Source: Carcharhinus amblyrhynchos (taxonomy: Eukaryota). Taken from it: a DNA stretch of 64,000 nt. The position numbers were made by a program, and so were the translations under genes. The notes beneath the pieces were generated by a model. The model was not told the origin of the DNA, did not search any database, and saw nothing but the letters and a program-made list of their open reading frames with translations. The stretch covers positions 151,342,001 to 151,406,000 of the forward strand of contig OZ336870.1 in NCBI GenBank assembly GCA_965287045.1, read 5' to 3'. Shown piece after piece: positions 1-64,000 of this stretch. Within the stretch, counting starts at the first letter, position 1. Every line of letters begins with the position of its first letter.

Positions 1-1623
1 TGCAATATCTATATATTCTTGACATTTTGAATGGCCATGAGGTAAATGTGACTTAACATACTGTCAGTTGCACTGCATATTGTCTTGGTAACTACCATTT
101 AAATTCTACAGATTTCCAAGCAACCCACCCAGACATCAATGACCACTTCAGAATCACAAAATCTTGATAAAACTCTGCCTCCCTCATGACAAATTTCAAC
201 TGCTCATTTTCAAAGACCTAGCCTCTGAATTCCCTCAAGCTACTCCAACACGGACTGCTTCAATGACTTTTCATTTCCTGATGCAGCGATGTCTCCTGGG
301 CCTGTGCTCCACGTGATTCACAAAGTTACACTCTGACCTCTAATTGCTGGTGCAACTCCAACTCTCCCACATACTTAGCTTCACTAAGCTGACACTGCCC
401 TCTCTGAGCTCCAGCTTCCTGACTGCACCAATCTATAAATGGCTCCTAGAGCTTCTCTGAGCCACAATTGCCTGGCATAGTACCAGTGACTTTCCATCAG
501 CTTGTCATGGCTTCAGTGAGCCCTAACTGCCTGGAGCCTGCTAACAGTCCTTAGGGCTTCTCTGCGAACTGCAAACCACACAAGGTCTAAACTGTAAGTA
601 ATCTCCTTTCCTAGCAAACATGGAGAAACCAGAGCGGCTTCTTTGACGCCACATAGCATTTCAGGGTTCACTGAATGCTTTTAAACTATTTTAACTCTTA
701 ACTCCCAAGACAATACATGGCTCTGGATTGCAGCCAGTTAAGATAACATGTCTCCAGCTTTCTAACTAAGTAAACTTTTTTTTTAGGATCTTTCTTTTCT
801 AGTTGTTAACCCTTTAAGTTAACATGGATCCAACCTTTTAAGTGTCATAGATTGCTGCTTTAGTTGCATGTATCCCATTTCTATAGTTAAATTTTAACCT
901 TCCAGAACTAAACATTACCTCTAAAGTATTAACATAAATCACGAACTAGATCTTTGTAATACTAGAAACTCACTGGTTTTAACTTAAATGGCATTGTGTT
1001 TGATTTTACTTTCCATGAAGTCAGAAGATGGAGTGTAGAACAGGCAACCAATCAAATCCTATCAGCTTGCTACTGAGTGAGTTAAGTTAAAATTACTCCA
1101 ATATCACAGCTATATTTATAGCTTTCATTTTCAGTGAGGTGTGCAGTATTTTTATAGTGTGTCAATCAGGCAATTCATTACTTCAACAAATTTGCTGCGT
1201 GACTGAAATGGGTGAAATACTTACATGTTTACACTGTAGTGGAACTGCAGTAACATCAAAAACAGCAGCTCCCAAATTACCTGCAAGCATTGCCACGGGA
1301 CACTGAAAATACACAATAAAGGTTCTTGCCATTAATTTCTGCAGAGTTTCTTCTAATCATCTGCTTTAACTTTGCCAAAGGATTCCAGGGAACCCCAGAG
1401 AAATAACAGAAATGGCACCTGGTGGGCTACATTTCAATATTCACAAACTCCTATCCTCCAGAAATTCTTGGTATTTCAAATCCCTTGAGTGTACTGTAGA
1501 AGAAAATTGATAGTGAAAAGCTCTGAAACTGCAAAGTAAAACGGACTCTTGCATCTAGCTTGTAGGGAGTACTTTACCTAAGAATTATTTTTGGTTGTAA
1601 TGGCCTTTTAATAAACATATTTA

Positions 1624-1953
1624 CAGGTACAGTACCTCAACTCCACTGTCCAAAAACTGGAGTTAACTGAAAGCTGGACTCTTCTATAATCTTCCGTAAA
1701 TCAACTTTAATTGAGTAAATTTAAAAACAAAGTTTATCTGGACAATTTGGCTAGGCCCTGCATTGGTGTGGTTTGGCGCCTGACTAATTATCTGCTTGGC
1801 GCTCTATGCCATGTCCCAAGTGACCCTTGACCCTAGCTAGCCTGGCTTGACTCAAACTGCATACAGCTTGAAGTATCTGACCTGAAATCCAGCAATATCG
1901 GAAATTTGGCGCAACCTCAATATCAAGGTTGCTGGGTTGAGGTAATGTACCTG
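1624..1953. mobile_element. Tc1/mariner (Tigger-like) MITE, 330 bp
   Basis: The 18-bp terminal inverted repeats CAGGTACAGTACCTCAAC (1624-1641) and GTTGAGGTAATGTACCTG (1936-1953) differ by one mismatch. TA flanks both ends (1622-1623, 1954-1955), the diagnostic Tc1/mariner target duplication. Confidence 0.75.
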
Positions 1954-4682
1954 TACCAGTATTTGTGGCACTAATCTTAAATGTGGTTGTGACTAAATTC
2001 AGATGTGTGCAAAAGGGAATCCATACACCTGCAAATGTACAAATATCAGGGAAAAGATGCATAGGAATAGTACAAAAATACAGAGTTCATTTTGATAGAG
2101 AGCAACTGACACGTAGCAGCAACACAAAGCTGCCATTGGCTGCTATTCTTTTATACAAAGAGTAGGAGAGACAACGAGATAATCAGGAAGCGTGGGATTA
2201 AAATGCTGGAAACCCTCCAAGGTTTGGTAACATCTGGGTAAACAATGGTTAGTTTTTTGCGTCGATGATTTTTGATATGTGGCATTCACAATTGATCAGT
2301 ATTGATTTGAAACACTTGAGAAGGAAGAGGTCTCAAGTTTCATGCGCAAATGATGAATAATTGGGGCTCAAAATGTGGCCACAAGTTTGATTGCATCTGT
2401 TGTGTAACTGTCAGGTGAAAGTTGAGTAGAACCTGGTTCCCTGTGATGAGGAAACCAAGGAATTCTGATTGGGATGGGGAGATAATGTAGATATTCTGTC
2501 TGCTTCCCCATCTCATGTTGTTGTCTCTGGAGGAGCTCCTGGGCCACCTTAGAAACTTCTACTCAGTATTCTACTGTTAGGCCAATGGAGCATATCTGTA
2601 GGAGGCTGTGGGGGACAAATCTTGTGCCTTATTGGCTTCCTGCACCATTCAATTTAGACAGAGAGCCATTTCAACATTTGGGGCATGGCCTCTCACAGAT
2701 GCAAATCACCTCATCATGTTCATGATCCCCACCTCTGCAAATTGGGATGGTTCAGTTTACCTGGAAGTCAATGGGCTTAGGAGTCACTCCACCATACTTG
2801 TAGAGCTGGGCCTTCAGAATTGTGACCACTTAGAGTAAGCAAGGATGCTATCACTCCTGGTTTCAGCACAGTGAGAATGCAGCGTAATTTTGGTCATGCT
2901 GGATAACTTGTAAAAAGATTGAAAAGCAATAATTATGCAAAGTGTTTTCCAATTTGTCAGCTGCTTCTGTTTATATGGTCAAATTTTCTTCCTAGCAGCC
3001 ATTAGTCATTAGGATGTTATCCGGCTTGGCATGTACACCAGTCACAGGGAATTCCAGAAGTGGTCAATAATTTAAAACTTTGGCATCTGCTGTGAGTACT
3101 GAAGTTGAGAGAAGATAATGTACCCAGAAAGTCAGCTGTTACTCATGTTTACATTTTACCTGCTACCAATGACATAGACTGGAAGACACGCAGATGCGAT
3201 CATCAGAGTAGGTACAGACTGTTACAAAGCTCGTGGTGAAATAGACAACTGCTACTTAATTTCACATGAAAAATGATGAGTTTGGTTAAAGAAGAGGATG
3301 ACAGGCGACATGTATATCTGTACTCCCAACAATAGGCAGCACTTAAAGCTGTAGGTGAAACAAAATATGTTTTGAAATTAAATGTCCCCGATGCCTTTTT
3401 TTCATAAGAAAAGGTGTTGACGGACCCTAAATTCCTTGGTGACACTGTGGTTGAGTTGGAAAATTTATGCTGTTCACCAGCAGAGGGAGTTACACACAAG
3501 TTTCTTTGGGTAAGTTAATTTAAATATTTTGGTTGCAGCTTTGGTGTAATAAATGCAGTAACGTGTGAGTTTCTGATTTCATGCCACCCTACACCTCTTG
3601 CTATCAACCAGGAAACTGCTGAGCAACAGCATAATCTTTAACAGCGTGCTTTTTGCTTGTTTTGGTGCCATCTATGTCCACTAGACACCACACCAGCAGG
3701 CACAGCTCTTATACATTGCACAAGACAGGAAATGCACAGCCTTAGACCTCTTCTTCCTTAAGGTGGGCATCATCATCAATTGTGCTGACTGCAGAGAGCT
3801 ATTACTGGCACTGCTTCTCAGCTCTCTCTCTCACTCAGCACTGATTGACAATGCAGAAAAAAATGAAAGCAGGAGCAGTAAAGTTATCCTGTCACCAAAC
3901 AGTCCCTTTTCTCAAACCATTACATTCTGTATTTCTGAATGACTCCTTATACACATGTTCATCAGCTTTTATTAAAATAGTGTTAAAATTCACCCTCCAT
4001 TCTATGTCTCTTCCCCCTCCTCCCAAGTCTTTACCCTTATGTTATTAAATACACATCCTCCTGCACCTCCATGCAAAGTCTCTATTTTTAAAAGGGATAC
4101 TATCTTTGGTGGTGTGCAGAGTTTGTTTTGGGGTTGCTTCGGATCTGTTGACTCAACTTATTTCGTCGGAGTGGTCACTTCTTGTTTCCTTTACTAATGA
4201 TTCTGCAGGTGTGACGTCCTGCTGAAGATTCGAGTAGGCAGTCCACCTCATTAATGGTTTCCCATTCATTGAAATCAAGGCATTCCTGTTTCTTCAGATG
4301 ATACTTGGTTCTGTCTGAACCAGGTACCATCTTGGTTGTTGTAACTTCTCCATTGAGGTCCCATCTTACTGCTGGTCACTAATCCCACACTATCTCACTC
4401 TTTCAAGAAATGGAAAGTTATTAGCCTTGTATTATTGGTTGAAAGTGCAGGCTTGACCTGCTCTGTAACTTTATTCCTATTGTCATGACCATAGTTTACT
4501 CCCATGATGTTTGGTAAACATGCAGAATAGAAAAGGCAGTTGTGTTCTTCGCCTCAGTTTACATGGAATGAAACCAGTCTGCAACAGTACAGAGTGATAA
4601 CTGAGCAGTGCTAGCTCAGCGTCTTCATTTTTTTCTGAGGAGATCTTTAATGATCTGTACCACTCTCTCAGCTTCTCCGTTT

Positions 4683-4815
4683 GCAGCACTGTGGGTGGAC
4701 TGACACCACAGGGACAGGAGTAATTTAAGAAGGTGGCTTACCACCTTCTGATGGGCAAATAAGGATGGCCTACGAATACTAGCCTTGCCACTGATGTCCA
4801 TATCCTATACATAGG
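4683..4815 (+). mobile_element. Degenerate 3' end of a shark CR1-type LINE
   Basis: cagcactgtgggtggactgacaccaca...aagaaggtggcttaccacc...gccactgatgtccatatcc resembles the tails at 25775-26070, 37355-37597 and 11780-12055. Confidence 0.55.
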
Positions 4816-5088
4816 AAACATCTGCTCTCTGATGCCTCTGGCAGTGATGAGTGAGAATGTATGTGGTTTTCATGAAAAATATGCTGATAGCCCATCCTAT
4901 TGGCATATATCAATGGTTGATTGGTGGTTCCCTCATTGCTATGTGCATGCTTCTGTGAGAGCTTACAGCCTGTGGAATTTACCTATCATGTAGAGGTCTG
5001 AGGCTCTGTACCTCTGGTGCCTGGGGAGGAGCTACGATAGAAGTTCTTCAACTTCCCAGTGAAAGTGGGCATCTGTCACCTTTAGGAT

Positions 5089-5307
5089 AGTAAAAAGTCT
5101 GACAACACCAGGTTTTAGTCCAACCTATTTATTTGATAATATTCTCACAAGCTTTCGAGGGGACAGCCTCTTCGTCAGGTGACGAAGAGGCTGTCCCCTC
5201 GAAAGCTTGTGAGAATATTATCAAATAAATAGGTTGGACTAAAACCTGGTGTTGTCAGACTTTTTACTGTGTTTACGCCAGTCCAACGCCGGCATACCCA
5301 CATCATG
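5089..5307 (+). mobile_element. Young Penelope-like pLTR-derived insertion: perfect 89-bp inverted repeat plus 3' tail, with hammerhead core
   Basis: Arms 5089-5177 and 5180-5268 are exact reverse complements around a GG spacer. An unpaired tail spans 5269-5307. A direct repeat ACCTTTAGGATA at 5078-5089 and 5308-5319 forms the TSD. The element contains CTGACGA-A-stem-GAAAGCTT and AATAAA. Confidence 0.85.
5145..5182 (-). ncRNA. Minimal type I hammerhead ribozyme motif (Penelope-type)
   Basis: The minus strand reads UCAC-CUGACGA-A-GAGG-cugucc-CCUC-GAAA-GC-U-U-GUGA. This gives the conserved CUGANGA and GAAA core, helix II GAGG/CCUC, a palindromic AGCU helix III and helix I UCAC/GUGA. Activity is not demonstrated. 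Confidence 0.7.
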
Positions 5308-5388
5308 ACCTTTAGGATACCCAGTCTAGTTAAGTTGCACCAATCCCCTGTGTCAGCTTGGACAGAAACAACTCAGTCAAACATGAGA

Positions 5389-5477
5389 TAAAAACAGAAG
5401 ATGCTGGAAAAATTCAGGAGGTCTGGCAGCATCTGAAAAACTGAGTTAACATTTTGAGTCCAATATGAGTCTTCAGT
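5389..5477 (-). mobile_element. Fragment of a second Penelope-like pLTR family
   Basis: aaaaacagaagatgctggaaaaattcaggaggtctggcagcatctg...gagttaacattttgagtcc matches the arms at 7815-8054 and 63130-63293. Confidence 0.6.
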
Positions 5478-6423
5478 CAAACATGAGGGCTGTTGGCTAC
5501 TTTAATGGCAACAGAGGAGATGTTAGAGGAGCAAGTGTGCGAATTGTTGTGATGAAGTTGAAGATGTCCAACATCATCCTTCAAGTGATATAGCCACCAG
5601 ATACTTCTTGGAGAAGTCTTCTTCGGATCTGTATGACTTGTACACGAGTGACATCTGGAGAGTTGCTATCCAAAGTCATGTTGCCTGATTTTCAGCACGG
5701 TTGCATGTCCAAGCAGAGAAGAACAGGTGCATATCAAGTTTTGTGAATTGATTTGAAGTTATCTTCAATGGCACTATGGCTATATGATTAAAGATTGATA
5801 ATTCCTTTTTTGACATGAGGTTGGTGAGCATTCCAGACTTTGTGGCTGATTTTGTTGGTGCTTTTCACTTTCACCTGCGCTCGACAGATGACTGGCGTAT
5901 TGTTCTGACACTCTGGCAAGTTCATTCACTTCTTTTCAGACATTCAAAGAGACAGATGCTCAGGATGTAGCATATATTTCCCTCTCTCATCCCCCTTCCC
6001 CTCTGTCTCGGGTGTGTAGATATGATGTATTTGTCATCAGTCAATCTGAAGATTTACTGTTAGAGCTTGTGTTCGCCCAGATGGGTTGTAATACTTTCAA
6101 AAAAAAATTCTTCTTACAGCTTAAACATCACCTTCAAAGAATGTCAGGTTCCTAGGGTCAGCTTACAACTCCTAGGTTCTCACATGCTGATGGATTCTCC
6201 ATGTTTTTGAAAAGGATGATCAACTAAACTGATTTTCAGGGGAACCTGGTTATCAATTTAAACCTCAATACATAGTGGCTTAAGTGATTTTACACACTAC
6301 ACTGTCCTTAAGTCTGGGATTCAAATTTAAATGTAACTTTATTTATTGGTGAGACAATGTAATGGTTGGAGTGAGGAGTTCACAACAAGAACCTTAATTG
6401 TGGTCAGTGGAAAGATGCCATCA

Positions 6424-6494
6424 GACCAACTGAGTTTCTCCAGCATTTTCTGTTCCTGTTTTGGAATCCAGCATCCACGGTATTTTGCTTTTAC
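6424..6494 (+). mobile_element. 3' fragment and tail of the second Penelope-like family
   Basis: ctgagtttctccagcattttctgttcctgttttggaatccagcatccacggtattttgctttta is the reverse complement of the motif at 63130-63185. Confidence 0.55.
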
Positions 6495-6511
6495 ATTGAC
6501 AAGAACTCCTG

Positions 6512-6609
6512 CTCACCTGACGAAGGGGCAGCGCTCTGAAAGCTAATGGCTTTTGCTACGAAATAAACCTGTTGGACTTTAACCTGGCGTTGTGACACTT
6601 CTTACTGTA
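6512..6609 (+). mobile_element. Solo Penelope-like pLTR fragment with hammerhead core (relative of the 5089 and 11801 family)
   Basis: ctcacCTGACGAaggggcagcgctctGAAAgcta...aaataaacctgttggactttaacctggcgttgtgacacttcttactgt is homologous to one arm of the palindromes but is not itself inverted. Confidence 0.75.
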
Positions 6610-6740
6610 TTCAAATTTGAAACCCTATTGACAGGTTGAAAGTTGCTTTTCTCTTTGTGGATATATATTTGAAGTGTGCCTGAACAATGTCAATTTATTT
6701 TCTTGTGATATTGGTTCACAGTACAAAGTTGCTCCTAATT

Positions 6741-7058
6741 TAGAATCATAGAATTCTTACAGTACAGAGAAGGAGGCCATTTCACCCATCGAGCCTGCAC
6801 CCACCAAGGCCCTATCCCTGTAACCCCACACATTTACCCTGCTAATCCCCTGACACTAACAGACAATTTAACACGGCCAATCCACCTAATCCGTGCATCT
6901 TTGGACTGTGGGAGGAAATTGGGGCACCTGGAGGAAACCCATACAGACACGGGAGAACATGCAAATTCCACACAGACAGTGACCCAAGCCATGAATTGAA
7001 CCCGGGTCTCTGGCGCTGTGAGCCAGCAGTGCTAACTATTGTGCCACTGTGCAGCCCC
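6741..7058 (-). mobile_element. HE1-type tRNA-derived shark SINE
   Basis: The minus strand starts gggctgcacagtggcacaatagttagcactgctgg...gggttcaattc (A and B boxes). It has the central gggtttcctccaggtgccc...cctcccacagtccaaagatg domain and a ttctatgattcta tail. Confidence 0.9.
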
Positions 7059-7814
7059 ATTGGCTAGAACTGACTCGACTTCTGGCTCAAATTTTGGTTA
7101 CACTGCCTCATTCCTTTAGGAACATTTGATGACTTCAAGGAAGTTGGAAAAGTTTTAGTAGTTTGGTACTGCACCATAATGAGAGTAAAAATTCACCAAA
7201 ACAGCAATATTGCATGAAAAACAACCACAAAAATACTCTGATGGATATACTTTTGCAGATTATATTTATTTTTGTAGGTTAGTCTGACATTATGGTTTCA
7301 ATGTTATCCTTGGAATACAAAATAGTTCTTGAAACTTGACTAATGTGCTATAAAATTACAATTCAAAAATAATAAAATAATGAGTTATGAAGTACTAAGA
7401 ACGAGATAAAGCTGCACAATCTTGAAAATCTTTTTAAGTTGTGTTTTATGACATTTCCGAAAACTAGCATACACATCCTTGCACATAGATGGATGTGCAG
7501 AGTAATTAAGTGAGATCAATGTTCTATTCTTGCTTGTTGCCAGTTGCAAAAATGAGGCTATTATTTGCACTGTAATTTGAATAAGGAACAAAAATGAATG
7601 TGCGGTGGGGCAAAGTGATTTAAAGATTGACTGTAATCATACAAGTGATGATGACTAAAGCCCCCATATTTTTTTCAAACTTATTGAGGACTCGTGCATT
7701 TTGGGGGATGTATTTTTTAATAAGATTTATACATCATGTTATATCCAGATATACGTAAAGAATTCAATCAAAGCCAAATCAACTGCCTTTCAGGCCAATA
7801 GTTTCCCACATTTT

Positions 7815-8054
7815 AAACAAAAACAGCAAATGTTGGAAAATCTTAGCAGATCTGACAGCATCTGTGGAGAGAGAATAGAGCCAACATTTCAAATCTGGAT
7901 GACCCTTGATCAGAGCCTGTGTGTCAGAGCCTTGGCTTTGATGAAGAATCATCCAGATTCAATGTTGACTCCATTTTCTCTCCACAGATGCTGTCAAACC
8001 TGCTGAGATTTTCCAGAATTTTCAGTTCCCATCATCCACAGTTTTTTGCTTTTA
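7815..8054 (+). mobile_element. Older palindromic Penelope-like insertion (second family)
   Basis: Imperfect inverted arms span about 7828-7915 and 7935-8022, followed by a tail to 8054. The flanking direct repeat is TCCCACATTTTAAA (7804-7817) / TCCCATATTTTAAA (8055-8068). A decayed (C)TGATGAAG core is present. Confidence 0.75.
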
Positions 8055-10681
8055 TCCCATATTTTAAAGTTACTTGACTTGCTTTTTTAAGAGTATTGGT
8101 GTTAATCAAAGATGAAAATACCAACTGTTATTTGTAGAGTAATGCAAATCAAGGAATGCATTTTAATTCAGAGCATGTTTCTAACAGGAAACTGCTATGG
8201 TAACCTTATTCTCTGCATGGCAGAAGCAACAATTTTAACTGGCAAACCTTATTGAAATACCAAATGCCCATTTCCCATCCTAAATGCATGTAAAGAGGGT
8301 GCAGACTAGATGCCAGCAGGTGAAGAATGGATGCCCCTTGGCTACCTGCCAGTAAGCCGTATTGAGGGACGTTTGGAAAGGTCTAAAGAGAAGACGGGGG
8401 CATGAATCCGTGAGAGAACCTTCTATGTTTACCTGAAGGGTCTCCCTGTCTATAGTTCTATCAGGTGGAGGCTATAGGCACCAGTTAAAATGCCATTGAG
8501 GTCCAATGAGTGTCACAAGTACCAAATTAGTATTTATGTGTGAAGTTCCTGCCTGATTTCCGTCTGCAAACTCTTCTGTCACTAAAACCAGCTGGTTAAA
8601 ATTAGCAGGTACGGTGCAGCAAATGGGAATGGTCAATTTACCTCCTTGCCCACTCCGTTTGTGCTGAATGGGGAGAGTAATGCCTCCTTCCCATTGATCA
8701 TTTTCAGCTTGTTCTGAGTAACGAAGGCAGGAGTTTCTATTAATGATACTCCCAGTTTTTTGAGCATTTGAGAACAATGTGATCTTTTCAAGCAAAAAAA
8801 AACAAAGTGGAGTAAATTTGACACTGAAGGGTTGGTTTGTGTTTCAGGTTGACAGAGCTGTACGCAGCAAATAATGAAGGCTGCTATGGGCAGACTGAAA
8901 GGATGCAGATGGCCAAAGCTGATAAAAAGTAATCAAATTGCTATTGTTTTCTTAGATCAGACTCTACTGCCCCTCCAGTCTGTCTTGCCCACCTCAGGAA
9001 CTTAAAACGGAGACTCAGTGAATAATAAACCACAAGAGCTTTCTTTGATAGTTTAAATGGTTTTGTGGTCAGAAAGACTTGCCAACAAATCACATGGATG
9101 AAAATAAGCCTTGTCACAAGTCAAAATGGAAACAAAAGATTTTTTTTAGGAAAAATAAAGTCTATGTTTCTCATTTTTTATTTTCAAGTGAGGATTAGAC
9201 CAATATATTAAATGTAGTATTATTATAGAATTTAAGGAAGCATTGGGCCCTTGTTTGGGTAATGCAGATTGGTTTCTGTCAAGTGTCAAACCTACAGACT
9301 ATAACATCAAGGATATTGAGAAGAGTAGGACCAGATTCCTTTGGCATCAATATCTAGAATAGCTTTCTTCCAAGCAAGCTAGTCTTTGCATCTTCCAGCA
9401 AAGCGCCTTCTGTAAAGAAGAAGGTTTGCATTGTGCTGAAGAAGACGCGCACGTCACATCACTGGACAAAATGTCTCAAAACCAAATGATATGAATCTGA
9501 ATGCAGCTCAACATTTGCGCATGAGACTAATCCTAAAGAAAATAATGTGCTGAAAGCAGAATTCTTTATCCCCAGGGGCTGACTACAGTGATTCAATGGA
9601 GAGTACATGCCAGTCAGTAATTGAATAGCTTGGTTTTGGGGAATAAAAGCTGGGTATATCATCATTCTGTGGTAATTGGCCAGAAACTTGAAACTAAGAC
9701 ATGAAACAGTCTTACCCAATGCTTTACAGAAGCCCTTTCTGTAGCTGAAAAAACACCAAAGTTAGGCAAAGTCTGTTTATGCTGCAACCTTTTAATCTTT
9801 TCGGAGTAGAATCAAAGTGAAATAGGAATTTAGGTTTCTTGTGGCTTTGCCATAAGTTACCAAGTGTGCATGTTATGCACAGTATCAATTTGGGATAAAA
9901 AATGATTTTTCTAGATTTTACTAGTTTCATTCAGTATTACGAGGATTTTGGAGAAGGCCAGATTGTTTTTTTTTCAATTGCATGGACTTTTTTTTATTGC
10001 AAGATGGGGGCTTAAGGTTGATTGTTTAAGAACAATATTAATGGGAAAGAATTAAGAAACGTCGTTGCTAATATATGCCACTAAGCTCGAGTTTTAAAGT
10101 CGGTTTCCACGTAACATGATCTGTACTGAGGAAAAGGCCATTTGGCCCTTTGAGCTTGCTTGCAATTCACTATGATTCCACATTGATATGGATGAGATGG
10201 TGATCGTGCGCTGTGGGTAATCTTGGGGAAGGGTAAGACTATGATTCATTAATGCAGGAAGACCCTGTGTCTGAATAATGTGCTGTAGCATTCCTTCACT
10301 TTAACAGTTGCTCTCATGTAAGAAGAAACTGGCAAGATTGGTTATGTGAGGAGGATATAGAGTCCCTATGATTTTCATCACTGTCTCTGAGCTGTCTCCT
10401 TTTATTTCAACTGAACAAAGGTGGCAAATATGAATGAAAAAGGAAAGAATAATGAGTAAAAGTGCGGCTATTCACAAGCAAGAAAAAGAAACTTGAGTTG
10501 TTTGAAATTGCTTATTTTAAAAAAAAGTTGCACATCATTTTCCATTTATTTTCTAACTCAATGAAAATCCTTTTGGGATGACTATTGAAACAAAACTTGC
10601 TGCTGTTTCAACTGTTTATTTTTGTTCCACACCAATTCACAGTACATTAATCTTTCTGGTTGACTTTTACATTTGTTTTAG

Positions 10682-10831
10682 GTTTCTTCATCCTCCTTAG
10701 TTTCCTCCACTGTTGCCTCCTGCCGCCACACTTCCTTCTTCAGGGTGGGACTTTATGTGCCACGTACTTCATCATGGCCACCATCAATGCCAGTTCATGC
10801 TCCTGCTCGTTTTTCCTTCCCCTGCCCCAAG
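10682..10831 (+). CDS. Candidate internal exon (150 nt) of an unidentified host gene
   Basis: Preceded by a pyrimidine tract ending ...ttttacatttgttttAG and followed by AAG|GTAAAT. The length is divisible by 3 and two frames are open (phase 0: VSSSSLVSSTVASCRHTSFFRVGLYVPRTSSWPPSMPVHAPARFSFPCPK). It lies in non-repetitive sequence. The protein was not recognised. Confidence 0.4.
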
Positions 10832-11800
10832 GTAAATCATTTCACCAGTATAAAAGCATTCTATTTAACTGCTGAGGTGAGAACTCCCAAAAGAGGCTGA
10901 AATAAGGGCTGTTGGAAAGACTGTGGAACCTGGAACTGGATTTCAGGCCTGAGGGTATGGCTGTAAAGTTGTACTTGCGCAACATGATGAGATTATGTTT
11001 CTCTGTACAATAATGGAATGAATGTAATTCAATAGATTGTAGCTCCAGTAGAGAGAGGAAATTTGTCGGTGAAAGTAAAATTCCTAATTAGCCTGAATTC
11101 TGCCCACATTTTGGAAAGTAATACCCTCGAGTGCACCTCTAAAAATTGTGTTATGACATCTTCAGAACTCCACTATGACTTCATACTTTAGCAAAGGCTT
11201 AGTAATAGTCTTCACTCTTTAATTGTTTCATTGTGTTACTTTTTACTTGAGCTCAGTGCTCTGGTTATAGCTCAGTTGGAGATGCATGTAAACAAAGTGT
11301 AGATACTTTGGAGTATTCCATGGGTTCGGCCTCTGTCGTTGATAACATATTTCAGGAATTTGAAGGTTTGATTCTTGGAAACATCATTCATATTCAGCAA
11401 ACAATATATTCATACAAGAGAGAATAATCTGCTAATGCCTCTTAGTCACACGTGAATTGAAAAGCAATGGTAGATTAATATTGATCATTTCCAACTGTAC
11501 CAAAGAATACTTACACCTGCAATTTTGGACTTCAGAGTAGGAAGAGACAGGTAAGATCACTATGCTTGCTATGACTTTAAACAGTGAATAAAAGAAGAGC
11601 AGTATACTTTTTAATATAGTTGGATTGAGGTCTGGTTAAATTATATTTTCCCATATCACTAATAGTTCACTAACCTCCTTCAGGGAAGGAAATCTGCTGT
11701 CCTTACCTGGTCTGGCCTACATGTGATTCCAGAGCCGCAGCAATGTGGTTGACTCTCAACTGCCCTCCAAGGGCAACTAGGGATGGGCAATAAATGCTGG

Positions 11801-12003
11801 TGTGGGTATGCCGGCGTTGGACTGGCGTAAACACAGTAAAAAGTCTGACAACACCAGGTTTTAGTCCAACCTATTTATTTGATAATATACTCGCAAGCTT
11901 TCGGGTTAGCCCCTTCACCTGACGAAGGGGCTAACCCGAAAGCTTGCGAGTATATTATCAAATAAATAGGTTGGACTAAAACCTGGTGTTGTCAGACATT
12001 TTA
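11801..12003 (-). mobile_element. Young Penelope-like pLTR-derived palindromic insertion (second copy of the 5089 family)
   Basis: The tail spans 11801-11835. Arms 11836-11916 and 11924-12004 have one mismatch around a 7-nt spacer. The 13-bp TSD CAATAAATGCTGG lies at 11788-11800 and 12004-12016. Confidence 0.85.
11915..11949 (+). ncRNA. Minimal hammerhead ribozyme motif (Penelope-type)
   Basis: Reads UCAC-CUGACGA-A-GGG-gcuaa-CCC-GAAA-GC-U-U-GCGA. The core is intact, helix II is GGG/CCC, and helix I has one mismatch. Confidence 0.65.
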
Positions 12004-15000
12004 CAATAAATGCTGGCCCAGCCAGCGATGCCCATGTCCCACAAATTAATAAAAATATATTTATTAATTGCTGAATTTATGTTTGCCTCCCAATTCAGAC
12101 ATACCACTTCAGGTTTAATAAAATCGCAACTTGAACACTGCAACAAGTCAGAGAAGGTTAATATTGAAATGATTACAGTGCTAATCAATACGGGGTTAAA
12201 CTATCATATCCATTACATAAGGCTTCTTGTTGGTCTTTAGCTTGACAGCGTACTCATAACCAGCGATCCTTTTAAGCATTATGTGTTAAAACTTCAATGT
12301 GCCAGATTGGGCATCCCCTCCAGTTGACTTGACCATAGTTGCTTAATGATTTCCATATCCTGTTTCCCAGAAAAAGAATTAGCCAAAGAAGCCTCCCTCT
12401 CACAGACGCTCCCATCCTTTCAGAAGATATTCATAGCAGAGCCAACACAGAATTTGAAATAGATGATCTCCTGTTATCAAAAGCAAGAATGTTTTCCTGC
12501 TGAACAAGAAACCATAGGTTTTCACTCCAGTTTCTTCATTATATCCAAGAAATTGAGAAATATTTGCCCATTTTCAAATCAAAGGAAATGGAGTCAGTTC
12601 CTATGTTGAGACTTATATTTCTAAGAACGATGGTTTGTGTAATGCAAAACATGATTTTCCTACTGCTGGACAGATTTTTGGTGTTCTGGGCTCTCAATCC
12701 CCCCACCCCTTGCGAAAGATTCATATCTCACAACTTAGGTTACATATATGTATAATCAGACTAATGTCAATGGCCATCTTCATTGTTTCCAATTCTGTCT
12801 TTTATAGTGAAGCATTTCAGTTGAATCTGCTGACACATTTACTTTGGCCTGTCTAGTAGTATAGATAGTCATATGTATTAAGAGTTCCTCTTCAGCTGAT
12901 TTCCCAAAATGAGGATGACGGTGGAAGTGTTGCTACTGGCTTGGAAAGCTCATCTCTGAAACAAGTGCCATTGAAGATGTTTGACGGCCTAATTTCACAG
13001 AATTGCCAGTGTTGTGTGCATAAGAAAACTGAAACGTCGTTCCAAGCCTTAAGCCGAGAGAGTTAATCAGTACCAATACACTAGAAAAAACTGGGCTGAG
13101 CAGAAAGGACATTAAAGCTGGAACAAGATGTTGATGGCACAAAAAATAAGAAATAAACCTATAAGTGAGATAAATGAAGAACAAATGTCATACTCAAGGA
13201 CATGATATAGTGGGAAGACAGCAAAATATATGTCCAGAGAAAAGAAGAAAGTAACGTCAATCAAATTGATCAATTTAAATAAAATCAGAATCTGTAAGGA
13301 ATCAAAAATATACTTATCAAATATTGAGAGCTTTAGACCAATTTGTTGGAATTTTTTTTAATTAAATTTTCCTTTTTGAAGAATTGACTGGGGAAATTAT
13401 AGTTTTACCAGCAAGTATCATAACATTTTATTGTTCTGATTACTCAGGAACTGAAGCTTTGTAAATTTACTGCTATTTTTTATAAAACAAAATGTAGGGT
13501 TGTGCCAATGTGAATTTTATATTTTGTTACCAAAAATAAAAAGGCTTATACTGGCCATTCAACAATGTTGCATGCCAAATTCCTTTTGGGAAGTTTATTT
13601 TTAAATCATGGGCAACTTTACTTTCTAACGTATTTCTGACTGTCAAGCCTCATTAGCAATCTGTGAGTCCACATATGGTTAGTGTACGCTGTTACTGCTT
13701 GGTGCATATTTTCTTCTCTGCAGGTCACCTGTCTATCAGGCATTGGTATGTGTGACTACTAAAATAAGGCACCTATGGGGAAAATCAGCTTAGAACTGCT
13801 TTTTTTAAAACTGAAATGTTTCTCTTTGATTTTCATTGTTGAGTTTAAATATCCTCTGTGAATTTCAGAATGTGATTTTTTTTTTGGCTGGAATAGAATT
13901 AACTTGCACAGAGATTTTGTGAATGTCTTCTCCTAAGGAACAAGGTTCATGATGGGATGAAGGATTCTTCTGTAAGGTTCCCATGTGAAGTGTGTTGGTC
14001 AGTTTCACCTTTAGCTGCTCGAGGCGTAAAGCTGTTCTAACTTGGGACTCTTGGCGCTAAAGCACACTCATGAGATCACGTGGGCAGGCAGTGTAGGAAA
14101 TGAAAGTGCAGTAGAAAGTGTTCTTCTGGGCTTGTTGGATTTAAGAGATATTACTGAAGGATATAGAGGGAGCATTGAATCACATCTGCCCTGCGCAATC
14201 TTTGATCTGGATGTACTTCTTCCTGCACAAAACCTGACCAAGAGGTCCAACTGTAATCCATATAATAATGCTGAGAGTCAGAGGAACATTTTGTAAGGAA
14301 GGCTAAAATCCCAAAGTGCCATTCTTAGCTTTGTTTGCATATCATCCAGTCACTTCCGTCACATATTTGCTGAGCAATACTTATTCAGGTTACTATGCTT
14401 TTGAAATATATTTTAAACTATCAAACCTTGGCATTGCGGGATTGATCATGATGAACAACTATTGTACTGATTGTATCGAACCTTATTTTCAAAAAAGACA
14501 ATACAGGCGCATTGAACTGTTAACATGTGATTCATGAAGCTTAGGGATAGAGATTTGATCATTTCCTTTCAATCAGACACTTGTCTGAACAGTGGTGTTG
14601 AGGAGGGCCATGTTCCTCATTGTGAGGGTAAATAATCATAGAAAGTGAGTCATTGCTCACTGCAAGTCCTGTTCTGCCTAAGTATGTGACTGGGTCACCC
14701 CCTTGGCTACGCAAAGAGGGAAGAGAGACAGATTTTGTTTGCACTCTCTCTCAAAAAAAAGACAAGGGATGTTTCTGCGAGGTAATGATATTGGAATTAG
14801 TAACAATGTATGGTAACAAAATGTAATGTAGTTAAGCAGTTACATGGAGAAACCACAGTGGGTATAATTGTGATTAAAGGTCTCTGTGTTATTTAATGTT
14901 GGGATAGTGGCAAGTAAAGCTCCGTCTAATATTTATATTTGGCAAAGGAGTAACTTGCTTCTAACTTGTAAATTCTTGTTGCAAAATTCAGTCTTAAGTT

Positions 15001-18000
15001 TCTGCCCCCTCCAAAGCAACTTCCTGTCTGCTGTTTTTTATTTTTCCTTCCTTTTGAGTCACTTCTCCTTGGAGAAAATACTTTGCCCATAGATTTATAT
15101 CCTCCATAGTTCCACCTATAAATCTTTGTTTTATGCACTGGCGGGAAACCTTATTGTTCACTTCCTCCCCAGTTCCTCCCTCTACAAATCCACAAATCTT
15201 TATCTTCAACAAAAAGTACAGCAATAATCCACATTGAAATAACTTGATGTAAGCTGTGTTCAGTTTTAAAACAAACGGAGAATGAAGAAAGTCTGTTGAA
15301 GTGCGGGTTGGGGGGGGTAGTTATCCTTGGTGCTACACTACCTGTTCAGTTATGCAATGTATTATAAAACACCGTATACATTACCTGTAACTAAAGACTG
15401 ATGATTGAGTCAAGTAGATTTGAAAAGCATGTTGGTGCTGAATATTTGTAGATAGTCATGAACCTTGGAGTAAAATTTCAATTAAAGTAAACCAAGTATT
15501 CTTGCTGCTAGTTGTATATGGAATGTTAGTGCAGTCTGATGACGGGAACTGTGTATGTTAGAGGAGGGTAATATTTAAAGGTAGTGGTTCATGAGTAGAA
15601 AGGAAATGTGCTAATAGTTTATGGGATGGAGTATAACATGCATAAAACATTTCAAAATAATAGGTTGACATTATGTGCTCGAATCCTATCCTATCCTTTT
15701 ACTCTTTGCACATTGGCTCCAACCCACCACTGGGGCAATTTGGAAAAAAAGCAACACTGGTAATTGCTGACATTCACTCCCAAGTTCATCAAGCAGTGGT
15801 CATCAGTCAGCAAAGAGCACGAATATAGCCCAGAGCCCTAATGCTCAATTTAAAGAACACCTAATTTTAGCTCTCCAAAAGCTGTGGCTTTTTTTGCTTG
15901 GAGCTGTACAGAGCAAACCTTTAGGCAGTTACTACTTCAAGCCCTGAAAATTAGGTGGAAATTGAATAGTTCCAAAGAACTGAGTGGAGCATCAAGTGAA
16001 CAGCAAAGCCCACCCACAACACACAATTACAATTCTAATTTAAAAACTGTACAGCAACATAAATATAACATCTCATTTCAATTGCAAAGCCTCCGGGAGA
16101 TGGAATTGTTTTCTGATTTAATTCTCGGGTGAGAGAAAAATCAAGCACCCGACTGTACTTGGCTGCTGCCAGCTAGTCAGGCACCTTTAATGATGACCCA
16201 CCTCCATAATTGTTTTGATTAACAGGGTGGTCACAGAAGAATTTTTGCCCAGTTCATGGTGTATGTAAGTAAGATCTCTGGTCCAAAATTTTCACATTGA
16301 CACATATGATTCAAGTTTATTCCCTCATGTCTGAAACACCTTTTTAAAAATAATGTTGTCCTGCACTTAAAAAAAAAAGGTGATGGCAGATGGATTTTTT
16401 TTGCATGACCTCAGTGAAAACATCCCTTTGTAAGTTTTATGGTTTAGCCTTCCCTCTTGGTGATAATGCAAAATATTTTTTTTTCCTCCATTCCATGCTG
16501 CTAGCTGCAACTTTGAAAAATGGCTGCCGTTTTGCCAGAAGTCCCTTGTCATCCATTAGACGTTAATTTATAGTGGTAACTGGCAGAATTGCAGAAGTGC
16601 TACTTTATTCGCTCAGGACTAAATCCCAGGCTGCACTGATTGTTCACATCTTTAGTGTTGCGTCCAGCAGCTATCATGCAGCAGCTAAAAATGAAGGGTT
16701 ACCAATGTGAGACAAAAGCTACATCATTGTTTCCCATCTGTCATCCCTGATAAAGATATGGTCAGAATGCATTTACAGTTTCTTGTGGGAATTAAAATGA
16801 AAAATGAGTTTAAAAATATTAACTAGTCTTATATGGCAGACATTTTTTTGTATGCATTTGTATTTTTAAAATTAGTTTTAAGTTTCAAAAAGAACAAAAG
16901 AATACAGAGCGATAGATATGAATGGTTTTAGACTTGAAGGATTCTGACTAAGTAAAGGAGGTTGAGAACCGAGGCTATTGATTTTGAGTTAGGGAGACTC
17001 TGTGAGGCATAATCATAAAGACTGAGACTTGATTCTTAGATTCCTGATGTATTCCCCATCCTCCATATTTTTACCGGTGCGAGATAAGAGTGAGGACTTC
17101 TGTGGGTTGCAATCCTGCATTGCCAACCTGGCTGGCTCAATTACAGGATATGTATGTCCTAGTCATCCACAATTTTCATGGAGTTGGACCAGCTCTTAAC
17201 AGACTTGTGGTTCGGGGCCCCTCAAAGGTGTTGCGAATTATACTCTGGGTGAGGGACCCTTTTAAAAGTTAAGTTCTAAAGGCCTTACATGTGCAACCTC
17301 CCCCCCCCCCCTCATGTGAAACCATATCCACCTATCAGCCTATAAGTGCTCATCACTTTATATAGCAAGATATGCCCATCAAACTACTCCCCAGTGTTAC
17401 ATCAAACTCTCTATGCTGACATATGCCCCTGTACTCACCCTTATGCCACATCTACTCTCCATACCAAACAATAGTTGTTCCATTCCCATTCACTCACTAT
17501 ACACACTACAGAGCTAATGAACTCCAGAGTAATAGTAGGATGTATGACAAAGTATTAGAAAGCACTCCTTCATTCATAACTTTCTACTTTCTTAAAAATC
17601 AACTCCTTTCACTGCAGTCCTATAAAAGTCTCAATCATCCAACACATTTGAAGTATTAAAATCTGAAACTGCAAGTACTTTAATTCTTCATCTTGTGTAA
17701 ATAAATGTTGTGCAATTGACAGAATAGATCAGAGAGCAAGAGTTAATCGTGTAACGTTTTCCTGGGGCAAAACTTTCCATAGTCTAATGAATTTTTGGGC
17801 TCCCAGCTAAACCTCATTATGCAGTCTTGTCTGTGAGGGGGCATTGGAAGTATATGAAAGAGCATAGGTTGGCAAGAAAAAAACATGGGTGGTGTGAGGA
17901 ATGAGGTCTAGAGGTCTGCTCTTTTATTTTTCTGTCAGGGCACTGAGGTGGGCCTTTCAACAGTCTGAACTGGCACTTGCTAGTACCCATAGCTACCTTT

Positions 18001-18039
18001 GAACACTTTCTGGCGGCAACAGGACTTAACTCCAGTTAG

Positions 18040-18368
18040 TGACACAGAGGTACAGTGGCTTGCATTGCTGCCTCGCACGGCCAGGGACCAGGATTCAATG
18101 CTGGGTGATTGTCTGTGTGGAGTTTGAACATTCTCCCTGTGTTTGCATGGATTTCCTCCAGGTGCTCCGGTTTCCTCCCACAGTCCAAAGATGTGCAGGT
18201 TAGGTAGATTGGCCCTGGTAAAATTGTTCTTTAGTGTCCCAAGATATTTAGATTAGATGTATTAGCCATGGTAAATACGTTATGGGGACAAGGTGGTGGA
18301 GAGGGCCTGGATAGGATACTCTGTCAGAGAGTCGGTGCAGACTTCTGCACTGGAGAGATTCGATGATT
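18040..18368 (+). mobile_element. HE1-type shark SINE
   Basis: ggtacagtggcttgcattgctgcctcgcacggccagggaccaggattcaat...gtctgtgtggagtttgaacattctccctgtg...ggtttcctcccacagtccaaagatgtgcaggttagg...ttctgcactggagagattcgatgatt. Confidence 0.9.
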
Positions 18369-19817
18369 GCACCCACCCCCTTCCCCCAGGATGAAAATCT
18401 AATTTTTGATGGCACTTTTTCAAGAGACAGATGAGTGGATGTGCTGAACCAGTAAATTTCCTGACTCCCACTACCTGCCTCTAGGATAAAAATCCAGCTC
18501 ATTATGTCAGGGTAAGCTTACTGGAGAAGGACAATAAGTGCTAAGCATTTGCATTTTATTTTGAAAGCAGTACTTTAAGGGTTCTCTGCAGAATTCAGAA
18601 GGGCATCCCCCTTTGGTTTAATAAAAGTCAGGCAGACATGCCCATGACGACCGTCAGGGATATTCCCTTGGAGAATGTTGCATGTCAAGAGTTGGTATTG
18701 AGTTGGACCTCTTCCAGGGCAATTGTTTTTTTTTAAGTAACTCAGTTTGTGTTGAGACCTTTCTATGTTCTTCTTTAAAAGAATGCGTTGGTAAGAAACA
18801 ACTGCAGCGATAGAGAGCATGAGAGACAAAGATCATAGTTAAGTTATGATCTTAAGCCAACGTGTGCTGCTTTAGAGTCAACTGAGTAAAACCATTTCAT
18901 GATACTATTCGTGATAGAAACAGCTGCTACAGATTAAGTCAGTTGAAGTTGGTAACTTTACAGGTTACTGGTTATATGTAGTACTAACTGTTCTCTCTTT
19001 GTTAATGACTACTTTTCTGTCTGCATTCTGCCCAGTGCTAACTTTTATTCTGCAAACAGCAAGCAGAATACTTCTGATTAATGGGCAATCGTACCCTTAT
19101 TAAAAAATAAAGCAGAAGCTTATATGTGAAGAGTTTTTCTTGGTCGATATGTAACGAATGTGGTTGTTTATACAGTTGCTGCCAATGATTTCAAGGTCTC
19201 TTAAAATGTCAGCTGCAATCATCTCAACTTACTTACCTTTGCTATGTGGATAATTCAAAATACCCATGAGTATGAGAAAAAGACAAAAGAAGAATTTTAG
19301 TACATTATCTCCGGAGGTTATCTATGCAGAAGTTTTATTGTGATCTACCACAGGCAATGTGTCTCGGTGTCATGTCAGCACACTTAAAGGGCTGGTGGGG
19401 GTGGGGGGGAAGAATTTGTTCATGTAGCACCATTTTGAATGTTGGTTCCAAAGTGATTCTGCCCCCAGGGGATAGTAGTCTATTCAGCACTGTTAAGCTT
19501 GTTCTGTCATTCAGTTGTATAATGGCTGATTTACCAGCATTAACTCCTTATCCTTTGATAACCTGTATAAACATAATCTATATTGCAATTGTCCATAGCC
19601 TTTTGGGGGGGGATGGGATGAGGTGAGGTCATGGTGGGGGTGGCAGGGGATATGGGGAATCATGGGGGGAAGGTAGTTGCCTGCAGGGATGTGAGAGGGC
19701 AGAGAACTCCAGATTTCCACAGTGTTGTGTGGAAAGAAAATGCGCCCGTCTGAATATCTGGCTATCATTTTAAGATTATTTGCTTTTTTTTTCCCCTACC
19801 AGTCAAAATATTTTCTC

Positions 19818-20475
19818 TGGGCTGAATTTTTGCTCCAATCTCAGATGCGAAGAGTTGGGAAAATTCCCAGGCAAAATTTCTTGTGTGGCTGGGTTTTCAC
19901 TCTGAACGGTGGGGCTAACTGGAGTTGGGCCCTCTGCCGCCGGAGACAGTGCAGAGGCAACCTCAGGTGCTGCTGGTTTGTCGGGGGGGTGTCGTCTTGT
20001 TTAAGTGGTCCACCTCAGTGCTGTGGAGCTGAGTTATAATGTCCCAGTTATAACAAGAACAATAACGCACTCTACCACTCACCTACACAACCACAACATA
20101 CTCCCCATACCCTATTCATGACAACTCATGGTGCTTCATACCCCCAATGCCAGCTTATAACTCTCTATCGACACACCATGTTCCCTCATGTCAACTTGTA
20201 CTCCTCTATCTACCCTCCCCATGGCCCCAGAGGTACTGTGTGCCAATCGATACACCATCTACCCACCCTATCACCCTCATAGCCTCTAGATGACAGGGTG
20301 TCTGACTACCTGACTACTCTACTGCGCAATTTGCCTGAAAACTCCCGACTGCATAACTAATGAGCTCAGCATCATATGACACAGTGGATTTACCCACCAG
20401 GCTCTGTGGGGGAAGTTCCACTGATTCCTGTCCTCACCACAGGACTTCGGCCCCGACTAGAAAATCTTGAGCTCA
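19818..20475. mobile_element. Probable non-autonomous Harbinger-type MITE
   Basis: Begins tgggctgaattttt and ends gaaaatcttgagctca, which are degenerate inverted termini of the GGGCYGRATTTT type also seen at 24423 and 47560. The interior is C/A-skewed. Confidence 0.4.
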
Positions 20476-21075
20476 ATCTGTGTACACGTATAAATAACCA
20501 ACATCCATTATTTTCTGCTGTACACTTTGAGGGGGGGGTTGCAAACTGAGGGAGTGCATTCTGTACTATTGTGAATTACAATAGCTTTGGATGACAACTA
20601 GTTGTGATTTAGAATCCCAAACTGTGTGTTAGCTATTACTGTGGTACTTTGTGTGGTTATTGGGGGAGGTGTGAATGATCTTTTATGCTCAGAATCACCT
20701 ACAAAAGAAAATACAGTTATATTTTCTTGACTGCAGAGCTGTGACTTGCTAAGTGCTCTCTGCCAAATGTTGTCTCTTGGGAAATGGGGCCTCCTTGTTG
20801 AGAATAGTATCAAAATGTGTATTATATTGTTCTGATTTTACATAAGAAAAGTTACTTTAATAATGATACCCAAAATGATTTGGAAAAACATTGCAATGGT
20901 TGGTATACTGCCAAAAAAGACTAGCACTCTTAAATCATATTGCTTTTTAATCAGTGTTTTTTCTTGGGCTGTTACAGCTTTAATTTGTTCAACGTGTGCC
21001 TAATTAATATGGGTTATAAATAATCTGTTCAAGTTTATGCTTCCCATAAAGTTGGTCAGTTTTTTTATAAACAAC

Positions 21076-21415
21076 AAGAGAGACACGTTGCTGAAGCTTT
21101 TTGTCCCACACTCATCAGGACAAACACAGGAATGCCAAGTTTTAGACAATCACAATAATTCACAGAAAAGAGGAGGGGTGCTGTTGGTCGACCATGATTG
21201 GCAAGGCAAAGCAATGAGGAGGCAAGTCTTATAGTTCCCCATTGTTTTCTCCATGGCAATGCCTCAGCCATTGTCGACCAGACAGCACCCCTCTTCTCGC
21301 ATGAATTATTGTGATCGTTTAAAACTTGGCATTCTTGTGTTTGCCCTGATGAATATAAGACAGAAAGCTTTGACAGCATGTCTCTCTTTTCAAGTTCCAT
21401 ATTACCAAATAACTT
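21076..21415 (+). mobile_element. Palindromic Penelope-like insertion (third family)
   Basis: Imperfect inverted arms span about 21076-21207 and 21260-21388; the + and - ORFs here share the peptide SSGQTQECQVL. The right arm contains cCTGATGAatataagacaGAAAgcttt, a hammerhead-like core, followed by a short tail. Confidence 0.7.
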
Positions 21416-21707
21416 TTATTTTTCACACAACATGTGTAAGTACTTGAGCACAACATTTCTATTACTTAGCATGGTTTCTAGTTGTTGGATAACATGGATT
21501 CAAGAAATAAACAGCCAGAAAAAGTCTCTTTCCAACTACAGTTCTGAGATTTACCCAGTTGGTCCACCGGGGGAGGGGACGGGGACTGCCTGGGCTGGGC
21601 TGGGCTGGATTGTAACTCAGCAGGTTTAAAGGCAATGTGGGCATACAAGATCCAGTGAGCATTGTGCCTGCACCCACTGCAATGAAAGGGAGCTGCTTGG
21701 CAGCCAG

Positions 21708-21748
21708 CCCTCCATCCCTCCCTCCATCCATCCCTCCCTCCATCCCAT
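21708..21748. repeat. Short (CCCT/CCAT)n microsatellite
   Basis: ccctccatccctccctccatccatccctccctccatcccat. Confidence 0.7.
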
Positions 21749-24422
21749 TGAGGCCCTTAAGTAGTTACTTAAAAACCACTTGAGGGTCTCACTCCACATT
21801 GCCAGTAGTAAACGTACAGCGGGAGCAGGTCCATGCTGGTACATCCCTTTTGGGAAAGGGAGTGTGGGGCGGGGGTAGGGTGTGGGGGCACCTTCTCTAT
21901 CCATTGAAGACCATTCTCCCTTTTACTGGTCTCTGGAACCAGGCTTTCCATCCCTCACCCCTCCCTTGCCCCCTTACCAGGGCCTCCCAGCACTGACAGA
22001 CATACCTGTTCAGTATGGTGGGACTGTCTGTAGTCCCAGAAGTGATGAACACTGGGTGGAGGTGACACACTGGGGTTGCAGAATGGCTGGCCAGCTGGTT
22101 GGCTGGCAGCTCTCTAAGGCAGGATTTCCTCCTGTGAGAGGGGCAGAGGTCTTGCCTCCAGCTGCTTAACACAGCTCCCAGCATCAAAAAGCTGTGGGTC
22201 AACCATTAGTATCGTGGGTGGGCTACTCCTCGACTTTTTAGCGGGGTGACAGGGACTACAGCACCCCATTGCGTTCAGCCCAAAAATGACAGTAGTACAA
22301 ACACTGATTTTTAGACCAGTATTACCTTAGAATGATACAGTGTCATCAGATTGAACTTACACTGTGTTACTTTTGACTGAATTATTAATTTTGGAGAGCT
22401 TCTAGCAGTGCTTTTGAATCCTATACTGTATATAAGTGGCTAATTGTTTGCAGATGGAGAACTTCACTTGCAGTTATTTGTGAGTTCATTAAATTCAAAT
22501 GTCTGCAAGAAGTTAACAACAGAAATTCCCTTTGATAATACATTTTTTAATTTTTAGAAGGTCTTTAGACTATTAGTCGTTTGACCTTCATATGGGTTGC
22601 AGTTATGTGCCATTGCGTGATTATTTGTTGACGATTGTCTGTCACTGCTTGGCCAGATTGATTCTCATAACATTTCTAACATAACATTTTTGTCCATCTG
22701 ACAATAAAATTGCTTCATATTGGTGTAAATTGTTCAGTGTATGGTCAAATGGGACTCCTTTCCATTGTAGAGCCCCCAGGGTGGGAATACATCAGGTATC
22801 ATCCCTGATGCCAACCCACCAAATGTTCAGTCCCGCCCACTTCTTCCCTCGCATCCAGCAGGGGCAGAAGATTCCAGCTTGGTGATCAGTTCTGTGCCCC
22901 TGGTCACCTTGCATCTTGGCAAGCTGATTTGGACATGCAGATCTTGACACAGTACTCAAGATGCCATTTGATCAGAGCACTAAGAAGTTTAATCGTGTCT
23001 GTTCAACTGTTTTGGCTATGTAGTTTAACAACATGTTGGTTTTGTTGATTGCTGCCTTTATTTGTCAGAAATATCTGTTCAGATTCCTTGTTCCCTTTGA
23101 ACTTCACCTTTGGGTATTTTGATGCCTTTCATGGAGTACATGCATCACTCATTTCATATTCTATTTGTAATATTTTTACATTTCTCTACATTAAATTTCA
23201 GCTGTTGTTCTGTACTTATTTAGATTCAAATATAAAAAGACCATTGATTAGAAGTAGCTTGTTGTCGAGTAAACTCTGAGGACTTTGCATTTTTCTCTTG
23301 CTGTTAGCTAAGCTATGTTGGGAAACTACTTGAGTTGCTCCTGCAATACAGACATTATTTCAGTGGAAATGCAACAGAAAGAAATGGGCAGTTCTTGAGA
23401 AATTTCATGACCATAAGTTTTTGAAAAGAATCCTAGCAGCTGATGTAGCTCACACTACGACACTGCAGATCATGCTCTGATCAAGAAGACCGTTCTCTTT
23501 GATTCTGCATGACACATTCCATCAATTTAATTTGAAAGCAATGATATTTCCTGGGCTCTAAATCTGATACTTTGATCTGGAGTCTGAATGTTTGATTTTA
23601 GGGTTTAAAATATTTATAGCTGATTAGATTGTGACACAACTTGTCAAAGTTAACCTTTCGCAGGCCCTTCCAGAGACTGTTTCAGTTTGTAATAGAACAT
23701 CACTTAGGAGAATCACAGCTCATTATTTCAGTTTACCAGGTATCAGTCTGTCATTTTAATTTAGCCTCACTTTAATTCTTATCAGTTCTGTTTGTGGGTT
23801 GTATCATTTTTGTGGTGGTGATTTACGAAAAGATGTGCTATCTGTGGTAATAGTTGATGTGAGCCCCACATAAACTGTACAGATGTTTTGTCTGCATCCT
23901 TTATATAAAAAAAAGTTTTCAAATGTTTTTGCAAAAATACCAGCAAAAGCCCCGCAGCACTAATTCTAGTGACACTAATTCTTGACACCTGTATGTGAAA
24001 CAAGATTGTCACAGGAAAGGCTAACAGCAGGAAATATGTACAGAGTGCATGTTTAATTCAGTTGAAATGTTGTGCAAAATTCACCATGAATATGTTCATT
24101 TTAAACATGTACTGATTGATTTACTAGAAATCCAATGCTGAGCTAAAACTAGCTCAAACTGGAGTATAAATTAGTGACATAAAATTCCAATTAACATGTG
24201 CCCGCTGTTTTCTGACTACGATAAAAGTTGGATTGGAGAGGAGTTTTCAATATTATTGGAGCCATTTTCAAGCTCATATGTTGAAAGGAAATATATTGTT
24301 GGAAATTAGGATTGCACCTGGACTATTATTTTAAGCCGGACAGCAATAGTGTTTACAGAAATCCCAGCTATGTGACTGATAACATACTGCTTTTGTATTT
24401 CAGTCGCACTCTGGAATACTAT

Positions 24423-24617
24423 GGGCAAGATTTTCCAGCCCTCCCGTGGCATGTTTTCTGACTGCAGAGCGACTTGCAATTGGCTGCTGGCAGGAGTTTC
24501 TGGTCCTGTCGATGTCTATGTTGTTTTGCGTGACTCGCTCATCCCACCCGCTGTGGGGAATCACCTTCAGTGGGACCAGAAGATCCTGCCACTGGGAAGG
24601 GCTGGAAAATCCCACCC
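24423..24617. mobile_element. MITE with terminal and subterminal inverted repeats (Harbinger-type termini)
   Basis: Termini are gggcaagattttccagccctccc and gggaagggctggaaaatcccaccc. An inner inverted pair is ggcaggagtttctggtcc / ggaccagaagatcctgcc. Confidence 0.7.
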
Positions 24618-25774
24618 AATGACTATCACTTGTTTGACAATGTTATCTTTATTAGAAATCTGTTTAACTGCATCCAACATATGGCCATCCATGAGTGCCC
24701 AGCCTTATTTCTATTTGGACAGATTTTTCAAAAGGTATTATCAAAAATAAAGTAAGGCAGTACATGGGAGGTAAGGATTATCAATCTTTAAAAAGTGTAA
24801 ATTTCAGAAAGGTTTACCAGTGTCACAGTTAAACACTTAATAGTGTTGGTAAGAAGCTAATTATGACTTTTGCAAGAAACAAGAAAGAAACACTGGGCCT
24901 ACTTCAGCTCAATGTGAGAATCATGTGAGAGGTACAAGGCAAGCGACAAACCTCTCCGTCCTTGCGAGCATGAGATCCAGTTTGTTTTAGTTCTGATGCC
25001 TCTGATTTGCTGCCTCCAGTGTTCTGTGGCACAGCAACCTCAAACGCACTGTGCATTCAGGCCACTCACATGAGCAAGCTCGAGCAGGGCAGGACTGGAG
25101 CATCAAGCTCCAATGACAGCGGTGTGAATAGTGAAAGACAGAACTGGAAAACATGCAACTGTGATTGGAGGAGCGTGAATGCGGGAGAGAAAATGAATTT
25201 GTGTTTGGAGGAGCAGAGGACTTGAGTGCAGAGGAGTGGGAGCTGTGTCCAGAAGTGAGTAGTGGGTAACAAGAAAAGCATCAATTGAGATGCTGGCTTG
25301 GGCTTTAGAGCACTGGAATGGTCTAAGCTTCAGAGGTGATGGTGCTCCGGAATCACTAGTGAAGCATAGGGACTGGGGAGATGTTGCCTGGAACCAGTTG
25401 ACCTGTGAATATGGAGGGTTGGCGGGGGGGGGGATGCGGCTGTGGTTTATGCAAATGAGTGGTCACAAAGTATCTGGTTGCCATCTCTGAATCAGAGGAG
25501 ACCTGAGAGAGTTTTACACTTCAGCAGCTTTCCAGGACTCACGCTGGAGCCAAAGTCTCAGAAATGCCCACAGCAGCTAAAGGTCACAAACCCAGTCTGC
25601 ATGGCAATAGTGCTCAAATAAACATGCACAGTAAAAGGTGAGATTGACTAGTGATTTTATTATTAATGAGAAGCTCATTAACGGGCAAACTTATGATGAC
25701 GATTGGATTATTGATCATATATGCAGAGCGTGGCCAACCAATCTTTAAGCATAGGCTGAGCCAAGTATAACAGC

Positions 25775-26070
25775 CTCTGACAGCACCTTCCAAACCCTCA
25801 ACTTCTACCATCTAGAAGGGTAAGGACAGCAGATGCATGGAAACACCACTACCTACAAGCTTCCCTCTGAGCCACTTGCCATTCAGACTTGGAACTACAT
25901 TGCCATTCCTTCTCTGTCACTGGGTTAAAATCCTGGAACTCTCTCCCTGTGGATGTACCTACGTCTCGTGGACTGCAGTCATTCAAAAAAGCAGCCATCC
26001 TTGTCGAGCAATTAAGAGTAGTCAATAAAAATGTTGGTCTAACAGGTGATGCCTACATCCTGTGAAAAAA
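25775..26070 (+). mobile_element. 3' end of a shark CR1-type LINE
   Basis: cagcaccttccaaaccc...ctaccatctagaagg...aaggacagcagatgcatggaaacaccac...aaaatcctggaactctctccc...ggactgcag...caataaaaatgttggtc...gatgcctacatcctgtgaaaaaa; reverse-complement homolog at 37355-37597. Confidence 0.75.
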
Positions 26071-28599
26071 TTTTTTAACTTCAGGTTAATTAAAGCTGTC
26101 TAGGAACGTTAATAGGTAGTGGAAGAGTGCTCAGATTAAGTGAGTTTCATTTCAGTTTTGAGCACGATGATGGATTTTTAAAGTTCTTATGATCCAAGCT
26201 GATACTTTCAGTCTGTGCACATCCCTTGCTCCTTTTACATCTCATAATCTCCTCTGAAAGTGTGAACTCCTGTGTCAGGAAAGGAAGCTAACAGCCAAGG
26301 TGTAAGGTGTGAGGGGAGGTAGAGTGGGAGAGGTAAATTGGGATGTGTGAGGAGAGGGAGAACGGAACATGTGTGATACAATAGATTGGAAAATGTGAAG
26401 CGAGCACGAGTGGGATGTATGGATAGACACGGTATAGGACCAGTAAGAAGAGAGGTTATTTGTGATGTGCGGGAATAGAAGTATAACATGACCTGATCAA
26501 GAAGTGATGGTTTGGCAATCCTGAGAGTGGGGTTGGAGGTGGAATGGGAGCTTCAAGGGAACTAGAATAGGACTTGTGTGAGGACAGCAATGTTTTCTCA
26601 AAGATGAGCGTGTGCCTGGCTGTGCAGCAATCTGAATCATGCCGCACATTGAAATAAACAGGTCTCTCACCACTTGGTGACATTTCAGTGACTTTTAAAA
26701 TGCAAACTGCCCATGGACCCAACTGTGTGCTCAGGAGGTTGTAGCCCACCTGTTACAAAGAAATTTAGAAGGAATAATTGTCAATTTGGTGGGAATGTAA
26801 TTTTGAGTAACAGGAAATTGCCACCCAGAATGGAAGGAAATGTGACCAACACTCAGGAGTCAAGGTGAGTGAGTTTCAGGAGTATCTCACATTCAGGAAG
26901 TGAGAGGGCCCAAGGTTGGAAAGACCTAAACTTTACCTGTACTCTTACCCCCCCCGATCACATATGGAAATCGTAATCAATGTTTTTTAAAAATCTATCT
27001 GTTTGGACCTCCTTGTAAGAACCTTCCTCATATCTTAATCTGGAGAGAAAACAACATGGTTTCCTACTCAGACCACCACCACCACCAGCACCCCCCACCC
27101 CTAATTGTCGAAATTGCTTTCCCTACCCCCACCCGCAACTGTTGAAATTGCTTTTTGGTCAACAATATATTCCAGTGCTTTGGAGACAAAGGACGGTTGA
27201 AGATAGAACAGTAACTTACAGCAAGAGGATGGAAATTTTGATGAATGGAGTTGATGAGGGTTTTAAAAGGGAGGGGGAACCATTTATAATATCAGCTTAT
27301 AAATATGATGGAAAATTGGTTATTACTGGTTCAATAGAAATGTTGAGATAACATCTTGTGGACAAAATAGGCTTAAAAAATAAATAAGGATAATGGAACA
27401 AATAGGGAACGATGTTGGTTCAAGGCTTGGTTGAGGGATTCTGGAGGAAGATTTAGCATGGTGAGGAAGGAGAAATGCAGCAGGGATAGCTGGATGGTCT
27501 CAGTTTTTGTGATAAAGAAGTCTATAAGATGACCAAATTTATTTCTGGAGATAAGGGAAGAAGAAGTTGGTTTAGAGTGGAAAAATGAAACTGAGTGTTA
27601 CATTTGCTTCCTAGGGTGATTTTGGAGTAATGGGTAGTTTTAGCAGAGGAAAGTGAGGCCCAATAACACTTGATGTAGCCTAAGTAGATCTGGTGATGAA
27701 TGGTTAAACGTGTTGGGTGTCAGAAACATCCAAGTGTATATCTCTTTGACTTAAAGAAATGAAGATGAGGCTATATTTAAGGAGAATGACTGATGAAAAT
27801 TACTGATTTTTTTTGGGTATGAGGGAGTTAATGGTCGAGCACAAAGAAATGGGTCTACAAATTCATGGGTGCTAAGGTGTTGTGGTGACACCCTGTAATC
27901 ACTTATGGTTTTTAAAAAAAAGTCACTTGGGTGTGAGTTTTGTCAGGAAAATTATGGAGGGATTTGAGCTTAGAATGAGTAAGAAGGTATGGGAAGTGCA
28001 GGATAACAGAAAATAGTTGGAGTTGGCCTTATCAAGAACGTAGAATTAGAAAGTCTTCATCCCTTGGACTTCACTTTCTGTCACTGTGTAATTGTTGGAT
28101 GCTAACAACTAACTTGCAGCAAATATTTACTTATTTCAAGTGTATACATCTATAAAAAACCATTTACGTTTGGCTTCAGTGAAAAGTAAACTGGAAAATA
28201 AGAATCGAATAGGCTTTAGGAGGTTGGAAACATCTCCTTTTATAGAATAGTGTGAGTTTAGCATAAATTTATTCTAACTGATTTTCTGAGGAATGCAAGT
28301 CTCTGACAATAACGGTGTAATCTCAGAAACTCTCCACTATGTAGCATTTGTTTTTCAGAATCTCAACATAACCACAAGTAGTACCATTCAGAGGTTCTTG
28401 TCATAAGTTCAAGAGACCAGTGCTCCAACAAGTGAGTTTTGACATGTTATGTACCTCAGAAAATATCAGAGTCTTCACCAAATATAAATATTAAATATGC
28501 TTTAAATGGCCATTGAATAGAAACAAGAGCCCTTCCCGAGTACAGGAGCTTTGAAACCAAAGACAGTTCTGGTTATCGTCATACAGGATCCTGTGACCA

Positions 28600-29005
28600 A
28601 CAAGAGGATACAGAGGAGATTTACGTAGATGTTCCTGGAACTGGAGGATTATAGCTACAGGAAAGGACAGGATAGGTTGGATTTGTTTTATTTGAAACGG
28701 AGGTGCATAAAATGAAGGGAATCCTTGAGAGAGTGGATAGGTAAAGCCTGTTTGCCTCAGTAGAGACATAATGACCAGGAGCAAATATGTGAAGTAATTG
28801 GTAGAAGGTTTTGAGTTGAATTCTTTTCACCCCGAGGGTGGTGGGGGTGTAAAACTCACTGTGAAATGGTGGTAGGGGTAGAAACCCACAACACATTTAA
28901 AAAGTACATGAATGAGTGCTTGCAGTTCTATAACTCACAAGGCTACGGACCAAGAGTTTGGAGGAAGGATAAGTCTGGATATCCCTTTCTCAGCTGGCAC
29001 AGCTA
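28600..29005 (+). mobile_element. Old CR1 LINE ORF2 3' end
   Basis: Decayed homolog of 43735-44142. atacagaggagatttacgtagatgttcctggaactgg encodes IQRRFT*MFLEL, and ttcttttcaccccgagggtggtggggg encodes FFSPRGWWG as read but is one indel from the CR1 FFTQRVV motif. Confidence 0.75.
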
Positions 29006-29387
29006 AAAGGTCACCTTCTATTACAGAGCAATAAAGGAGATAACCCGCTACCCCACTGTCCTCCATCAGCCAGAGAAGTAAACATTGCCAGGCTGCACAC
29101 TTGGCACTGGCCTCCACATGACCATGAGTAAATCCCAGTGATAGCAGAAGGAGTCCCTTTAATTGGTCATTAGTTGGCCACTTAACAAATCTCACATGAT
29201 CCTTGGGTAGGTGGGTGGGCCTTTCAAAGTTTCACCCTGCAATGGGTAACAATTGTAGCAGCAGCGGAGGTAGGCAGGCAAAGGCTGGTTTCATTCTCAT
29301 GGCATGGTGCTCAATTTTATGAATATCACTACATAGTCCCGGGGGGCTGTAAAATCCTGGCTCTTCATCCAGGTTGACATCTAGCAT

Positions 29388-29713
29388 GGGTGTACGGTGG
29401 CACAGTGGCTAGCACTGATGCCTCGTAGTGCCTGGGAGCCAGGTTCAATTCCAGCCTCGGGTCACTGACTCTAGAGTTTGCGTGTTCTCCCTGTGCCTGT
29501 GTGGGTTTCCTCTGGGTGCTCTGGTTTCCTCCCACAGTTTAGCGATGTGCTGGTTAGGTTAATTGGCCATGGTAAACAGTCCTTCAGTGTTGGGGGAGTA
29601 GCAGGGTAATTACCTGGGGCTATGGGCATAGGGCCTGGGTGGGACTGTTATTGGTACAGACTCGATGTGCCAAATGACCTCCTTTTGCATCGTAGAGATT
29701 CTACGATTTTTCT
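29388..29713 (+). mobile_element. HE1-type shark SINE
   Basis: gggtgtacggtggcacagtggctagcactgatgcctc...aggttcaattcc...gtgggtttcctctgggtgctctggtttcctcccacag...cagactcgatgtgccaaatgacctccttttgcatcgtagagattctacgatt. Confidence 0.9.
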
Positions 29714-30735
29714 AAGTTCTGTGTCAACATCAAAGTCTCTCAGTACATTCCCTTTCATGCTTTCTGGAGCACAACTCTACTCTTCTGGCCAACAAGGTGG
29801 TCCACCATCTGTTTCAGGACCTGTGCCTGATCAAAAACATCTTACTGGGGTGACAATACATAGCCCTGCTTTTTAAATGAAAACATTTCAAAACTTCACA
29901 ACATGGTAACAAAAAGAGTTAACGGAATTTATTTTAAAAAATGACTGATTAATTGGGTTTGGAAGTTTTTTGGAAAGAAGCAACTCACCAGTTTCCAAAC
30001 CACAAGAAACCCTATGCACTCCTTCAGTCTCTCAGCAGGTAGTCAGCTCTTAGCCTCTTAAAATGTTCAGAGCTAAAAGCCAACATAAATCTGCTAAGCA
30101 CATTTGAAATGCTCTTGAAAACCTATATTCCTAATGGTGAGTACTGGGACCAAATAACGTTCCACAAATTGTTTTTTATATCCCATTTGGAATATCAATA
30201 ATGTTGTGCAGTGCGTTTGGTTGCCAGGCAGGTCTTCCGTGAGAAAGTCTGATACATGAAGCATGGGTCTCTCTGTCTGCCAGCGAATCTCTAATGCCCA
30301 TGCATAAACTGCGTAGCCCTCGTATCTGCTCATGTCTATCTTGGTTCTGCAAAAGTGAAAGAAAACATTTCACTGGTCTTGTTGAGTTTGGGAACTTACT
30401 GAGTTACAGTTGGTAATTATGTTAGTTTTTTTACTCAACTGAAAGGACTCCGGAAATTCATATTCATTTGTGCAGTAACTTTTGTTGCTATATTGATGTG
30501 CAGCTAATGATAAAGCTTCAAAGGAAAACTAATGAATAAATAGATTAAAAAGCAAATGTTAGAAACTGAGCTCAGTTCCCAAATTTTCAGTAGCATGGCA
30601 GTTAATTTAGTGACCATAATGGCAAAGGAATACAGACACAACTTGACAGCCAGTTCATCCATACAAATGGCATTTCTGCCTAGATTGAGTGAACAGCCAT
30701 GTCAAATGCTGTGCATTGAAACAGTAGCCAATCTT

Positions 30736-30812
30736 AATTTGTTCAGGGGGTGTGGGCATCGCTGGCTGGGCAAGCATTTATTGCCCATCCTTAATTGTCC
30801 TTGAATTGAGTG
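30736..30812 (-). mobile_element. Short LINE/SINE 3' tail fragment
   Basis: gtgtgggcatcgctggctgggcaagcatttattgcccatccttaattgtccttga is the reverse complement of the uninterrupted tail seen at 11770-11800 plus 12017-12040. Confidence 0.7.
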
Positions 30813-31630
30813 ATTTGACAAGTCACACATTATTTTGTGATGAATGCACAGAAAGCAGTAATTGTTACAGCCTAATACAGCCATTCTGAGGCATTCCACA
30901 AGTGACCTTGAAAAGTAGCTATGGGAATCGTAGAAGAAATTTAGAATGACAAGCACAGGAAGTGTGGGGTTGAAAAAAATCTGGGAGCAAATGGACAAGT
31001 GTCTCTGCATGTTCGAGACTCCCAAGAGCAAAAACATTTTGAAACTTTCCTCTGGACTTTCAAGTTATGCTAAATTGTTTTCAGAGCGACAGAATTTGTA
31101 TCTTTTGCAACTAATATGCAAAAGTATAGATTTGTTGGGACTGTAGAATATATTGAGATACATACTGGCCGGATCTTCCCAAAAATGCACAAAGTATTTG
31201 AGAATGCAAAGCTCACAGTTCGTGCAGCTGGCCTTTCTTGCTGTGTTGAATAGCAAGCACACTGTGCAGTTTCAAAGGGGAAATGAAGTTCAGACAGTCA
31301 GCTGGAGGGGTGGGGCCGAAGAAAGCTGGCAATGCCGGAGATCTTGAAAGGGCTCCCCAAAAGCTGATTGAAATGAAAGGTCTCCCCATGGACACCAAAT
31401 CCCCTTCTGGACACAGGCAACCCCTCTCCGCACACGCTGAAGGGAAACTGTGCCCCCTGTGGATAAAGGGTCCCCTGCAATGAAACTCCCTAGAGGATCA
31501 CTTGGCAGTGCCAAGGGGCACTGCCAGAGTGCCAGGAGGCAATGTTTGGTCATGTTCCTCACCAACTGGGGGCTATATTTGACTGTGCACCTCTGGCATG
31601 ATCATCTTGACTAGCCTTTGTTTTTGAAAA

Positions 31631-31725
31631 CCAGCAGGAGTGTTAGGACTAGGGGATTTTCACAGTGACATTTTTGCACTGTTAATGTAAGCCTTCTTGT
31701 GACACTAATAAATAAGTTTTTAAAA
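31631..31725 (+). mobile_element. Isolated alternative SINE/LINE tail
   Basis: gactaggggattttcacagtgacatttttgcactgttaatgtaagccttcttgtgacactaataaataag is homologous to 52105-52182 and 61716-61778. Confidence 0.65.
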
Positions 31726-31787
31726 AACTTAATGTTCACTGGTGTGACATCACTCTGACTGGGTGGAAAGCTAGGATAAGACGATAA

Positions 31788-32117
31788 AACATAGGACAGA
31801 ATTGGGTTACTCAGCCCATCGAGTCTGCTCCGCCATTCAGTTATGGCTGATATTTTTCTCAGCCCCATTCTCCTGCCTTTTCCCCATAACCCCTAATCCC
31901 CTTATTAATCAAGAACCTATATCTCTGTCTTAAAGACATTCAAATACTTGGCCTCCATAGCCTTCTGCCGCAAAGAGTTCCACAGATTCACCCCTCTGGC
32001 TGAAGAAATTATGTCCAATCTATCCAGACCTCGCAGTATCCTGTAAGTTTCAGTAAGATCTCCCCTCATCCTTCTAAATTCCAATGAGTACAGACCCAGA
32101 GTCCTCGACCATCCTCA
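31788..32117 (-). mobile_element. CR1 LINE 3' end with internal deletion
   Basis: Reverse-complement similarity to 43790-44239 (ctccgccattc...atggctgat...ccccataacccctaatcccct...gagttccacagattcacc...agatctcccctcatccttctaaattccaatgagtacag). Confidence 0.85.
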
Positions 32118-35100
32118 ATTTATGCAAATTAGGCTCACATCATTCACGAGTGTGAACCCGATTATATAACAAGCAAGGGCAGGGGAAAGTCTCATTCTGA
32201 GACCTTGCTGGCTCGGATCCTGTTTTTGGCCTCTCACGAGATTTAGCGACCATTATAGGATTCCACGGGGCCATTAGATCGCAGCTACTGTCTGTGCCTT
32301 ACCTGTTCAAAGCTCTAATTGGACCAATCTAGTTTTTGGTGGATTCCATTTGCTCCTTGATTTGATTATATTTTAAACTCTTCAATCTTGCATCAAATAC
32401 AGGCACAACAATATGTCCATGCCATGATGGAAGAGATAAATTGTTGTCATCATGACTGAGGCAAAGGCCAGTGGCAGGGCTGAATCCGTTGGAGATAACG
32501 GCATGGTCATACCTAATTATCTTTCTCACATTTCAGTTCTCCATCAGCCCAGTATTGTTTCTGATTTTTAAGCTGCAGTTGGTGTAAGCTTCCATTCCAT
32601 TCTCTTTACTACAACTCTTGTGCTTTTTCACCTTTGAAATACACAAGAACTGCAACACTAGAACTGGCAGAAACACATGGAAGACAGGAATTAAGCATGT
32701 TTAGTTGATGTTTGTATGAATATAACAATGTTTCATTTTGAAATTTGGATGAGAATGTTCATTGTATTGTGTGTTCATTATCTGAGCATTGTGATCTGGT
32801 GGATGTTGTGGTGGGCAGTAACAGAGAAAGTCAAAGTGTGGGACTGTTGGAGAATAGGAAATTGGGATTGCTTTCATGATATTGTCATTGGATCAGTTGC
32901 TCATGGAGAGGACCAGACAGAAAGGGGCTCTGATGGTTGCCTCTTCCCTGTTGCTTACTTCCCTCCTGCACTACCATTTCTGTTTTGTCTCCTATTGCTC
33001 CTCCTCCCCCTCTGGTCACTGTGTAGCTGATGTCAAGAGTTATACCCTCATGATGATGAGATTGTATAAGATGTAACAGACCATGACAAATCTTGAACAC
33101 ACTCTGCTGAATGCTTCACGGTGTATCTGGGTGTATCCCAGTGTATCTGGGATTTGTCCCTTTTATTTGGAAGACCTTTATATGTTTTAATTTCTAAATT
33201 TTAGCATTCTGACATTGGCTGTTCTATGAAGATGGTGTTTGCTCAGAGGTGGACGTAGGCACAGTATAAGGTCAGAGTCAGCTGTTGCCCATTCAGAAAA
33301 TTATGCTTCGATTGAAAACCCCTAAAACAGCTGGATTTAAGGAAAGGTCTAGATAACTTTTCCTGAGCCCATTGTGTACATTGACTTGTAACAACATATC
33401 ATGAAAGGTAATTAAAACAATTCATTCTTGATGCTTATGGTTAAATTATGTTTAAAGTACCTGTATTTGGATGTTAAATTACTTTAACAGTTTCCCTACT
33501 ATATTCAACTGCAATTCAGGTCAAAGCAGACTGATAAAGCAGTTCACAAACACATTGCTACTTGGTGAAACTGGAATAAAGGCATAGCCAATTGCAACCC
33601 AAACCTTCAATCTGATAGCGAACAATCACTTGTGATTGAAGTAGTAAGTGGCATTAGAAGAGAGTAGAAGAAAAGAGGATCCAGAGGTTGAGGGGAAATC
33701 AATGATCAGGCAGATTCATCTTCCAGGATAAACCATGATCATGCAGATGGTTCACCCAGGCTATGGTAGAGTCAATCATCAGGGTAGCTGATGAGGTTTA
33801 ACTGTTGTATTGCCTGATGCAATTTTTCAAAGTCATCTCAGCCATCCTTTTGGCTGAGATGCAGCATCAGTTCGAGCCCAGGAAAGGGTGCAATGCTTTA
33901 TCTTGTCAGTTTGAATCTTGTTTGTCTGTTTTGTGGGGACCATGAATTGGATTCAATTTGAATTTTTTTTGGATGGAATGCAAATTAAATAATATAGTGG
34001 TTCAGTGCATCATCTAACAGTGGCAATTTTAATCCTTCCTACCCTGTGGAAAATGAGTTGGCAGGCTGGTAACATGGCTAGAGTGACTTATCCCTGTTTA
34101 CCCTGCTGTTAAAATTTTAAATAATTATTTAGTGAATTTTTTTGGAGGGCAAGTAAGCATTTACAGCCCTCGACTTTAAATCAGGAAGATCGGGCTGCTG
34201 CTTTAAAACATGTGTTCTTAATTGTTTCATATGTGATACTAATGAACATGTAAATATTCATTAGTATTCTTTGCAAATATACTTGCATATTTGTCTACTA
34301 GAAAATAGAAGTCGTGCAAATCGCAAACCTTAAGTAAATTGACTGTACAACAGAAGCCTTTTGCTTGATATCTGCCTATTTCTAATGTGCCCCCCTCACC
34401 AATCCCCTTGCGACCAACCCCTCTACTGACCCCAAGAGCTTTGATGGATTTAAATCTTTTATTTCTCTTCCCTTTCGATCCAAATTGGTTGGGAAAGATT
34501 TAACAAAGATTTGTCCTAATACTTGTTGGATTAGTGTAAAATGTTACCCCTGTTGTTGTGACAATTTTGTGTTCGTCCATGAGAGATCCAAACTGAGGAT
34601 GTATGAAAGACCTTTTTTGTTTATTGACTTGGGTTAGTAATGTGTGAAGTTGCCTGATGTAAATCAACCTCTGCTTCCATGAATGCTTTGCCACGAGAGT
34701 GATATAGTCCTTTTATAGACTAAAGAGACCTTTATAAAGGTTTCACTAGGAGTCTATGAATAATCCTTTAGCTAGAGTGCCTTGGCATTCATCAGCTTGT
34801 TAATGATGGAATTCAGTATCTCATTTAAATTATTAACCTTTATACAATTTTATATTAAGCACCTCAAACATTGCTCCACTTTCATCAGACTTGTCTGGTA
34901 CTATGTGAATAACTGTACAATGGTCAATGACTATGTCAGAACTATTTTTTAAAACAGTTGGGGTCACTTCCTAATCTTTTATCACAAATGCCATACAATT
35001 ATTTGAAGAATCCTTAGTCTTAAAATGCTCAGGTATGTGCGAAAACACTTAATATGCTTGTATGAAGTGTTTTATCCACTATTTTAGTGAAGATATCAAC

Positions 35101-37354
35101 CATTATGTGGATTAACTTTTCTATTAATATAACAGACAAAATCAATTCTGCAGCAGCAATCTTTCTCATTCACCCGATATTTGGTTAGTTTCTTCATTTT
35201 TCTCAGGTTACGTTAACCATGATAAAAGCTTAATAGTTATGCGAGCACTTGCTGCAGTTTAGTCAGGTTCAAAAAAAAATTCTGTGTTGCTGTTTTTGGT
35301 GCAACTTGCTGAATATGAGTCAGTTGCAAAGAGTTGATGCAGACAATTTAATAGTAGGATGTTAGCAGATCAGCTGCCTATTTTACATCTCTCCAAGTTT
35401 CATTTCCATTGTCTTCAGTGGAAGGGAAGTCTGGAGAGATCTTTAATGGGTGACTAATCAATATTTTTCATTTTACCCTATCATCAAAATATTAAAGTCC
35501 CCTATAGGAGTTTTATTTGGTGATGTGCTGTACCTGCCTAAGAGATAACTGAATTGCAAACTGGTGCAAACTTCTACCCATTGCATATAAATTATGCACA
35601 ACTAATATGAATAGACAGTATAAAAACACTGGAAGACAATGTCTCATTCTCTTACAGTCCCATAATCTTTATTGTGAACCATCATCTAAACAAAAAAGAG
35701 CAAAAAGTCTGCTCTTTTTGTCTTGCAGCTTTCTGTAAGCCATTCTTTATTTTTTTCCCCCTTTTGAGCCCTAACATCTCTTTGTGTTTAAAGTCAGTAG
35801 TTCAACTGGATGCTTGTGATTTGTATGGGACTAATCTTGAGAGAGAGTAATGAGCATTTTTCATTTAGCGAGCTGTTGACAAGGCATTTAAACTAATGCT
35901 CTTAGAGGGTCATTAGCCTTTTCAGAGTTATTCGGATAGTTAGTGGAAACACTAAAACCCTGTGTCTTCAAGCCCTGATTAGTGACACTTTGATAAAGTC
36001 ATCTGAAGTTCCTTGGACTGAATTTTCTACCTTTTCTGCTGTTTCTATGGTCACTGTGAAACGACCTGTATTCAGGCTTTTATGCAATCTTTTTAAATGC
36101 AACTCGTTTAAGAGTTTTGTGTAATTCTGTGCCTAAAATTTCCCACTTGGCCTCAAAAAGTGTATTTATGAACAGCAACAACAGCATTTTTTTCCCTCCC
36201 CCTTCAGTTTTCTTAAAGTGACAGGGATTGACTAAACAGAGCCTTTTAAGTTGACAAAAGGTTCAGGAAATCTTTACACATTTTATTGCCGAAAGTTTCA
36301 CAAGGGCCAAAGGAAACAAAGACGTTTCTCTTCCACTTGATTTGATAGGAAGGCGAGGATGAAGTTTGGGGCCGAGATATATCTTAACATTCCCTGAATT
36401 TTTCTAAGCAGAAAAAATACTATGGCTAATCAGTCACAATCAAATCATTCATGGCTATCTCAGATAGAAGGGATTAATGCATTATGTATTGGATAACGAG
36501 CAGACTCAACATTTGAAACACGTGAGAACTCAGTAAAAAAAATGACTGCTGGGAGTTGTTTCACAGGAGATGCAGAGTCAGGTCATTGACTTGATTTTCA
36601 TGGGAAGACTGACTAAGGACTGGGAGCTTTCAGAGTGTGAGTAGCGCAGTATTGACAGCTGCAGTTTTGGGAGGGGAGTGTGCAGCATTGTGACATGCTT
36701 TGTTGAGAAAAAACAAGAGATGGTTTGAACAAAGATGTGAATGGAAACACTGGGTTCTGTGTCCCATCACTGACTGACTCCAACTTGTTACTGCTTGGTA
36801 AATCATTACTTCTCCAATATAAATTATTACATAGCAGGGGCAGTCACAAAACAAACAAATGTTTATCTGTTTGTACAAAAACAAATGCTCCTCTGCATAC
36901 TTAGAGAACTGCTGGAGTTCTAGCTGCTTCTTTTGTAGCAAGGTATTGTTGGAAGAAATACTTGTTTAAAGTTTACAGCTTGCTTTGGAAACTACCTATT
37001 TTCACAGATCGTGTTGACTGGAACTTTTCTTGGCTATGAAGAAAGAAAGCTTTCTCAAGTTTTGTTCATATTAATTTATGTAGATTTTTAAAGTTTTGCT
37101 GCATAACTCATACCCTTTGTGATAGAATGTTGTTTCAAGAAAGTCTCGATTTTTGCTTGACCTTGAAGAGAAAGGTTGTTGACATGGTCCCTTATTTTGG
37201 CTTTGAAATTGGAACTATGAAAACATCCATTGGCGCACAACTAACTCCTCTGTTCAAAATAGATTCAAATGTGGATGCAGCAGCATTGCTGATCTCAAAG
37301 GGACAGAATTACCAAAAAAAGTCTGTAAATATGACACTTAAGGAAAGTTACTTT

Positions 37355-37597
37355 TTTTTTAATTTCACAGATATGGGCTTTACTAGCAAGGTTGGCATTT
37401 ATTGCCCAAACCTAGTTCCTCCCGACTAGCTAATACAGAAGTGCCACAATGCTGTTAGATCTGGGGTTCCAAGGTTTTGACTCGATGATGATGAAGGAGT
37501 TCCAATATCTTCTTAAGTTAGGAAGATATGCAATTTGGAGGGGAACTTGAAAGCAGAGGTGTTCCCATTTACCTGCACCTCATTTCCTTCTAAGCAG
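37355..37597 (-). mobile_element. 3' end of a shark CR1-type LINE
   Basis: ggcatttattgccca...gttccaaggttttgactc...ttggaggggaacttg...gtgttcccatttacctgc...ccttcta is the reverse complement of the 25775-26070 type. Confidence 0.7.
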
Positions 37598-40029
37598 CAT
37601 CCACATAGTTTCTAGTTTGACTTACTTGTGCTTTTGCAATTATTTAACTATTACTGGGATAAATAAAAACAAGTGAAATATTTGCAGCAATTTATCCTTC
37701 ATTATCTGATACCAAGTTTGTCTAGCATCCTGAGATCGTTAATCTGCTTTTGCTTGGTTACTTTATGTTAACCATGGAAAGGATGTTCTTCAACCCTTCT
37801 GCTCACCTAGGTGAGCAACTGCACAAGCAACATTGCAAAGATATCTTTTCAGGTGTGTAAGTAGACAATATGCAAGAATATAATCTCAGCAGAATTTCTA
37901 GCTTTATCTTGGTTGTAGGAATGATTGCACTCTACTTTTGAGAACATAGCACTTCTGAAAATATTCATAAGACTTAAGTTATTTCATAATTCACTATTTA
38001 ACCAACTAACAACTACAGATTTACCAAAGCAAATGTTTCTGTATTTTTGTTTGTTGAACAGTACTGCTAATAGGGCTCCAGTTTTAGTCAGAAGTATTAT
38101 CAGTATCTGATGATTAAAATCAACAGCAGTTGATTCTCCTCCAGGAGTCCGGAAAATTCCCAAATGGGCTTGTCCGCCACAGCAGAAAGTTCCAGGAAAG
38201 GTGGTATTTTCATTTTGGGACAAGAAGTGCAAGCTGCAGTTGGGTCAACTGACCTGGGAAGAAGTTCAGAGGCTGCCACAGTGAGCTGGTTAAAAGACTC
38301 ACCTTGGTATTTTGGGTCTTTGTCCCAGCTGTAATGAAAATAAGTAAGGGCCTCTAGCCCTCACTCCCTGCACAATTCCCATACCCACATCCATGACACC
38401 TCATGCAATCCCATCTAACCCTATGGTCCCTCCCAAATTATGCCCCACACCAAGGCTTATTATGCATTCTTAGCTGAGAGCCGAGAATCCATTAGATTAT
38501 TGAAACAGCTGAGCTGGGAAGACATTTCTTGATTGACATTTCAGGCTTTCTGATCTATTCTGTCAATTACACCACGTTTAGTTATACAAGATAAAAGGGG
38601 TTCCAAGTGCTTGCAGTTTTTGCTATTATTGCTTTAAAATGTCTAGATGATTGATACTTTTATTGCTGTGTAGTAAAAAGGAGATTTTTTTAAAGAAAGT
38701 GAACAATACATGACTTTTTAAAATCTTTCTTTACATATACTATTGTCACTGTAGAGTTCATTGGTCTTTACAGTGTGTAGTAGGTGAATGGGTATAGAAG
38801 TGCCATAGCTTTCCATGGGGGAGGGGCACATGAGAGCAGCGGGAAGTCTGGTTGAGGGCTGTACCTTGGCAAGAGAACATGAGAGGTTGTGGGGTGGGGG
38901 GGGGGGGGACGACATACCTTGGCATGGAGGGGTGCCATGAGGACTGCTTTAGAACTTACCTTTCAAAAGATTCTCTCGTATGGTTCTGAAAAGACTGGCC
39001 TGACACCATGAAAACTGTGGAGGAGTAGGTCAGGTCTATCTCTCAGTGGAGCCTGCCAAGTTTGCGAGCCATACTGATGTGCACTGATCTTGCATAGCTG
39101 TCATAAGGAGAGATGTAATAGCAGCCTGTTAAAGTGCTTCCTGTCTGTTTGTGCTTTCATTCTCAACCTGGGTATTACTGGCAATAAAAAGGATTGGGTT
39201 GCTAGGCCATGTCAATGCTTGCACATGTACTTCCTGATTTGCTCCTGCAAGGTTGATTTTAAGCTAGAAATAAACAGGGTTCCCAAGTTTAACTTGCTGT
39301 AAGATGCTGGAGTTGTTATGTAAGATATTTTCACTTGTTTGAGCAAAAGGTTCAAATCAATTTTTAGTTTGTGTTCATATTTAAATTGTGGAAATGTGTC
39401 TGTGCAAAGGAATGGACAACAGTATTCTTGAGGTTTTTCAGCAACACCATGAGTAAAGCACTATTGAAGTTCAATTTCATCATAAATAAGCACATGATGT
39501 GTCTGAGGTTAATCCACTGGTGTGATCTTCCTGGAGGTGGCTAATTAAAAGCTCACTGTACAATTAAGGATTGTAAGCAGGTGGGAAAACCAAACAGAGT
39601 GCCTGAGGCTATGAGCGGCAGGTGCTAATATAGTAGAATCCTGAGGTCACCTCATGGTAGAGTTGCCCCCTGAAGATTTTTGAATTTGTTAAAATAAAGC
39701 ATGACCACAGCTGCCAGACCATCAAAGGTAGAACACTCCACTGGATAGCCTGTGCCCTTGGCCTTTGCTCCTCTCAGATTCAGGGATTTACACCAGCCCT
39801 GCTCTGCACATTATCCTGCCCCATCCATGCATCATGTTGATCAACAGCTAACATGGGTGCGCAAACTGATGACATTTTTGGCAGGCAACTTCATATCTTA
39901 AATCAGGCACCCTCCATTCTGCAGCGGACAATCTTCCTGTACCTAACTTCTGGTAAATTAAAATGGTTAGGTCAGAATGAATTACTGACATCACCTTAAA
40001 ATTCATCTCTACCTTTACCATTTCCATCA

Positions 40030-40033
<4 letters not shown>

Positions 40034-40073
<40 letters not shown>

Positions 40074-40112
40074 GGGGGGGGGGGGGCGGCGGGGTGGTGG
40101 TGGCGGCGGCGG
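40034..40112. repeat. (TG)19 microsatellite joined to a G16 run and GGY triplets
   Basis: TG repeat at 40034-40071, poly-G at 40071-40086, then cggcggggtggtggtggcggcggcgg. Confidence 0.95.
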
Positions 40113-40235
40113 ATGTTAAAATGCCCCTTGATCTTTTTGATTTATGTTACCTCTGTTTCCACGCACACAATTTGTTTAGGCATGTTTGTTGTAGGTGTAT
40201 AGTAGCAGTATCATATCAGTTTCATCAGTCCCATT

Positions 40236-40387
40236 TTTGATTTATTTGATTTGATTAATTGTTGTCACATGTATATCGGTATTCAGTGAAAAGTATTGTT
40301 GCTTGCGCGTGAAACAGATAAAGTATATCGTTCATAGACTACGTAGGGAGAAGGAGAGGGTACAGAATGTAGTGTTACAGTCATAGG
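40236..40387 (-). mobile_element. Rex1/Babar-like LINE 3' tail fragment
   Basis: (tttga)n tail followed by ttgtcacatg...cagtgaaaagtattg...aaagtatatcgttcataga...cagaatgtagtgttacagtcatag, homologous to 62682-62815. Confidence 0.75.
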
Positions 40388-42218
40388 TTGGTTTCCTGCA
40401 TGCTTCCAATTATACAGAAAATACAAAAATTCTATTTTTCAGTATTATACTGTAGAAAGTATGTCTTTCTAAACTGAAAAGTGCAGATGGTACCTCAGGA
40501 GTTAATAAGTAACTGGTGCAATAATTGTTTTGTTCTTTATAGAATTTGTAAAAACAATGCAGTGCAAAATCCTGTTTCTATTTATGTAGAAGCACTATTT
40601 GATAATCTTAGTTATTATTTCCTTCCTTTATGTGACGGTAGGTTGACAATAAATGTGAGAAAAATAGTGGAAAATGGTTCTTAGACAAATATCTCTTAAA
40701 AATAATTGGGAACAGTAACAAGGATTGTATCAGAGCTGATGTTTCACTCAGTTAGTTGATTAGCTGCTTTGTCTCGTGTTAGTTTTGCAAGTATCTTAAT
40801 GTGGAGCAAGATATTCTGAAATACACAACGTATTAAAACAAAATTGCATGCTCAGTCAGATTCTGCTAATTCCAAGTGTGCCAGGAGGATGCATAAATTA
40901 CATGTTTTCATTGTGTCTGCAGAATGTAAACATTTTAAAGTCTGTATGAAGTCTGGTACTTAGAGGCTGCATGCGGATAGAAATTTTCTGTTAGAGATTT
41001 TCCTTGATTGACATCAAGAATTTACCTCCACTCATTCATGGTGCCTCAGTGGGTGAAATTTCTAAAGATTATTCAAATTGCATTCTGCGACGTATACAAA
41101 TTATAACAAGGGAACGCCAATTAACCATTCCCAACACTTGCAGAAATTCAACACTGCTTAAAACTCTGCAAACTACAATACTGTGAAAGCAAGATGGACT
41201 TTGTTTTTGCCTCATGTGGACTGCATATTCTGTACCTTGTTGCAAGTCGGCAAATGTTACAGATCTGGAAGTGTTGCTAAATGTACTGGCTAGAGAAGCA
41301 GGTGAACTTGAACACCTTTGTGGAATAGAGAACTAGGTTTCCATTTCTTTTCCAGTTAGGATCACAGTATTACATTGCAGAATTATCCAAACGTGAGTGC
41401 AGGAAACCTTTCAGGACCCATCAGTGAACCATCTTAATTAGCAATTTATTAAGAGATCATTGATTATTGCAGACTGACTTACTAATGGAGTCAGTCACCT
41501 CGTTTTCTATCTTTCCTTTGCCAGGCATGTTTTGAGTCAGTTCAATCCGAAAGAGATCTCAATTGCAAGCATCTTTCTAATGTTTAGGGATACATGGTGC
41601 TTAAGATTAATTGACTTCAATAAACAAACATGCATAGTATTAACTCTTCAAAATAAATGACCATATTTGTGCTGGAATTATGAAGTAGTGCAGGTTTCAG
41701 TTAAACCACTCATCAAAAATTAAATCAATTAATTAAAAATGAAAGGATTAAACTGAGTAACCATACAGCAGATTAACAACATTCCTCCTTCCTCAAGGCA
41801 TACCTCTTAAATGTTTGTATTTATCTTGCTTACTAGTGGGAACTTTGGATGAGAAGGAAGTATTTAAGGAGGAGGAGTTGATAAATCATGCGTCATAAAT
41901 CAATAGTAAGAACTTTCTGCTAAGCATACTGGCAGACTGTGTACCATTTTGTATTATATATGCAGATTGATAACCTTTATCTGAAACCTTTGGGGTCAAT
42001 TATATTTTGGTTTTCAGATGTTTTTGGTTTTTGGACCTACCATCTACACAGTAAGCAAAAGACTACAGGCATTAGAATAGCCGATGCCTTGGAAAGCTAG
42101 TGTTGACAAATATTAGCTTGTTTCTCCTTTTGTTGACTTTCAGACACCCTACTTCTTACCTGCTAATCCTAATTATGACTGTAAAATAATATTACATTTC
42201 TTTCCTAATGTAGAAGTA

Positions 42219-42322
42219 AGAATGTGCAAACTCCACACAGACAGTGACTCGAGCTGGGAATTGAACCCCGGTCCCTGGAGCTGTGAAGCAGCAGTGCTAA
42301 ACACTGTGCTACTGTGCCACCC
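42219..42322 (-). mobile_element. HE1-type SINE 5' fragment
   Basis: aatgtgcaaactccacacagacagtgactcgagctgggaattgaaccccggtccctggagctgtgaagcagcagtgctaaacactgtgctactgtgccaccc. Confidence 0.85.
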
Positions 42323-42464
42323 TGTTCCTATAGTGAGGTTTTTCCATCAACAGGTCACCAGCCTGTCGCAAGAGGCTTATAGCTTGAGGGACAACACTCC
42401 ACGTCAAGCATGTTGACCGCCTGACTCTTCTGCTCTTATTGCCTGACATTGGCATGTTGGAAGG

Positions 42465-42598
42465 ATTTCACCTGCTACTTAACCTGTTGGCTGCATTATG
42501 AATGCACTTTCCATGTCTACCAAGTCCTGTCACGAGACTCAAATCTGGAGCTTTCGATTCAGAAGGAGCAACACTATCCACCAAGCAACAAGACCTCA
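42465..42598 (-). mobile_element. Degenerate tRNA-derived SINE head of another family
   Basis: The minus strand begins gaggtcttgttgcttggtggatagtgttgctccttctgaatcgaaagctccagatttgagtctc, with tRNA A/B box-like spacing. Confidence 0.45.
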
Positions 42599-43734
42599 AG
42601 TAGTGCTTGAGGAAGAAAAAAACATGAATTATGACTGAAATTCTCTGTCCTGGCTTGCAGTTGGGACTTTCTGGTGCTGCTGAGAGTGAATAGAGTTTTG
42701 GCGGGGGCACCAAATTTTCCATTCTTGCTGGCAACAGGTCATGCCACAGATGAGACTGGAGAATCTGCCTTGTGTCATTTTGTGTTATTCAGCCTTTTAT
42801 TTGCTGTGTTTAAAAAACCACACCATAATGGAACATAACAGCACATACATCTTTGGATCTGGGAGTGTACCATTGGACTGTTCAGCTTTTTGGGCCTTGT
42901 TAAAGGATCATCTTTTACTCATTTATGACAATGAGGCAGTAATCGCTAACATCCAGCAATGCTATTCCTCTGTTTTAAATTTATTTTCTTTTTTATTGCG
43001 AATAAAGAAACCTCATCAGCATGCAAACTTTAAAGATAAAAAGCAGAACAGAAAGTGGAGGAAATAAATGAAAACATGATGCCAGAAAAGTACAGCAAGC
43101 CCATCAGCAGATGAATACAACAAGAAAGCAGCAGATTATTTCAGTTAATGGTAACGTGTCTTTTATTTCTTCAGATGCTCATAGACCTATTCCACATTTC
43201 CATCATTTTCTGTTTTTGTTTTTAAAATTGAAAGCACTTAGCTGCCTTGACAAGGAAGCCTCACCATCAGTGTTCCAATTCATAATTCTGCTAATCTTTA
43301 ACACTCTTTATTTATCTATTTTTGTTGGGCTTTAGTTTGAAAGCTGTTTCCCAATTCTGCCCCCTTTTGAGTTAGCTGGTCTTGGCTAGGGTATACAATT
43401 CCATGAGCACCAGCTGCCATTTGGTACCTTGCCAATGCAGTAGACCTCCATGAGTAAGCAGTGATTGTCAGCAAGTCATTCCATCACAACAGAACCCAGA
43501 GCTGTCCTTATCCTATTCGGACACACATTCACTTTCCCACTGGCTATGGATGAGGAATGGAAACACAGCTGAGTCCTCCCTATTGGACTCAAGACACAAA
43601 CGCCAATTGTGGTGCAATTACTGTTGTTCTGGCTGAGATCACCGGATGGGATCAATTCTTGGACACGTTTTGTATGTCCTCCCACAATACTTTTGTAAAT
43701 GAATAACTTGAAACTTTTTTTAAAACCGATCACA

Positions 43735-44239
43735 GAAGTGCAGAGGAGGTTTACTAGGCTGATACCGGAGTTGAGGGGGTTGAGCTATGAGGAGAGGCTG
43801 AATAAACTGGGCTTGTACTCGTTAGAGTTTAGAAGAATGAGGGGAGATCTCATTGAGACGTATAAGATAATGAATGGGATGGATAGGATAGAGGTGGAGA
43901 GACTCTTCCCGCTCAAAAAAGACAGTAGGACTAGGGGGCACAGCCTCAAGATAAAAGGGGGGCGGTTTAGAACGGAGTTGAGGAGGAACTTCTTCACTCA
44001 AAGGGTGGTGAATCTCTGGAATTCTCTGCCCGTTGAAGTGGTGGAGGCTGCCTCGCTAAATATTTTTAAGACGCGGGTTGATGGGTTTTTGATAAGAGAG
44101 GGGATTAAGGGTTATGGGGAGAGGGCGGGAAAGCGGAACTGAGCAGCAACAGATCAGCCATGATCTTATTGAATGGCAGGGCAGGCTCGAAGGGCTAGAT
44201 GGCCTACTCCTGCTCCTATTTCTTATGTTCTTATGTTCT
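43735..44239 (+). mobile_element. Young 5'-truncated CR1 LINE (ORF2 C-terminus plus 3' UTR)
   Basis: The frame EVQRRFTRLIPELRGLSYEERLNKLGLYSLEFRRMRGDLIETYK...RTRGHSLK...RRNFFTQRVVNLWNSLP is uninterrupted to the stop at 44142 and is the classic CR1 ORF2 C-terminus. The 3' UTR ends in (TCTTATGT)n. Confidence 0.95.
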
Positions 44240-47200
44240 AATCATGTGAGGCTTAATATACGCAACTAGAATTTCACAGTTACTGAATCAGTTAATGACC
44301 ATAATTACTGATGAAAGCTCAACTCACTCATACTTTTGGCATATAAGTTTTCCTGGATGAGCAACCTTGTTAAGGTATCAAATGTTTCCCACAAACCAAA
44401 ATACCAGAGCATCCTTCAAAACCAACTGAAATAATTTGACGCTTCTCATGTCTGAGTAGGCTGATATAATGTGCGGTGATATGGTTTTCAACCATAGAGA
44501 CCAGGAAGTGACAGTTTCATTCTCTATCTATTTTCAGTTAGTTAATCCCATTAGCTCCAGATTGGGGTGCACTGGAAGTGTTTGCAGGAGCTATGGGGGG
44601 AGGGAGAAGGAAAAGAATTAGCCAGAGTTCTTCTTTGTAATTGCTGATTTGCTTGAGCGGACCTGAGGTGAGCCAGAATTAGGCCTAGCAATATCGCCTT
44701 GGTGTGCCATAAGTTATTATACAAGGCACATGAAAAGTGGACATTTGAGTAAGGTTCCAGAAAGTCATTGCCACATTCACAGTGGTACCTGGTAATAGCT
44801 CCACATACTTCCATTGCATGGTCAATAATCAGTTGGAAATTCTTATTTCTTGATGGCCAATCTCAATCATGTTCATGTGGGAATTATCATAAATTTAATA
44901 TTAATTTGCTGTTCCTTAATTTATCAACTTAATTGATCTTGGTAACTTTCAAGTGCCGTTTGAAATGTGAATGTACAAATGGATAAGATTCAGAGTTGAT
45001 GATTTATTTTGTCCCAAGCTGCTAATTTCAGAACGAAATGCAAATTTAATATAGATGCAGATCATTCATCTTGTCATTACGGATAGAACAATGAAGGAGA
45101 TGGGATTTTCTTTGTGATGGTTTTGTATGCTTCAAAAAAAACAGCATCTGCTTCGCATTTCAGTGAGAGAGACAAAGGAATCTGGGGGACATGATGGTTC
45201 GCAATAAAAGGGGGGAAATGGACTGCATTGAAATGTTCCTTAAAGTGGATCGATTCCTCCTAATCTGCATATTGTAACTGCTCAGATATTATGATGCTGG
45301 CTACAGATGGCCTATTTTCTGTGCAGACTCCACCCAGTGGATAACTGGATGATAAGTATGACTAATATCAAGCAAAGTCCTAATAAAATAAAGATGGGTG
45401 CCTGAAGGCTTCAGAATTAAATTGAAATGCGGATAAATGGGGAAAAAAGAATAAAAACACTTGCAATTTAATTTTTAGCCAACATGTGCCTTCTGTGTTC
45501 CAATTTTTAATTCCCCAGTGGTGCTAGTATATTCACCTTTGCAAACAGTGATTCTCAGATGTTGAAAAAGGCAGAATTTTATGAGAGATGAACACTGATG
45601 TCATGGTTGGCTGCAAACATGGTAGAACTCATCCGGTACTGATCTTAAATGCAAAATACATGCTTCCCCTCAGCAAAGAGGAATTGCACAGCATTGTTTT
45701 CTTGCCAAACCTTCTGCTTGCCAGTCCCATGTGCTGCCATGTTTTTCTCCTGTATGAAAATCATGGTTCCCTTGGTTGTTGAGGTTTTGTCTGGTAATAT
45801 GGGCATTATCTTAGAACCAGTCGATGCTTATCCAGCTTTCCCTTTCAATCCCTTTGTCTGACTCTCCCTTTTTGATAAAGAGTCTTAAGAGAGCGGAGAA
45901 AACTCATTGCAAACAAAATTGGATATAAAACAACTACCCAATAATTTTTTGGCACTTCCTTATCTCAAATAGCTGCTTCAGGGGTTCATTAATTCATTAA
46001 CAATTGCAGGTTAATTTAATGTAGTCACCATATTGAGTTGTATGTTATTGTCAAGTATGATTAACCTGCAATATGCATATTAGTTTCTCCTATTGTTTTG
46101 CTAAGTGTGTAGAATAATGGGAATAAATTGCTTGTCTCAGAGGACTGGACTGTAATAAACAGAGTACAATACCACACCTTTAGAAAAATGCCTGTCAAAA
46201 GCTAATGTGAACAAGGCTTCCAAAATTTCAAATGTTGGTGCAAGCCAGATGAAATACATCTTCTGATGATTCTGACTGACTTCAAATACAAGTCTAGTTT
46301 GAACTGAGAAGCAACAATTAGAACCTCAGGTGCAAATGACAGCCCTGTATCGGACGGTTTATTAATTCTGAGCATGGCCCTGAGATTAGGCATAAACAGA
46401 AGCTAAGAATCTGGAACACATAAGCATCTAGACTTTCAAGTCGTAGATTCGAAAAGAGTAAAGTAACTTGCTTAAAGTGCCACTAATAGACAGGAATCAG
46501 CTTGAAACTCACACTGCCAGAGGCACCTCCAAATTCCAGTAGAATGGTTTGAATTATAGACTCAAAAAAACAAACCAAATGGTCAGAATCCAAGACACGC
46601 AAAGGCCACAATAATATCAGTTCAATCCAATTTTTTAAAAAAGTAAGAACAAAATGTGGAATCAAAATGTGAATAGATTTAAAGAGACTGCAGAGCTTGA
46701 TAGTAAGGCAATTCCACTGGAGAACAGACCTAACAGCTGACAAAGGTTTGCAGCAACAAAAATATTATTGCTCTGGTAATACCACATACCACAAGAAAAC
46801 CAAAAAGATTTCCAAAATCAGTCAGTTTTGATAAAAGTCTGCTGAAGAGCATACCTTTATGTGCATGATCCAATGCAGTGAGGACAGTTTGGTGACAGAA
46901 TATGTCCACTGAACAATCAGAAAAGCTACACATCCAGTGTAACTTTTATTAATTTTAACTCTGAAAGAATTTAGAAATCAGAAGTTAATCGTAGATAAAC
47001 CTCTGGATTAGAATTTGCATATCAAGTTTTAGTGAAATCATTCATGTGGCATTTTCCTTTAATTATTTTAACTATCTTCTGGGCATTGTGTGCATGTAAA
47101 CCAGTTGGGCAGTGGAACAGCTTGCACTCAATCTACACAGACATTGACCTCCCTGCTCTATTCATGGCACCCATGTTTTAGATATCGCAGCTTACACATC

Positions 47201-47559
47201 TACATTTGAGTGTGCTCCATGCTGAATATACGCACAAAGGTGCACCCACACCAAGATACCAAAATTGAACTACAGATTCTGGCAATACCGGAGTTGTCCA
47301 TACTTAAAGATAGCATGCTGAAACAAGATGAGCCCTGCAGAAGTATCATTTAAAGGACCAGACACTCTAGCTGTAGATAAGTAAAATTTATTGAATACCT
47401 TCCACTGGAAAATATTTGCCAGTACTCAGGAGTGTTATAGAAGCGTTTTGTCATCTTTGCTGCCAGAGTGTTGCTGCATCTTTAAAGGGATGGCAGAGAA
47501 GTAGGTGACCTGTTCTCTCTCTCTCACGTTGCAAAAGGTACGTTGCATCAATAACAGTG

Positions 47560-49440
47560 GGCTGGATTTTCAAGACTTCCCACACAATCTTCTGAGAGGT
47601 GGCCTCCTAATTGACTGCTTCCATGCTCGTCACCCAGTTAAGGAGAATGAACCGGTCCATTGATGCTGCTGGCCCAATCAGAGGCTTGGTAACTTAGGCT
47701 CTTTGATATCCCCCTAGGGAGATGAGTGTTACTGAGGTATGTTGGAGATCACAAGGGCACCTCAACACGAAGGCAACTCACTGGCTAACACAAAACGGTC
47801 ACATGGAAGACCCTCTGAAGATGGTACAGACATTGGCATGGAGTAGAAACCCTTCTGCAGGTTTGGGTACAGGCACTTTTGTGGTCTTTCCTCCACTGAT
47901 CTGCATTCGGGCATGTGGCCTCCAGTGTTAATGGTCCCTTGCTACCCCTGATTTGTTGGTGGTCTCCACACAAGGCAGAAGAGCTGCTCTGCTTGTGGGA
48001 AAGTTCCAGCGACATTACAAAAATGGTTCCTGATGGGGGCCTTAACCACTCTAATTGGTTGCATGCCTCATTGTAGTACACAACCAATCCTGCTATCAGC
48101 CTAACTCTGAGAATGTTTCCCAGCCTGCATCTTGGCTCCAACCCCATCTCCATGGATTGGCAGGTTGCTGGGGAGGTGGAGCAAAAGCTATGCAAAGAGC
48201 AAGCTCTGTGTGGTGCCCTTTGTCATGGAGCCAGGTACTCCCTGCTGCTTTCTGGAGAAGTGGCAAATGAAACATTCCGTATATCTGGGCTCCCTCAATC
48301 CTTGTGCTCAGCTGACTCACCATCTGCTGATCCCAACTTGATACTCAACTTGAAGGCCTGTCCAGTATCCAGATTTGAGTTGATGATTGCAATTGTCAGT
48401 TCAAGTGGCAAAGCCCCTTCATCAGTCATGTACTGTTGCTTTCTCTCTTTCACCAGGAACTAATGTGGCTGGGCAAGTGGCAGTCCTTGAGTGTCTGAAA
48501 ACAGGAAATTGGGAGGGGTAGGTTGGGGTGAGGAAAGGTCGTGGGTGGAAAGCAAGTGGTCCATGATCACACCATCTGCAATTTTCTCATCATGTTGGTT
48601 AACAGGCTGAGGTTGTACTGAGGAGTTGAGAAAAGATGTAATGCAGGAAGATGCCACGACCTTGGCGTTCCCAGTGATGTTGTGGGGCCCATCGCAGTCA
48701 GCTGTGTCACGATGCTGAAAACCATCTCTATAGGGATCAAGAGATGTAATCATCCTTGTCTCTGTTGGTTTTGCTCTGTTTGTTCCATTATTACTACCTT
48801 GCCCTGCAATGGAGAGGACAGAATGTCAGTTATTGTGTAGCGTTGTGCTTGGTGATGTGCCTGCCAATAGCTGGAGGCTATTGCAGGCTGTGAAAAGTAC
48901 ATATGAGGCATTTTGTGGATATGTGGTTGAGTTGGAGTACTTGGATGTTAGGCTGAGTACAGAGTGCTCATGAGTGTTGCTGGGTGAATGATGTAGATGT
49001 GGTGCACTGTGTGGCATGAACGGTTGTTAGAGCAGAGGTTACGTGAAGATTCATTCACTGACATTGACTCCTGCATGATGTCATTTAATGAGGGCCTGTG
49101 CTGCCAGTCCCTCTGTATTAACTGCAGCAGTTGACTTGCTGATTGTCTTCTGACACTTCCTTCTGAGGGCAGTTCTTGAGGGTCCCTCCCCATGGAAGAA
49201 TGGCATCTCTGCTCCTGCTCATCTGCAACGCGAATATCTCCAGTACTGAATCCATCTGGATTCTCCTGCGGTCCAGGTTTTCATTCGTCAGGAATTTCCA
49301 CTTTGGCAGTCTTTTTCCCTCACCTTCCCTCTAAGTGGCAGGCTGCTCGCACCACATGGTTAGTAAAAACATTGCTGGTATTGCCATCAATCCGTAGACC
49401 AGGTTTGCAGAATTGAGAAGACCAATGTTGAATGCCAGAT
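47560..49440 (-). mobile_element. Degenerate Harbinger-type DNA transposon remnant (possible Myb/SANT-like ORF relics)
   Basis: Starts with a gggctggattttc terminus. The minus-strand segment at about 49070-49190 resembles a decayed Myb/SANT motif (..W.QC.KKFNDL..). Heavily mutated, with approximate boundaries. Confidence 0.4.
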
Positions 49441-51870
49441 TTCTGTGTTGAAATCATTTGGATGTGGTGGGTAGACCAGTATTGTGTCTATCTATTTCGA
49501 TTTGAATGGGCATTGGCAGGCATGCCACAAACTACATGCCCTCAAAACTTTATGCCTGGGTCTTCAAGAGAGATGAGGAAAGTGCAAAAATTGGAAGATG
49601 TGCCAAAATTCTGCAGTATAGCAAACATGACCCTGAATTTCTGTGCTGATCACCTCCTTCAGTGCTTTCCACCATTTCTGAGTTTTCTCTGAAATCTTTT
49701 GCTAAAGTTAATGACAGATGATTGGATGAACTCCTGTGGAAGTTCAGAGCCCATGCATTTCCATTTCATAGTACAAAAGTGGACAACACGGAAAATGATG
49801 TTAACACAAAGACAACACTTGGTACAAAGTCTGGGTGAAAAGCTACTTTGTTAATTGGGTTACGAAGACAAGAATGAAATAGTATGTCTGAGTTTCACTA
49901 TTACTGTGCATCCTCATGACCAATATCTCACACCAGTTTGCTGAGGTTCAGTGTGTCTATTGGATAGTTTAAACACAGCTTTTAAGTGTTAAAATTTTGG
50001 TTAAGTAAGAGATAAAATATCTGGGAAGTTGTAAGCATCGATCAAAGAATCAGGGACATAACATTTTAACCCTATCTTTAACCCACGTTCTGGCATCATA
50101 TTAGGTCAACAGTATAACAAAACTATTGTCCATGGTGTCAGTAGACCGTCATCATTATTCTACATTCATAAAATCAAATGATAGGTATGTTTGATTATTA
50201 TAATTCGCATTGAGCATACCAAACTTTTATTTTGTTTATTGAGATAATGCTGACAACTGCATGAAACTCCTCGATGGCACTGTTAAGTGCAGATTCTCTG
50301 GTGTTCATGGAAATTTAGGTTTGCTTCACTGAAGTTTTAAATCAGTTAAAGAAGGCATTCAATTGGAAACATGTACAGCTCTGAAGATATCTTTGGAACA
50401 GTACCATAGCAGCTGTGTTGTAAATGGAAATATATTAAATGTGAAGATTCATATCACATTGCGGTACCTCGTCGAACAAAATAATACTGAACAAAATAAA
50501 TATCTGCACGCAGGTATGGAAGTAATAGGATATCACAGCAGATGTTACCTATTAAGACTTATACTTGGGGAAGTTGGGCTCCTGGTCAGAATTAATTATT
50601 CAGTTATGTAATTGGAATTTCAAATACAGAACTGCTCAGATTTTATGGACAGTGACAAAGCAATTAATAAACAGTGCGCACAAGCAATTTCTGTGGTGTG
50701 AGTTCCATCTTTGCCAGTGTCAGTTTGAATCAGTGACCAAGTCAGGGGGATCTCCAGATGTCCAGCAACTTTGATATCATTAGGCAGGGTAAGCAGACAA
50801 TCACATTAAAGTATTCTCATAGGTAACAGACCAGAAAGTAAAATTACAGAGCATAAAATAAACGTTGGAACACATGGGATTAAATTAGAAGCTAAAATAT
50901 AATAAGCAAACTTTGTTCCTGAAATAAAAATGTGAATTTTTTTAACATCATTAAGAAATTTGATAGTCCACAAATATAAAATTAATTTTCCAGAGTAGGT
51001 GAGGTTTTTCAGCAGTAATTATGAACTTAGGTTGTTGTTAAAGATCCAGTTGCATTTCATTTAACAAGATATAACTTTTTCAAGGGTTTTAACACTACAC
51101 TAATATGTAAAAGGCAAATTCTCATCTGTTCGCTGGTTTCTACTAATTACAGGATAAGGGGACTTTAACAGCATCCTATTGCGAAGCACAGAATCGCTGA
51201 CAGCAGTTTCTGGATTTCAGCATTTAACTGAACATATGTAGATTCCGGACAGTCAGTTGATGCTGTCAGTTTCAGACAAGTAATGATAGTTAACTCGGAT
51301 AGTTTTGCTGTCATTTTGCTGTAAATTCCAGACCAAATACTTCTTTCCCCTCATAAAACCCATCTTGCCATTTAATACTGTATGTTTTTTAAAATACGTG
51401 CTATATGTTTGCCTTGAGTGACAGTGCAAACTGGACAATAGAGCATTGGCAGTCTGTATTAGACACTGCCTAGGTTTCTTTTCCATTGTGGACCTTAGAA
51501 CGCTTTTTATTGTTCAAGATAAATTTTATCTCAAATCTATTCTACTTGGTTACCTGTCTTAAACCCATTTTGCTTCTTTGTACTGTTAACCCTCTTGTCT
51601 CTGATCTATCATTCATCTAGCACTTAATTTCTTTATCTTTTATTCAGCATGTATTAGTAACTGACCCATCTCATTGGCCACCATCCACACCCCTTCACTC
51701 AGCACCACCATACCTTATCTGTTATTATGAATGTATGGCAGCAGCAAACAAAAACTCAAGCAGGCAAATTGGTTTCTGCCTTGAGTCCAAAAGAGGCTTG
51801 TTGTGAATCGGCAGCTGATTTTTCACCGTGCCAGTATGTACTGTCCATTGATTTGGAAAATAGGAACCAA

Positions 51871-52182
51871 GGCTGCATGGTGGTACAGTGGTTAGCACTG
51901 CTGCCTCACATAGCCAGGGGCCTGGGTTCGATTCCCAGCTCAGGTCACTATCTGTGTGGAGTCTGCACATTCCTCCCATGTCTGCATGGGTTTCCTCCCG
52001 GGTGCTGCAGTTTTACCTCCCACAATCTGAAAGATATGCTGTTTAGGTACATTGGCCGTGTTAAGTTCTCCCTCAGTGTGCCTGAACAGGCACCGGAATG
52101 TGGTGACTAGGGGATTCTTACAGTAACTTCATTGTGAGTGTTAATGTAAGCCTACTTGTGACACTTATAAATAAATTTTAAA
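51871..52182 (+). mobile_element. HE1-head SINE carrying an alternative 3' tail
   Basis: The first ~205 bp match the other HE1 copies. The 3' part (gactaggggattcttacagtaacttcattg...gtaagcctacttgtgacacttataaataaa) differs from the tails of the 6741, 18040 and 29388 copies. Confidence 0.85.
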
Positions 52183-55100
52183 AGAAGGTTTTTAATATTA
52201 AACCAAGTAAAAGTGACAAGCGAGAGGATGAAATGAGTTTTCAAAAAAGGGTTTGAGCTTCAGTGGATCAGGTACGATGAAAAAAACAGCTCTGAATTCA
52301 CTAATGAGCCTGTTTCACGCTGCTGATGCAGACCAATGTTACCCCCCCCCTCCAAATTTCTACACTATTTCATTCTGTAGTGTAATGGTGCACTAAGTGA
52401 GTTAGTAGCATAACAATATATTTTGAATTCCTTATTTAACTAATCCTTGATTAATGTAAGCCTTGATATATACGTTTCACTTTTGTACGTTTTGATTTCT
52501 TTATGTTGTATTAGTACAAGGAGAGTGACTTATACTGTTACTTACTAAACTAAGAAATATGCACAGAATTAAGCAAATTATTCACCAGAGTTTGTGGTGA
52601 TTCTAAGAGCAGAGCTTTGTAATTGTTAGCTACACATTTGGGGAACGTTTTTTATCTTAAATCTTCCAATTATACAATTTGTCGTTAGCTGGCAATGGAT
52701 AATCATTTAGTCCATTGCACTGTTAACTCAATAAACCTGCTTAACCTTTGATGGAAAGGTGCAAGCAAATAGAGTATCTGTTAGAAAACATATTTAAGGT
52801 TCACAGCTGTTTCAACGTTACATTTTTGCATCAAGATCTGCTAACCTATCACCACAAATCTGTTGCACTTACTTACCTTCTTCATAGCACCTTTGCACTT
52901 AATCTATATCTGGTTGTAATTTTACACTCCTATCTATTTACAATGCATCTAGTTTGGTGTCATAGTTTGAATGCGTAGTTCAGCTTACAATATAACTTAC
53001 ACAGATCTCTGCCCTTAGAGAATGTCACATGATTCAAAGCACTAGTGAGCATTACTGTCTGCTAGCTAATGGAACATTTTGATTGATTTCTGAGAGCTGC
53101 TGTGGTTTGTTTACACTGGTTAGGATCAACAAAATGACATGGAGATGGGGACATGTCAATGGTGTCGAGGTATCTTGTACCAAAGCTCAGTGACGTGGAA
53201 TTGACATTTATGACCCCGGTTAACCATACAGTCAGTTGCCAGGCCAGCTGCTGTGTTGGGAGAGTTTTGGGGAAGGAAGGGTGACTCAGTTCGGGATGTT
53301 GGCACATAAATCCCAGTAACCAGAAACAGAATGGTACTGGGTTAGGCCGGCACATTTGCCAAGCCGCTTTGTTGAGGCATGATGAAAGAGAGAAATAAAA
53401 TTAAAAACAGCATTTTAGACCAAAAAATACTGCAAAATGTTCAGGGATGTGGAGTTGGTTTTTTTGTTACTTCCTGGCCTTTCTACCATGGAATTTCATG
53501 AGTCAGCTACATAGTCCATATGATGTAAATTTGCAACCGTAGCATAAACTGGGCCTTTACTGTGGTAATGCGAACCCTCCTTAAACTTGGTTTGTTGGAG
53601 AAAGTCTTTGGATGTTACTATGAGTCATTTTTGATGTAGTCAGCATCTTTAGAATTGTGGCTACCCTCATATTTGAGCAATGATTATGATTTCTGGAAGA
53701 ATATATGAAATAAGTCATGAGTGACTGCAGACGTTCCTTTATTACTTCCGCGGATTATTTTGAGAATTTACATTTTGTAGTCAAAATGATGTGGCAACGA
53801 ACACTTGGCACAGTAGGAAATCTGATCAGTTTGGCTAAGGAAGTCAAAAGCAAAAAGAAGAACACTACTTTTAAGTTATCATTTCCTTCTCAAGGTCTGT
53901 AGCAGTCTCCAAACTCCTCTCAGTTGCTTGTATGTTAGGCATATCACTTGACCGCGAATTGTTTGCAGTACCATTCTGCACTGGCCACTGGAAAGTGCAT
54001 AAGGTTCCAGAAGTTTTTTTTCCCACCATTTTTCCTACAATATGGAAAAACTGCCAGGATATGGTGCATTGAAAGCTCTTGACTCAAGACTTGGTGGAGT
54101 GCCTGTCACTTTCTTGCCTCCTTCCAATTCAGTCAAGGACAGATAAGTTTGAAGATGGCTTTCGCACCCAGAGGCCAGTTGAGGCCCTTGTGCAGCCAAA
54201 CAATGAGCAACTGCCTGGTAAAAGCTGGCAGTTCTCTATTTGTGGGGGTACTCCAGTGTGAGCATCCTGTGGCACAGCGAGGGCCCTCCAGCTGTCCCCT
54301 CAAGAAAACCCCCTCTTCCACTTTCCTCAAAAACCACGTTCTTTCACTTGACTCTGCCTGACTTGATCAGCAATCCCCAAACACTTGGCTCCATTTTGAG
54401 GCCACCTTAATGTGGTTGGTGCTGACAGTAACTGGGGCATTTTTGGGACTGGAGCTGCCAGGCTGCTATTTCGCCAGCAGTTCTTTAAGATTTTTGTCCT
54501 TAAAGGGATAGAAGCCCCGATGCTAGGTAACATAATGGGCACAGGTGCTCCTGGAAGTGACCACGTCTGGGTTGCCCTCATCTTTTTTGTTGGTGGACAG
54601 GTCTGTCACAAGGGGTCAGCGCGGTGAGTAGAAACATGAAGAACCAGAACAGCAAAGAAATGCACAATGCCCCACTACTCATCATATGTTTTACCAAAAT
54701 TGTCATTCCCCTGTAAACTTTAGACTCATGTAATTACATCACCTTTAAATTAGGATCTGAAATAGCACTGAGCAATAGAATAATAGAAGGAATAATTTGT
54801 TGATGTCTGCATTGCTAGGTGGGAGCATGCACCAGAACCTCTCAAGAATACTTCTTTAAGGTTGCATAGTGTTTTGATTGATTAAGAATAGCTTATTTGT
54901 GTCTGTGTTAACAAATTCAGAAATAATTAATTAGCATTTAAGTCCAAAGATTAATTTTTGATTCTTGAAGAGCTTGTGTGTACGATTTATTGTGTAAATG
55001 ATACAAGGACAGTCTACAGATTGAGAGCTTGTTTTTTTTAAACATTGATCGTTGAGTGCCAAAGTAGCACAGAGAGGAGGACTTTGGTAGCTTCATCAAG

Positions 55101-58100
55101 ATGTGACACTGGTTGGAACAATGAGGTAATTTATTGCCAGCTGGAGACACCACTTTATCACCCCAGCTTGGTGTTCTTGTAATAGTTTTACACTGCTGCT
55201 GATCAGATCCCCATACAGCCTCGTAAAAATTGTCTCTATAAAGGTTGTCATTTCCCAGCATTGATATTTCTGCTTGGTCTGTGTTAAATGCTCTGAGAAT
55301 ACAGAACATTTATTGTGTCTCAGATTTCTGCTTTCAGGCATTAATAAGTGTCTCCCCCCCCCCCCCCCATTTAATTTCACTGAAATGCATCTCAGTTTCC
55401 TTCGATATTTCCCTCTTTCCTTTATGTATTTCACTCAGGAACAGATATATAAATACTGAAAGCTAGTTCAGAATGATACCAATAACCATGTTACTTTACT
55501 AGATGAAAACACTGGACTTTATATTTGATTCAGGAGTTTTCATTATTTTGCTCAGATTCATAGCTGTGTGCCTTAATGAACTCCAGTGACTAGCCAAACT
55601 TCATATAGAGCAATGATATTGTCATATGATAACAAAGTGGTGTGATTAGTTAGAATGTTACAAATTTTCCCAATTGTGAGCAGGGACACAAACAAAATAG
55701 GGCATACAGAAAAAATGGAAGAATGAAGGCTAATTGTTAATTTGTTTCCCTCTGCCAAACATAAGGAAGGATTTCCTTTGCGCAATATGTAAAAATATTG
55801 TAAACCCCTTCATAAAGATTGTAAGTATTATAATCTGGTGATATGTGACAGTGGAAATCTGTATACCTGATGCAGTATAATTTTACAAAAAAAGCTACGT
55901 GTATGTTAGTTGCTGCTATTGTACTTAAACATTGATATGAGATTTTGAGGCAGTTATATGATAATGTAATGGAGCTTGTCGCTGTTTTGGGAAAATAGAG
56001 AAAATTTCAGTGGAGCATTGGTTCATGAACTTAAAGCTCTGATTGGAGCCAGACTGTGAAGTAATATTTCTCAGAAAGTTTCTCTACAATAACCTTATGA
56101 ATGAGGGCAAAGTGCTATGGGCAAAGGTTGTCATATAAAATATTACCAGGACTTGAATTCATAATATCATAGAAGGGAAACACCAAGTGTTTGACCCTGG
56201 CAGTCATTGGCTGTTTCTAAAGCATATAACCAATTGCAAAAGTTTACCAGCATCTCTTTTCATAGAAGTTAGGATCATGTAACTTTTCAGAGCAATATAA
56301 TTGTTCTTCATTTTTTTTTAAAATTTGATTTTATTTCATAGCCACTAGGTCCAAACTGAGTCACCTAGAAACACAAACCAGAGAATACCTAGTAAAGTCC
56401 TTAGACCACGTTTTCAAAAAGACACAGAATCGCACATAATGCAGCTGCAGCTATTGATTGACAGAACAGTGTCCTTAAAGCAGTAGTCCTGCTGTTTTAA
56501 ACTTGTTTTCTCTGCTGTCGGCAATGTATAGCAAGCGGTCTCTGCTGTGTGTCCAACAAACCTAAAGTGGGATAATAAAAGCTGTCTCGCCATTGAGTCG
56601 ATCTTTTGAAAGATTTGAAAGGGAAGTAGAAAGCAGCTGTGATAGTGTTCACACAAACCTAGCATGGTGGTCTGCCAGTAGAACCAACAGGATACTAACT
56701 AAACAAGAAAAATCAGCAACATTTGCAATCCTGATCAGTGATATGGACAAGTAAACTGAGTTCTTTCTACCAAATTATTAACTTCTGATATAGTGGATTG
56801 ATGCTGCATTTCCCTTAAATTGTATCACAAAAGCATACAATTTGCAAGTTATCACCAGGGACTGGACCTACAATTATAGGAGCCAGAGTTCATGTCCTAT
56901 CGATGTGTTTACTCACAAAGGGCACTGCCCCACAACTTGGGGGCTGTCTCTTAAAATTGACGCAGCTGTGGATTGGTGTGAGATTATGTGTCAGACATTG
57001 TTTGTAAAAAGCTATAAATTAATGAAGTGGCAGAGCTGGGAATTTCCTGCCTGTAGTGTTACTGGCAACTCCTCAGCATATTTCTAGGATTATAGTTTTC
57101 GTCCACAGTGGTAACAGAAATGCTTTTGAAGTCGGTTAATCTTTGCCTTTGACAAATCATCGGTTGTTTCTAAGTGGATCGTTAGAAAAGCACGAAAAAC
57201 AATGCAACTTCAAAAGATACAGAAGTAACAGACATTCCTTTTTGTAATCACAGGTCAGTGAAAGGAAAATGAAAAAAAAAATCAGAATGTGATTTGGGAA
57301 AAGGGAGAAATTCTGATTGCAAACTGAGGTATCAGAACGTCAGTGATTTCTTTGTGACTTTCTGCCATTGTTCATCTGTGTGGTGGCGAGGAAGATTTGA
57401 ACTACTTTGCAAAGAATGACAATCCCATGAAAGTTTTGAAATCAAAATCACAATTTTAAACAGATTTTAGAGTCTTTTGTGTCACAGTATCTGGGACAAT
57501 CCTATTTTCAAATTTCGTACTTGATCACAAGTCTGATGCTTCAGATGATGCCATGAAAAGACATTGCTGTGGAAACAGCTTCAGTGATTCGAGCTTGTTA
57601 TCTGGTGTCCTTGACTGTTATCTCAATCTGACTGCCACTGCCTTCTTTCCCCCGCAGAACAGCATGACATTTTTAAGCACCAACCATGTTGTCGCTGACT
57701 TTGATGGTTGATTACTCCTAAAGATCATACTCACTCTATTCAAGATTTTCTTTTGTTTGCCTGTAGTTTATCAGAATGTTTAGTTTTGAATAGTTTAGCT
57801 CTGTTGGAAGGTTGCACTTTTAAGACCCCTGTTACACTGATGAACTTCAGATGGATTGAGTTGCTGTATTTGATTCAAACCAACGCAAGCATCCAGCAGC
57901 TGCAATTTGTCATCCTGACCAAACTCAACATTTGAAGCATTAATTCAAGGAATAGTATCCTTTTTGCAGGCCCATGCAAGTTTTATGTCAGGCTAATACT
58001 GTACAAATAAGATTGATATGACCTCTCTAGACTAACACATTAGCTCAGCTGGACAGATTCCCATCTGTTTTTGTTTATTTCTCTTTCCAGCTTCATTTTT

Positions 58101-58887
58101 GCTTTGTTTTGGATTGATGTTGCTTTCGCAACAGAGGAGACTCCTGCACTTAAAAATCATGATTAGCCTAAACATTGTGCTTGTAATCACATGGCCAAGT
58201 CATTATGGAATGGCTCACTGCCTCACTCAGGAGAGGCTTTGAGGAGCTTTTATAGCCCTCAGTTTAATGATGTGGGGAAACCAGCGCATTTGACTTTGGA
58301 AAGACTTAAGAAAATATCCATCACTATAGGGAGATAAGGTTAGAATTAAATTCATTTCCAAAACAAAGGTACTTTGCAATATACGGTTGGCCAGTCCTAT
58401 TAAAGAAATAGACCATCTGATATTGACAGAGACTACCTCTCAAAACATACATGCACAGTTTGTTGTTAGTTTCCTTGCTATATTGCTGGATGGTCAGTGA
58501 ATAAATATGATCTGTGGAAGAATAGGAATCTTTCCATCAAAAGTCTCTTTCCAGTAGCACATCTAAGCACTATAGGTGGTCTATCATCAAGCACACTCAG
58601 TGCTCGCACGGCCTACTGATTGGGAAATCAGAAGCTCATGTTCCTTGATTTTCTGTCCAGTAGTATAAATGAACTTTTGCCAGGATGTGTTGCAGTGCCA
58701 GCTGTTCCCAATGTGGCCTGCGCAGTGTGCTCGACTGAGAAGAGCACCTTTGTGAATGTTCTGGGAATGTCGGAGGCCTATAAAGGAGTGCTATCCTGCT
58801 GTCACGTAGCCCATCTGAGTATTGCACCACCAAAATCTATAACTTTGACCATGCAGATCCAGGTTGCAAATTCGTATATCAGTGTGC

Positions 58888-59185
58888 AGACCAAACATAA
58901 TCAAGGACCCCACGCACCACGGACATTCCCTCTTCCACCTTCTTCTATCAGAAAAAAGATACAAAAGTCTGAGCACATGTACAAACCTGACTCAAAATCA
59001 GCTTCTTCCCTGCTGCCATCAGACTTTTGAATGGACCAACCTCACATTAAGTTGATCTTTCTTTCTGTGCACCCTAGCTGTAACACTACGTTCTGCACTC
59101 TCTCCTCTATGTATGGTATGTTTTGTCTGTTTAGCACACGAGAAACAATACTTTTCACTGTATACTAATACACACGACAATAATA
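58888..59185 (+). mobile_element. Rex1/Babar-like LINE 3' end
   Basis: Encodes NIIKDPTHHGHSLFHLLLSEKRYKSL (Rex1-type IIKDPSHPGH.LF.LLPSGRRYRS), then the 3' UTR. It is the reverse complement of 62682-62990. Confidence 0.8.
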
Positions 59186-60034
59186 TTTTTGAGGTGTAAT
59201 GGTGAGTTTTTCTAGATTTGTCAGAGAATGTTGCTGCATCCTTACGGGAGTGGTAGAGGATTAGTTGACCTGTCCACAGGCTCTACAGGTAAGAAGGCAG
59301 CAGTGGCAGTGCCTCTGGGTTAGGGACAGAGGTTCTGAAGAGAACAAAGTCTGCAGTGTCCTATGTCAAGTTGGAACCAGATTCCTGTATGCCATTTGAC
59401 AGCTAGTAACAGGGGGCTGTCTGGCAGGCCAGCCAAATACCCAGCTCTGAAGAAGTTAAGTTCTTTGAAGAAGGGTCATACGGACTTGAAGTATTATTTG
59501 ATACTCGCCAATATACTCCTATATGCCACCTCATCGAGTTCCCAATCTGTGTTCTCTGCTGGAGAGCTCACGTGTGATCTCTCCCCGTGGTAGGCTGGCA
59601 AATGAATCATTGTGGCCTTGTTGCAGCTCACTTATGCCCAGTGACTCATCATGTGTTGACCCCAACTCTATACTTGCCTCCAAGCAATGCACAGTGCTCG
59701 TAGCTGTGAGCATTTGATCAAGTAATGGGGCCTCTTCATCAGTGCTGTATTTTTGCTCTTTCATTTCCTCCTCTGACTGGGCAGGCAGCAGTTCTTAGGT
59801 GTCTGAAAGCAGGGGAAGATTGGTGATAGGGCAGGATTGGTGATAAGTATGAGATTCCAGGTCTCCCTATTTGCAGCTTGTTCACCATGCCAGATAGCGG
59901 GATGAGGGAGTGGTGGGAGTTGAGAAGGGGCATAAAAGAGTAATATACTGCTACTGTCAATGTTCTTGTTGACACAAAATACTACAGGCTCTATAATGCT
60001 GAGAGCAATAGCCACTGTAGAACTAAGAGTTGCA

Positions 60035-60108
60035 GGGAATGGTGTCTGGTATCGTCGATGCAGACTTGATGAGTCGAGTGGCCTCCTTCTGCACTGTAGA
60101 GATTTTTT
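60035..60108 (+). mobile_element. HE1/HER1-type 3' tail fragment
   Basis: gtcgatgcagacttgatgagtcgagtggcctccttctgcactgtagagatt matches the tails of the HE1 copies. Confidence 0.7.
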
Positions 60109-60479
60109 GACCTGATGGAAAGTGCCCTCATATCTTTCTGGCTTTGTTTTTTTCCTTTCTATTGTGTGCCAACTTGTCCGACAAGAGAGTGTAGAATATC
60201 TGTCACTGTGAGGCAGTGAGTTTGGGTGATGTACCTGCCATGGCTGAACAGTTATAGACCGCTAGCTAAAGTGAGAGGTACGTGTGGCTAACAGCTTGAC
60301 AGGTGTGTGAGGGTGAGGTGGAATATCTGGATGGTGGTGAGAATTCCAGTGAGTGCTGCTGGGTGTTTGGTGCATGAGTGACTGGTGTTTTCATGGGAAG
60401 GTGATTTTGACATCCTGCATGAGGATAATAAACCGCTTGTAAAATAGGAGCATCAGATTTGCTAGCACCAAGAGCTGTA

Positions 60480-61285
60480 CCTTCGTGATGTTGAGTTTGT
60501 GAGGCATATAGGAGACTATTCACTTTGCCAAGTATTGAAAGGTACCTTCAGGTAGATCCAGGAGCAGAAGTGTTGTTTGATCATGGCAGTGGTGTGGTCT
60601 ATCGCATTTTGTGTGGCAACATTCCCTTTATTGTGTGCATGGGTTGTACATGTGGATAGCAGTTCCACACTGGAATCCTGCGGCACGTTGTTGGCACCCA
60701 GAAACTCACCCTTGGGTTTCCCACATTGGTTCAAATGCAGGTGGTACTGCAGACTGGAGACATCATCATTGCCGTTGTGATATGGGGCGTTGACCTAAAT
60801 GACTTATTGCATATGGATACAAAATAGCTGGGTGTTGAGGGAGTGGTTGCTGCCCACCTCAGTAGTTAACTGCGGTATCTGCAAAGCAGTGTGTGTGAAG
60901 CCACTGGCCCCTCTGCACGATGAAGCCTCTGAAACTGAAGGCCATGTACTTCTGTTTCTGCCTGGCAAGAGAGAATGAAATATAGTCAGCTCTCCAAAGA
61001 GCCTCTGTGACCTATACAGTAGTGAATGGCAAACTGTTAGTTATTGCAGAAATGTCTAAATCCACCCTGGTAGGAACCTGTTGCATTAAAGTTCATTGTC
61101 ATGGTGATCTTTGCAGCCACTGATGATATGCTGTCCTCTGAGGTTGCAGTTATGGCCTCAGCAGGTGGCAGATTTCAGCGAGGATGCCCTTACTAAAGTG
61201 TAAATGTCCTGCATCTGTTCTTCTCTGAGGATGAAGGAGGAAGGTTTTCCCTGAACATCTGAGGTGGTTATGGGCTCCTGCTGAG
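60480..61285 (-). pseudogene. Degenerate Harbinger transposase (HARBI1-like DDE nuclease) within a DNA transposon relic (~59500-61715)
   Basis: The minus-strand pieces are in correct order: HFSKGILAEICHLLRP*LQPQRT (61200-61132), VAAKITMTMNFNATGSYQ (61120-61067; compare HARBI1-type ..LNFYATGSFQ) and TQNAIDHTTAMIKQHFC..LD...GTFQY (about 60615-60530; compare TRNVIE.TIG.LKQRFRCLD.SGG.LQY). Stops and frameshifts are present. Confidence 0.7.
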
Positions 61286-61715
61286 ACCCCTCCTAACCAG
61301 TACTTCCCCCAAAAAACTACCCTGCTCTTTGTGGTAGTATTCTTCCCGTTCTTTTATATTCCAAGGGGAAGATCTACTTCACCATGTCTGGAAGCAATTG
61401 GTTTGTGTAGAAGCCATGAAGTTCACTTCCTGTGGACTTGTGTGAAGCACTCTAGGCAGCACCAAACACTGGTAGACCATAGCAGCAGCCAATAGAAATC
61501 AATCGGCAGTAAACCTGAAATTAATTGATGATCTCTTTAAATAGTGCAAGTAATGTGGTCCTTCAGCGTGCACAATAAAGAGAGAACGTTAGATCAAGTG
61601 TTGACCTCCAAAATGGCAGCATGATGTCATGATCTGCCGACCCTGCGTAACTTTGGACGCATAGTGCGCATGAGTTAACATGATCACCAATGTAACATCC
61701 CCTGGATTTGCTCCA

Positions 61716-61778
61716 GAGTTTCTCACAGTAACTTAATTGCAATGTTAAGCCTACTTGTGACACTAAATAAACTTAAAA
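61716..61778 (+). mobile_element. Isolated alternative SINE/LINE tail
   Basis: tttctcacagtaacttaattgcaatgttaagcctacttgtgacactaaataaactt is homologous to 52115-52182. Confidence 0.65.
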
Positions 61779-62042
61779 ACTAGAGGTACTGCGGATGTCA
61801 GTTTGGACCTGTAAGGGAAAATTTGAGTTTTGTGCCACAAAATAAAGTTTGTCCCTCTCTTTCACCATGTCTAGTTTTGGATTTGGCATTAAGTGACAAC
61901 CCTAGTCAAAGTTTAAAGGCGCTGGCCCACAGTCAATTTCCTGTTATGTTGAAGCACATGTTATTGTCATTTGATCATATTTAGATTGTTTTGTTATCCG
62001 TAAAGCAAAATGTGTAACAATTGTCACCTAAAAATAGAAGGG

Positions 62043-62310
62043 ATTGCATTCATATGGTGAGTTTCCTGACCTCTGTCTCAAAGTGGTTCTCAGCTAAAGG
62101 ATAATTTTGAAATGTTGAAACATGGAACAGTCAATTTGTGTATAGTAAGATCCCACAAACCATCATATAAGATAAGTGCACCCAGATTATTGTTTTTTTC
62201 TATTAATGCTGCCTAAGGGATAAATGTCAGCCAGAATGGCTGAATGCACCCGCATTTCTTTGACTAGTGCTGTGGGCCCAGCTGAGAGGGCATATAGGGC
62301 ATTAACACTA
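62043..62310 (-). mobile_element. SacSINE1/AmnSINE1-like DeuSINE fragment
   Basis: cagtcaatttgtgtatagtaagatcccacaaac...cccagattattgttttt...agggataaatgtcagccaga...tagtgctgtggg...ctgagagggca follows the reverse complement of the Deu-domain consensus as I recall it. Confidence 0.65.
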
Positions 62311-62681
62311 TATTAGTAATAAATGGATGATCTTGTTGATTCGTGTGGAATAGGAATAACTTTGTTTCTATGCACTCATATACAATGTTCTGAGTATTCC
62401 GCTTACCCTGAGGAATGCTTGGTTTTCACTAGAGCAATGTAAAAGTATTACATTCCTATAGCATTGATATCTATCGCCTTCATGAGCAGAAACAGGTGGA
62501 AATAAAAGTTTGACTCCGTTATCTCGTGTGTGAAGCCAACCTGGCAAGAATGTTCTCCAGTCATATGAAGTGGTCCTCATCGACATGGGGGAACTTATTA
62601 TAAGGCTATTTCCAGTACCCACATTTCAATTTGAAATTGTGATTGGGAGCCAGTGAGACTGTTGGCAAATTTGGTTACATT

Positions 62682-63127
62682 TTGATTTGATTTGATTTAT
62701 TATTGTCACATACATTAGTATAAAATGAAAAGTATGTTTTCTCACATGCTGTACAGACAAAGCATACCGTTCATAGAGAAGACCATGTAGAATGTAGTGC
62801 TACAGTCATAGCTAGGGTGTAAAGAAAGATCAGTTCAGTGTGAGGTAGGTCCATTCAAAAGCCTGATGGCAGCAGGGAAGAAGCTGTTCTTGAGTCAGTT
62901 GATACACGACCTCAGACTTTGATATCTTTTTCTCGATGGAAGAAAGTATGTCTGGGGTGCATGGGGCCCTTAATTATATAGGCTGCTTTTGCAAGGCAGC
63001 GGGAGTCAATGGATGGGAGGCTGGTTTCTGTGATGGATTGGGCTGCATTCATGACCTTTTGTAGTTTCTTGTAGTCTTGGGCAGAGCAAGAACCATACCA
63101 AGCTGTGACACAACTAGAAAGAATGCC
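62682..63127 (-). mobile_element. Rex1/Babar-like LINE 3' end
   Basis: The minus-strand peptide is ILSSCVTAWYGSCSAQDYKKLQKVMNAAQSITETSLPSIDSRCLAKAAYIIK. The element ends in a (TCAAA)n tail. Confidence 0.85.
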
Positions 63128-63129
63128 CC

Positions 63130-63293
63130 AAAATACTGTGGATGCTGGAATCTGAAACAAAAACAGAAAATGCTGGAAAACTTCAAAATGAGCTCTCTCG
63201 TGCCCTGAAGAAGAAACGTACGGACTCAAAATGTTAACTCTGCTTTCTTTCCAAGACCTGTTGAGTTGTTGCAGTATTCTCTGTTTTTGTTTC
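63130..63293 (-). mobile_element. Degenerate inverted Penelope-like insertion (second family)
   Basis: The left part aaatactgtggatgctggaatctgaaacaaaaacagaaaatgctggaaaac is inverted relative to the right part ...tgttgagttgttgcagtattctctgtttttgtttc. It contains the decayed core cCTGAAGAAg...ggactcaaaatgttaac. Confidence 0.6.
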
Positions 63294-64000
63294 CATTAAG
63301 CAGTGTCTGCTTTATTTTCTGTCACAAAGTGTCATTTTCTAATCACGTTGAATGGGAATCACAAAGCAGAGAGGGTTACGTGTATTAAACTGGTACTTAA
63401 CTTGCAAGTTCTAAACCTTGATTCTAAACTCAGCATGCGAATGATTTAAAGAAAAGATATATCAGTTTTATTGTTCAGTAATTATTTCCAGAGATCTGCC
63501 AATGAGTCTAAGGGATGCCACTTGCATCTGCAACTGTGTGAGCTGTTCTTTGCTCATTGAATATCGGTGGGAGCTCTATTGTGTAAGCAAACCAAAGGAA
63601 GAAGGGTTTGTGGTTTCAGTATATGTTTAAAGCATATCAGCGACCACTTATTTACCAGTATTATGCCAATAACTGAACTTCCTTTTTACATAAGTGACTG
63701 AGGGGAATTCCCTATGTTTCTGATGTGGCTTATTTTAGCCCAACTAAGTTTTAAAATTATTTCAGATTTGTAAGCTTTCTACCAGTAACATGGTTTGAGG
63801 ATTATTTTGTAATGTGTGAAGATAGAGAGATATGCCAACAGCAGTTTGTGACCAGATTTTACACAATAAGAATCTTTCTTGAGTGTCCTCTGAATTAAGA
63901 GAGCTGTGTTTGGAAAAAAAAATCTGCTCTCTCAAATTCTTGTCCTGATACTCTCTGACTAAAGATCACATAAAGCTAAGGGAGACATTCTCACAACTTA

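What the first reader, a model, noticed from the sequence alone, without database searches (positions are those of the whole stretch)
5145..11955. Ribozyme helix II is hypervariable but pairing-preserving between otherwise identical copies
The tail-bearing arms of the 5089 and 11801 copies are identical for about 85 nt from ATATTATCAAAT through the tail. They differ only in and next to the hammerhead: helix II is GAGG-cugucc-CCUC versus GGG-gcuaa-CCC, and the downstream strand is GUGAGA versus GCGAGU. The solo copy at 6512 has GGGGC-agc-GCUCU. The cores CUGACGAA and GAAAGCU are invariant in all three. Each variant is mirrored in both arms of its own palindrome, so the second arm was copied from the element's own template at insertion (or homogenised later). 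This points to several co-active source elements under selection for ribozyme structure, with rapid turnover of helix/loop II.
Basis: partly seen in the sequence, partly recalled or inferred. Interest (0 to 1): 0.7.

Follow-up and report, generated by a model that had tools for sequence, protein, structure and literature searches.

The report
Penelope hammerhead alleles mark source lineages
The two hairpins are ordinary stubs of a very abundant Penelope-type jumping gene whose small ribozyme-like motif carries one stem-loop that differs about ten times more between copies than the rest of the element, and the two halves of some insertions carry different versions, which suggests that one jump likely uses two separate RNA templates.

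Summary
Both palindromes are head-to-head, 5'-truncated ends of one young 3.0-kb Penelope-like element (RT, CX4CX2C linker, GIY-YIG), each inside a 12-13 bp target duplication. The two helix II sequences are lineage alleles, not per-copy variants: 1,564 and 1,668 arms genome-wide, among 21,646 motifs. Helix II/loop II differs 24-27% between copies against about 2% at four-fold sites (ratio 11, CI 7-20). All ten recurrent alleles keep three stem pairs, but only one pair is compensatory (A-U/G-C); most change is in the loop. Corrections: GCGAGU breaks helix I; each tail arm lacks a full core; the 6512 copy belongs to an older family. Variability and compensation in Penelope minimal hammerheads were published in 2014, and this scan has noted such stubs elsewhere in this genome. 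Not found in my five searches: arms have separate 3' priming points (75 of 77 pairs have one tailed arm), and 6 of 49 pairs carry two different recurrent alleles, four inside one clean duplication. That points to two templates per insertion and to recombination between lineages. Cleavage is untested; copy ends are not enriched at the predicted cut. Why the loop turns over so fast is unresolved.

The parts
5078..5089 (.). Target-site duplication, left copy (12 bp, last base shared with the arm)
   Evidence: Repeated at 5308-5319
5089..5182 (-). Tailless arm of insertion 1: 3' end of the Penelope pLTR (unit positions 2895-2988) with a complete minimal hammerhead motif
   Evidence: 100% identical to the full-length natural copy L071; model hit 5141-5186 (the model holds this allele by construction)
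5157..5170 (-). Helix II/loop II allele GAGG-CUGUCC-CCUC (youngest abundant lineage); predicted cut between 5149 and 5148
   Evidence: 1,564 arms genome-wide; cut site inferred from hammerhead numbering, untested
5180..5305 (+). Tail-bearing arm of insertion 1 (unit 2900-3025), core lacks C3; 37-nt tail at 5269-5305
5308..5319 (.). Target-site duplication, right copy
6502..6611 (+). Solo tailless pLTR end of an older Penelope-like family; core 6517-6524, helix II 6525-6537, decayed
   Evidence: 73% identity to the young pLTR; family pattern count 5,516; does not fold as a hammerhead on its own
11788..11800 (.). Target-site duplication, left copy (13 bp), inside a host repeat
   Evidence: Repeated at 12004-12016; the uninterrupted host repeat is at 30731-30803 (I17 and I22)
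11801..11916 (-). Tail-bearing arm of insertion 2; begins inside the core, so no complete hammerhead
11914..12004 (+). Tailless arm of insertion 2 with complete core; helix II allele GGG-GCUAA-CCC at 11927-11937; GCGAGU at 11946-11951 mismatches helix I
   Evidence: 1,668 arms genome-wide
12004..12016 (.). Target-site duplication, right copy

Best explanation
The two palindromes are paired, 5'-truncated ends of a young Neptune-type Penelope-like retrotransposon, and their helix II sequences are alleles shared by thousands of copies; selection on the source RNAs likely keeps the core and first three stem pairs while favouring or tolerating new loops, and template switching between two RNAs used in one insertion likely reshuffles old and new alleles onto nearly identical flanks. 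Shown: family identity, allele counts, 11-fold diversity, kept stem pairs, one tailed and one tailless arm per insertion, arms with different alleles, four-gamete conflicts. Inferred: the endonuclease cuts both strands 12-13 nt apart; each 3' end primes reverse transcription, one at the tail end (unit 3025) and one 37 nt inside (2988); the two products join head to head, mostly over 1-3 nt of microhomology; the two primings usually use RNA of one source locus and sometimes RNA of two lineages. Untested: self-cleavage, RNA dimer formation through the palindromic AGCU of helix III, and the selective agent acting on loop II.
For: RT and GIY-YIG domains, CX4CX2C linker, 3,025-nt unit with pLTRs. 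Allele counts. Helix II 27.4% vs 2.2% four-fold and 2.0% upstream pLTR in 56 insertions picked by a downstream 35-mer; ratio 10.9, bootstrap 7.4-20, and highest of 1,046 windows of 13 nt, next 11.7% (23 long arms). 10 of 10 recurrent alleles keep pairs 1-3, 8 of 10 keep pair 4; private changes break pairs. Position 17 is U or A in 200 of 200 listed arms where the pattern allowed any base. No per-copy hot spot seen: 94 of 100 arms of the youngest background carry the same allele, 2 carry other known alleles, 4 have single changes, 0 indels (counted by eye). 75 of 77 pairs have one tailed arm; the tailless arm reaches further 5' in 33 of 46 pairs that differ by over 10 nt, so it is not a plain copy of the tailed cDNA. 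6 of 49 pairs carry two recurrent alleles; random pairing would give 85% discordance. In 20 further pairs chosen for matching alleles, arms differ at 10 of 526 known polymorphic non-CpG positions against 20 of 8,043 others. Both A-U and G-C types occur on older and younger flank haplotypes and in relatives of 82-89% identity. In vitro, a Poseidon PLE protein cuts and extends both strands from two start sites and is predicted to be a dimer (PMC11167929).
Against: Only one pair is compensatory; on 14 variants the number of pairs changed on both sides is not above shuffles (115 of 500), though cells paired (5 of 500) and cells changed on both sides (1 of 500) are. Private change in helix II is 0.67% against 0.35% in the flanks (p=0.053), so a mild hot spot is possible, and a copying-error hot spot near 0.1% per cycle would be hidden under DNA-level decay. 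A lineage with a 3-bp helix II and a helix I mismatch reached 1,668 arms, so selection for full activity is loose. Copy ends are not enriched at the predicted cut (17 against 75 at a control position). Many pairs end almost symmetrically (8 of 28 deep pairs within 25 nt), which fits fold-back and is not explained by two independent primings. Discordant arms could also come from gene conversion or from two pLTRs of one tandem transcript. Helix II distance counts indels; the flank figures do not (with gaps: 28.3% vs 3.3%).
Confidence: 0.6

Rival explanations
1. Copying-error hot spot: the reverse transcriptase slips or re-templates in the G/C-run hairpin, so source lineages gain helix II changes about ten times faster; only stem-keeping ones survive, with no selection for new loops.
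For: Alleles differ in G and C run length; ten recurrent alleles are linked by 16 small steps; private rate is about twice the flank rate.
Against: 0 indels and only 2 non-CpG single changes in 100 arms of the youngest background; 92 of 100 identical in the 13-nt class (pattern partly constrained); the same alleles recur on different flank haplotypes.
Confidence: 0.25
2. Single template with fold-back: one cDNA turns back and copies itself, so arms mirror each other; rare differences are later gene conversion.
For: 37 of 49 scored pairs carry the same allele; 5' ends cluster near symmetry, several exactly equal deep in the ORF.
Against: The longer arm is usually the tailless one (26 of 32 near-symmetric pairs), which cannot template the tail; four pairs with different recurrent alleles lie inside one 12-bp duplication with 0-3 private differences. 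A mixed model (fold-back plus a second priming) remains open.
Confidence: 0.2
3. Selection acts on the DNA or on silencing, not on the ribozyme: helix II lies 15-28 nt downstream of a predicted transcription start, so new alleles tune the promoter or escape a host repressor or small RNAs.
For: TATA-like TTTATAT at unit 2861 and an initiator-like TCCATT with A at 2893; 5' ends of copies pile up at 2880-2899 (1.7% per nt against 0.3-0.4% on either side).
Against: It does not explain why stem pairs are kept; 5' ends spread over 20 nt; no raw RNA reads were available to map a start.
Confidence: 0.15

Closest known systems
Minimal type I hammerheads (min-HHR) in pLTRs of metazoan Penelope-like elements (Cervera and De la Pena 2014, PMC4209133)
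   Same: [quoted passage not shown]
   Different: There the variability is across consensus families, with helix II of 7-8 bp in Schistosoma; here it is measured inside one family that is otherwise about 98% identical, with a 3-5 bp stem, and it sits in lineage alleles rather than in single copies, which argues against the RNA-to-RNA mutation idea raised there.
EN+ Penelope-like elements of the Neptune/Nematis type (Craig et al. 2021, PMC8557442; Arkhipova et al. 2013, PMC3846280)
   Same: RT then GIY-YIG, CX2-5CXXC linker, partial tandems, inverted 5'-truncated copy, 30-40 bp tail at one end, target duplication.
   Different: Those papers ascribe the inversion to endonuclease resolution or self-priming; the passages I read do not report arms from two lineages. 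Duplications here are mostly 12-13 bp (8-10 bp in the rotifer passages).
PAc (Poseidon_Ac) in vitro system (Frangieh et al. 2024, PMC11167929)
   Same: Two reverse-transcription starts bounding the tail; both strands cut and extended; hammerhead cleavage not needed for insertion; no reads at the cut site.
   Different: Poseidon clade; its ORF starts at stem II, whereas here the ATG follows the tail, so helix II lies upstream of that ATG (lengths 11-14 nt coexist).
Rfam Hammerhead_1 (RF00163)
   Same: Best of three weak hits over the motif, correct place and strand.
   Different: 13.3 bits against a gathering score of 34, E=2.1; no hit in the whole-window scan.
Non-LTR retrozymes (bioRxiv 10.64898/2026.07.22.740005)
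   Same: Type I hammerhead, derived from PLE pLTRs.
   Different: Defined as tandem repeats of hammerhead-bearing units; the window copies are inverted stubs of an autonomous element.

Membership tests
EN+ Penelope-like element | Single ORF with RT followed by GIY-YIG endonuclease | tested here: met
   PF00078 E=3e-10 and PF01541 E=1e-4 in natural frames of L071; the two long copies examined carry stops or frameshifts
EN+ Penelope-like element | pLTRs from partial tandems, inverted 5'-truncated copy | tested here: met
   3,025-nt unit in L071 and L092; 77 inverted pairs
EN+ Penelope-like element | 30-40 bp tail at one end and target-site duplication | tested here: met
   3' ends at 3025 and about 2988; duplications of 12-13 bp in 43 of 77 pairs, none found in 11
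Neptune/Nematis type | CX2-5CXXC linker between RT and EN | tested here: met
   CX4CX2C upstream of the GIY-YIG motif; criterion from PMC8557442
Neptune clade | RT phylogeny places it in Neptune rather than Nematis | not tested
   No reference proteins were fetched
PLE minimal hammerhead | Core CUGANGA/GAAA, extra base before 10.1, G10.1-C11.1, palindromic helix III | tested here: met
   complete in one arm of each window palindrome
PLE minimal hammerhead | Helix I of 4-6 bp closing the cut site | tested here: inconclusive
   Met for GUGAGU/GUGAGA; A.C mismatch in GCGAGU; C.A at the first pair in the solo copy
PLE minimal hammerhead | Self-cleavage after GAAAGCUH, as a dimer or with protein help | not testable with these tools
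   Indirect test negative: no excess of copy ends at the cut
Rfam Hammerhead_1 | Score at or above the gathering threshold | tested here: not met
   13.3 of 34 bits
Non-LTR retrozyme | Head-to-tail tandem of short hammerhead units | tested here: not met
   Window copies are inverted pairs or solo

The most novel reading that the evidence does not exclude
Each Penelope insertion is made by a dimer holding two RNAs paired through the palindromic hammerhead, a retroviral-style dimer signal rather than a cutter; mixed dimers recombine, and loop II is under diversifying selection as a self/non-self tag that sorts source lineages. Helix II alleles then serve as natural barcodes that let the Penelope insertion mechanism be read from thousands of genomic pairs.
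Probability: 0.2. Interest if true: 0.75.

Novelty: new member of a known kind. Interest (0 to 1): 0.42.

Why it matters
How Penelope-like elements make their inverted ends and what their hammerheads do are open questions. This family offers over 20,000 motif copies with about ten natural barcodes at one spot, so template number, recombination and selection on the ribozyme can be tested by counting. If two RNAs are used per insertion, it would tie the dimer-type hammerhead, the two start sites and the inverted structure into one mechanism. The window copies themselves are dead stubs.

Tried and rejected
DNA search of the own genome with 5180-5305 found nothing because common words are skipped; patterns were used instead. 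Rfam scan of the window gave only a hairpin hit to MIR405 and a chance scaRNA hit. Single-strand folding gives the helix I/II shape for the two young alleles but no stability above shuffles (z from -0.96 to +0.87), and the window's second copy and the solo copy do not fold as hammerheads. Idea that cleaved RNA serves as template: rejected for now, 17 arms start at the cut against 75 at a control 3 nt downstream (the chance of passing the two patterns differs, about 0.3 and 0.4; four of the 17, one pair listed twice, are small indels rather than ends). Idea that helix II length is frame-constrained: rejected, lengths 11-14 coexist and the ATG lies after the tail. Per-copy hypermutation: not seen. 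No RNA holder listed; contigs of four runs show a depth dip over helix II and several of the same alleles as loose ends, but contigs cannot show starts or expression. No tree was built because four-gamete conflicts are widespread; R-scape was not available. A words look-up of earlier findings was empty.
Full report
Observation. The tail-bearing arms are identical over 88 nt, each palindrome mirrors its own variant, and both insertions have target duplications of 12 and 13 bp; the second sits in a host repeat whose empty form is at 30731-30803. Three details need correcting. Only the tailless arm of each palindrome has the full core. The GCGAGU strand puts C opposite A in helix I. The 6512 copy is 73% identical to the others and belongs to an older family with heavy CpG decay (5,516 pattern matches).

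What the element is. The window lies in a 2.9-Gb animal genome. A 35-mer of the arm occurs 13,647 times and the hammerhead pattern 21,646 times. Long copies give a 3,025-nt unit: ATG directly after the tail, RT (PF00078), a CX4CX2C linker, GIY-YIG (PF01541) and a 349-nt pLTR. This is an endonuclease-bearing Penelope-like element of the Neptune/Nematis type by the linker criterion of PMC8557442 (passages read); RT phylogeny was not tested. Below, positions are those of the natural copy L071 used as ruler.

Is helix II hypervariable? Yes, but at the level of lineages. The window alleles have 1,564 and 1,668 arms and the 13-nt class, almost all one allele, 1,186. I fetched 173 loci; 207 young-family arms in 130 insertions from L001-L130 and the window were scored, 2 insertions later dropped as segmental duplicates, and the 17 loci picked for ending at the cut site were left out. 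Among 117 insertions covering helix II there are 10 recurrent alleles and 10 singletons. In the 56 insertions picked only by the downstream 35-mer, helix II differs 27.4% pairwise against 2.2% at four-fold sites and 2.0% in the upstream pLTR. For 23 long arms the ratio is 10.9 (bootstrap 7.4-20), and no other of 1,046 windows of 13 nt exceeds 11.7% against 24.4%. Some copies differ by 5-6 edits in helix II and by 1 base in 310-361 nt of flank. Helix II distance includes indels; with gaps counted in the flanks too the figures are 28.3% and 3.3% on a sample enriched for two alleles.

Is pairing preserved? All 10 recurrent alleles keep the first three pairs and 8 keep the fourth; predicted stem energies run from -2.8 to -7.0 kcal/mol. 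The only change on both sides inside the young family is A-U to G-C at 10.2-11.2, with one G.U copy. On 14 aligned variants, one per allele, 93.5% of helix II cells pair; pairs changed on both sides are not above shuffles (115 of 500) while cells so changed are (1 of 500). Private changes do break pairs, and position 17 is never G in 200 listed arms; both fit purifying selection on source RNAs. Against strong selection: the window's second allele has a 3-bp stem and usually the helix I mismatch, yet is as abundant as any; the core is no less diverse than the flanks inside this young family (1.8%), so its invariance is informative only across families.

Why so fast? Neutral drift of a free loop cannot exceed four-fold sites elevenfold. 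A strong per-copy hot spot is not seen: 94 of 100 arms of the youngest background are identical, two carry other known alleles, four have single changes (two at CpG), none an indel (counted by eye); private change is 0.67% against 0.35% in flanks (p=0.053). A copying-error hot spot near 0.1% per cycle would still be hidden, so that rival stands. Recombination is evident: four-gamete conflicts are common among 17 markers, also between helix II and sites on both sides, and A-U and G-C types both occur in relatives of 82-89% identity. My reading is old stem alleles reshuffled onto young backgrounds plus repeated turnover of the loop (16 steps link the ten alleles), with selection on the RNA as the likely filter. 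The agent is unknown.

Where the two arms come from. 75 of 77 inverted pairs have one arm ending at the tail (3025) and one near 2988; junctions overlap by 1-3 nt in 32 of 77. The tailless arm reaches further 5' in 33 of 46 pairs with ends over 10 nt apart (17 of 22 in the unbiased set), so it is not a plain copy of the tailed cDNA, and a tailless cDNA cannot template the tail: two primings are needed. This matches the two start sites and the extension of both strands seen in vitro for PAc (PMC11167929, parts 1-2 of 4 read). Of 49 pairs scored at helix II, 37 agree, 6 have one private allele (three of these, L005, L075, L090, also look like two lineages) and 6 carry two recurrent alleles; L015, L037, L069 and L104 lie inside a clean 12-bp duplication, L062 has a partial one and L107 is a complex tandem. 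Random pairing would agree in 15%. In 20 further long pairs picked for matching alleles, arms differ at 10 of 526 polymorphic non-CpG positions defined on the earlier sample, against 20 of 8,043 other positions (p=7e-6; 7 of 20 pairs); recurrent mutation at such sites is an alternative. Against independence, 8 of 28 deep pairs end within 25 nt of each other; fold-back after a double priming, or two coupled polymerases, could give this. Self-priming was proposed for such palindromes in PMC3846280 (passages read).

Does the ribozyme cut? Untested. Arms do not start preferentially at the predicted cut (17 against 75). They do pile up just 5' of the core (2880-2899, 1.7% per nt against 0.3-0.4%), near a TATA-like and initiator-like pair predicting a start at 2893; both window insertions have their junction in this zone (three of four arm ends at 2894-2900), which would make them run-off products at the RNA's 5' end. 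That step is inference.

Comparison with what is known. PMC4209133 (parts 1-2 of 4 read; supplement file 2 searched, file 1 could not be searched) describes these minimal hammerheads, their extra base, palindromic helix III, opposite-strand pairs, low dimer activity, extreme variability within each genome and compensatory changes. So the headline is known in kind. Five literature searches did not show a within-family measure against four-fold sites or arms from two lineages, but the library lacks most subscription papers and I did not see the supplements of PMC11167929 or of the retrozyme preprint (part 1 of 5 and passages read). Earlier notes of this scan file similar stubs in this genome as ordinary PLE ends, which agrees with what I found before looking.

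Verdict. Real and measurable, a new member of a known kind. The window copies are dead stubs. The interest lies in the alleles as barcodes: they show recombination and point to two templates per insertion. Interest 0.42.

Noticed in passing
window 21076-21388: Inverted pair of 87-nt arms (84% complementary, 139 nt apart) with a decayed hammerhead-like core CTGATGAA...GAAAGCTT at 21346-21370; probably the end of a third, unrelated Penelope-like family.
   Followed up: partly
unit 2880-2899 (window junctions 5178-5182 and 11914-11919): 5' ends of truncated copies pile up just upstream of the hammerhead core, about 30 nt below a TATA-like motif; possible transcription start or polymerase drop-off.
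   Followed up: partly
L043, L045, L091, L156, L163, L168: Both arms of a pair stop within 0-2 nt of the same position deep in the ORF, although they start 37 nt apart; unexplained coupling between arms.
   Followed up: partly
unit 2028, 2146, 2263, 2305, 2474, 2602, 2782, 2832: Several of the sites that segregate among copies and between arms are A/G or T/C outside CpG; adenosine editing of the long hairpin RNAs is one untested source.
   Followed up: no
L140, L141, L024, and the listing: Short AT-rich inserts at arm junctions, resembling pieces of the ATATTAT stretch after the hammerhead.
   Followed up: no
window 7822-8027, 63129-63293, 6423-6487: Short inverted pairs and solo copies of another repeat (AAACAAAAACAGAAAATGCTGGAAAA type), 67- and 33-nt arms.
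   Followed up: no
window 6800-7057, 18104-18222, 29458-29643, 42219-42324, 51868-52079: Copies of one SINE-like repeat family, 75-84% alike.
   Followed up: no
G000 C1 5337807-5521865 (listing); L076/L083; L024/L027: Alternating hammerhead alleles at about 53-kb spacing and identical flanks indicate segmental duplications that inflate raw counts slightly.
   Followed up: partly
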